DNA of 59,656 bases, filler included, from Ionaspis alba (taxonomy: Eukaryota), in assembly GCA_964255285.1 (NCBI GenBank). It is 5 parts of 5 records of this genome, joined end to end, with 100 filler letters (N's around TTAATTAATTAA, not from the genome) between each part and the next. Parts side by side here need not be neighbours in the genome. Positions count along the whole stretch, not along the records: positions 23,920 to 35,771 come from CAXUUL010000536.1; 4 more parts are not named here. One strand, 5' to 3'. Positions within the stretch are counted from its first letter, which is position 1; each line of letters begins with the position of its first letter. Shown in pieces: positions 1 to 59,656 of this stretch. The position numbers and the translations under genes were made by a program. The notes beneath the pieces are model-generated. The model was given only the letters and a program-made list of their open reading frames with translations, searched no databases and was not told the DNA's origin.

Positions 1-266
1 AGTATAAGAAATCCGCCGAAGCAGGTAACAAGCCTTGTGACAGCTGCCACGAAAGGGGCTGTGCCGACCATGTGCATATGGAGTACTCGCGTAGCAAATC
101 ATTGATGAGCAATAATGCGCTACCCTGTCGAGGCGCATCGTTTGGCTCTCCAGAACTTGAGCTTTATCCCGCTGTCTTACTTTGTCATGAGTACCTTCGT
201 GTACGTAGCATTAACTACATTAAACACCGGTAGTGTATCAACAATCATTCTCGTTCTCTACCAGAC

Positions 267-1434
267 ATGCGAGATCCAAAACATGGAAGACTGAATGACG
301 TCGAAGCCAAACAGAATCTAGGTGGTTCGGCAGCCATCCCGCGAAGTTCCACCTGGCGGCCCTCTATGACCTTAGATGGTTATCCTTCCTTCGCCGAGTT
401 TATTGCTCGAGACAGTGACGCTGCTATATATCGCAGATATGGACATCTAAGTGCAAGAAATCTGCTGTATATGCAAAGTGAACTTTATGAATTAGAGTTA
501 GAGCTGCAACAATTGGATACAGAGGATGCAAATAAAGTTGACAATGACGACGCGCAAAAGACAGCCCGGGATTGGAGATACTACTCCGACGAGGCGAACG
601 AAAGATCACGCAAACATAGAGTGTTGCAGAATAAAATCCGAATCAAGATTAAAGAGTACCGTATGTATCTCAATGACGTGGTCCGGACAAAGACAAGGTG
701 TCACTAACACCTGGGTGATAGATGAAGCAATGATGCTTGAAAGTCAGATTTATACACTCAGTCCACCAGGTCCTAGAACGTTGAAGACATTTAAGAGATG
801 GTTTTTATCTGCAGCGCCAATTCCTGTGCTCTGGGGCCGCGATGCGGCTTTATTTGACAATGAACAAGATCTCGTGACACTTGCCTCAGTTGATGCGGAC
901 CGTCTCAACATCTTTTTGAAAGCCTACTTTGGATGGTTCTTCAAGGTGAGTAGAGATTCAGAGAAGGCTTCACAAGATATCTACGTCGAGCGAGGAACTG
1001 ATTCGTCCTTAGGAAAAAGCGCCCAATAATGCTCCCCCTGACACCCATAGTAGTGACCTATTTTACTACCCCGAAAGACGAATTCGTCGTGCTGGGGCTA
1101 TAATATCAATCTTCTTCAGCGCAATCTTGCTCATCGGTGCCATTACCTGTCTTCTGTTGACTTCAAATCGCAGTATGAGTCTACGAGTAGGGATGATAGT
1201 ACTCTTCACGTGCTTGTTTGCCCTAGTGGTTGGACTACTTACAAATGCACGAAGAGCTGAGATATTCGGTTCAACAGCAGCGTGAGTACTTCATTCAAAG
1301 AGACCAAGCTCCATGAATGCTTTCTGAATTGAAAGCAACTTGACCGAAGAACCGCTAACAATTATTCGTGTTCTAGATATGCGGCTGTCCTCGTTGTTTT
1401 TGTAAGCAACAACATAGGAGGTAATACCTTGTGA
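267..1434 (+). CDS. DUF6594-like membrane protein, 4 exons (267-660, 722-945, 1013-1281, 1377-1434)
   Basis: N-terminal GYPSFAEFIARD...IYRRYGHLSARNLLYMQSELYELE motif and a C-terminal hydrophobic region ending AEIFGSTAAYAAVLVVFVS, both typical of fungal DUF6594 proteins. Three GT-AG introns with CTRAY-type branch points keep the frame. Confidence 0.8.
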
Positions 1435-2000
1435 TCAAGAGTCCCTTAGAGATGAAGTTGTCATCCGACATCAAGTACTCTTGTAAGTGCTGCAATCATT
1501 CTCAGCGATTGAGATCGCTATAGCCCCTTTTCAACGGAGGCTAAAAAAACGTTCGAGACTGTAATAGGGTCCAAGGACAGCTGTTCAGAAGAGGCACGGG
1601 TGTCACTGTAAATGAGCCATGCATTCGTGCTGTGGAAGTTGGCCGACTGATTCGTGTCGGCGTGAAAGGCTGGAAGACATGAAGCGGGCATTTCGGGAAG
1701 ATAGGCCAGGACAGGAGGCCATTCACGAGTGGGCTCATTGTGTTTGGGGTTCCACATAAGAATGCAAACACCACCATGATGACAAAAGGATTTTGAGCCG
1801 AGATTACAGCTTGGGCCTTAGTATCATGTTTAGCATGGAGTAAAGGCAATTTTGCATGGATTAGCTAGACTATGCGCTTAATGCTCTATGCTGAGTTGAG
1901 CTTTACAATGGCAAAAACGTGAAGGCAGTAGGGAATTGTTTCGAACCCACACTCTCGGCTACCATGTTGAAGTAGCAGGATGGTGGTGACAGGGGCCAAA

Positions 2001-2099
2001 AGCCAAGCTGGTGCCGAAGCACCAGATGATAGTTCATTACCTGACTCTATGGTCGGGCAAATGTCTTGTCATATATTAGACAGTTGAGCTAACTTGGCT
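2001..2099 (-). ncRNA. Putative structured tRNA-like element, copy 1 of 3
   Basis: Terminal inverted repeat AGCCAAG/CTTGGCT. Internal hairpin CTGGTGC-TTCG-GCACCAG (cUUCGg loop on the minus strand). A-box-like TAGCTCAA, a T-run, and a B-box-like GGTTCGAAAC about 60 nt downstream. Strand and expression are inferred. Confidence 0.45.
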
Positions 2100-2373
2100 A
2101 TTCATTAATGTTCCTATTGCTGATCATGATTGATAAGTTGGTGGCTGGTATGTAGCAGCGGATGGGTGAGTCATACGAATTGCGGACTTTCGCTAGTCCG
2201 AAGCGAGGGCACGGCGATGATTCGTCGATTAAGATCGGAGGAATGAAATAGATTGTGTGATCCCGTAGCAAACAATATGCAGCAGCACGGACGGGTCGAA
2301 CCCGAGATCAAGCGGTAGTGGATAGTTGAACCAAAAGCGTGGTGGCAACCCCGAGCTTCAGGATGGCAAAAGG

Positions 2374-2440
2374 AGCCAAGCTGGTGAAACACCAGAATTT
2401 CTTAATAGTCCATTAAAGATGGTATTGAGCTAACTTGGCT
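2374..2440 (-). ncRNA. Putative structured tRNA-like element, copy 2 of 3
   Basis: Same AGCCAAG/CTTGGCT stem, CTGGTG-TTT-CACCAG hairpin and TAGCTCAA. B-box-like GGGTTCGACCC at 2293-2303. TATA-like TATATA at about 2464-2469. Confidence 0.45.
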
Positions 2441-2725
2441 GAAAGATAATTTGTCATTTTTAGTATATAACTCTGTGGGCGGGCACGTCTCATGCCCGAC
2501 TTCATTCCGTAACCAGCAGCATAGTGCAGCGAAACTTTGTCTTTTGGGTAAGTGATGACTGCTATTATGACTCAATGGCACCAACATGGGACACTGCGCA
2601 GAAAACACAGAGCAGAGCATGGATCAGATTTAAATGGAAAGACCGCGAGAAACGGGATCGAACGTGTGAACGCATGTGGAGTGAGATGGGTCCAAAGCAA
2701 ACAAAAATGGTTAGGGAAAGCAAAA

Positions 2726-2797
2726 AGCCAAGCTGGAGCTCAGAAGGCACCAGAGTATTCGGGATTGGGACGAATGATTCAAGTAGCTGACTTGGCT
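2726..2797 (-). ncRNA. Putative structured tRNA-like element, copy 3 of 3
   Basis: Same terminal stem, a CTGG...CCAG hairpin and a T5 run. B-box-like GTTCGATCCC at 2654-2663. ATATAT at about 2821-2826. The A-box is degenerate. Confidence 0.4.
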
Positions 2798-3318
2798 AAT
2801 GACAGAGTTTGGAACATGAGATATATTCCTTTCCCTCGTTACTGGAAACTGGTGCTAGAGCACAATTCTTCACACATTTCGAAACGCAGAAAGTCTGTCT
2901 GTTGCAGTCGGAACTGCCATTGTCGGTCTCCTGGTACAGGAGTTGTAACAATGGCATTGTACAGTGAGATACACTCACAGTATCAACACCGCTGAGCGCC
3001 TTGCATTATGAATGTTGTACTTGATAGTTTTTCATCGTGGCCAGAGAAGTGGAGAACCAAGGATATTTTGGTGGCTCGAGTCGTACCTACCAGGGAGCTC
3101 GAGCCTCAAGCGCGGTCCGCTAGCGTGGAAATGTGTCCTTTCCCTAGAAATTACCACAGCTGCGCACCGAAACACCAGCAATCCTCGCTTTCTACCTCTT
3201 TGGCACATTCTTCTTTTCCAGAACTCTCACGACCTGCTCGGGATTCTGCGGCAGACGCCTGTCTCCAATATCCAGAAATACAGCGTGCTGAAGTCCGCGG
3301 CGCGGCACCAGATTCAAG

Positions 3319-5020
3319 ATGAGCGGCCGTAAGTATTCCTCTATGGGCAGATCTACAATCACAGCGACGAGGAATTGTCGCTGGGTCTATGGGCCATATG
3401 CTGATGTATGACTTTTACACAGTACGATTTCTCGATTTAATTAAGCCCTTCCTACCTCTTCTCCCAGAAGTCGCATCTCCGGAGACGAAGATTCCCTTCA
3501 ATCAAAAGTTGATGTGGACGGGGGTAAGCTCTTAGCCTCTGTCTCGGGAATTCGCCCAGACTGTCATGAAGCAACTGGTCCTAATACGTTGATCTTTTAG
3601 TTAACCCTAATGATATTCTTGGTCATGAGCCAAATGCCTCTCTATGGCATTGTCTCCTCAGACACTTCCGATCCCCTATACTGGTTGCGGATGATGCTGG
3701 CGAGTAATCGGGGAACATTGATGGAGTTGGGTATCACACCTATCATTACTTCGGGAATGGTCTTTCAGGTGCGACGATGAGAGAAAAATTGTGGGGAGGG
3801 TCATAACTAATTATCCCAGCTACTTGCCGGCACACACCTCATCGATGTCAACCTTGACCTCAAGACGGATCGCGAACTCTACCAGACCGCACAGAAACTC
3901 TTCGCCATCATTATCTCTTTCGGCCAGGCCTGTGTGTATGTTCTTACCGGACTCTACGGACAGCCTTCAGATCTCGGCGCAGGCGTCTGTGTACTTCTGG
4001 TTGTCCAACTTGTGGTTGCGGGCTTAATTGTCATCCTCCTCGACGAATTGCTGCAGAAGGGATATGGTCTTGGAAGCGGTATATCTCTATTCATTGCAAC
4101 AAATATCTGCGAGTCCATCATCTGGAAGGCGTTCTCCCCAACAACCATCAATACCGGCCGAGGACCAGAATTCGAGGGAGCAGTGATTGCGCTGTTCCAC
4201 TTGCTCTTCACATGGCCCGACAAAACCGTTGCCTTGCGCGAGGCATTCTACCGACAGAATCTTCCTAACATTATGAATCTTCTGTCAACTCTAACCGTCT
4301 TCGCCGCTGTCATCTACCTCCAAGGCTTCCGCGTCGAAATCCCACTCAAGTCTTCAAGACAGCGAGGCATGCGAGGATCGTACCCGGTCCGCCTTTTCTA
4401 TACCTCAAACATGCCCATTATGCTGCAGTCTGCTTTAGCATCCAACTACTTCCTGATCAGCCAAATGCTGTACTCGCGCTTCTCCGAGAACCTCCTCGTC
4501 AAGCTCCTTGGTGTCTGGGAGCCGCGTGAGGGATCGGCTCAGCTGTACGCTGCCTCTGGAATCGCTTACTACATGTCCCCGCCCTTGGACCTGAAGTCTG
4601 CGCTCTTGGACCCTATCCACACCGCCATCTACATCGTTTTCATGTTGACCGCTTGTGCTGTTTTCTCCAAGACCTGGATTGAGGTTTCTGGATCGGCACC
4701 ACGTGATGTTGCGAAGCAATTGAAAGAGCAGGGATTGGTGATGGCTGGACACAGAGACCAGAGTATGTACAAGGAGCTCAAGAGGGTTATCCCGACTGCT
4801 GCTGCTTTCGGTGGAGCTTGCATTGGTGCATTGTCTGTCGCGAGTGATCTCATGGGAGCTTTGGGCTCGGGAACTGGTATCTTGCTGGCTGTCACGTGAG
4901 TCCCCAATTCTCGTCTAAGGAACTCTTGTACTAATGAGCGATAGCATCATCTATGGATACTTCGAGATTGCAGCTAAGGAAGGAGATATGGCTGGATTGA
5001 AAGGCATGGTGATGGGTTAG
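3319..5020 (+). CDS. SEC61: Protein translocon subunit Sec61 alpha, 5 exons (3319-3328, 3423-3523, 3601-3768, 3820-4895, 4945-5020)
   Basis: Spliced product [20 protein letters not shown]...[26 protein letters not shown]...KLLGVWE...[24 protein letters not shown]. Canonical introns. Confidence 0.97.
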
Positions 5021-5180
5021 GAAGGGAAAGACAAGAATAAAAAAATTCCTGACTTGAGAAGGAAGGGTTCCAAAAACGTCATTGTACGGAGTGGAATATA
5101 TGGGGTCAGGAAAAGTTCTTGTATATATGTACCGTCTGTACAACATTTCTGGAATCATAATCGAAAAAGTTTATGAGAAA

Positions 5181-5280
5181 NNNNNNNNNNNNNNNNNNNN
5201 NNNNNNNNNNNNNNNNNNNNNNNNNNNNNNNNNNNNNNNNNNNNNNNNNNNNNNNNNNNNNNNNNNNNNNNNNNNNNNNN
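5181..5280. other. Intra-scaffold N gap, probably false (flanks overlap)
   Basis: The 55 nt at 5126-5180 are repeated exactly at 5281-5335. Confidence 0.9.
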
Positions 5281-5779
5281 TATGTACCGTCTGTACAACA
5301 TTTCTGGAATCATAATCGAAAAAGTTTATGAGAAATAAGACATCAAGCTCAAGATATTGAGTCCCTTGAAGCAGAGCTAGCTGAGGATGCCGCAGAGCTG
5401 TGAAAACGTGATTGGTACAGGTCAAGAACTGTGTCGCCTAATCGCCTTCGAAACTTCCAAGATGTATGACGTCTAAACGTGAGTTTACATTGAACACAGG
5501 TGAGATTGCAAGATCAGTCAAGAAAGCTCTACCGTGTACTATTTGGGATCTAAGTAAATCTTCGCGTGGGTGAGCTCTCAATATTGCATTTATTCTGAAC
5601 AAATGCTTGTTCCTTGAGCCACTTCTTTGTACATGACTGCCATGTTGACTATGCTCAAAGCATAGGCCATGGTTGTATTCTCGCTCCGGGCCGCTTTCTT
5701 CGCAGCAGTTTCTCTAACACGCTCTATGACCGAACGGTAGACAGCGTCCCACCTATCATTTGACTCCTAGCGATCTATC

Positions 5780-7204
5780 TTACGTTCTATAATCCCCATT
5801 GATTCGGACATACTCGTAGCTGAAATCGCAAAACCAGTAACTCGCCTCCTCTGTCCCGGTGCCGAGATCAACCTTGATCTCCAGATCTTCCGCTTCCAAG
5901 ATTTGTGCCGCCCTCGTCTCATCCACAGCCTCTGGCTCTCCTTTGACCAACAACCTCAACTCCTCACTCCCGTCTGTAGGTACAAAGCTCACGCTGGTCT
6001 TTTCGGGCAACACTGTCTCCGCAGCGGAGAGGTTGGGCGTATATCCGATAGCACATAGAATCCGTCCCCAATTTGCATCCTTGCCGTACAGAGCTGTCTT
6101 GACAAGCGGCGAGCGGGCAATCGTTGACGCAATGGCCTTAGCGTCGTCGAAGGATGCAGCATTCGTGACACGCACATGAACGAATTTTGTAGCTCCCTCG
6201 CCGTCGCGGACGACAAGCTGGGAAAGTGATTGCGTGAAGTCCGTCAGGACCTTCTGCATCGCTTGACCGTCGGAAGATTCAAGGGAAGTGATCGGAGAAC
6301 CGCCGGCGGCGCCATTGGCAAGCATGGCAACAGTATCGTTGGTGGAGGTGTCTCCGTCCACGCTGATGGCGTTGAACGAGCGATCGATAGCGTGTGTGAG
6401 AAGTGGTTGTAGCGTGGCTGCAGGGATTGGGGCATCAGTGCAGAGGATACCCAGGAGAGTGGCCATGTTAGGGTGGATCATCCCCGCGCCTTTGGCCATG
6501 CCTGCTAAGCTGTAGGTCTTGCCTGGACTCGAAGGAAGATTGAAGGTCGTGGAGAGCAGTTTAGGGAATGTATCCGTTGTGCATATAGCCCGGGCAGTCG
6601 TGAGCCAGGAGTCATGCGTAGCGGCCAGGCTGGAATGGGCGTTTGGTATTTTTGCCAGAATCTTGCTGATAGGGAGGCGTTGGCCGATTACGCCTGTAGA
6701 CATCACAAGAGTACTGCTGGCTCTGGGAGTTCTGGTGGCTGGCTCGACGCAGGAGTCGACTGCGGAGGCCATGCTGTGCGCGTCTTCGATGCCGCCCTTA
6801 CCTGTGACAGCATTGGCACACCCGGCGTTAATGACGATGGCACGAATACCTTCGCCGTGACGAGCTTGCAATGTATCGCGGCTTACTGTGACCGGGGCTG
6901 CTTGAAACTTGTTCTTAGTGAACACAGCTGCCGCTGAGCAGGGAGTTTCCGAGGCGATGAGGGCAAGATCTGGGTGGTCCTTGTTGGAAGGTTTGACACC
7001 GACATGAGTGCCTGAGACGAGGAAGCCATTTGGATAGGTTCCTGACGTCGGGACATACTTCTGTTTCGCTGGAGGGGCTTCAGAGCTGGTTGGAATGGAA
7101 TAATGTCGGACTGCTACAATGTAGGACAATTGGTATCTGGTAGGCTGGAAGGAGCGGATAAGAGGGACAATTGATGATATAGACTTGGTGGACATTTTGA
7201 GCAT
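5780..7204 (-). CDS. ARG7: Mitochondrial ornithine acetyltransferase / ArgJ-family bifunctional enzyme
   Basis: Intronless 474-aa ORF with ArgJ motifs [60 protein letters not shown] and [10 protein letters not shown]. Presequence-like N-terminus. Confidence 0.96.
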
Positions 7205-7337
7205 ATAACAACTTGAAGTATACTCAATTGAATCGCCGACCTGTTAAAGAACGATCTGAGGTTGTCCCGTATTTCTCAATGCTTTTTCTTTGCTCCGAAA
7301 TCAACGACAACACAGAAACTGAGTGACGCTCTTGATA

Positions 7338-7344
7338 TGAGTCA
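7338..7344. promoter_or_regulatory. Gcn4/CpcA response element (TGAGTCA, i.e. TGACTCA on the minus strand)
   Basis: Consensus site about 135 nt upstream of the ARG7 start. Arginine biosynthesis genes are established Gcn4/CpcA targets. Confidence 0.6.
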
Positions 7345-7685
7345 CTATATCCCTACCACTTAGCCCCTGGTCTAACGTATGTTGGAGTAACGATTTCATG
7401 CAGAAACCCTTGCATCGTTCACTCATGGTTTGTTCATAAGATAGGCCCAAATGTTGAGGAGCAGGCACAGTTGTATTGGAGGAGAATATCGGCAAAGATG
7501 CTTGGATTGTCGACGCTAGCACCATCGGAGCTTTCTCTGCCCGATGGTCTCAAGTAGCTTTTGCCTTTGTATAGAAAGACCACTCTGGACATCTCCACAA
7601 CGCAATCATGAACCTGGTGATGAGGAGTGCGATATGAGTCGCTTCGCGAATTGTGGAAACGGTGCGCGTACCCTGAAGACTTACG

Positions 7686-10600
7686 ATGTCCTACGGACAG
7701 AATGGCACGAATGGTTATACAAATGGCTACCACAGCCAAGAACAACTAAATCGCTATGATGAAGCTCGCCAGGATGGTGGTTTCGCAAGTGAGCCTATTG
7801 GGGGCCGAAGAGCACGTCGTAACGGAGGCTACGGAGGCTTTTTCAGCACACCTGTGCCTGAACAACCTGAGTTTGGGTCATCTGGAGATCCCGTAAGCCC
7901 GGAAAGTCCTGACCCATTCACGGCCCCCCGGCAACCCAATTGGCGGAGGGGACATGGAAGAGACGTGAGTGGTGGCAGAGATCGCTTTGGTGGGAACTCC
8001 AATGGGATGAATCTGTATGGAGAAGGACCAGGGGCAAGACAAATTGAAGGTTAGCACCACTCTCGTGGTAAGACTCAGTTATTCGCAGGGCTTCCCCAGA
8101 CAGTTCGTGACACAGAGATTGTATCCTATGCTTCAAGATCTACATGACACCCGGCCTTCAAGCAACGTGATTACTTTCGGTACCAGCCGGAGGCTAACTT
8201 GCGACGTTTCAGGCGTCCTCCAGCACATCAACGAGAAATGGGGGATTATAACAGAAAAGGACTGCGTGCCAGTGCACATCGCGCTGCAGCTGATGGATTA
8301 CAGCTCTCTCGGTCGTGGGAACGATTACGACGATTTCAAACAGACCAGCAAAGCTTTACAGAAAGGCTTGAAAGCAATAGTCAATGGCATGTTGCTCAAG
8401 CCGCACCATTTGGACACTTCTGACGCATTTCTACAGAGCACCATCAGGGTTTCAACAGTTCAATCGGCACCTTCCATAAGATCCAATCTAGTATCCAGAC
8501 ATCTCAAGCGCGTGTCAGGTCACTCAAAGCTTCCCTAATACACGCGAAGATGAACTTGACCGTTGCAAAACCGGAGCTGAAAGGTCTTGCTACCTCTTCA
8601 CAAAGCTTTGACGAAATGCTCCAAGTCCTAGCACAAATCGAGAAGATACAGCTCCTTCCCGAGCAGCTCGATGCGCACATTGCCGACAAACATTTCCTGA
8701 CGGCTGTTGATGTCCTACAAGATGCTTTGAGGTTGATAAGAAACTCGAACCTAGAGAATATTGGAGCACTAGCGGATCTCAGAGTTTATCTGAATAACCA
8801 GGAGACATCATTGGCTGACATTCTCCTCGAAGAGCTCCACGATCATTTATACCTCAAGTCGCCATACTGCCTAGACCGGTGGAAAGCTTACTCGCCCAAT
8901 GCAATCAACTCTGGAGATTCTCAGAATGGTGGTACAGGCATACGACCATTATATCGATTCCTCACTGGACTGAACACCCTTACGCCGATGGTGGATGATG
9001 CATCCCGAAATCCTGAGATGGACAGTTTTGAGTATATTCATATGCTGATCGAAGCGCTGAACAAGATGGGAAGACTCGATCTAGCCGTTGATCGTATAGA
9101 GCAAAGACTTCCCATAGAACTTTTTGCAGTTGTTGAAAGAACGAACCAAGAGGTCGACTCGAGACATCCGGCACATCTACGCATCCCAAGAAAAAGCAAG
9201 CTCGTTGGTCCCTTCGTTCGTGTCACTGGTGCGGACGACCGAGGCGAAGTCTTGCACGATCTTCTCTACACTTTGTATTCCAAGTTCGAAGCGATCGCAG
9301 AAGGACATCGAGCTGCTCACGATGTCATCGCAGGCATCGTCTACCGCGAAGGGTTGAGCAAGAATTCTACAGTTCTAGGAGGGTTCAAAGAGCTCTGGAA
9401 GCTGTATCAAAGTGAGATGCGATCCTTGTTGCACGATTACCTGGCAACAGATGGAAATCCTTTATATAGCGCGAGGAACATATCTACCATGGATACCAAT
9501 GTTTTCCAACGCAACCCAAGAGATAGGTCGAAGAGAGTCTTCAAATTAGGGGAACTGAACAAGAAATCTAGCGATCTAGCAGATGAGCAAGAAGACCTCG
9601 ACAAAATTTTACAGGCTTCGGTACCAGGTCTTGTCTCGAAGTCGCAACGACGGTCAACTGTCAGTTCAGGCAATCGTAGTGTCGTATATGATGGTCCTGC
9701 AGCAGGGCATAAACTGCTTATCGAACCAAGTGTGTTCAACATTAGCCTCTTGCTCCCACCATCGCTTTCCTTCCTTCAAAGGCTGAAAGATATCGTACCG
9801 CCGGATTCAGACATCGCTATCAGCACGTTGACTTCTTTTCTTGATGATTTCCTCGTTAACGTCTTCAATCCACAGCTCGATGAGACTGTGACTGAGCTTT
9901 GCACTCGCTCTTTCATTGAGCTGGACGCGTTTGTCCAAGACCCTCACTGGTCTGATCATGCTCGAAAGCCAATTTTCAAGGTGACTTCACAGTCCGACTT
10001 CATCCCTACTAATGCTGACTCGCGCGCCCAGGGCACATCCATCTTCTTCACCCTCATCAAGGACTTTTGTAAAATGCTTGATAACATACCACAAGATCAA
10101 GCCTTCACCCAGTTGATTATTACGCAACTAGTCACGTACCATGACAAGTGTGCTGGATACTACAAAGCGCTTGTCACTCGAAGCCATGCTGAAGATGGCG
10201 TGCATCTGAAGAGAGCAGCATCTTTAACCGACAGCGGTGATTTTTCTGTGGTCGTTAAGACAATCTGGCAAGGCGACGATTCTGATCGTGAACGGCTGAG
10301 GCAAAAGGAAGTCGAGTTGTTGATTGCAAACACCAACGAGAAACCCTTGGAACCATTCGACATTGTCTCCGATCGCCGAACGGTGACCGCTTTGTGTCTC
10401 CTCTATAGCAGCATGCATTGGCTTGCGACCCGCTTGAGCCAGTTACGGCATGTCGTTGATAACGACTCCACAACCAGCAAAGATCCCCAATCAGGACGTC
10501 GTAGCCGAAGATGGACAATGGTCAACGCTGCAAACATGCAAGATGAGGACCAACCAGTGAATTTGCCTATGACCAAGGCCACAGTCGATCCATTTGACCG

Positions 10601-11210
10601 CATTTTGACCGCGTACAAAGACCTTGCTTCAACCGCTCTACTGACACTTCATGTGGATATACGATGCGGCGTCATCCATATGATGTCCCGCATCTTTAAA
10701 GCGCACTACTTCCTGGATGAGCCATCAAACGAACCAGATCGCGACATTCTAAGTCTCAACGCAGATCTCCTCAGCTTCGACGATACTCTCAAACTTCATC
10801 TCCCTGAGTTAGAATATCAGTTCATGACCGTTGGAATTGGTCTTCTCATTGACAACCTTCTTGTTACCAATGCTTCCCAAATATCTTTGATGAACAACAA
10901 TGGCTGCGAGCGAATGCAGCTTAACATCCTAGTACTGCAGCAGAACCTCAAGAGCGTTGAGAGTGGAGTCTCGCTCACGCGAAGTGCCCAATTCTACGAC
11001 TACTTCAGGCAAGGGGCTGATGCGATTGTCGAGAGAGCCAAGGAGACGGGAGGGAAAGATCTAGGTTTCACCCTCGAAGAAGTGAAAGTCTTGGTCACGC
11101 TCTGTTACTCTGCAGCACTGCAGAGCCAGCAGCGGGACGTTGCTGCACAGGCTAAGAAGGCTTTAAGCGATCATCAACTACAATTGGCAGAATACATGTG
11201 GAACTCTTGA
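7686..11210 (+). CDS. SEC8: Exocyst complex component Sec8, exons 7686-8049, 8213-8386, 8437-9980, 10032-11210
   Basis: Sec8 N-terminal motifs (CVPVHIALQLMDYSSLGR, IVNEHHQGFNSSIGTFHKIQ, LEELHDHLYLKSPYC) and C-terminal GCERMQLNILVLQQNLK. Intron 2 has a GC donor. Confidence 0.93.
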
Positions 11211-11568
11211 AGCTTGTGCAGATATAAGAGCATTGGTTTAAACTTAGTGGTATAACTGTGTTTTCAGTTACGAACGAGCCCAACGAAAACCCAAAAACGC
11301 CTTCGTCTAGGTCGTGCAGGATCGTTTCAAATCAGCATTCTATCGAGAGTGTAGCGAAACAATTCTACCAATCTTCCACAACCAAAATCGCATGGCTGAT
11401 TTAGTCAGAGGTCGAACGCTGAAGATGATTCAAGGTCATACCAACGGACGAAGCTGAGGAGAGCGTCAGCGGAGTAGCCTCTATCACAGCATGATCACAG
11501 CATCACTGACCTCGAATATCATTGTGGTAGACCGGCGAAGATTGAGAGTAATATCCACAACAATGAGA

Positions 11569-11866
11569 TTACCTACGAGTCTCAGAAATCTTGTGTGATA
11601 TCCGAGTACGACGCATCTCTCTCTCCAACGTCTGCAAAGTCGTTCCTGGCACACCGTCCGGCCCAGACTTATGCTGCCTTTGTATTCGACTGACAGCATT
11701 GAACGGCTCTTCCTTGGGTCTTTCTTGGAACCATCTTTGCATCGATACTGTCGGTCGTGAGCTTCTGTACCCTGTGTATGGATGTTTCTGTCGGACTGTG
11801 GCGACGTTGAGAGTCGTTAAAAGGTGATGAGATGCAGGCTGCTTGGACCGTGAATCAGCTCGTGAG
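11569..11866 (-). CDS. Possible 3' end of a gene truncated at the scaffold edge
   Basis: Stop-free minus frame of about 98 codons from the scaffold end to TAA (SRADSRSKQP...LEREMRRTRISHKISETRR*). No recognisable domain. Confidence 0.35.
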
Positions 11867-11966
11867 NNNNNNNNNNNNNNNNNNNNNNNNNNNNNNNNNN
11901 NNNNNNNNNNTTAATTAATTAANNNNNNNNNNNNNNNNNNNNNNNNNNNNNNNNNNNNNNNNNNNN
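11867..11966. other. Artificial scaffold-joining spacer (N44-TTAATTAATTAA-N44)
   Basis: Identical spacer occurs four times. The palindrome has stops in all six frames. Confidence 0.95.
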
Positions 11967-13040
11967 ATCCGATTCCAGGATAAAGATCAACACATTATCT
12001 GGCTGGAACCCGAGGGTTTCGATACAGATGTCATCTACCCAAATGGCATTTCAATGACAGTTCCGGCAGCAGCACAAGAGGCCATGTTGCGTACTGTCAA
12101 GGGTCTTGAGAATGTCAAAATGCTACAGCCAGGATATGGCGTAGAGTACGACTATGTCGACCCTCGCAATCTGCGAGCTACGCTCGAGACCAAGCTTATT
12201 TCTGGTCTCTATTTGGCCGGGCAGATCAATGGCACTACGGGTTACGAAGAAGCAGCAGCCCAAGGAATAGTTGCGGGAATCAATGCCGGACTCGCATCTC
12301 AGGGGAAGCGAGAGATGACTATTAGTCGGGGAGATGGCTACATCGGCATCATGATCGATGACCTCATTACCAAAGGTGTCAGCGAACCATATCGAATGTT
12401 TACGTCGAGAAGCGAGTACCGCATGAGTGCGCGTGCAGACAACGCCGACCTGCGGCTTACTGCCAAGGGTCGAGATGCGGGTGTTGTTAGCGACAAGCGC
12501 TGGCACGTGTTCCAGCAACTCTTCTCCGAAATGCGGGAACTGCAATCGTTATTACAATCGACGAGTATGAGTTCCCGTGCATGGAGCGAGAAGGGATTCC
12601 AGGTCCATCAAGATAGTGCCTATCGATCTGCGTATGAGCTTCTTCGGCTACCTGGCATAAATATCGATTCTCTCGCCTCCCAACTACCGCGTATAGAGTC
12701 TTTCTCTCCGAAGGCTAAAGAGCGAGTTGGCATTGAAGGTGTGTATGCGCCTTACGTGGAGCAGCAGAAAGCAGCAATTGCCGTCTTCGAGCGAGACGAG
12801 CAATTGAAGCTACCGCCGGATCTTGACTACGCCTCAATCCACGGTCTAAGCATGGAAGAAAAGCGAGTCCTGGCTGTCATTCGGCCTGACAGCGTTGGAA
12901 TGGCAAGAAGGTGTGAAGGAGTGACACCGGCTGGGGCATTGAGACTCCTCGCTTTCGTTAGGGGCAATCGAGAGAAAGAACGAAGAAGGGTGGCTTGGGA
13001 AGCGATGGAGGCTAGGAAAGAGGAGTTTGCAGGCATGTAA
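11967..13040 (+). CDS. MTO1: Mitochondrial tRNA U34 modification enzyme Mto1 (GidA/MnmG family), 5'-truncated
   Basis: Frame open from the scaffold start ([17 protein letters not shown]). Motifs [31 protein letters not shown] and [16 protein letters not shown]...[10 protein letters not shown]. Confidence 0.95.
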
Positions 13041-13566
13041 GATATTTGAGCGTATAGTTCCGCATAGTGAGGTGCACTGGCGTAGAGTTCTTGAGGCACG
13101 TGGACTGGTCTAGGGTTTAGGGTTAGCGCTTCTCACCATAATTATAGGGCGGCCTCCTCCTGCACGGAACACATGGTATATACATAATGCAACATGACTG
13201 CCAAGGTCCTCATGGGCGGCGGCATTCCAAGAAAGTCGGATGGTCAATGTTTTATCACTTGATATACCATGGAGGCTACCCGGCATCCATTGCAAGTGTT
13301 CGCAGAATGATGGTGACCAATCTTCTACACCATGCGCCAGCAGGATATCCGTAAAGAATTCCCGCGTTTGTTGAGTTTGGGGTGCGGGGGAGACCTCCCT
13401 GGTCCTATTCCTAACCAAAGAGTCGGCTCCATGCTCGGGAAGGATTTCAGGCAGCTGCCCAGAACCTTCTGTGATGCTTGGCGCCTAATCAATGCCATTA
13501 CTCAATTCTTTACCTTACCGTAGTGCTCATGAAGCTCTTCCAGTCTCAGCGAACAAGTGACCATAA

Positions 13567-14527
13567 ATGGCTGTGATTCCCAAAGACCTCAGGCACCATC
13601 ATCCCACCAATATTCACCTTCGCCAGTGGCTCTCCTATTTCCAGACTAATGAATTCTGGACCAATGATCTTGATCCGAGACGTTTGATGATTTCAGTCTC
13701 CATTGCCACCCTCATGTAAATATTCCCTGTCTTTTGACTTGGTCACAACCAATTTTTGATTGTTCCATAGAATTACCATCTGGCTCTGCACTGTATTCAT
13801 TCCCCGAGAATATTGGCCCTATACTCTGCAGAACCTAATCTCTGGGTCTATAATTCACCCTAAAGCTCCGGTCCCGACCCTCCCACTACAACTCGGTCCC
13901 TTCGATCCGACTCGCCGCACAAGCATTACTGGCGGGGAAGTCCTCGTTTTTGCGTGGCCTTCCAGAGGCGGCGTTGTTATCCTGGAGCCCGCCGACGCGG
14001 TTGATTTTGAATACCTTAGTCTGGATCCATTGAATCCACCTCTGCAGCGCCGTTTTGACAAAGCAGAAGAAGACGCGTTCTGTCAGAAACTTCTTCTATT
14101 GGGTGCCAAATGGTGGGACAGTGAAGCACGGTGGCAGTTGATCAGACTAGCTGCCAACGGAGACAGTGCAGCAGATCAAGCTATCGAAAGAGGAGATGAA
14201 CCATATCCTACCGATCGGGAGCAGCGCTTTGTGGCGGTCGGATGGCCAAAGAACGGGGGACTGTGGGTCGCGGAATATGAGTCCCCGCTCTTTGGGGTCG
14301 AGGACGAGGATGATTTGGTTCCAGAGGACGTCGTGCGGTTGAAATTGGCACGGACAATGGACGAAAGATGTTATATCTTACGAACTCATTTCAATGCGAC
14401 CTTTTACGCGGATGTAACAGATTATAAGGGTTCTGCTTTCTTGAATAGTTGGGAAGAAGGGCATTCCGGAGAGGTTGGCCCGTTGCTTCGGCCGGAGGAG
14501 ACAGAAAGCTTGTTAGAAAAACAATGA
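13567..14527 (+). CDS. Hypothetical fungal protein, 2 exons (13567-13715, 13771-14527)
   Basis: ATG in AAAATGG context. A GTAAAT...TAG intron joins it in frame to a 250-codon protein-like ORF (EEDAFCQKLLLLGAKWWDSE). Function unknown. Confidence 0.65.
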
Positions 14528-15731
14528 AGAGTCTATGAAGATCCCGACTCCCAGTCTGCAAGATCTTGAGTCGTTCACGGCTGGCCAACAAATTATTAAA
14601 GTCTACCGGAGTTTTGAAATGCTGTATAGCCACAGATCTAATGGTGAGAAGTCCGCGAACAGCCATTATCCAATGAAAAGCTCCGGTTAAAGCTCCGCCA
14701 AGACAACCAGGAAAGGTACCGCCAGCGCATATCGCAAAGATGAAAGCAAATCTGCTTTGTAGCAATTATCCGTCTCCCCAGACGCCAATCTCGCAGACCG
14801 AGCACAGTGATGATCCTACTCATAAATAAGAATTCAACTATCCACTGTTTTAATTGTCCAGTTATTTGGTAATCAAGGGACAAGGAATTTCAAAGATCTA
14901 GGGCTGTCGCTGTCCGCTTTACCGCGTGGCACAAGGTACAATGCCGGAAATGTGACCACGGTTAAGCATGGGAATAAGTAGATGGCCATTGTCTCACCAT
15001 GACGAATTTAGGGCTTGGACCTCCAGCTGGGGAGCAGCATATCCCTTAACCATTGGTGACCATCAGCGGAAGAAGGCCGCCCCGTCAAATGCAGGTTGGA
15101 GATTGGAACATTGTTCTAGCTCCCTTGATTCTCCATCGACGTGCTGCTGCCGTACGAAGTTCTAGGCTTAAGCACAAGCAATCAATCAATCACATGGTCA
15201 AATGGATGCCATCGCACGTGTCTGACGTGCCAACCCTTCGATGTAGAGTTCCTCGACCTGCATGCCCAGTTTCAGCATTTAGAAACCATCCTCATGTTCG
15301 TTCGACAGGATAGCAACCCGCGATCTACGCGCTCCACACGTGCGGCTTCCCGCTGCATGCCCGTTGATCAAAATATACACTTCTCCGCAATTCATCTGCA
15401 CTTCATAGCCCCCTTGCACCTCCGTCTGCCGGATCGAGCCTCTCTCATCCGTCCGCCTCGACGTGTCGGATAATTCCCCGACCCACCCCTGTAAGTCCGT
15501 GCATAGATTTCCCCAGATCTTCATCTCTGTCCGCATATAACGTCTCGAGGTTGTCCATCGTTCGTGCAAGAGCCTTCTGTTCTTCTGCTCTTCGTTCGGC
15601 CGTTTCCCGCTCCAATATCTTCATATCAACCTCCATATGCCAATTTATCCACCAACTTTCCAATGACTCACCATCACCAAATCAACAGACGCGATTCAAC
15701 TTCACTACTCTCTCCCCTTCCCCTTCTCAAA

Positions 15732-16334
15732 ATGCAAGACACAGCTTCGACCTTCACCTCCACCTCCACGACCTCGCCGTCCTCTCGTCCCAGCCAAAGA
15801 AGCTACCTCCACACAGGTGTCGGCGGGGCCGGCAATTACCACAAATTCACACCCGCACCCCCATACCTGCTCTTCCCGCCCTCTTCGCTCACCACCTCAA
15901 ACATGCCTTCCAGTGTCCCCGTGGCTCCTCGTCAACCCCCAAACCACCACCGATCAAACCTCCGCTCTCTGTTCCGTTCTGGCATAGGTGGTGCGGGTAA
16001 TGTTTACTCCGCTAGCAATGCTGCGTCGCTCTCTGAAGAGGAGTATGCGAGGATGAAGATGAAGACCATGAATGATCAGCCGAGTGGCCGGTGGTCCGTG
16101 GGAATTGGAGGAGCAGGGAATCGGAGGGAAGGTGTGGTGATGGGGAAGGTCTTACCTGAGGACCGATCGCTAGATGGCGGAGGGAGCTTGTTGGAAAACG
16201 GGAGTGGTGGTAGCGGCTGTTTTGGAGGTGAAAGGGTGCCGATTGGGTTGGCGGAAGTGTTAAAGAGGCGAATTGGCAGTGTTTTGGGCATGAAGGGGAG
16301 GAGGGGGAGTCTTGAACATGAATCAAAAGGGTGA
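15732..16334 (+). CDS. Par32/DUF3602-like protein with GxGGAGN repeats
   Basis: Three motifs: HTGVGGAGNY, SGIGGAGNV, VGIGGAGNR. Low-complexity linkers. Start chosen by CAAAATG context; an alternative in-frame ATG lies at 15663. Confidence 0.7.
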   Translation: MQDTASTFTSTSTTSPSSRPSQRSYLHTGVGGAGNYHKFTPAPPYLLFPPSSLTTSNMPSSVPVAPRQPPNHHRSNLRSLFRSGIGGAGNVYSASNAASLSEEEYARMKMKTMNDQPSGRWSVGIGGAGNRREGVVMGKVLPEDRSLDGGGSLLENGSGGSGCFGGERVPIGLAEVLKRRIGSVLGMKGRRGSLEHESKG

Positions 16335-18179
16335 CAAGAAAGATCACAGAGTTGAAGGATTGATGAAGTTGGAGCTCACTGGAATCTGCGGTTTCGTAAG
16401 GGAAAAGGGGAGTGGCGCTGTGTCAGGAGCCAGGCAATTGCTCCTTATATAGGGTAACGAAACTCATGTCATAAGAAATAAGCATTGTCAAGACGGTCGT
16501 TTGTATAGCCGATTGAAATGTTTCTTGGATGTCAACTGGCTACATTTTCAGGGCTCCGTATGTGTGCTGAGAAATCGTTGTAGTCCAACAGGTCCATGGT
16601 GATGGTGGCCAAGACCTCTAAATATCCAGGAGGAATCGAGTAGAGGATTTCAGGCACAGAAGATCCATCAGATCTTCCTAGCGCCCGCGGCAATGAACGT
16701 GGAACGTTCCGATCGTTGTCGAAAGAGAATCAACACGTGATGTTGTGTACCACAGCATCGGTTGTGCCGCGGTTGTAAATAAGCACCATTTGCTTATCTG
16801 AACATCTGTTCAGTGAAGCTCATCAACGATATCGAGACCTAACGATCTGCAAAAGAAAACTTTGGGGATCAGCAGCGAGCATATTTTTAGGCAGCAATCG
16901 GTAGACCCGCGAGCTGTTAAGTATTTGTTTGCCGTAGTGACATTCGTGGGCCGTGAATGCAGATGTGCAGCCGCAGTGATCGACCGCCAGCTGCTAGAAG
17001 TTTGGAAATGGATGACGAAAGCCGCAGCCCACAACTCGGTTCTGGAAGACTTAGTAATCCAAGAATAGCTTTTATGATAAAGGGGCACAGTATTGTGGTT
17101 AGCCGATGAAGGTTTTTGGATAGTAGTCTTCGAGGTGTCAAGATTTAGGCAGCAATAAAAGGAGACTCCTTGATAGTTCGATCACGGGCAGACTTATACG
17201 ACGCATTGACGCCACCGACACTGGAGCCGCAGAGTCAAGTAGGTTGCAGATACGGTTGATTTGTCGAAGAAAAGCAAGAATATACGCGTCTATGGCTTCG
17301 TCTGAGCCACACACATCAAACCTGCTTACTACTCCAATTGAAGGTACAGTAAGCATGGTGGACGATCAAGGAAGGGTGACAATGTGTCGAATGGCAGGAC
17401 AAAGAAGTCATGTCAAGTCGATCTGTCAGCAATCCGTAATACAGTCCCGACTATCACTGTTGAAATGAGAAGGAGTTCCCAGCTGTACGGCGTGGGCTCT
17501 GTCATTTCCATGATGGTGGGCTTTCTTCTGTCTCGTCCACGACAAAAACGTGCCATCCCGGCACTAAACCATCCGGGAGCTAGTGTTTCTCGAAGCGAAG
17601 CTACCCAAAGTCGCGGCCATTTTGGCACTTGAGGGCCTTCCACCAACATGGAGTAGAAGCAGATAGCGTCGTGGCTTAGACTGCATGACCTACACACAGT
17701 CGCTGATTTCATTATCAGATTAATGCTGGATATGGATGCTAGTTTTGTCGACCACGATCGGACCTCTGCAGACGTAATATTGCAGTTATTGCGTTGATCT
17801 GTGGGTGCCGAGGATGTCGGGGCTGGAAAGAGGGTCAAAGGCTGAGCAAAACGTAAGCTGGATTCTTTTCAGCCACTCAACGACGACCTGTTCCTGAACC
17901 AACGGTGGTTATATCCCACCCTACACTACGGCCAAGATCCCGGCCTCAAGGGTTGACATCGAACGGGCATACCGTTCGACTTTCTGCCGAAGAGCTGTTG
18001 TGTGAAGCCACACACTAGATTGCTGGAAGAGGTAGGCTACATCATGTCGATCTGACGAAAACTGTTGATATATGTATTTAAAGAATTGAATGGCCATTTT
18101 TGAAATTTCATTCTAAGTTTCGTGATCAAGCTGAGCGGATTGTCTTTTCTACATCGTACCTCTATCCCCCCTCGCTATC

Positions 18180-20409
18180 ATGTCGTCAGAAGGCAGCTCT
18201 TCCCATGCCTCTCAAGTTCCCGTCCCCCCTACACTTCCCAAGGGGCGAGCCAAAGCATGTACCAATTGCAGGCAGGTCAAACTGCGATGCGATGCCAAAG
18301 AAGTGTTCCCCGCCTCGTGCTCACGATGCAGAGCCCAGAGGTTGGAATGCAAGATGGATTCTACGTTCAAGAGAGTTGCCGCGAGACGACAACTAGAAGA
18401 GGTCTCTACACGACTCAACAATCTACAAAGAACACTAGGTATCGAGCAGCCGAGCGGCAAATCTAGGTCTCCAGCGCCTGCAGAAACGGCGTCAGAACAG
18501 TCCCTTCACTCGTTGGGATGGACTCCCGCTCCAGACTCGAGATATTTTTCCGACCTCTCTTCCAGAGTAGCCCGATATCCTTCTACAACTCCCGAGGAAA
18601 GTACTGTCCCGACCCGATGGCTTGATCTGGACCTGGATCTCCAGAGTGAGAGCGAAACGTGGTTGCTCGGAGATCTGGAGCTCGATTCCAGCGCCGTTGG
18701 TAAACTCTTTCAGCACTTCGACGAGAATTTGTATAGACATATCCCGATCCTGGAGCCATGTACGTCATTGTCAGCCTATTACCAAGCCAACAAATTATTA
18801 TTCTGGACTGTGGTCTTGATCTCGTGCAAGTTACATTCTACGTTTCATGAGCTGTATGCTAGACTACAGCCTCATCATGAAGCTCTATTATCTGCCAATC
18901 TTCTCAGAATTCCTCAGTCGATGAAAGTTCTCCACGCAATTCTACTCATGTGCATCTGGCCATACCCAGTGAAGAGCCAATTCGAAGATCCAGTCTGGGT
19001 ACAAATGGGTACTGTCATCAATATGGCAATGATGTTAGGACTTCATGAGCCAGGTCATCAACATGAATATGGTCGTCCGACGAGCCCTATGCAGGGCACC
19101 ATCTACACGCGTAACGTAACCTGGATTTTCATCTTCCAGACGAGCACGAGGTATGTAATGGCACAAGATTACATCGATACCATCTCTAACAATCCGAAGT
19201 TTCAGCTCTTGGTTTGGTATGCCTCCTCCTCTCAACACGCCTTCACATCTCGACACCATTGCCCAGCTCTGCAAAGATCCAGGAATCCCTCGAATACTAG
19301 CTGCACGCGCGGACATTCAGCGAGAAGTGGCTCGGTCAATACCAACTCTAGTCGACAAGATTGACCTTCGTACACGACACTCACTCATCAAGCTTTTCGA
19401 ATCAGACCTCGATCGCGTACGATCCTCCTTCAAAGATGTCTGGTCCTTAGAACTGGATATCGATCTTCTGGCCGCCAAGCTATATCTTTATGGCCTCGCC
19501 TTTGTCTCACCAAACGAGGCGGACGATGACAACATGCAGATAGAGTCTCCGCCATTTGCAGCCCGCGATCTACTCCAGCGGGGCCTCTCAACTGCCGTCC
19601 GTCTCTTGTACACGTTCCGTCACCTACCACTGTCAGACTCCCCGCACCATGGCGCACAAGTCCCAAACAGCGAAGGGTTGGGAACAGACGACTATATCCA
19701 CCAGCTGGGATTCTATCCCAAGCATTTCTTCCGACTAGCCGGCTTCGCAGTATATTTCCTCCTCTGGTTCTTAGCCGTCGACCTCGAAGCTTCAGACACC
19801 GATAAGGAGCTAGCACGCAATTATGTCAGTGCGGCGCATCGACTCTTTCTTAGCTTCCCAAACTCTCCAGAACACATACGTGCAGCGCATTCGTTTGAGA
19901 TCTTAGGCCGCATCCCAAACACAACAGGGAAGACACCAAAGCTCCGCATAAACTCACGGCTGGGAGCCTCGTTCATGTACGATGCCATGTATAACGCCGT
20001 TTTCTACAGAGAAGGTGCCCGCGCAGGAGAAGATTCACGCATTACGGAGCTACGCAGAATCGCCGAAGTATTGCGAGAGCGGGCGCATCTAGAGGAGGCG
20101 GCTCGAGGACACGGCGCGGAATCGGAGAAGACCGAGAACCCTGACGTTGATATAGGGGACATGGATGTTCGAGAGACACGCCAGCAGCTCAGTTGGCAGC
20201 AAGCCGGGCAGTATGAGGAGGAGATTCAGAACTCGGTTGAGGATGCTTTTGATCCGGCGAATACCTACAATGCTTTTGGGGGAACACCCGCTGATTGCCA
20301 GATTCCGTGGGGTGTTTGGGACAATTCTATCTACGATACTTTGAATATGGATTTGGATATGACTCAAGCGCCTTACATAGATGCCGCATTTCGGAGTCAA
20401 GGCCGATAA
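18180..20409 (+). CDS. Zn(II)2Cys6 transcription factor (Sef1/Leu3-like cluster), intron at about 19151-19205
   Basis: CTNCRQVKLRCDAKEVFPASCSRCRAQRLEC six-Cys cluster, a coiled coil, a fungal TF middle region and an acidic C-terminus. A GTATGT...CTAAC...AG intron links the two ORFs. Confidence 0.9.
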
Positions 20410-21677
20410 AACGAAGCATTGATCAATAGATTTCAGTAGAATTTCTGGTCGTGGTTGGGCAAATCTTCATTCCAGAATAATTGGCGGACGATGGGCGATA
20501 AGGGGGATAATTAGAAGGCTATTAATCATATAAATGGATTAGAGGTTCAGGTGCCCAATCGCTTAGTTTTCGGAGATAGTTTTTGGAGCTCCGACCCCGA
20601 TGCTTTCAGCGTTTCAAGCAGTACTCACAATGCAGCTAGACGAGCTTAATATAGCTACCTTGATCGCCGTTCGGGACCTCTTCGTGAGCCGACACATGTA
20701 TATACAGTGTAGAGATTGTCCCGACCGATGTCCCCAACGAGTGACTCAAACATGCGATTTAACGCCGAGATGAAATTCTAATTAAACCTCATCCATCGCA
20801 GCCGGATCAACCATAATCTGCCTCCTGTGGCATCTGCAAGCGGTGAGACTCAAACCGCCAATCTTCAAACCCAACACAGCCTCAATCCTCACCACGACCG
20901 CCAGGCCAACGCGCGGCATGGCTTTCCCTTGGGCAGACCCGGTGAACGCAATCTCATAGGTGAATTCCAACGGTAAAAAGGGGTTTCGACTCACCCGGGC
21001 AGGGCTACGAATCCCACGTCCCAAGTACCCTCGTAGATAGCCTGACTCCCACGAATCCCATGAGGGCAGGACAACTCCTCAATCTCACTGTTGCATGGAG
21101 CCATAATCTCACCCATTTTGCATGGCAGGCAGGGATCCTTGGCGACTGCCGATTGGTTGGTGGGGACTCCGAGAGCGATATTCGCAGTTCAGACCGCGTA
21201 GTTGGGATTGCCTTGCTTGTCGGAGAGCTGTCGCAGAGATGCGAGGAGCTTTATGCTCGTGCGTGCTTGGTGCGTGGTAGGGGAGCCTCGCTGGGCGGTG
21301 CGGTACGGCGACTTGTCCGAAGGACATGGGAGAGTGTCGTTGGCTGTATATAAGGGGATGCGTTTGCTCGGAGGATTGGGCGAGCACTGCTTTGATTACT
21401 CGTCGTCGGGATCCTGGATAGAGTGGGTTTTCTCGTACTGCGATTTGCACTACTGTCGTATTGCTCGTCTGCTCAGCCTGCTGGCCTTGGGAGAAGTCAT
21501 TCGAGTCATTTGGTTGTTGCCTTGTTGTGCTTATTCCACGATTCCTGCCATATAGATACTCGCGAGCCTCAATTGTCTAGAATCTTTTTCCTGCTACCAT
21601 CACTCTAATAAAGAAACGTCTTCATTCTTTTTTGCTCAAGGGTTTCTTTCCGAGCGGTACTGCTCCTCCACTACGAG

Positions 21678-22841
21678 ATGGATACTCCATATACATTCTC
21701 CATCAAGGTCAATGGCACGATCTATGACCTCACTGTATGATATCTCGTTCCACGATAGCTTTACAAGCTGATCAAAACCAGTGCACCCTGAACCAATCTC
21801 TTGACCCCACCGACACCTGCTTTGGCGCAGAGCAGCTCAAATATGTCCCATCACTTGGAGGAAATGCCTTCTATCTTGCCTTTTTCGTCATCTGCCTTGG
21901 TCTACAAGCTTTCTTCGCATTCCGCCACAAGACCTGGGGATTCCTTGTGGGTATGGCTGGTGGTCTCTTCCTTGAGATCATTGGATACATCGGCCGGATC
22001 ATGTTACACAACAACCCGTTCGACCACAATGCATTCCTTATGTACGTATTCGAGCACGAATGACACAACATCGTAAAGATCTAACGCAATGATCCAGCTA
22101 TCTGATCTGTCTCACCATCGCGCCCGCCTTCATCACCGCAGCTATCTACCTCTGCCTTGCTCGCATTATCGTGGCCTATGGGGAGAGCCTGTCGAGATTT
22201 AAGCCAAGGACCTACACCATCACCTTCATCTTCTTCGACTTCTTTTCTCTTGTGCTACAGGGAACTGGCGGAGGCATAGCATCCACTGGCGATACACACT
22301 CGACTGTGCAAGCTGGCGTCAACATCATGATTACTGGTCTCTCATTCCAAGTCTTCTCGCTGCTACTATTTATGGTTCTTTGTGCCGACTATGCATGGAC
22401 TGTCAACAAGCGCAATAGCGAGTTGGCACCACGTTCTGTGGAATTGAGGAACTCATTCAAGTTCAAGGCTTTCCAAGGAGGTCAGTAGCTTATTCCTGAT
22501 TTCTATGACAAGCACAAGCTGATTATTATGACTCAGCCCTCGCTCTCGCTACCTTCACCATCTTCATCCGATCCGTCTTCCGTGTTGCCGAGCTGAGCCA
22601 AGGCTTTGATGGTACGCTCGCCAACCAAGAAGTCACGTTCATGATTCTTGAGGGCGCAATGGTCGTCATCGCTGTTCTGGCGCTGACGGCGTTCCATCCT
22701 GGTGTTGCTTTTGCTGGTCACTGGGCTGCGGCAAATTTCAGGCTGAGGACGAGAAAGACGGAAGAGAAGGTTCTTAGTGGAGGGAGCTCGAACGTCGATG
22801 TCGATAGGAATGGTCGTCCGATGATGGCTAACAATGTTTAG
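21678..22841 (+). CDS. RTA1/RSB1-family lipid-translocating exporter, exons 21678-21734, 21782-22041, 22098-22480, 22537-22841
   Basis: Motifs LEIIGYIGR, ICLTIAPAFITAAIY, DFFSLVLQGTGGG, IMITGLSFQV, IRSVFRVAEL and FHPG. About 7 transmembrane segments. Confidence 0.92.
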
Positions 22842-23819
22842 GAGCGGATAAGTCTATTATGGGAGTTTTAGGAGATTTGTTCTCGAATACTGAAGCGATG
22901 ATGCCCCATCTGCAGAGGGCTATACGGAGTTGATTACGATGATTGTTTTATCTCCTTACCTTTATAACTATGTTGGGATTGAGCTCCTGTGTTGGGGACA
23001 CAAGGCAGTTGTGCATAAAGCCGAGATGATATAGACGCGGACGGGTCACATAAATCTGATCAAGAGAATCAATCAATCAAGTTTAACTTATAGAATCTTT
23101 CGCGAAGACCTTTGGTGTCTATTTTCCATAATTGCAGCTATTTGTCCTTCCAGACGTCGTGTTCGCTCTTGACGAGCTCTCTGTGGAACGTGACTCATGT
23201 CCGGGCAGATCACGAAACGCTCTTGCCGCCCCTACAGCTGCACCCATCAAACAGGTACTGAGAAAGCCCTGCTGACGGTCAGGGCAACAGCCTCATACCA
23301 GCTTATGGTTCCAAGACTGTCCTTAATGCGAACCAGGCATCAAAGAGTCATCCTTCGAGGAGCAGCGGTGCAGGGTGCATCATCACTGCTTGTACCACGA
23401 TATGGTGGCTGAATGCATGGCGTTGAGACTGAGTGTATAAATTTGTCCAAGCTTTGTGACACACGCTTGGCCATGGGAAGGAGAAGGTAGAGGCGATGTT
23501 GGTGGAATGATAGTATTTCATGCTCGCCTTCGTGTCTCTAATAACACGAAGCAATTTTGCGATCCTAGAGATCGACGAGCATACTATCAAATCTGATAGC
23601 ACTGGTTGCTTGAAGATCAAGGAAACAAACAATATCCGGATTTCCTAAAACCTAGGGACACCCGAAAGCGAGTCTTCCTCGGTAGCAGACATCGAACGCT
23701 GCTCGGCAATAATTCTATCGAAGCTCTAGATTGCTGCTGACATATGGTACTTGTAATTCAGATATCGTGTGGAAATGTGCCGTAGAGCCAAAGCGTGGTA
23801 TCTAGCGCTGTCGCGTATC

Positions 23820-23919
23820 NNNNNNNNNNNNNNNNNNNNNNNNNNNNNNNNNNNNNNNNNNNNTTAATTAATTAANNNNNNNNNNNNNNNNNNNNNNNNN
23901 NNNNNNNNNNNNNNNNNNN
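23820..23919. other. Artificial scaffold-joining spacer
   Basis: N run with central TTAATTAATTAA at 23864-23875. Confidence 0.95.
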
Positions 23920-24348
23920 AACTAAATGTGGTAATGACTGTTGAAAGCCGCCTCCAGCTGTAATGCTAATACATCCATGCATATTGAAGAATAAGTTTCT
24001 ACTTCCCCTCGGTCTCCTCCTTCCATCGTCCATCTACCTGCGCCAAGAAATAATTGTAACACCAGTCTCATTCCATCAAATGTATCCCCCAGAGCACAAA
24101 GATCGCACGAGCAGGCTAGCAACTAAAAAACTCCGACACTCCGAAGACTTTTATGAATTACCACAGAGGATGCTGCGGTTCATCTCAAGCACTGAAGACC
24201 AAGGCAGAGGTTTAGAATCCGCAAGCTTGACGGTCAGCTTCCGCGAAGGACACCAACATGTTCCCAAGGTCCAAATCACTCCAGTCATTGGGATACAGTT
24301 CCCCGAACGCTGCTGAGTATCGTAAGCGGTTTGCTGGCTGCTGACTGT

Positions 24349-24847
24349 CTATGGATAGCCATTGTTGCCGCTCGCCGATCCACCGCCATTGCTACCATTA
24401 GGAGCACTAGTTCCATTGGCATTGTTGGTTGGTGGCGGAAGCTGAAGGGGATATCTAGCTCCGCTGCCTTGCGTAGGTTCCCAGATATTGCGAGCGTCGT
24501 TTTTGGTAATACCGTCACAGGCACGATCGTATTCTTCCCTATCTGCAGTGCCTGGTTGAGCATCTTTACGTCGTTGCCAATATGCCACTTTCCAAGCCTC
24601 TTTACTCTGTATCTCGCTCCAGATCCAAGCACTCCGCCGAGGGTCGAGGTATTGATCTCTCCTCAGCGTTCTCTTTCCATAAGGAACACCAAAAAAAAGA
24701 ATCTGCACGATCGACGCCAAGGATATGATTGATCATATAGCCAATAAGCTCGTGATTATCTTGCCCATTCAGGTGCGACACTATGATCTTAGTCTAGGCA
24801 CCCTCTAGGACCCCGAGGTGAGAATTCCACCCGATTCCTAAAGCCAT
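24349..24847 (-). pseudogene. Possible disrupted small gene (in-frame TAG plus frameshift at a T8 run)
   Basis: ACAATCATGG start context and upstream TATATAAAA (about 25096-25104). Protein-like reading across a TAG at 24794-24796 and a frame change near 24691-24698 into the 24349-24720 ORF. No recognised family. Confidence 0.3.
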
Positions 24848-26315
24848 GATTGTGCCGCTTGATGGAAGGTAGTGAGAGAGCTTGGAGATGCTACACTCGA
24901 AACTTCGGAGCTATACTAGGCTAGGAATATTGTGCCTCGAAGGAGATGGGGATAGGCGGTGGAGAAGAGATGAGGGTATTTGGAAAGAACTGGTATGAAT
25001 CTATGACACTGAATATTTCCGGTGGACTTTTACTTCTTCGATGTTGGTGTATGTAATGAGGAGACAATAAGCAGTCAGGAAGGATCGAGAGAACTTTTAT
25101 ATAGAGTCTAGGAGATATCGGATGGAGAACAACAGGAATGAATCAATGTTCATGCATGATTGTCTTCAGGGTCACAGTGAAGCTCACGCTTCATGGTGAC
25201 GAGATAACAGTTTGGACCAAGTTCAATCAACCAAAGAAGCATTCATCATTGCCTGCTTCATCCAGTCCAAAGAAAGCAGATCATGAATCGTGAGCATGAG
25301 CACACATGTACAATGTGAACAAGATGCCAGGACAGCACTGATCTGTGTTATAGTTAAGCAGTCAACCCGAATAGACTACTAGAGTGTCATTCAGCACATT
25401 GTGTTCTCGCAGCATTTGCTTGAACCAAAAGAGCCGGAAGGAGTCTCCACGATTGACACTCGCATAGACTAGACAGCGTACATCAGGCATATCAAGGCTA
25501 TTTTGTGTGTAGAGCTCACTCTGCTGGGTGCTTTGCAGCTCATAGCCACTAGTCAAAGTCGACACTAGACGCGCAGATCGCTCCGCAAGAGATGCCTGGG
25601 CTTCATCGGTATGTGAAAGCAGTCGCAGATCGCTGAACATAGTGTCAAGGTGAAGCTGGAAACAACTCGACAAGATGCTGAATGGTATGGTCTTGGCGCT
25701 GAGTGGCCCCAGGAACTGGCTGACAAAACCGGTAGGAATAAAAAGGAAGACGGCAGCGCTATCTCAATGATTATAGCGGTAACTCACAGGGCAAACTCAC
25801 ACAGGAGGCGCAACAACCAATGTACTCATCAAGTGCTAAGAGAAATGATATGTCTAGCTATTGGGGGGCGAGTGCGCCAACGAAGCTCGCTTATATTCTG
25901 CTATTCAGTGTCATCCAGAATAGGTAACTCCAAAATTAAGTTCCGGCCTCCGGTATTTTTCTCAATTCAGTCATTCAGCATATGCAGATTGTCAATCACG
26001 AATCCATCCACATCAAGTGTTGTCCGAGTACCATTTAAGTCTTCATTTCGCTCATAAATGTTGCTTCACCAGCTCGACCAGTCTAGATATTCGTTGCGTC
26101 TCCAGAGTAGTAGAATCAAGAGGCTGCACACTCACAACGATGTGATTTATACTTGGCCTTAGCAATTCACACAGCATCTCTCTCCAGAGCAAGACCTATC
26201 GCAAAAAAATCAATTTTTATCCATTTTAATTTGACTGTCGGATCTATCTCGGGCTCCCCCTACGCAGAGGAAGAAAAGTAGGAGATCATCCATTCCCCTA
26301 ATAAACTTCTGTACC

Positions 26316-27749
26316 ATGGCGGGAAGCATAGAAAATCAATCCTCGTCCGAGGGTCAAACTTGGAGAGAGACTCGAGTTCTTCCCGTCAACTTAAAAGAAG
26401 TTGGAAATTTCCACTTTGATGAACCTAAGCATGGTTTCCTGGGAGACTGGAGTTTTGAACTCAATAGTGCCAGTCCCCACGCTCCTCATCTCTGCAAGGC
26501 AGCCCAACATCTACGAGAAGCCGATGTTCCTGTGGCTTTCCCTACAGAGACAGTTTACGGTCTCGGAGCTGACGCCACTCGCAGTTCGGCAGTTCGTGGA
26601 ATCTATACAGCAAAGCAACGACCCGCGGATAACCCCTTGATCGTCCACATCAGTTCGCTATCCCAGCTTCGAGGTCTCCTCTCACCCCGTAAGCAGAATA
26701 GTACTTTAGACGCTATCGGCAACGATAGCAGGGGATTTCCAAAAGATCCAATACCAGCGATATATCGACCCTTGATCCAGCGCTTCTGGCCGGGCCCCCT
26801 GACCATACTCCTGCCAAACCCAAAGGATTCAATCCTAGCCCCAGAAGTCACAGCCGGTCTCCCTACATTCGGAGCCCGGATGCCATCCTCTAACCTCGCT
26901 CTAGCCCTGATCAAGCTCGCCGGCGTCCCTCTCGCAGCGCCCTCTGCCAACGCCTCTACCAAGCCATCTCCGACCACAGCTCAGCATGTCAAGCATGATC
27001 TGGATGGGCGCATTGAGATCATCCTTGATGGAGGCCCCTGTGACGTTGGCGTTGAAAGCACAGTGGTGGACGGACTGTCAGATCCGCCTATGATCCTTCG
27101 GCCGGGTGGAGTGTCGATCGAGCTGTTGAGAGAGTGCGAGGGTTGGAAGGATGTGGCCGTGGGTTACAAGGACAGTTCCGAGAAGGGGAAGACGCCGAAG
27201 GCACCAGGTATGAAATACAAGCACTACTCACCCAGCGCAAAGGTCGTCCTGATAGAAGCCGGTGTTGGAGGCGGACAATTTGAGTCAAGTATCCTTACTC
27301 CATACCTCGACGATGGCGCGAAAAGTATCGGTATCGTTCGCACCAAGCGCTGGAAACCCCTTTCTCAAGGCTATCATAATCAAAATGGTAGGATCAATGG
27401 CCTTTTGAAAGGCATGTCGAATGGCACCATACAAGCACAAGACGAGGACCTGAAACAGACAAATGGAAGCCATCCACGAGGACCTACTACGTCTCTTCCG
27501 CCAAATACTGGGCACCCCATTCCGGCGGCCATAAAGCTTGCAATAAATCTACCCGCCACTGTGTGGGACTTAGCTTTGGGTGCGTCAACTGCAGATATAG
27601 CTCGAGGGCTCTTTTCGGCACTGCGAGAACTGGACCAGAAAAATGTAGATATAATCTTCGTCGAAGGGATCGATGACGCTGAGGGCGATGCCGCAGCGGC
27701 GGTCATGAATCGGCTAAGAAAGGCGGCGGAGGTAGAGGTGAAGTCATGA
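26316..27749 (+). CDS. SUA5: Threonylcarbamoyl-AMP synthase Sua5 (t6A biosynthesis)
   Basis: YrdC-domain motifs VAFPTETVYGLGADA, AKQRPADNPLIVH, FWPGPLT, AAPSANAS and GVESTVVD, linker APGMKYKHYSP, and Sua5 C-terminal domain AVMNRLRKAA. Confidence 0.96.
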   Translation: MAGSIENQSSSEGQTWRETRVLPVNLKEVGNFHFDEPKHGFLGDWSFELNSASPHAPHLCKAAQHLREADVPVAFPTETVYGLGADATRSSAVRGIYTAKQRPADNPLIVHISSLSQLRGLLSPRKQNSTLDAIGNDSRGFPKDPIPAIYRPLIQRFWPGPLTILLPNPKDSILAPEVTAGLPTFGARMPSSNLALALIKLAGVPLAAPSANASTKPSPTTAQHVKHDLDGRIEIILDGGPCDVGVESTVVDGLSDPPMILRPGGVSIELLRECEGWKDVAVGYKDSSEKGKTPKAPGMKYKHYSPSAKVVLIEAGVGGGQFESSILTPYLDDGAKSIGIVRTKRWKPLSQGYHNQNGRINGLLKGMSNGTIQAQDEDLKQTNGSHPRGPTTSLPPNTGHPIPAAIKLAINLPATVWDLALGASTADIARGLFSALRELDQKNVDIIFVEGIDDAEGDAAAAVMNRLRKAAEVEVKS

Positions 27750-28022
27750 TGGCCATGGTGTTTCGAGGAAATGTCGAAAGGGAAAGATTTATTCATCAGG
27801 AGCGACCGCCAGGTCGAAACGTCTAATAATCATCTGCTTTATACAAACACATCTTTAAGGCCGGCACCTAATAGAAATAGATGAGTAAGCAATACCACTG
27901 TGGCAGAATATTTATACATGATTTCGTGCTCATTTTCGGGTTCATCACCCCCCATCTTCATCCTTCTATTGGTTCTTGCCGCTCAGCTACTCATACATCA
28001 CCTCCATCGACCCCGCTTCTCC

Positions 28023-30684
28023 TTATTTATCAAACCACCCATCCTCCTTAATCCTCAACAAGAAACTTGCCCCCACCGCTCCGAACAGCCCCAAACAAAG
28101 TACAGTCGGCCCCAACCAATCATGGTACCTGACCGCCCTCCTCTTTCTGATCATTTTAACCCTCCACATATAAAGTCCCATACTGTACAATAACGCAGCA
28201 CACGCCACAATCGTGAAACCCCACGCCGCATACAGGGAGACGTTGTCGCCAAAATTGAGCAGCGCAGCAGCAATACTCCCAAGAATGATGGAGAACTCGA
28301 GCCAGGAGAGGAAGGTGCGCTCGGCCGCAAAGTAGACTTTGGGCTCGACACGGACGGGGACGTGAATGCCTAGAATTATGTGTTAGCATGGCTGTTGACA
28401 CAAAAGGGATCTTGAGGGAGAGAAGATAAAAGCTTACGTTTCCCCTTAGGCGCCTTGAAACGCTTGGCCTCAACATGGCCACTCATAGGATCCATAGCTC
28501 CAGGTCCAGGCATGGGAGTAGGTTTCGGAGTGGGGATGACCGCTTTGACGCCCTTCAGGATATAGTCGCCTACCAGGGCGACATGGTGCTTGAGGACCTT
28601 GCCACGATAATGCCAGCCGCCAACACGGCGCGCCTCCTCCATAGCGTCTGCTTCGTCCTCCTCTTCCGAGTCGTAGATGGGATAATCGTCTGGATTATCG
28701 AGGATTTGGGCACCGATGCGCTCTTCGAGGTCGAGCTCGTTAGAGGTGTGTTGGGGAAAGTCGGTAGAACGATCGCGGTCGTGCTGTTCGAGGGCGTCAC
28801 GGGCTTCGCGGAGGCGGAGAAGACCTTCGTCCGTGTCGTCGTGCTCGTCACCGTGCAGAGTTGGACTGTGAGCGGACTCCGAGACTTCGTCATCTTCGTC
28901 TTCAGAGTCGTCATCGAGATTATCGTCGCTGGTGGTGTAGCTGGCGGATTGGCCGGGGCGCTCGATGCCGAAGCGGTGGGTGATGGGTTTGCGGATATCG
29001 ATGCCCATTTGAGGCATCCAGAATGGGAGGAGGTGAATACGTGTCGGAAACAGGGTTGCAGTGCCGTGGATGAACTTGCTGAACTTGGGCACGGCTTCGA
29101 CAAGATGACTGCTGATTAGCTCTCGTACCCATTCTGGTGGATCTTGGCCTGCCTGGGTTTGAAGCTTCACTTCGAGCACAGCATAGGGAAAGCGCTCAAC
29201 GTCTTCTGGTGAGAGTTGCGAAAACGGATAGTCGATGCCGATATCCATTCGCCGCCAATTCTTGCCAGCGCGGGTTTTGCCGTCAAGATTGTCCTCTCTG
29301 ATCATGGTCAATTCCGTGTCCAGCGATATGCGAACTCTAGCATCTCCGGGTAATTGGAAAGCTGTCCGATTGTAGAAAGATCTTGTCACTGGCACAAGTT
29401 TTCTCGTAATGACTCGAAATTGGATTTCGCGTGCCAGTTGTTCTAGATCTGCGATCTCCTTCTCGCCCTTCTTGCCTTCCTTCCTCATCTTCTCAAAAAC
29501 GCTTTCTACAGTCATTTTGCCAGACAGGAAGGAATTGACATTTTTCTCCTTGAGCGAAAATCGAGCTTTGACGGACTTCTCTCCTGTCCAATCCTCTCGG
29601 TGTGTTTTCCTCTCCACAAAAATTGTCTCTGTATCCATGCCTCCGTACCATCGTAGTCGAATAGCTTCCGCGCCTTCAGTCTTCTTGAGCCGTCCAGTGT
29701 ACAACTCCCACGTGTCTGTGTTGTCGTAATATATTGAGGAAATTGCAGAATCTTTTGTTTCAAACTCCTTGCTGGCATTAAACACTAATACAGGAAGATG
29801 CTATGAATTATCAGCACTGAATTAGTCAAGATAGATGGGTACTATACCTTCAAAATTATAAGCTTTAATTCGGTGATGTTATCCGGGTGCACCCAATACT
29901 TGGTGGTCTGGCGCACAAAGTTTTGTTGCCCTCCTCCGGCAGCACTGTCTCCTTTGATTGGATTGCCTCTTGTCCGCACAAGATCATACAGCTTCGAAAG
30001 TTTGACAACAAAGGCATCATAGTTGTCTTTGAAGAAGGGCTTGGCCTTCAGCCGTGTTGCAAACACAGGTTTCAAATGCCACGAAGTTTGTTTCTGTGAC
30101 TCTATAAGCCTCGCTCAGAAGTATGAATCGGGGTATCGTGGCTCACGTCGTGTTTCTTAACGATTTTCTGGAATCCAGTATAATTCAATTGGGTAAACTT
30201 CGCAAGATCATGCACATCGGCAATGATATCACTTAAGTCTTCCTCCAGAAGCAAGAAATCTTCCTCCGAAGGCTCGGGAGTCTGTAGTCCACGAGCACGT
30301 CCATTTTGTCCCGGTCTGTCCTGCCCTTCGGCATCCAGCCGTGCAATAACATCGTTGACTTCCCTCTCGCTCGCCTTAATCCTCCTGACAATCTCTCCAG
30401 ATTTCACTCGCTGAAAGGTAAAGACCTTGTCGAGTTCCGCCTCGAGCTGGGCCACGAAAGACTTCTCGTCATCCTCGTTCCACGCTTGTCTTTTTGGATG
30501 TGGGTTCTGAGGGGAAGGTTGTATTTCGTAGGGTTTCTTGAGGGCGCTTTTCAAGTCGTCGTAGGCAATGTAGTAGTAGTAGTAATCTTTGATCAGGGAT
30601 GTTCGTAGTTGCTGGCCGACTGCAAGCAAATTAGCTAAACGAACATCGCCAGGATCGTTGGGTGGGGGGATCTCGACACTTCAT
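28023..30684 (-). CDS. VTC4: Vacuolar polyphosphate polymerase Vtc4, exons 30684-30678, 30619-30147, 30093-29848, 29800-28438, 28369-28023
   Basis: SPX domain (MKFGQQL...YIAYDDLK...[15 protein letters not shown]), VTC domain ([45 protein letters not shown]) and C-terminal [14 protein letters not shown] transmembrane region. Confidence 0.96.
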
Positions 30685-30885
30685 TGTAAGCCTCTGTCTC
30701 ACAGAGTTACTACGTGCTACCAATGAACAAAGACGTGTTATGTACGCGGCCCTTCATACTAGAACACACGGGAGGTCAAGCACTAGAGATATTGGGACAA
30801 GACGGCAAGCACGACTTCTTCGACCTCCCATGTAGGAGCTTTGTTTTCCAAGAAAGGCATTGGCCAATCACAGTTGTGCTCCTTT

Positions 30886-30891
30886 CACGTG
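30886..30891. promoter_or_regulatory. Pho4/NUC-1-type E-box CACGTG upstream of VTC4
   Basis: CACGTG about 200 nt upstream of the VTC4 ATG. VTC genes are established PHO-regulon members. A single 6-mer, so chance cannot be excluded. Confidence 0.5.
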
Positions 30892-31154
30892 TGCCAAGCA
30901 CAAAAGAGGACTTTCCGATCTTGTCAACATATCATCGCCCAGAAACCTACTCTATGCTCTTGCATCGAAATGTTGGCAAGTGATGTACTGTCTCGACTAT
31001 CGTTACTTCCAGACATTAAACTCCTGCTGCATAAGCTAAAACAGAAACACAATCGAGTACAAATGCATCACCAGTCTACTATCGTTACATGAACCTCCTG
31101 TCACCGCATTGACCATAACAATATAATCACTCACACTTTCGTCCTCAACGCACC

Positions 31155-34100
31155 TCAAACCACCCCAGTAACCCTCCTGATACTCCTCCTGGGTCCCTCT
31201 CCACTGACATTAACCTGGCCCTCTTGCTCCAACGCCCTCAAAGCCTCCGCAAACTCCACTCCCTCAACCTGCGCACTCCCCTGCTCTCCAAGCCTCCTAT
31301 AAACCTCCGCATACCTGGCCGCACCCCCTGACCTCGTCATATCGTCCAGCAAATCCAATATCGCCTTCTTCAAGTCCCCCTTTCGCCTTCTCTCGCTGGC
31401 ACTAGTACCTTCAGTCAACAGACTCATATCAATGAGCCCAGTCCTCGAGTCCGTCGCCGCTTGCTTGAGCGCGGACTTGATCAGGCGCACCGCTTCCGAA
31501 ACATCGTGAGTGGTCACTTCTTCGGACAGCCGCATCTTGGCGTGTGCTTCTGCAAGCCGGATCATGGACTCGAGCTGTCGTGTGGTGGCCGTGATGCGGC
31601 GCTCGGCGGCGCGGACGTCTTCGCCGAGTTTGCGCATGGCGACGTAGGAGCGGACGAGTTCTTCGGAGGCGGCTTGGGTGATGCGAGGTTGGCATTTGGT
31701 GCGGGCGTAGGAGATGTAGGAGGTTAGGAATTCGACAGGCTAGTAGAATGTTAGTAATATTTTTCATGTCTTCTCATGCAGTGAAGGAGTAGCTACCAGG
31801 ATCTCTTGTGTGCTGGCGTTCTCGGGAGTGTCTTCGAGGTACATGCCCACTAGATGGCGGGCTAGTCTTCGGTCGCTCTGCTCGTCAATCCGATCCAGGA
31901 CAAGGTAGACTAAGTCGAACCTCGAAAGGAGGGTAGGTGGAAGGTCGATATTTTGGGGTACCGGCAAATTGACGTTGTATTTACTGCCGATGGGATTCGC
32001 CGACGCGAGGATACTGGTTCGAGCATTCAGCGTGGTTATGATGCCGGCTTTGGCAATGGAGACTGTCTGCTGTTCCATGACTTCGTGGAGCACCGATCGA
32101 GTGGCGTCAGACATCTTGTCGAACTCGTCGATACAGCAGATACCACCATCTGAAAGGACCAATGCTCCTGACTCGAGGACCAATTGCCTCGTTTCCGGAT
32201 CTCGAGTCACATATGCGGTGAGACCGACAGCAGACGATCCTTTCCCGCTAGTATAAACGCCTCGTGGGGCAATCTTGTGGACGTACATCAGGAGCTGGGA
32301 CTTCGAAGTCGAAGGATCGCCGCAAAGGAGGACGTTGATATCGCCACGGTACTTGGGACTGCCGCCCTTCTCAAAGGACTTGTTCGTCCCGCCGAAGAGC
32401 TGGAGCAGGATTCCTTTCTTGACATCGTCCATTTCGTAGACACTCGGAGCTAGTGATCTGGACAAGAGCTCGTAGACGTCGGGTCTGGCTGCAACCGCCT
32501 TGATCTTCTCCTCTTCCTCTTCACTTACTTTTCGAGCCTGCTCGACGTCACCGGCGATCTGCTCAGAAAGTTCTTGTTCGACAGTGGAAACATCGATACC
32601 TAATCTCCTCTTATCCACCTTCTGGATATGTAAAACATCGACATACGTTTTGAACAAGCTCTTGATGGTACGTTGTCGGGGATTGACGCGAACAGGATTA
32701 CTACGGAAGATACCCGTTACCTCGATACGATCACCTGCTTTGCAGACGTCAACAAGCTCTTCGTAGGCACAAAGCGAAACCGAGTGTGGCGTCTGTCCGT
32801 CAGGAACACTGTCTGGTGTTTCTTGAAGCTTGATCACTTGCTTGTCTGTAAATTGGCAGCGGTTGTGCACGATCTGCATGGAGTTTGGGGATCGACAGAT
32901 CCGCCGGGGGCACATCGTTGGTTCGGCGATCTTGCCTCTATCCAAGGATACGTCGACTGCATGACCACACACTTGACATTTGAAGAAAGCTACCATCACG
33001 GTCAGGATGAGACAACAACAGACCAGGTACTCAAACTTACCGGTCTTCATGTCCGGGATGACTGGTGTTGTACGGATCACGAGCCCCTTGATACTGATCA
33101 TCTTGTCCATATCTGATTATTCCGTCAACCATCCGTGCCGATTATGCCAATGCTAGGAAGCTTACCATTTGGGTTCAAGTCTCTCATGTTGATTGTACTA
33201 TCAAGGCCAAACGGTTTGACTTTGTAGACCCTTGTTTCAACCTCTCGCACCAGATCTGGAACGTCGTCTTCATGGGCCACTCCGTCACGGTGCCCGTTGG
33301 CTTCCGAACTCGGCATTGGCGGCATTGAGCTGTCCTGTCTAGCACGAGACCGATTTGTATGAATCTGCCTTCGCTCTGTTCTCAACCTGTTCATCTCTTC
33401 TTTGGCTTGATCGACCATGAGATCTTTGATTGACTGATCCATGATAGGTATAATTTCATGTGGATATGCCTGAAGCTGATGCCACAATTTCACAGTCGAA
33501 GGATAAGCTTTGAGGTTGCGGGCGTCTAGATTGAGGCCAGTCACTCCGAGGTGGAGCATGTCCTTTAGCATCATAATGTATTCCTTCTCGTTGCCTCCGC
33601 TGCTAGGGTCTGATGTTTCCTCTTCCGTAGCCCCATCTGCCCACATACGATACTTCTTCTGGTACCCCAGCAGGAAGTCCTTGAATATCAAGATCGTGTC
33701 CTGAAGAGATATGTTTGTACCCCAGATTATTCTCGTTGATTGGCCGCCCATTGCATCGGCTTCAGAAGTGTTGGGATCTACATTGGAAAACGTAGCTGCA
33801 TCTGAATTGGGATTGCCGTCTCCGACAGGTATACCATTCTCATCGACAAATATACGGCGTCGTCGACCTGGTGTAGAACCGAATACGTCCGAGTGAATGT
33901 CGCTTCGACGGGAGTTATTCAGTCCTGACGCGCCGGCTACAGATGATCTTGCCTCCCGGACAAAAAGACCACTGCTGCTGCTTGGAATATCAGATGGACG
34001 ATGAGCATTGCCATTGAGGGCGCGTGTGGGGCTAGAGCTTGACACATATCGTATTGGCGATGACTCTATAAATTGTCAGGCTAGAATCAATCGCTGAAGT

Positions 34101-34454
34101 GATTTCAATACCATTCGGAGGATTCGCTCGTCCTCTGGGAGTCATCTCACTATCTGCAACACTGGAACCTTGTCGCAATGGAGAGCTGATGTCCATCCTC
34201 TCGTTCCCATTCGTAGCAGTTACACCATTAACAGGAGAAGAGCGAAAGAAGAGCGGGGAACTAGAAGCGACATCCTGCCTAGGAGCTCGAGGTGTCGCGT
34301 GTGCCTCATCTTGTTGAAGTGGAGTGCTAGCACTGGAGACTTGATTTTGGGTGGAAGTTGCCAAGGGGCTGGTCGGAGCCTCTCGAGAGATTCTAGCAGA
34401 GCGAGGAGTTCCTGATACTGACTTTCGAGATCTGCGCGACGCTGGCGACGACAT
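31155..34454 (-). CDS. MCM4: DNA replication licensing factor Mcm4, exons 34454-34112, 34065-33166, 33112-33041, 32989-31797, 31739-31155
   Basis: S/T-P-rich N-terminus, Zn finger (CQVC...CPRRIC), [16 protein letters not shown], Walker [10 protein letters not shown], Walker [10 protein letters not shown], arginine finger LLSRFDL and [12 protein letters not shown]. Confidence 0.97.
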
Positions 34455-34529
34455 TGTTGTGTGAAAATTGATGGATTGTTGGATGGTGGTTGAGAGAACC
34501 GTCTTGAGGGGTGCGCCCAGATAAGAAAG

Positions 34530-34563
34530 ACGCGACGCGCCAAAGGAAAACCACTTTACGCGT
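34530..34563. promoter_or_regulatory. MCB (MBF-binding) elements upstream of MCM4
   Basis: ACGCGACGCG at 34530-34539 and a perfect ACGCGT at 34558-34563, 75-110 nt upstream of the ATG of a DNA replication gene. Confidence 0.65.
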
Positions 34564-34807
34564 AAATAAGGCTGAGTGGAGTTCTTAACTATCAACCGCG
34601 GCGTTTTGTAATTCTTCTGTCTGCCACTTCTGGACAAGCAAAATAGCAAAGCATAGTTGATATAGGCCGTTCATACTGCTGATTGGATCCCCGTAGCGCT
34701 TGAGCTCGTGACAGATAATTAGTGAAGTTGAACAGATTCAACCATGCAATGTACTTAGACGAGGTTAGTACATAATAATACTAGATACATTTCAAAACCA
34801 TAATTAA

Positions 34808-34950
34808 TCCTCGATGGTCTAGTGGTCATGAGTAAGCCTTCCCATATCATATTGTCATAAAACAATAATCTAACGCGATTGTTCAGTTTCCGCTTGTCAT
34901 CGTTACAGTGCTAAGCGCGGGAGACCAGGGTTCGATTCCCTGTCGGGGAG
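34808..34950 (+). tRNA. tRNA-Asp(GTC) with two introns: spliceosomal-type 34832-34886 and canonical tRNA intron 34900-34915 (exons 34808-34831, 34887-34899, 34916-34950)
   Basis: Joined exons give TCCTCGATGGTCTAGTGGTCATGATTTCCGCTTGTCACGCGGGAGACCAGGGTTCGATTCCCTGTCGGGGAG (72 nt). Acceptor TCCTCGA/TCGGGGA, anticodon stem TCCGC/GCGGG with GTC at 34896-34898, T-arm CAGGG-TTCGATT-CCCTG, G discriminator. A and B boxes intact. Confidence 0.92.
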
Positions 34951-34952
34951 AA

Positions 34953-34959
34953 TTTTTTT
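34953..34959 (+). terminator. RNA polymerase III terminator (T7)
   Basis: TTTTTTT two nt after the tRNA discriminator base. Confidence 0.85.
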
Positions 34960-35493
34960 GGACTCTTGGAGTGAGGCTTCTTTTTGTGCGTAATAGCCTA
35001 TAGGACCGTCTACAGCAGCAATGGAATTGATGATGTTGTTGGTTGGTTCAAAGTCCACGAAACTGTCGTAGAAATGCGCAGAATGCGCGGTAATTACTTG
35101 TGTCGATCGAATTCGGCCATTCAAAGCGCGTGCTCGCCGTATTGTACCTTCCCAGGATCAAGAGCTCGTTGTTGAACCTGAAAAATCGAAAATCGAAAAT
35201 CAAAAGAAGATACTTGGATGGAGATGTTGGATCACGGTCCAACAAGAGCAGGACATCAGACCAGGTCGAGATTGGTGCTAATGCCAAGACTTTATGATTA
35301 ACTGTGAACAATTATGAAATCCGCTCATATATCTTCAAGTCTTCTCAAAATTCATGATATTTTCACAATGCTGTATATGAAAGGTCAAGATGTCATATAT
35401 TGCTCAATTGAGAGACCAACCCGCCGATAGGAGGTATATTTGTTCCTTCGTTCTCTATATATTAGAGATATCTTTTCTCGTGAATAGTCTTAG

Positions 35494-35771
35494 TCATAGC
35501 TTCTCTGTGCTATTCACGAATACATGCTCGAGACCATCACCTCCATCTCTAGTCTGCTCATCCCTGTTGCTAGCGGACGAGTCGCTCTCTGTTTCCCAGT
35601 CCGACCGGGACCTTCCCTCATCACTTGTGGTGTCTCCTCTGTCGACCCCATCTGATGAAGTAGAGCTTGCATTCTCACTGAACCCGCGATCGCTGGCGTC
35701 AGAATTCTGCGCTTCTAGGTCATGTTTTTTCGATAAGTGATCCTGCAGCCACGCATGGTGATCGTTCGATA
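35494..35771 (-). CDS. Possible 3' end of a gene truncated at the scaffold edge (acidic, Ser-rich tail)
   Basis: Stop-free minus frame from the scaffold end: SNDHHAWLQDHLSKKHDLE...DWETESDSS...VNSTEKL*. Confidence 0.45.
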
Positions 35772-35871
35772 NNNNNNNNNNNNNNNNNNNNNNNNNNNNN
35801 NNNNNNNNNNNNNNNTTAATTAATTAANNNNNNNNNNNNNNNNNNNNNNNNNNNNNNNNNNNNNNNNNNNN
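35772..35871. other. Artificial scaffold-joining spacer
   Basis: N run with central TTAATTAATTAA at 35816-35827. Confidence 0.95.
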
Positions 35872-35908
35872 CCCACTCAATCATCAACACCACTCAAAAC
35901 CACATCCC

Positions 35909-37020
35909 CTAAAGCATCAAAGCCAATAACGCAGCTCCACCAGCAACCAACCCCCCACCGACCTTCGCCGCACCACCAGTCTGAATCGGCGTCATCGAGC
36001 TCGTCGCCGTCGGCACCATCGCCCCACTCGTCCCCGTGGCCGACCCCGTCATCGTGGAGTTCCCACTAACCGTAGAATTCGACCCCAAACCCATCGCAAG
36101 CGTCGCATTCGCCACGGCCGGTTCCTCGACCTTCTCATAGGCCGCGCAAGTGGCTTCAGGGGAGAGAGGGCAGTTGTCAGCGATACACATCGCCTGGAGC
36201 TGGGGTCCTTGCTCTTTGACGACGGTAGTGGGGGGCGAGCATCTGTAGTCGAAGAGTTTGGTCAGGGCTGTGGCGACGGCGGTGATGTCGGATTTGGCGA
36301 CGCCGAAGGAGGCGGCGGAGAGGCCGACTTGGGTTATGAAGTAGCCCATTTGGTAGGGGTCGAGGGCCATGAATCTGTCCGGGGGGTATGGAGTCAGTAG
36401 ATGTGGGAGAAGTGGGTGGATGTGAGTCTGGGAGGAGAGAAGTACTTGTGCACTTGGTACTGGCTGGCTTCGCCACCGTATTTGGGGAAGTCGCTCGATT
36501 TGCCGACTTGGGTGCAGCCGAGCAGGACTCCGAAGTACTGGTACAAGTGCGTCAAGAGCGTGCTGCGATCCTGTTAGTTTTCCTGCCGCTTCATGGTTTC
36601 TCGAAAGAGCTCAATGGCCAGTACTGACTATTGATTCGAGCTCGTCCCGTTGGCTGGCATATTCATCATCAACGGCGCTGCTCCACCATCATCCAAGAAG
36701 TTGACCGCGACACCGTGCTTGCCGCCGTCGTTCGTGCTCGCCAGTCCGCCGTTGAAGTAGGGCAGGAGATTCACATCGGTGCCGTTGTACTGGCCTTTGG
36801 CCAAGATGCCGGGGACTGTGATGCCGACGTTGGGTTTGGTGTAGTTGCCGATGACGGCGGTGTTGACGAGGAGGGTCAGGAGCGTGTATTGGTTCTTGGC
36901 GGTGTTTTCTTTGAGGAGAGCGGTCGTGTAGTAGTCGCAGATGGGGGTGTCGGTGGGGCGCTGGGCGAGGGTTGTGGAGGTGAGGGCGGCCAGGGCGGCC
37001 AGGATGGTGGAGGTACGCAT
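35909..37020 (-). CDS. Secreted, probably GPI-anchored fungal protein, exons 37020-36629, 36562-36446, 36374-35909
   Basis: Signal peptide MRTSTILAALAALTSTTLA. Cys-containing core (ICDYYTTALL, FLDDGGAAPL, LTHLYQYFGVLLGC, VHKFMAL). S/T-rich stalk and hydrophobic C-terminus GGAAKVGGGLVAGGAALLALML. Two canonical introns. Confidence 0.85.
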
Positions 37021-38381
37021 ATTGGGTGTTTTGTTTGGGTGAATACGAATGGGGTATCACGGATATTTTTCGAAATGAAGCAGAAGCAGAATCAATAACA
37101 GCAGTGGAGAGTGTGTACTTTCGGAAGAAAAAAGCGACAAGAAGGAACGGACAGGATCCAAATCAGACAGATCCGGATCTCCTTTTCTTCTTATTTACCT
37201 CTTCATTCCCTCGGTCGTTCCCCTTCCCGCGGAATGTCCCATCACTATCCCATCTCCACCAAGCAATCTCATCATAGTCACATAGTGCCGCATAGTGCGC
37301 TTTTCCCACCCTTACACGCACGTCCCTGCACAAGCAAAGCACCCATGCAGTCATAACGGCCTGGTTCATACGGTTAGTGTCGATCGTAGTTGGTTTACTC
37401 CTGCAGCAGTCGAGCTTTGGCGCCATATCCCGATCCAGCCGAGCCATGAAATATACTAACTTTATCGAGAATGTCGTCTAGGCCTGAAACGAGCAAGTGC
37501 CGGATAGTTTGCTTGCCGAGATGGCCGGAAGAGGTTTAGATGGTGCGGAAAGTTGTGTCAACGGCGCTTGCTTTGCTTTGCGGTGGATGTCATTTGCTAG
37601 GACCTGGAAGCGGCTTCTTTCGGCAGGGTTCACGGCCGCGTGAAAACAGGGTTTGGGGAAAGCTTGTTGTTGGTGCGGTTGTGGAGTATTATTGTCTTGC
37701 TTGAGCTTGGGGAAATGAGGATTTGGGAAAGAAATCTCCTTTTATGGAGGCATTTGGAATGGTTCTGGAATGGGTCTTCTGTTTGTTCTGTTGCTCTACG
37801 AGTCGCTGAGTCTTTATGCCATTCGTCCGTAATTGAAGATGTGCTTCTTTTGATTGGCTGTCCTACTCTATGGATCAAGCATTTGGCAAAAAGTCGACTG
37901 GGGATGACTTTTGAAACATGCAGGTTTCTCGTTGTTGTCGGAACGCGCCATGCCCGTGATCGACTCTCATGGCAGAACTCAAGAACGGAGCAAGCATATT
38001 CCGAAAGCGTAATCAGGACATCAGATGATGAGAAAAGGATTCTAGTTTCGCCATGGAGGATCAGCTGGCAGTAATTAGTAGTAATTATGTATAGCTTTTG
38101 CTTAACCCGGCATTTCCATATCGCCTTTCCCCGTCTTCCCAGTCAAGCTATCCAGCTGGGTATCATCATCCTGAAGATGCAGGGGTTCAGCCACGTATCT
38201 TCGCCTAGTACTCCGCCGAGTGGACAATGCCCTTCTCGCCATCAATATGTCCATCAGATATGAAAAATCAAAGCAAAACTTTTGTGGAGAGTCTTCCATG
38301 CCCCTACTATCTGTTACACTTTTCCTCCCATGCTTTTGAGTGATATGTACTCATAATCGTGAAATTCATGCTCGGTATTCA

Positions 38382-41300
38382 TCAACCAAGCGGCGGATTT
38401 GGGCCCGCCCATCTTGAAAAATCCAATCCAGACAGAATGCCCTCTTCCTCCGCCAATCCTCCCATGGCTACCAGACCCTTGAAATGATCGTCTTCCACAT
38501 AAGTCTTCACACCTTTGGCCCCAGGATATTTGGCGCTCGTGCTGGTACCGGTGTTCGCGAAACGATCCCTGAGGGTCTTGATCGCGCGAAGTCTGTTGCG
38601 CCAGCTTGACACGTGCTCTCCGCCCTCGCGGTTCGCCCATACGTTGCTGAAGACTGATGCATTGAGAGCAAGTTGGCGGACCAAGCCAGGCAAGCTGCTC
38701 AGAGGCAGAAGCTTATAAGAAGCGGTGGGAGATATCATTGGAAATGACGTCTGGGATAGGGTATTGACCGTGAAATATGATTGCTTTTCCGGCGGCTTGT
38801 CCGACGCCGTGGTTCCTTCCGTCGGTGTTTCTGACGCCTGGTTCGCCGAAGACGCATGATCTGATGGTACAAACAACGCTTCTGGTGTTATTACAATATT
38901 GACATAATTGAATTGAGATGGAAATGTATCGAACTTGAATGGGAGACCGGATTCATTGAAGATGATATTCACAAAGTCGTTACCAATGTGCTGCTTTTTA
39001 TTTACACATTGCGGGTCATGTGTGAGATTGGTCGGCATCATTGTAGGCACGTGAAACACAATCTCGGCAACGCGGTCGCGCCAAGCATATGTGTGAGTGC
39101 CATCGCTGTCGTTCTCTCTGCTTAGACCTTGTGTATTGAACATCGCACCTTTGAGAGGTACTTTCGTACCCAACCCGGCCAGAAGCAAGTCGAATGCCTT
39201 GCTTCCACGGTCATTGGCGAGAATCTCTGCTTCCTTGGTTTGCCCGTTCCCGATATATATCACGCCAACCTTGTAGCCGTCGACTGTGTCGTTACGGTCA
39301 AAAGCTGAAATGGCTCGCTTTGTTGCTTCATCGTCAGGCAGGCAAATTGCCTCCATTGGGGTAGGTGTTGGAGCGATGTTAGAAGTCAGTTGAAGAAAAA
39401 CATGGTTTGGAAATATGTTGAGACGAGACTCCGGTCCATGCATAGCGCTCATTACGTCTGTAGGTGCAGGAACTTGATGTGGAGGTAGCGGCGCTGTCTG
39501 CTGCTGATACATGGCAAACGTGGTACCGGAAGCCTGCCGTTTTGTGATTTGTGTAAGACCAGTCCCAGTCGCCGTGTCGACTGTCACGACACTCAATCCC
39601 AGCAGCCAGGTCTTTCGCAAGATCTTGCCATCGGAAGGACTGAAAGGTGTACTTGGTATGGTCTCGCCAAGGTCGGAGTATGCCGTTCGATGCATCATGT
39701 CCAGGGTGACTTGACTTTGCTCCTCCAGGACCACGTTGCCTTTAGCATCTGTGAATGCCAAATTCTTGGTTATCCAGCCGACGTGCTTACATCGGTCTGC
39801 CAGCCTCAGAGAGAGGAACCAGATGGTCAGGACGTGGTAAGCGAGAGCGAAGACATATTGAGGAAGATCCTTGTGTACATCGCCAGTATTGGTCGAATCA
39901 GAAGCCGAGGCTGAGTCTCCGGAAACGCCACTCAATCGATGCGAGGGATGGTTCTGCATTGTCGTCGAAGTACCAGACTGCTTGCCCGACTGCTCACGTG
40001 AATGTTCGAGGTAACGAACGCATATCGCGAATACCTTGCGTAGCTCCTCTTCGGTGAGGTTGACGTAGACATCAGGCAATCTGCCCAGCCCACCCAAGAA
40101 CTCCAGTATGTCCATAGCTAAGTGTGATTGGGTGATGATCTGTGCCATTTTGTTGAGTATCCCAATCAGAGATCTAGTGATGGAGCGAGGGATTTGATGG
40201 CAGCAAATTGCGAGGGCCTGAATTGATACTTTCGCAGCACGATCCCAGCTACCCATACATGCCAGGATTGCGCGTACGATATCATCCTGCTCAGCTCTTG
40301 CGAAGTGCTCACTGTACCCAAGTAGCATGCTTAGGGCATGAAGCAGACACAGAGCCACATCGCCTTTCTTGACTCCCGTATTTGCTGGAGGCTCATGGAA
40401 CCTGCCACCTTGGAGCTGAGACGTAATAACGTTACGCAGCATCTGAATATGAGGCACAGCATTGGAAAACAAGGATGGATTGCTGAGCTGGGAGGGTAGG
40501 TGCACTAACACGTAACTGTATACTTCCCAGCTTTCAGCTTGCTGCAGAATCTCAATGACGGCCACAAGCCAGTCGCTGAGTCGGAGTGAAATCTTATCAT
40601 CCGTTCCTTTCCTATGTTGTTTGACAAGTAGGCTCGGCTGCGATGGAGGATCCTCCGGTAATCCTGGACCTCCTGGATACATCCAAAGAGGGGGTGTTGG
40701 TTTTGGCGTCTGATCCACTCGACTCTTTGAACGTGTATTTGCCCTAGAACTCCCGTAGCCCATAGCACTAGACCGACCAACGCGTGCTACCGAGTGATCT
40801 TCCACCAGAGAAGTCCGGTCTGGGACAGAAGTATATCCCTCTGTAGGTAGAGCAGATGCTTCTGTCCTGCTTAGGGTTACAGCTAAGCCAAGGCTGTCAG
40901 GATAGGACGTTATGACTATTTGATCTGCAGTGTCGCATCTTAAGCGCATCAATAGCTTCAAAGCTGGTAAACGTCCAGAGGCTGATAGCTCGCGGGCGTT
41001 GGCCATCTTGACTAGCATCTTGTAGACTAGGACTGTCTTTGAAGCAGAGATGCGCAGGCAATGAAGAAACAGTGTGACCAAAGAGACCGAGACGGTATTG
41101 GTCAAAAGTTCGGGTTTTGCATCAACTGACGACGTAGAAATGATGCCCCCCTTTGGGAGAAAATCCCAAAGCGTATTGAGTATATTTTCGAAATCCTCAA
41201 GAGACGCCGCGATCTCACTGTACAAGACCGCAAAGCCAGCAAGACTATTAACGACGGGCAACTTAGTCTTACCTTTCATCTTCTCCAACACTTCCAACGT

Positions 41301-43136
41301 CATTGACCGGAAAATAGTCTTGTCGGCCTCACTCTCCACTTTGGGCGCAGTGGCTTTCATTACATCCAGAATCTTGCAACGTATTTTCGGGTCTCTCTGA
41401 TCATCGAGAAGGTACATGTCTAGCATGTGCCTCCACAAGAGGTCCCACTTGGGCGACTCGGGATACAGAAGGCGCTCGTCATCCATGTGAGAGACGAGAA
41501 GCTCTGTGCATGCTGACGGAAGGATTGAGTGGAGTATGTTGAAGAATCCAGCTACTAAAGCTCTTTGGGAAGCCTGAAATCGTGGCCACATATGCACAAA
41601 GATTGTTGCCGTTTGCTTCAGCTCCGGTATGATTGTTTCCGAAATATCAAACGTGGCTTGTCTGACCTGAGCAGGTTTCTCTGATGTACCGGAGGCCGTC
41701 CCGGAAACAAAGGTATCCCGCAGTGTCAATGGATTCGGCATATCATCGATTGGTGTCTTGTCACCCGCAAGTGCCAGAACAACTTGTATCAAGGGATTGA
41801 GGTCTGATTGTAAGATTTGGCCAACAATGACTTCCTGTCCCAGTAAGGCGATGACAACCTGCATGCAGTCCTTGCATATTCTTCTGCTGCTGGTGTCGAG
41901 CTGTCTCATGCTATTAAGAAGTTGTGACAAAGAGACCAGTGGGAGCTTATCTGCACCATTTTTGGTGACGAGATGCTCCAGGGCGAATAAGGCCCCGCAA
42001 ACAGAAGGGGATTGTTTCCTATGTGAACTTTGTTGCAAGATTTCGTAAAGCGTCTCTAATGCAGATTCAGAGTCCCGTGAGCGCAGAAGTTCCAAGAGAC
42101 ATCCCCATGAAGAATTGTGTAGATCTATAATGCCGCCCGTGACAGCACAAAGAAGTCGAACGCAGCGCGGCATAGATGACGGTGGGATATGGTAGACTGA
42201 AACGACTACTTCAATGACTAGAAGAGACTCTTTAATGTCCGCTTGCTGAGTAGTCTTCTCGGCGATCATCATCAATTGATCGAGTATGATGGTTAAATCA
42301 TCGCGTGGAACGGCTTCTGGGTTGAACCTGAAGACATCCGCCATCAGCTTCAGGAGTGCGCGAAGACCCCGCTCTTCCGGTAATTCAACTTTCGGTCTCC
42401 TCTCTGAAATACCACGAGCTCTCTTGAGAGCAAGCTGTACGGACTCGAATTGCGTGCTAGGCATGGAGCAGAGGAATTTGACCAGTGGCTCCTGAAACGG
42501 TTCAAGATCGTGTCCATTGTAGGTGAGGCTCCGTAGTGCACTAATTTGCAAATCGACAAGTGTGGCATCCACAGGAACGACAGTCATCTCAAAAAACTTC
42601 ATGCGCTCCGTTGGATTGAGGCCAGAGTGTACAACAGAGCCCTGAAGTAGAATTAGTCCAGCTTCACGAGCTTCTAAAGAAGCTCCCTCATCGGTCAGAT
42701 CTTCTGCTGCTGTCCAAATAGCAGTCAGCGTATCAACGGAATGATCCTGAAGACTGGCAGACACTGCCTTTGCAGCCTGTTTCCTTTCCTCTGCCGATCG
42801 TCCTTGATCAAGATCTCGGACAACGCCATCGCGGAAGAGTGCTTCGGGGTCCATACGTATAGCATGATAGCTTGATTGACGTGACTGAGGGCTGTTTCCA
42901 GAAGCACTACTGGTGGATGTTGCTCCGATGGTGTTTAGTGGATCCTTGATTACCGTTGACCTACGTCTTGCACCCAAGCTTCGCACTCTCTGTGACAATG
43001 ATGAAGATGTTGCTGACGGTTCGCTACCTGGGTTAGTCTGTTCTGGGCTGCTCATAGAGTCTGTTGGCTCCCCAGAAGTATCCGTGTCGACCGTTGAGGT
43101 CGCTTTTGGAAACTGTCGACGCCCTAACAGCCACAT
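38382..43136 (-). CDS. TSC2: Tuberin, Rheb GTPase-activating protein
   Basis: 1584-aa intronless ORF with WEVYSYVLVHLPSQL, HILE-like DILEFL and a C-terminal Rap-GAP domain (YKVGVIYI, EIVFHVPTMMP, KKQHIGNDFVNIIF). Start may be 43055 (MSSPEQ). Confidence 0.93.
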   Translation of the reverse strand: MWLLGRRQFPKATSTVDTDTSGEPTDSMSSPEQTNPGSEPSATSSSLSQRVRSLGARRRSTVIKDPLNTIGATSTSSASGNSPQSRQSSYHAIRMDPEALFRDGVVRDLDQGRSAEERKQAAKAVSASLQDHSVDTLTAIWTAAEDLTDEGASLEAREAGLILLQGSVVHSGLNPTERMKFFEMTVVPVDATLVDLQISALRSLTYNGHDLEPFQEPLVKFLCSMPSTQFESVQLALKRARGISERRPKVELPEERGLRALLKLMADVFRFNPEAVPRDDLTIILDQLMMIAEKTTQQADIKESLLVIEVVVSVYHIPPSSMPRCVRLLCAVTGGIIDLHNSSWGCLLELLRSRDSESALETLYEILQQSSHRKQSPSVCGALFALEHLVTKNGADKLPLVSLSQLLNSMRQLDTSSRRICKDCMQVVIALLGQEVIVGQILQSDLNPLIQVVLALAGDKTPIDDMPNPLTLRDTFVSGTASGTSEKPAQVRQATFDISETIIPELKQTATIFVHMWPRFQASQRALVAGFFNILHSILPSACTELLVSHMDDERLLYPESPKWDLLWRHMLDMYLLDDQRDPKIRCKILDVMKATAPKVESEADKTIFRSMTLEVLEKMKGKTKLPVVNSLAGFAVLYSEIAASLEDFENILNTLWDFLPKGGIISTSSVDAKPELLTNTVSVSLVTLFLHCLRISASKTVLVYKMLVKMANARELSASGRLPALKLLMRLRCDTADQIVITSYPDSLGLAVTLSRTEASALPTEGYTSVPDRTSLVEDHSVARVGRSSAMGYGSSRANTRSKSRVDQTPKPTPPLWMYPGGPGLPEDPPSQPSLLVKQHRKGTDDKISLRLSDWLVAVIEILQQAESWEVYSYVLVHLPSQLSNPSLFSNAVPHIQMLRNVITSQLQGGRFHEPPANTGVKKGDVALCLLHALSMLLGYSEHFARAEQDDIVRAILACMGSWDRAAKVSIQALAICCHQIPRSITRSLIGILNKMAQIITQSHLAMDILEFLGGLGRLPDVYVNLTEEELRKVFAICVRYLEHSREQSGKQSGTSTTMQNHPSHRLSGVSGDSASASDSTNTGDVHKDLPQYVFALAYHVLTIWFLSLRLADRCKHVGWITKNLAFTDAKGNVVLEEQSQVTLDMMHRTAYSDLGETIPSTPFSPSDGKILRKTWLLGLSVVTVDTATGTGLTQITKRQASGTTFAMYQQQTAPLPPHQVPAPTDVMSAMHGPESRLNIFPNHVFLQLTSNIAPTPTPMEAICLPDDEATKRAISAFDRNDTVDGYKVGVIYIGNGQTKEAEILANDRGSKAFDLLLAGLGTKVPLKGAMFNTQGLSRENDSDGTHTYAWRDRVAEIVFHVPTMMPTNLTHDPQCVNKKQHIGNDFVNIIFNESGLPFKFDTFPSQFNYVNIVITPEALFVPSDHASSANQASETPTEGTTASDKPPEKQSYFTVNTLSQTSFPMISPTASYKLLPLSSLPGLVRQLALNASVFSNVWANREGGEHVSSWRNRLRAIKTLRDRFANTGTSTSAKYPGAKGVKTYVEDDHFKGLVAMGGLAEEEGILSGLDFSRWAGPNPPLG

Positions 43137-43162
43137 TGTGGTCAGTGCTCAGTTGGCTGGAG

Positions 43163-43262
43163 NNNNNNNNNNNNNNNNNNNNNNNNNNNNNNNNNNNNNN
43201 NNNNNNNNNNNNNNNNNNNNNNNNNNNNNNNNNNNNNNNNNNNNNNNNNNNNNNNNNNNNNN
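43163..43262. other. Intra-scaffold N gap, probably false (flanks overlap)
   Basis: The 55 nt at 43108-43162 are repeated exactly at 43263-43317. Confidence 0.9.
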
Positions 43263-43910
43263 GGAAACTGTCGACGCCCTAACAGCCACATTGTGGTCAG
43301 TGCTCAGTTGGCTGGAGAAAGATATGTCATCGAGCATCGTGGTGCGAATGACCAGTTTGGCAGAGGGACTGGGTGAATGCATGAGACGTTTGGGAAGGAG
43401 ACTTGATCCAATTACCGGACGGAGCTAGTGGCATTCTGCCAAGAAGGCACAATCATAATAGAATACAGCAGTGAGATGACGTTATGAATTTAGGAAGAGA
43501 TATCATAGACATTGAATCATTACAGACCATTAAATCAAGCAAAAATGCTAGATGCCTCTTCTTTAAGTGGTGTATTCTAGAATTGATGTTCTCTTCTTTG
43601 GCCGGAACCTGCATGAAGACTGCAGTGGCTACTCATGGACACTTCAAAACCATGCGTTGTGCTTCATCCAAGATTCCGTTGAGAGCCATGCATTGGGGAA
43701 GTGATGAAGTCTTGGGAACTTCTCGCCTCCACAGATCTTAAGCTTTCCGATCGACTACGCTAGTACTGTTCTGTACTACGGTCTGCATGGCCTGTGTTTC
43801 TCGCTTAAAGTAACCCCAGGGCTCTTCAATACAAAACACATGCGGAAGACATTCACTTTTGCGATCACAGCTCATTCTACAGCCTCCATCTGGGTCAAGG
43901 TAGCCGAGGC

Positions 43911-46900
43911 ATGGCTACAGACTTACAGCATGTGGCCCAGCTACTTGGGGCGAGCTTAGATCCTCGGCAGAACAAGCAAGGTCAGTTGCCAACGACTAAT
44001 ACTTTCAGTATTTTCTGCGCTGACTGACTGTAGCGGAGCTTGCCCTTCGTCAAGAAGAGAGAAAGCCTGGCTTTTCAGTATGCCTGTTGCATATCGTTGC
44101 CTCTGAAAGCTATGGAAACACTACCAGGCTTGCCAGCGCTTTGTGCTTCAAGAACTTTCTGAAAAGAAGCTGGATGGTACAATTATCGCCCTTCCACAGT
44201 AGAGTAAGTGTGGCTGACTACGACATGCAGGACGAAGAAGGCCACTACAAGCTCCCGCAAACTGAAGTCGCCACGATCAAGCAGGAATTGATAGGGCTCA
44301 TGATTTCGGTGCCTCCAAACATCCAATCTCAGCTTGGTGATGCAGTGGGAATAATAGCGGATAGCGACTTCTGGGAACGATGGGATACCTTGGTGGATGT
44401 ACGTGAATATGTGAGGTTTTCAGGATTGCAAAGTGCTGATCTTAGGAAGGATCTCGTCTCCCGCCTCACTCCCGATAATCCTACTGTCAATAACGGCGTC
44501 CTACAAGTCGCCCATTCCATCTTCAAGCGATGGCGACCTCTGTTCCGATCGGACGAACTCTTCACCGAAATCAACCATGTTTTGGGCAAATTCGGAACCC
44601 CTTTCCTTGCTCTCCTCGATGTGAGTCTCTGCGGCGAGATTTTATCTGCAAAACTAATAATCGTTCGCCCCAGAACACCGACAAGTTAATCGCGCAAAGC
44701 AGCTCTAACAAACCCTTGCTGCGCCAGCTTTTTGGTACCCTCAATCTCATGATGAAGCTGTTCTACGACCTTTCATGTCAAGATCTGCCTCCTATGTTCG
44801 AAGACAATCTTCTAGCTATCACAGCGCTCCTACAAAAGTACCTTACATTTGATGATCCATCTTTACATAGCGATAGTGACGATGAGGCTGGGCCACTGGA
44901 GTTTGTCAAGTCGGGGATTCTGGAAGTCCTTAGCCTTTATGTTCAGAAATACGAGGATGCTTTTGGAGCACATGTTGGCACGTTCGTCCAGAGTGCTTGG
45001 AACCTGCTCACAACGATCGGACCTGAAACGAAGTACGACATTCTGGTCAGCAAAGCGCTGCAGTTTTTGACCTCCGTAACACGGATACAGCAGCATGCAG
45101 AAGCTTTCAACAATGAGTCCAACATGGGCCAAGTGGTTGAGAAGGTCATCCTACCTAATTTGGCCCTCAGAGACTCCGATATGGAGCTTTTCGAAGACGA
45201 GCCCATAGAGTTCATCCGACGGGATCTCGAAGGTTCTGATAACGATACCAGGAGAAGAGCAGCAACTGATTTCTTACGCGGGTTGATGTCGCAATTCGAT
45301 AAATTGGTCACAGACGTTGTCTTCAGGTACATAAACCACTACCTAGCACAATACTCGTCGGATCCTCAGAGTAATTGGCGAGATAAAGACACGGCAGTCT
45401 ATCTCTACTCGTCAGTAGCTGCCAAGGGTACAATCACCGCAAGTCAGGGTGTAAAGACCGTCAATCCGCATGTCAATATCATCGAATTCTTTCAAACAAA
45501 TATCGCAAGCGATTTGATGTCAGAAAATGGAGTTGAGCCGATACTGAAAGTCGATGCGATCAAATACCTCTACACCTTCCGGAGTCAGATGAGCAAAGAC
45601 CAATGGCGGGATGCATTCCCATTGCTAGTGCAACATTTGGCTTCCTCTAATTACGTCGTTTACACATATGCTGCTATTGCTGTTGAGAGAGTGCTCGCTC
45701 TTACCGACGACTCTCGCCAACCAATAGTCGACAAGACCAATGTCGTGCCACTCGCAAAAGACCTGCTGGAGCATTTGTTCAAACTCATCGAGAAGGACGA
45801 GCAGGCGGACAAGAATCAAGCTGCAACGAAAATTCAGGAGAACGAGTTCTTGATACGATGTGTCATGCGTGTTCTCATTGTGATTAGAGATGGTGTCTTA
45901 CCTCTGACTGACAATGTCCTCGCTCATCTCGTAAAAATCACCAGTATCATCTGTGCAAATCCAAGCAATCCTCGATTCTGCTATTACCACTTCGAGTCCC
46001 TAGGGGCTCTGATCAGGTTTGCAGCGCCCTCGCAACACGAAAAGCTTGAGAACGCACTTTACCAGCCTTTTACAGCCATATTACAAGGAGAGATCCAAGG
46101 TATGTGACGTGCACGCAAAGTTCAAAGACCTCTGCTAAATCGCTTTAGATTTCATGCCTTACGTTCTCCAACTCTTCGCCGCCCTTCTCGAAGCCAACCC
46201 CTCCACCACACTCTCCGACTACTACAAATCCCTCATCCCCCCCATCCTCCTAACCAACTACTGGCTCTCAAANNNNNNNNNNNNNNNNNNNNNNNNNNNN
46301 NNNNNNNNNNNNNNNNNNNNNNNNNNNNNNNNNNNNNNNNNNNNNNNNNNNNNNNNNNNNNNNNNNNNNNNNGCCTCAAACTCGCAAATCGAGCCCATCC
46401 TCGGCATCTTCAAACAACTCATCTCCACAAAGACCAACGAAACCCACGCCTTCGAACTTCTCGAATGTATCCTCGCCCACTTCCCCCCACAAGTCATGAC
46501 ACCCTACTACGTGCCTCTAACGCAAATGCTTCTCACCCGCCTCGACACCAGCAAGACCGAAGCCTTCACGGGGCGCTTCGTCCGCCTCTACCATTTCATT
46601 TCCGCCAGCGGCGCGGATAAGGGTCTGGGCACGGATTTCTTCATCAGCGTCGTCGATCAGATCCAAGCAGGGATATTCGTCCCCCTCTACCTGAAAATCA
46701 TCCTCGAGCATACGCCGAAGCTCGCTAGACCCCTGGATCGCAAAACCGCGGTTATTTCTCTGACGAAAACGCTCGCCGATTCGACTGCGTTCGCGGAAAC
46801 GTACCAGAAGGGTTGGGCGCTCACGGCTGATGCGCTCCTCGAGTTGCTGGTCAATCCTCCTGTTCCTGCAGCGACGGATGATGTGATTGCGGATCATGAT

Positions 46901-47116
46901 GTCGATGATATGAGTTTTGGAGTCGGGTTTACGCCGTTGACGACGGTGAGGAGGGCGCCGAGGGATCCGTGGCCGGAGGTGGGGAATGTGAAGGGTTGGG
47001 TGGGGGAGTATCTTAGGGGCGTGGATCAGAGGGAGGGAGGGAAGATTCAGGGGTTTGCGGAGAAGAGGTTGGAGGAGAGGTCGAGAGTAGCTTTAGTGGG
47101 GTATATGCGAGGTTAG
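43911..47116 (+). CDS. CSE1: Importin-alpha export receptor Cse1 (exportin-2), exons 43911-43980, 44034-44176, 44231-44398, 44450-44620, 44674-46099, 46149-47116; N gap at 46273-46372
   Basis: IBN_N domain (RLASALCFKNFLKRSW) and motifs HSIFKRWRPLFRSDELFTEI, YDLSCQDLPPMFED, FEDEPIEFIRRDLEGSDNDTRRRAA, QENEFLIRCVMR and NPSNPRF. Confidence 0.95.
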
Positions 47117-47556
47117 ATTCGTGTGGCGAAGAACATAGATGAATATCGGATGGTTGGTGCGAAGACGGGGCACGATGGCAGTGAGTTGTGGATACAGTGT
47201 TCAGCGAACTTACAGTATATTGCCACCATAGAATAAAACTTTTCTCGGCTTTCACACAAATTCAGCAAGCAAAGAGTTCTGGTGTCATCATCGCTTTTTC
47301 GATTGACAAATCCCTCCCATTAATTACCTATTCCCATTTCCATCCCCAAATCCTCCATATACCAACAGTAGTAGTACCAGTAACTCATACATAACTCATA
47401 AACCAATCGCTTGCTCGCTTTATATTGCCCTACGCCATGCTCATAACGACATCACACATATCCAAACCGAAAAAAGCAGAACAAAAGCCGCTTTCAGAAA
47501 GCGCCAATCAAGGGAGTGACCCAGATCCCATTCTTACACCTCGACCTACCACCTCC

Positions 47557-47716
47557 TCATCCCCTCACCCCATCCTTACTCCCCCTCTCCCTCCTCGCCT
47601 CAAGCACAAACCCTGGAATAGGCGGCACTTCCGGCACCTCCTCCTCATCCTCGAGCCTCGGCGTAGCCGGACTCGGGCTCCTCAAAAAGGACTCCCTCGC
47701 ATCCATCTCCCTCTCT
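47557..47716 (-). CDS. Possible 3' end of a gene truncated at the scaffold edge
   Basis: Minus frame EREMDARESFLRSPSPATPRLEDEEEVPEVPPIPGFVLEARRERGSKDGVRG* with GC-rich third positions. Confidence 0.35.
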
Positions 47717-47816
47717 NNNNNNNNNNNNNNNNNNNNNNNNNNNNNNNNNNNNNNNNNNNNTTAATTAATTAANNNNNNNNNNNNNNNNNNNNNNNNNNNN
47801 NNNNNNNNNNNNNNNN
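47717..47816. other. Artificial scaffold-joining spacer
   Basis: N run with central TTAATTAATTAA at 47761-47772. Confidence 0.95.
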
Positions 47817-47937
47817 ATGGGCACCGATGCTACTGCTGCTGTTGCTGCATCATATTCGTGCGGCGTTGGGTACACACAGCTCACGGGCACTGTATCCCGA
47901 AGCTCCCACCTGACTTCCGTTCCAGTCAGTGCTCAAG

Positions 47938-50570
47938 ATGGCCATCGATGTAACCACGTACGACAATGCTTTCCTTCTTCCTGCACCCTCCTGTACCACA
48001 TTGTTTTTGACTGCTCACTCCAGATTCCACGAGAGTACTTCCTTAATACAGCCTCTCCAACGGACTCTCTACCCTTCCAAGATCCCCATTCAGTGAGGCA
48101 AATCCACGTGGAACAGAACCAGCGGGCCCAAGCTAATAGTCAAAGGCATATCCAGCTCAAGAACTTTATAAGTACCTCCGAGCCTGATGTCGTCTACTTT
48201 GCGTCCGGTTACGAGGTTTATGCACTTCATACTCCCACAAGACGGCGTGTGAGGATAGCTAAACTCTCATTCCGACCACAGTGTCTGAGTGCAGCGCATG
48301 GCTGGATATGTGTGGGTGGAGATGACAAAGGAAAGTGTGCTTTCCTCAACGTTGGGGAGAGTCGGCCATTCCCTTCAGCGTCGTCGTCCACTGCAAGACA
48401 GGCCGAAGTCGATGCACTCTTACCCCTTGACCTGGACCCTCACTCTCGTATCCTTGCGCAAGATTTTTTCGACCGGCATATCGAGGATCATTCGCCGTGG
48501 CGGCGGCCCAGAGTGCACTACCAAGAGTTCGGGGGACTCATTGTCAACGCAATTACAGTCCATAAGCTATGCAGCGGCAAGGAAGGGCTACGAGACGAGG
48601 TTGTCGCCATTATAACGTCAGTTTGTGTACGTTGATGTGGCCGATCCTCATTGACAGTATTAGGAACAATGACCGTTCTCTCCGAATATATTCCATGAAC
48701 CAGGCTCGTCTTCTCAAGACACTGGAATTCCCAACTCCCATGAATCATGGCTCAATATCCCCAGATGGCGAACTTCTCGTGGCGTGTGGGGACAAGCCGC
48801 GAGCATATTTTTGCAAACGAGACAGACTTCCAACACTTGCTGTGGACGGGGAGTCGATGTATGCGAAATATGATTGGCACAAGATCGCAGAACCATTGCT
48901 ACCACTAGCTATCGCTAACGACATGTGCTTCTCTACAGCCTTCTCCCCGTCCGGGCACATATGTGCAGTCGCAGCACAAGCCGGCAGTATCACCATCTTC
49001 GATACCCGTTTGATCCGGGAAGACGCTGACGCTGATGAGGCAATCATCGATGTACTAAAGTCGTCTCGACCCGCTATCGACAACGCCGAGATGCCAGGTG
49101 CCGTAAGATCCATGGCTTTTGCCCCTGAGCCTTGGGATCTATTTGCTTGGGCAGAAGATCGTGGAAGAATATGTGTGGCTGACCTACGCAATGCGTTCCA
49201 GACCAGACAGACAATTGAGTTAGAGATTAATGCACCAGAAGTCGATCGAGCAAGTCTCTTCGAACTTGACGACGGATATAGTACTCCGGATCCAAGAGAC
49301 CTCGAAGAAGACGCGCAGTTCCTGCGGCATCATCGTCAAGTGTTGGATTCCGAGGATCACCTAGCCGCAGTGAATCATGCTGCAGACTACATGGAGTTCG
49401 CAGCAGAGCGCCGAAGAATTCATCGCCAGATTGGCGACCAAATCAGGGAGGCCGAGCAGACAGGAATATACAGGAGTGTGTACGACCGAAATCCTCATAG
49501 CATCACAGAAAGCGAGAGACAGATCCTTGATACCCTCCGAGTAGAGCGACAGCGACATATCGATGCCGAGTCCGCTCGTCACGATGCAGAGCAAGTGGAC
49601 CGTGATCGAGCGTTCAGTATAAATTATCAGCAGCCAAGGTCCACCTCTGCCTCCATTTCTCGACTGCGAGACCAAGAATCATCTGCAAGCGCCCTCTCTT
49701 CCACACCATCAGCTCGGAATACCACAAGCATTCATCAGTTCATGCGTGAACGTACCCTCGAACGTGCGCTCGATCGTCCTCGTTCCTCCGACTCACGTAC
49801 CTACCAACCCCGACGTCGATCTTCCGTCGTCATTTCCAATAGCAATCCTACCAATCCCTCATCGTCCTCGCACCCGTCTTCTCTTATCCCCATCGGTACC
49901 ACAACATCTACACTCTCGACATCTCCCTCCCGCCTGGCCGCTAGCACTGCCGCGAACCCCCGCACCCCGTCGACAACCCTTCCTGCTCAGACGGCTCTCC
50001 CAACGCCACTCTCCTCGACGGACCCCTGGCAAACGATTTCCGCCGCCATGGCCACGTCTTCATCCAACACTCGAAATCCCGACACTTTAGCTGGCGCCCC
50101 TCACGAACGCGATCGCGAGCTCGAGCGTGAGCGGGAGAGAGAGCGCCAAAGCGAGCGGGACTGGGAGCGAGACCGTCAGCGTGAGCGCGACTCCTCAGAC
50201 TCATCGGTCTCCAACTACGATCGCAGGATGCAGCAGGTGATGCGGCTGGAGCGGTTGCGTAACGGGAGGCTGCGAGGTCTGAATGCTGATACGAGGTGGG
50301 AAGGGGGTTATGCGGAATATGATCTAGAATTGTTGAGGCGATTCGGGGAGAGGAGAAGAGGTGATGCCGAGATTGGGACTATGGGCATCGGGTGGAGTGT
50401 TGATGGCAGGACTTTGTAAGTCTCTTTCTGCCTTTTTCCTGTATCGTCCGAACGTTCAAGGCAAAGTTGATTTGTGGTCTATTAGGGTTGTGGGGACCGA
50501 GGAGGGAATCATGGAATTCAAGGTCAACATCGCGAATAGGAAGACATTTCCTGCTATGGGTTTCCGCTAA
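47938..50570 (+). CDS. DUF2415-like WD40/beta-propeller protein, exons 47938-47957, 48024-48092, 48146-48616, 48664-50415, 50486-50570
   Basis: Motifs HIQLKNFIST, NNDRSLRIYS, MNHGSISPDG, CFSTAFSPSGHICAVAAQAGSITIFDTR, GAVRSMAFAPEPWDL and GIGWSVDGRTLVVGTEEGI. Four GT-AG introns keep the frame. Confidence 0.82.
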
Positions 50571-51146
50571 TGCCTGATTCGTTTCGTGGGGGTTGCCTAC
50601 GGGCTGAAGATATGGAATAACCAGGAGGTTGATAGTCTTGTTCTGGCGTTCCGTGCAGCAGATACGTGGCGACGCATGCTGTTCTGTGGTCTTCTTGTTT
50701 CATATTCGTGCTACGCGTGCTTCACTTTCGTGGATTGGACTGACGCATGCACATACCTATCGCTGGCATTAGCGCCTGGGAAGTGTCATTTGGCCGGCAA
50801 ACTCATGTAATTAAGCTGCTTGTAACGTCTCCCGCTAGCTAGGCGGAAAACCCTGAGATCCGCAAAATTCTCAATATAATCAAATTTCAAAACTCCACAG
50901 CTTAGTTGATTTATCTCTTTTTTTATAGTATGGTCTTTTTAAGTAATTGTCTCATGATAGAATATAATGGATTAAGCGCAAAGAAGGAGAGGATACAAGT
51001 ACCGCATGCGTGGATGGTATCACGAAAGGTCTCTATTGGATCCTCGATATCGTGTCATCTGAGGAATTTTTTAAACCAAAAGTAAAGAGGCAGTACTTAC
51101 GCCAACCTCTGCACATTTATTCTGCCATAGAGCTTGGCAAAATGCT

Positions 51147-51920
51147 TTACTTGCGCAACACATCATCTCTCCATCTCCATCTTTCTCCCGCCCTGTCGAA
51201 ATTCCCATCTCGCTCCAGCCAACGGCCCTCCCTCTGCTTCCCCTCCCACACAAATATAGGTAGGCGAATAGGCTCTTGGCCATTGGGACTGACAACAAGG
51301 TCCTTGCTCAACCTCGAGAAGCCGCCCTTCTCATAAAACCCCGTTGCCTCAAGAGTAGCTTCCAGAAAAAGCGGCAGCCCCTCCCTCACTGCCAACTCTT
51401 TACCCCAATCGACGAGCATCCGCCCCACACCTCTGGATTGCGTACTCGGCTCGACGACGATCATGTGCAAGTGGAGACAAGCAGGTCGCGCCGACTGTTC
51501 GGTGCCCTGGAAGGCAGCCATGAATCTATCGAGGAACTTGTAGTCTATGCTTTTGTCCGTTACGTACCGACACCAGGTCTTCTCAGCCCAGACCAACTTG
51601 CCCTCCAGCCAATCCGCCCATGTGCTTTCGCTAAGCCAGTCCTTGTACAGAGCCGTGTCCGAGCCCTCGACGGCCCAGGATGCCAGGCCCAGGATCTCGC
51701 CGGAGGAGGAATCTTCAGCTACGATGGTACGTAGATCTGGAGTCGCGAACCGCTGTCGTATGATGTTGAGCCGCCAGTGATAGTAGCCTATTGGATTCTG
51801 GTCTTGATAGAGCGCCATGCGTCTGTGGAGGGCCGATTGCGCGTTCCCAGCATTGGCTATATGAGCCAGCGTTGGGATATCGGAGCGCTGGGCGAGCCGG
51901 AGGGTGACGTTGCTGGACAT
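51147..51920 (-). CDS. GNAT-family N-acetyltransferase
   Basis: Acetyl-CoA-binding motif LHMIVVEPSTQSRGVGRMLV, followed by LFLEATLEATGFYEKGGF. Confidence 0.88.
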   Translation of the reverse strand: MSSNVTLRLAQRSDIPTLAHIANAGNAQSALHRRMALYQDQNPIGYYHWRLNIIRQRFATPDLRTIVAEDSSSGEILGLASWAVEGSDTALYKDWLSESTWADWLEGKLVWAEKTWCRYVTDKSIDYKFLDRFMAAFQGTEQSARPACLHLHMIVVEPSTQSRGVGRMLVDWGKELAVREGLPLFLEATLEATGFYEKGGFSRLSKDLVVSPNGQEPIRLPIFVWEGKQREGRWLERDGNFDRAGERWRWRDDVLRK

Positions 51921-52459
51921 TGCTATTGTGCGGTGAGATCGATGGGTCTGAGGAATCTAGAATGGAGATATAGGTCACTGTAAGCTGCTTTGTGCCTTGG
52001 CNNNNNNNNNNNNNNNNNNNNNNNNNNNNNNNNNNNNNNNNNNNNNNNNNNNNNNNNNNNNNNNNNNNNNNNNNNNNNNNNNNNNNNNNNNNNNNNNNNN
52101 NTCCTAAACGTTGGAGCACGACGATGTGAATAGTGAGAAAACCAGACAAGGAAGCCCCTCCGCTGTTCACTAAATACAAAGGCCAGCTCTATTGCCTTTA
52201 GCCATCGAAAGCAGGAAAAATCCACGTTCAAGATTAAGACCTTTCCCTTTAATTTATAATCGCGTCATCAGTTTCTTCATATTCTACAAGCATTACTAGA
52301 GGTTCGTGTCAAGCAACACTTCAATCGCCGCCCGGTGCGGCACTCCAGCCAATCTCGGAATATAGAAGAGTCCCATGAGCTCGTTCGGATGTCCTCGCCC
52401 TTGGTCCATTACAAGGGAATTTGCCCATAGATTATACAGAACAGCGGAATGTAATGAGA

Positions 52460-54192
52460 CTAGCTTTTCTGGATCCAGCCTGAGTGGACGAAGAAGTCAA
52501 AGATGCGTGCCGATTTCTGCTGGTCAATCTAGGGCGAAGAAGTCGTGTCAGCAGAGGTCAAAATTCGTTCCTCAACACCGATCTTCGCTGACCAACCGGG
52601 ATGCTCACGGTGCGTAGAAAATCCGTAACATACCTTGCAGACTTCTCTCGCAGTTTTCCTCTTCATGCTACCACCAGCTTTCATTGCCTCTCTCATGATA
52701 CCATCTTTGATCACCAGATAGGCTTTTGGCGTTATCCGTAGGACCGAACAGAGCTCGGCTTCTTCTTTCGTCAAGAGGTGTAGGTCCGTTGCGTTGTCGG
52801 GTGTCAACTTTAGTGGAGCCACGCCGTTGACAGCGGGTATGTTGTAATGCTGTTTGGTGGAGGTAAGAGAAGTGTTGGTTGAGCCATTCGTCAACGGACC
52901 CTTGGTCTTGGGGACTAAGGAACTCTTCAATCGCTCGGGGAGTTCAGGAGCAGTCAAAGCGGTGGTTGCAGATGGCGTCTCAATGGGCGGAACAGGCTTC
53001 GGTGGACGGGCCCCAGCCAGACGATCAAATGAGGCCGTCGGTGCTGGGCGTGCGGCGCGTGTCTGCTTCTCAGCCTCATACTTTTCTCCGGATTTGAGGT
53101 CTCCGATCCGCATCTGGCGCCAGTCCTGCAGTTGGGTGATGGCTTGGCGGAGGTTGTGTTCATCCTCGAAACCTTTACTCAACTCCTGGTAATCCTTGTG
53201 ACATGTCATCCGCGCGAAAGGCTTGACCTTTGCCAACAGATCACGCTCTTCTTTAGTCCGTTTTTTATCCAGAGCCATGTTTTTGCGGTATTCGAGGAGA
53301 TTGTGCTCGAAAATGACTTTCTTCCGCTCTGCGCGGGCCGTCAAACGCGAATTGTATATATCCATGACCACCAACTTAAGCTCCATGTCAGGTTCGAGCT
53401 CACCAGTCCGGGTGTTGACACCCTCACCAGGATCAAACTGCATGGACTGAACGGCTTCTTCTGCTTCATTTGCAAATTCCGTCTCGAACTCGAGTCGTCC
53501 TGGCATGTATCCTTGGACTTCATGACAAGCCGGAACGGAAGCGGTGGGTTTCTGCTTTGGTGCAGCTGGGGGGGCTGTTCTGGCAGCTTCTTTTCTTTCT
53601 TCAATCCTCCTCTTCTTCCTTGCCTGGAACACTTCTCGAGGGTTCTCCTCCAGTAAAGAGACATCTTTTGGATCTGCTCGTTCTGGCAGAGGGAACAAAG
53701 ATGAGTTGATATAGGTTTCTATGTAATGGTCCCGCACCTCGTCCTTCGTGCGAAACCCCCCGATATGGTCCGCTATATCAACCCACGAACCCAGCCCATA
53801 GACTTCAGCACCCTCTAGAAGCAGCAATTCTTCATCGGCACCCCAGTCTTTGTGATATATGGGTATGGAATGTTGCTCGATGACGGAATAGGAATGGGTG
53901 CAGGGATTGTGATCGCGGGAAGAAGACCCGGCTGCAAAACAAGGAACACAGAGGTCGTAGTCATTACACGTGGGATCGGCGCACCGAATGCGGACCTGCT
54001 TAAGGTCAGTATTGGAACTGGAGCCAGATTGTTCCATGCTATCCAATACAATCACCTTTGACAAGTGATGATAGAAGACTACAAGGGCGGGGTACTTACA
54101 GTAGAGGTGATATCGGCTGAACAAACATCGCATATGTACTTCAGACCGCCTTCTGTTCCCCGCGTGACTGTCTTCTTCCTAATGACCCCCAT
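52460..54192 (-). CDS. ADA2: SAGA/ADA complex subunit Ada2, exons 54192-54100, 53995-52634, 52528-52460
   Basis: ZZ zinc finger ([19 protein letters not shown]...YDLCVPCF), SANT domain ([13 protein letters not shown]...[14 protein letters not shown]), [12 protein letters not shown] and SWIRM C-terminus ([12 protein letters not shown]). Confidence 0.96.
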
Positions 54193-54913
54193 GCTGTGCG
54201 AAATTTAATTTTCAGGTAAAGCTTAGTATTGAAAGGACGATGCGTGCTTCAGCAGGACTCCATCGAAAATAACTGTCGAGAAAGTTGAGTCTGTGTGCGC
54301 TTTGTTAAAAAAAAAGCCCATCTATTGCTGTTTACCTCGATAATATGCGCTGACAGATCTCAGTAGATCGTGCATCGGAGGAGGCAATAAATGCTGAGTA
54401 GGTCCTATATGTGTGGGGTGGGCACGGAGGACGTCAAAGTGTTGTGGCTTGATTCCCTCATTCCCCTGGAGCTCACTAGCCACAGTCTTGGCACTCCGCA
54501 TATCTGGGAGCTGACTAATAAGCTTGAGAGGCGAGTGAGTGGACCCCCGGCAAACCTGACCATCGGCCAATCAATAATCTCGTTCTACACCATGGCCATC
54601 CACCTAACCTCAGCACTCCACACCACGACTTGAAGCATTTTCTATGCTCTCGGACTTCATACCTGCTAGGTCTCTGATTGCGACTTGTTTCATTTCCTCC
54701 CTGCATGAGAATTGGAGAGTTGACGGCCTCTCACACGCTCCAGTGAGGCTGTGGGGTGTGACGACCACACCCATCTAGACCCAGGCCAAAAGTAGCTCAC
54801 AACTGCGTTCGCAACAGCCGCCGTTGGCTCCAACAACAACCCTCAAGCCTTCATATCTTTCCTCATAGACATCAATTCTTGTGTAAACAAAGTCCTTCAG
54901 CATCTACATCACC

Positions 54914-57126
54914 ATGTCGTGGAACTTGACGAAAAGTAAGCAGATATCAAATGCTGAGAGATAACCCGGTGTTGACATAGTTGCATCAGAGTTCAAGGAA
55001 ACCCATCTTGGTCCTCTTAAGAATTCTCTCGGTCGATCAACCTCCACCTCCACGATCAAGGCCGATACACCAGAACCCATAACGAGTACGGATGAGAAAT
55101 CCAGCATTACAAGCAACAATGGAATTGGTAAGTGTTTTCCTGCGAAAGCCTCGCAATGGATTGCAGTACTGACCCAGTCGACATAGCTGCATCAGAAGCG
55201 CTGGTTTCACCTCCGCCCGCTGAGCCAGCAAAGCCTGGTATTTTGATAGTCACATTACATGAAGGGCGGGGCTTTTCTTTACCTCCACATTACCAACAAG
55301 CTTTCAGTTCCCAGTACCAGAACTCGGTCTCGGTCGGAAATGGTTTCGGTGTTGCGGGGTCCATGCGAAATAACGCAGCAGCAGCTCGCACTCCTGGCGG
55401 AATGGCAGGATCCTACGCTTCAAACATGCGACCGCAATCTACTGGTGGAGGAATAAACGCAGCTCCCACCAATCACGGTCGTTACTCTTCACGATATCTT
55501 CCTTACGTCCTTTTGGATTTCGACAAAGTGCAGGTGTTCGTCGACGCTGTTTCTGGAACTCCGGAGAATCCCTACTGGGCCGGCGACAATACCTCGTACA
55601 AATTTGATGTGTCTCGGATTACAGAACTTTCAGTACAGCTCTACCTACGCAACCCAAACGCACGGCAAGGTGCTGGGAGAAGTGAAGACATTTTTCTTGG
55701 TGCTTGCCGTGTCAATCCGCGATTCGAAGAACCTCGCCAATATGTCGAGGATCCGAAAGCAAGCAAAAAAGATAAAGAGAAGGGGGCGCTGGCATTTGCA
55801 CAGGAGCAAAGGGGTCTAGGCCAAAGTGGAGCTGAGTGGCTTGATATTTCTTTAGGCACAGGCTCCATCAAGATTGGCGTCTCTTTTGTAGAGAATCGAC
55901 AGCGTGCTTTGAAGATCGAGGACTTCGAGCTTCTGAAGGTCGTTGGGAAGGGAAGTTTTGGTAAAGTCATGCAGGTCAGGTCAGTAATTCGATGGTGGAA
56001 TTTTCCATAATGAATGACGAAGTTGATCTCCTTCCTCCAGGAAACTCGACACTCATCGGATCTATGCTCTAAAGACTATCCGAAAGGCTCATATCATCTC
56101 CCGATCCGAAGTCGCCCATACGTTAGCCGAACGATCAGTGCTGGCGCAGATCAACAACCCGTTCATCGTTCCCTTGAAATTCTCTTTCCAGTCACCGGAA
56201 AAGCTCTACCTCGTCCTTGCTTTCGTCAACGGCGGAGAATTGTTTCACCACCTCCAGCGTGAGCAAAGATTTGATATCAATAGATCTCGATTCTATACTG
56301 CCGAACTTCTCTGCGCTCTAGAGTGCTTACATGGCTTCAACGTGATCTATCGGGATCTGAAGCCTGAAAATATCCTCTTGGACTACTCCGGTCACATCGC
56401 ACTTTGTGACTTTGGTCTGTGTAAACTAGACATGAAGGACGAGGATCGAACCAACAGTAAGTCCTCGTCGTCGAGCTTGGCTACATGTACTTTGCTGAAT
56501 AGCACAACAGCTTTCTGTGGAACACCTGAATACCTAGCACCAGAATTACTTCTTGGACATGGATATACCAAGACCGTGGATTGGTGGACTCTCGGCGTGC
56601 TTCTGTATGAAATGTTGACTGGCTTACCGCCATACTACGACGAGAATACCAACGAAATGTACCGCAAGATCTTGTCTGAGCCGCTACATTTCCCAGGTCC
56701 GGAGATAGTCCCTCCGCAGGCAAAGGACCTCTTGACACATCTACTCGATCGGCGACCAGACCACAGACTTGGCGCCAATGGCGCTTCTGAGATCAAAGCC
56801 CACCCGTTCTTCCACAGTATTGATTGGAGGAAGCTTTTGCAGCGCAAATACGATCCTAGCTTCAAGCCAAACGTGGTATGTCTCCAATAGGCTTCTACTC
56901 TCCCTCGCCTAGTCACTAACATTGTCAGACCGATGCTTTGGACACTGCGAACTTCGACCGTGAGTTCACATCTGAAGCACCGACCGATTCATACGTAGAA
57001 GGCCCTATGTTGTCCCAAACGATGCAGCAACAATTTGCAGGCTGGTCCTACAATCGTCCTGTTGCAGGATTGGGTGATGCTGGAGGGAGCGTGAAGGATC
57101 CCTCTTTCGGAAGTGTCACTGGCTAG
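54914..57126 (+). CDS. YPK1: AGC kinase Ypk1/Gad8/YpkA, exons 54914-54935, 54990-55127, 55187-55979, 56041-56456, 56511-56875, 56929-57126
   Basis: MSWNLTKKFKETHL N-terminus and C2-like region. Kinase motifs GKGSFGKV, YRDLKPEN, DFG and TFCGTPEY. Turn and hydrophobic motifs NFDREFT and QFAGWSY. Confidence 0.95.
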
Positions 57127-57650
57127 ATCAATGGTCTAACATGTGGTGATGATACACAACTGCACGCCAAGAAGCGTAGAAAGCAATGCAGAAGAAATCT
57201 CGGGAATGGGTGGCTTCCTAGCATGGATTTCTTGATGCTCATCATAGAAAGCTGTCACATATATATAGCCAGAACAGGCGTGCTCGATCATGATTTGGTG
57301 TCTCGTCGTGCCAATTAATGCATAATGCATGGGATCCAAAGTTGGTTTGTCCAATATTGGATTGTGATTACTGAGAAACATGCGTCAGCAATACCGCTGA
57401 GATTGGGGGGTCCAGCAAAATTGCCGTGGTGGGGCAGCCGCGGGGTCCTCGTTTGAAGACCTTCAAAATCATGCCAGTTCCTCAAGCTCGTTGGCATTCT
57501 ACAACAGCACACAATCTAGTTTTTATTCCTTCTTTGCCATCGCAAGCCAAGACAGTGTCCACTCTTCTCACTCAGTCTTCGCGCTTGTCCGTTGGCACAA
57601 CCCGCAGTGATCCGAAAGCTCCTTGATCACTCTAATCCGCCACTCCCAAT

Positions 57651-59413
<1,763 letters not shown>

Positions 59414-59656
59414 ACAAGTGGATGTTACATAGCCAAGGATGCAGATATGAAATATGATGACGACACATATGGATTGAGCAGCAGCCGGCATCTAAGGTGC
59501 TGGTAGGTAGACATTTTACGATCTGTGAAAAAAAGCACTGCTTACCTATGTGTCTTCCATGATGATCATGGAGAACAATATTACTTCGTGAACCCATGCA
59601 AACCTTAGGCGCAGCCTTATCAGGTACCCGAGTACTAGCGTGTCCGTCATCAGCAC

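Follow-up and report, generated by a model that had tools for sequence, protein, structure and literature searches.

A tRNA-Asp gene of a lichen-type ascomycete with a probable spliceosomal intron in the D-stem and an endonuclease-type intron at position 37/38

Organization of the interrupted tRNA-Asp locus

The window, i.e. the whole stretch of 59,656 nucleotides from the Ionaspis alba assembly GCA_964255285.1 analysed here, is composed of five scaffolds of about 11.85 kb each, which are sorted by size and connected by N44-TTAATTAATTAA-N44 linkers. The scaffold covering positions 23920–35771 carries a tRNA-Asp(GTC) gene that is split into three exons (34808–34950, plus strand; Table 1). According to the initial annotation, a 55-nt insert with a GTAAGC start, a CTAAC branch motif and a CAG end separates tRNA positions 24 and 25 (34832–34886), and these coordinates as well as those of the gene were confirmed to the base. 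U25, which is encoded by exon 2, closes the D-stem by pairing with G10. The A and B boxes were assigned according to their consensus sequences. The two boxes are approximately 100 nt apart, and such a spacing is tolerated. G73, the G10-U25 pair, the GUC anticodon and C38 are all present, presumably representing the identity elements of yeast aspartate tRNA. The insert of the window is free of T-runs of four or more nucleotides.

Table 1. Position of the elements of the interrupted tRNA-Asp gene in the window and inserts of the homologous copies at the metagenome loci L001 and L002
Feature	Position	Strand	Remarks
Conserved upstream patch, 68–100 nt 5′ of the tRNA	34708–34740	+	85% over 33 nt compared with L001 567–535
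tRNA-Asp exon 1, 24 nt	34808–34831	+	A box 34815–34825 inside; 24/24 identical in L001
55-nt spliceosomal-type insert between tRNA positions 24 and 25	34832–34886	+	L001 and L002 have homologous inserts at this site
Insert donor GTAAGC	34832–34837	+	
Insert branch CTAAC	34870–34874	+	branch A 34873, at a distance of 13 nt to the 3′ end
Insert acceptor CAG	34884–34886	+	
tRNA-Asp exon 2, 13 nt, positions 25–37	34887–34899	+	U25, 5′ strand of the anticodon stem, anticodon
Anticodon GTC	34896–34898	+	in exon 2
Canonical 16-nt tRNA intron at 37/38	34900–34915	+	ARAGORN; homologous introns in L001 and L002
tRNA-Asp exon 3, 35 nt, positions 38–73	34916–34950	+	3′ strand of the anticodon stem, 4-nt variable region, T-arm, 3′ strand of the acceptor stem
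B box GGTTCGATTCC	34929–34939	+	in the T-arm of exon 3
Discriminator G	34950	+	last base of exon 3
Conserved 3′ flank	34951–34990	+	36 matches in 47 alignment columns compared with L002 copy A
T7 run, Pol III terminator-like	34953–34959	+	starts 2 nt past the discriminator
L001 insert	54 nt at 24/25		GTAAGT ... CTAAC ... TAG; branch A 12 nt from the 3′ end
L002 copy A insert	55 nt		GTAAGT ... CTAAT ... CAG
L002 copy B insert	53 nt		GTGAGT ... CTCAT ... TAG

The genome is fungal and its introns are short. MCM4 is oriented divergently from the tRNA gene and starts about 140 nt upstream of it, and a gene for a VTC-domain protein is located further along the same scaffold. The conserved patch upstream of exon 1 may be a promoter-proximal element. 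A Pfam search yielded nothing for four ORFs at 35909–38142, which lie past the linker on the next scaffold. The best named match of MCM4 came from a lecanoromycete (87%), and a dothideomycete protein reached 85%. Nearly all named matches listed for a tuberin-like protein, which is less conserved than MCM4 and encoded on the next scaffold, were from lichen-forming Lecanoromycetes (Ptychographa with 64%, Lignoscripta, Xylographa and others). Judged by these protein matches, the most telling of which is on a different scaffold than the tRNA gene, the host is presumably a lecanoromycete (lichen-type, Pezizomycotina) and was treated as such.

The suspicion that standard scanners may miss or misname such genes proved correct. 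ARAGORN with default settings called zero tRNAs in the whole window, and its intron search misread the intact locus as tRNA-Gly(ccc), giving a length of 93 nt and a 50-nt intron. Once nucleotides 34832–34886 were deleted, it called tRNA-Asp(gtc) with a length of 72 nt and an intron of 16 nt at 37/38. This agrees with the initial annotation, in which removal of GT..AG plus the 16-nt intron yields a 72-nt tRNA-Asp(GTC) with all stems, both boxes, the G discriminator and the T7 run. The D-stem and the complete tRNA were restored by the GT..AG boundaries only, and these boundaries cannot slide. Rfam produced 0 hits and hence no tRNA in the window at gathering thresholds, and neither a tRNA nor an intron family at E<=1 in the window, L001 and L002. 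A single mir-458 match at chance level appeared elsewhere in the window at E<=1.

A search for uninterrupted tRNA-Asp copies had also been proposed. Run X2, which stems from a different organism in the same study, contains such a gene. In a contig of this run the final 15 D-arm nucleotides of exon 1 are joined straight to the sequence from 34887 onward. This gives an uninterrupted tRNA-Asp whose junction is precisely the one predicted, embedded in a different flank.

The insert itself was covered by two contigs of run X1 with a summed depth of 116.3, one of them with a 1-nt variant. Since X1 is possibly the source sample of the window, this coverage does not count as independent support, which is provided by the metagenome loci L001 and L002 described below. 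An assembly or scaffolding artefact joining unrelated sequence inside a tRNA gene might be suspected because the window consists of stitched scaffolds and the sole DNA run containing the locus may be the source of the assembly. However, the closest scaffold end is about 900 nt away from the insert, which is free of N, both X1 contigs span it, and the same architecture exists in two unrelated metagenome contigs. With L001 and L002 an artefact is effectively refuted, and we consider it extremely unlikely.

Comparison of the insert with spliceosomal and tRNA introns

As host reference we used 12 introns within the window that are supported by ORFs. These mRNA introns are 53–111 nt long with a median of 64 nt; the inserts of all tRNA-Asp copies measure 53–55 nt. 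CTAAC is present in five of the 12, and the median distance between branch and 3′ end is 13 nt. Both ORF-supported introns on the scaffold of the tRNA gene start with GTAAGC. One of these two, the MCM4 intron at 33113–33165, is backed by protein alignment in addition to the ORF frames. The claim that the insert resembles the mRNA introns of the window was borne out by the 12 introns, whose size, donor, branch motif and branch spacing it shares.

To our knowledge, GTRAGY, a CTRAY box 12–13 nt upstream of the 3′ end and YAG are jointly required by the spliceosome alone. Among the 116,738 55-mers of both strands of the window, only one starts with GTRAGY, ends with YAG and contains CTRAY 8–30 nt before its end, namely the insert itself. 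A composition-based estimate for the combined signals amounted to 1.3e-6, and a chance origin of the splice signals is negligible. Introners and introner-like elements are transposon-like introns present in many near-identical copies in the introns of one genome; BLAST of the insert against the 59.6-kb window returned matches of 8–14 nt only with E >= 2 and no second copy. A group I or group II intron was rejected, as 55 nt is too short and Rfam at E<=1 matched no intron family.

Excision by the tRNA endonuclease away from position 37/38 is expected to depend on a bulge-helix-bulge (BHB) motif. A register test for this motif gave at best three of four central pairs for the insert, and no register was common to the four copies. 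In contrast, the 37/38 intron reached a 4/4 central helix in all four of them. The test was crude, demanding a strict register and ignoring relaxed hBH motifs, and was therefore counted as weak negative evidence only.

These results bear on the possibility that the insert is a real intron, but is removed by the tRNA endonuclease and ligase or by another nuclease, its GT-AG appearance being incidental. Apart from the crudeness of the BHB test, this possibility can draw on eukaryotic endonucleases, some of which excise introns from D- and T-arms according to PMC4090602. However, none of the copies combines a 4-bp central helix with flanking helices at the junctions, the best attempts (3/4) use differing registers, and the 37/38 intron behaves unlike the insert in the same test. 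A BHB intron would also have no reason to keep GTRAGY, CTAAC at -12/-13 and YAG across saturated divergence, signals whose joint chance is about 1e-6 per insert. Moreover, the enzyme contacts the D-arm, as stated in the same paper (PMC4090602), and it is this arm that the insert disrupts. Removal of the insert by the tRNA endonuclease or another nuclease is therefore very unlikely.

Homologous copies and conservation of exons and splice signals

Metagenomes were scanned with a pattern of two exon edges separated by a free gap of 35–65 nt. As the gap was left unspecified, the ends of the inserts were not imposed by the search. Two loci, L001 and L002, were recovered; the same pattern found 0 loci in the prokaryotic set (genome_contigs) and 0 in the viral set (viral_contigs), as expected. 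BLAST revealed a second copy at L002 (copy A), which is located 110 nt upstream of the copy matched by the pattern (copy B). The total sample therefore comprises three genomes with four copies, two of the copies being decayed.

After removal of its insert, the L001 gene was recognized by ARAGORN as tRNA-Asp(gtc) with a 37/38 intron of 17 nt; the corresponding introns of L001 and the two L002 copies measure 17, 17 and 21 nt. The three additional copies are followed by T-runs of 6, 8 and 5 nt, and in all four copies a T-run of 5–8 nt starts 2–4 nt past the discriminator. T-runs also occur within two inserts (T4 in L001, T5 in L002 copy A) and could weaken read-through by Pol III. The exons of both L002 copies are damaged. 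Copy A has a GTT anticodon and changed positions in the D-arm and T-loop, copy B has a mismatched acceptor stem and a destroyed B box, and ARAGORN reported 0 genes in either of them. Only three of the five exon changes in copy A are in CpA/TpG context, so that RIP is no more than a suggestion for the decay at L002. Pfam gave nothing for four ORFs of L002.

The upstream patch conserved between the window and L001 is missing at L002, where a direct repeat, GATTCACT, marks the gap. BLASTN and TBLASTX comparisons of the window with L001 and L002 detected no similarity past about 300 nt around the gene. Because synteny ends there, the copies may be old paralogues, or alternatively orthologues in rearranged surroundings.

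All four inserts are located at the same site, start with GT[AG]AG[CT] and end with [CT]AG. The branch A is invariant in the aligned branch sites; the exact CTAAC is present in both intact copies and weakened in both copies with decayed exons (Table 1). Aligning the four copies left 17 of 55 insert positions without any change, including G1, T2, A4, G5, the branch TCT.A and the acceptor T.AG. In contrast, the interior of the insert outside the splice signals was no more similar between the window and L001 than shuffled sequences (p = 0.43), and the interiors of L001 and L002 copy A were still recognizably related, scoring above shuffles (p = 0.005). The initial annotation had named conserved splice signals in diverging interiors as something to look for in relatives, and this is the pattern observed, with GT, branch A and AG kept in four out of four copies.

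The exons are far better conserved than the introns. Between the window and L001, 71 of 72 exon positions are identical compared with 49 of 77 alignment columns of the introns (Fisher p = 1e-8). The lone exon change, A72 to G in exon 3, maintains pairing with U1. However, the search pattern fixed about 26 exon positions and shaped the discovery of two of the three additional copies, so that part of the exon identity is ascertainment. The test was therefore repeated with the exon positions outside the pattern, of which 45 of 46 are identical (p = 4.6e-6 against the 49/77 of the introns), and with exon 3 alone (34/35; p = 6e-5). L002 copy A, which had not been found by the pattern, shares 67 of 72 exon positions and 47 of 73 intron columns with the window (p = 3e-5). 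Flanks of 40–45 nt are 62–64% identical between the window and L001 (58/92 columns).

Conservation of exons and splice signals next to a saturated insert interior argues that the interrupted gene has been selected as a tRNA, and the exons are under purifying selection. The interrupted arrangement appears to be old as well, given that the same site and signals recur in other genomes despite the saturated interiors. Already the initial annotation had judged that the gene does not look like a decaying pseudogene.

A dead tRNA-Asp copy, in which DNA landed in the D-stem and the exons are still intact owing to recent inactivation or to gene conversion by a paralogue, was nevertheless weighed. L002 copies A and B are clearly decayed (GTT anticodon, broken B box, 0 ARAGORN genes), a related sample contains an uninterrupted tRNA-Asp, and, according to PMC4090602, a eukaryotic tRNA gene carrying a non-canonical insert is usually regarded as a pseudogene. 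Recent inactivation is at odds with an insert that is shared across lineages and with near-perfect exons beside interiors and flanks near the level of shuffled sequences; a gene dead since the insertion cannot give such a contrast. If gene conversion were at work, each of three exons (24, 13 and 35 nt) would need its own repair, and the insert would have to survive all of these events. Neutral decay leaves unexplained why donor, branch A and YAG persist in all four copies and the exact CTAAC in the two intact ones. On balance, a dead copy is unlikely.

Proposed maturation and relation to known RNA introns

Taken together, the locus is probably a functional nuclear tRNA-Asp(GUC) gene, from whose transcript the spliceosome would remove the D-stem insert and the tRNA endonuclease the 37/38 intron. 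This mechanism is well supported by comparative evidence, which falls short of proof; those checks proposed with the initial annotation that were carried out on sequences all spoke for it. Pol III would transcribe the gene from the A and B boxes (34815–25 and 34929–39) to the T-run; the intact boxes and the T-run directly after the gene make Pol III the likely polymerase. In the precursor the acceptor and T arms would fold, whereas the D-stem cannot form as long as positions 24 and 25 are kept apart by the 55-nt intron. The insert would be recognized as a U2-type GT-AG intron by GUAAGC, by CAG and by the CUAAC branch, which is 13 nt away from the 3′ end. Given the conserved signals, it would leave as a lariat, and A24 would be joined to U25. 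Only then could the cloverleaf fold, after which the tRNA splicing endonuclease would cut out the 16-nt 37/38 intron and ligase would seal the exons. The known dependence of the endonuclease on the mature tRNA body suggests this order, with the spliceosome acting first; according to PMC4090602, the fungal enzyme takes its measure from the mature body and is in contact with the D-arm. The interrupted copy could be dispensable if the same genome also possesses uninterrupted tRNA-Asp genes.

Normally, efficient splicing goes together with transcription by Pol II, which counts against a spliced Pol III transcript. The insert might thus be spliced from a Pol II precursor, e.g. a non-coding RNA starting near the upstream patch, from which RNase P and RNase Z release the tRNA. 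Such a precursor would be in keeping with the conservation of the upstream patch and the 3′ flank in a wider neighbourhood that is not conserved, and with the T4 and T5 runs inside the L001 and L002 copy A inserts, which would trouble Pol III. However, a T-run of 5–8 nt follows the discriminator in four of four copies, and the two intact ones have undamaged A and B boxes, which is what ordinary tRNA genes transcribed by Pol III look like. Furthermore, U6 is a Pol III transcript and yet spliced, according to PMC5855946. We therefore regard a Pol II precursor as quite unlikely, somewhat more so than a dead copy, and retain transcription by Pol III as the preferred reading.

In a broader frame, the data favour the view that a lichen-type ascomycete lineage has long possessed a Pol III-type tRNA-Asp with a spliceosomal D-stem intron and an endonuclease intron, which would be the first such case in any tRNA; we hold this to be reasonably likely. 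The initial annotation knew of no described case, and our search for a spliceosomal intron in a tRNA found no report in literature that excluded most subscription journals. In two reviews, spliceosomal, tRNA and XBP1/HAC1 introns are treated as three unrelated classes, and tRNA introns as being removed solely via the endonuclease-ligase pathway (PMC12530127, PMC10275265). If the proposed maturation is true, the separation of spliceosomal and tRNA introns would be broken, and a tRNA would join the short list of non-Pol II RNAs processed by the spliceosome. The gene would offer a natural substrate for studying the recruitment of U1 and U2 by Pol III transcripts without a cap, and introns originating by reverse splicing would have a clean example in it. 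The supply of an essential tRNA might then depend on the capacity of the spliceosome, comparable to the growth-slowing role proposed for lichen rDNA introns. As tRNA scanners and Rfam miss interrupted genes, fungal genomes that seem to be short of an isoacceptor or low in tRNAs may hide such genes.

Within the tRNA, the 16-nt intron is an ordinary member of the canonical eukaryotic 37/38 class with respect to position, recognition by ARAGORN and its homologues of 17–21 nt. The 55-nt insert differs from this class by its location at 24/25, its rejection by tRNA scanners and its mRNA-intron signals. More than one intron per tRNA and introns in the D-arm are also found in Cyanidioschyzon merolae and in the nucleomorphs of cryptophytes and chlorarachniophytes (PMC4090602, PMC3728597), and these are the only non-canonical eukaryotic tRNA introns listed in PMC4090602. 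There, the introns are BHB-dependent or very short (3–24 nt in Guillardia theta) and the endonuclease is thought to cut them. In contrast to the tRNA-Asp insert, which fails the BHB test and keeps spliceosomal signals, they are without GT-AG and branch signals.

Closer relatives exist among other non-coding RNA genes. The mRNA-type intron in the U6 gene of fission yeast was reportedly described by Tani and Ohshima (1989, 1991), and Canzler et al. (2016) are said to have described U6 introns of other fungi. Spliceosomal introns in nuclear rDNA of lichen-forming ascomycetes were reportedly found by Bhattacharya et al. (2000). PMC5855946 lists spliceosomal introns in ascomycete rDNA, in the genes for U1, U2 and U5 and in Pol III-transcribed U6, and PMC5832005 adds fungal U3 snoRNA genes. 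Like the tRNA-Asp insert, the introns of U1, U2, U5 and U3 are GT-AG introns that occur sporadically and in particular lineages within non-coding RNA genes of fungi. However, their hosts are mostly transcribed by Pol II or function near the spliceosome or in the nucleolus, and none is a tRNA.

Lichen fungi excise spliceosomal introns from Pol I-transcribed rRNA, and yeast spliced such an intron when it was placed in its rDNA, according to PMC8527467. The rDNA introns come from the same fungal group, as judged by the protein matches, and are likewise short spliceosomal introns in a structural RNA gene that is not transcribed by Pol II. They differ in that the host is a Pol I-transcribed rRNA instead of a tRNA and in their support at the RNA level. 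In the case of U6 snRNA, a small structured Pol III RNA gene of an ascomycete is likewise interrupted by a short GT-AG intron, which has a branch site and must be removed before the RNA can fold. As U6 is part of the spliceosome's active site, the rationale for reverse splicing is obvious there, whereas the tRNA has no such rationale. In contrast to U6, tRNA-Asp also contains an endonuclease-type intron, so that a single precursor of 143 nt would be processed by two splicing systems that are unrelated to each other. Spliceosomal introns at ectopic sites in genes of non-coding RNAs are already known, and what is new here is the class of the host RNA, a tRNA, together with its consequence of two processing machineries.

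Scaffold composition and the MCM4 reading frame

The window is made up of five scaffolds of 11,840-11,866 nt each, which are ordered by size and joined by linkers; genes flanking a linker are not neighbours.

Positions of the linkers and of the scaffold carrying the tRNA-Asp gene
Feature	Window position	Description
Linkers	11867-11966, 23820-23919, 35772-35871, 47717-47816	N44-TTAATTAATTAA-N44, six-frame-stop
Scaffold bearing the tRNA-Asp gene	23920-35771	

MCM4, located on the same scaffold as the tRNA, contains an in-frame stop at window 31740-31763 (minus strand), which separates two ORFs of the same frame. The tblastn alignment of MCM4 was continuous across this stop, and a candidate 111-nt intron (GTGGGC...TAG) was predicted at the site by the intron finder.

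tRNA-Asp variants in the sequencing runs

Contigs of two sequencing runs, X1 and X2, were aligned to the window. Among those of X1, which may derive from the sample behind the assembly, the region 34000-35700 was represented by two or three versions that have diverged from one another. Flank divergence amounted to about 10% or more in some pieces, and one contig carried an additional C after position 34844, within the 55-nt insert of the tRNA gene. The diverged contig versions suggest that this one sample comprises several haplotypes or strains. A tRNA-Asp lacking the insert at 24/25 was found in another organism of the same study, on an X2 contig aligned to window 34887-34950. As the alignment displayed 8 gap positions across the 37/38 intron, the X2 tRNA-Asp seems to have an intron of differing length at this position. 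Its 3' flank also differs from that of the window.

Flanking sequences and tandem copies in related loci

Insert-bearing tRNA-Asp genes occur in two metagenome loci, L001 with one intact copy and L002 with copies A and B. Upstream of the tRNA, a 33-nt patch (window 34708-34740) aligned to L001 535-567 with 85% identity, while the remaining upstream region gave no alignment between the two. In L001 a pair of GATTCACT direct repeats brackets the patch, which is absent in L002. Past the T-run, window 34951-34990 matched L002 copy A (approx. 1560-1600, minus strand) in 36 of 47 columns, and the 3' flank was more conserved between these two than the introns. The L001 3' flank matched that of copy B, not copy A. 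Such a pattern of matches suggests either a tandem pair in the ancestor or a functional trailer element.

The two L002 copies (1303-1747, minus strand) arose from tandem duplication of an intron-bearing tRNA-Asp unit of about 260 nt, and both display decay. Four of the five exon changes in copy A are G:C to A:T, three of these four in CpA/TpG context, a spectrum reminiscent of repeat-induced point mutation following the duplication.
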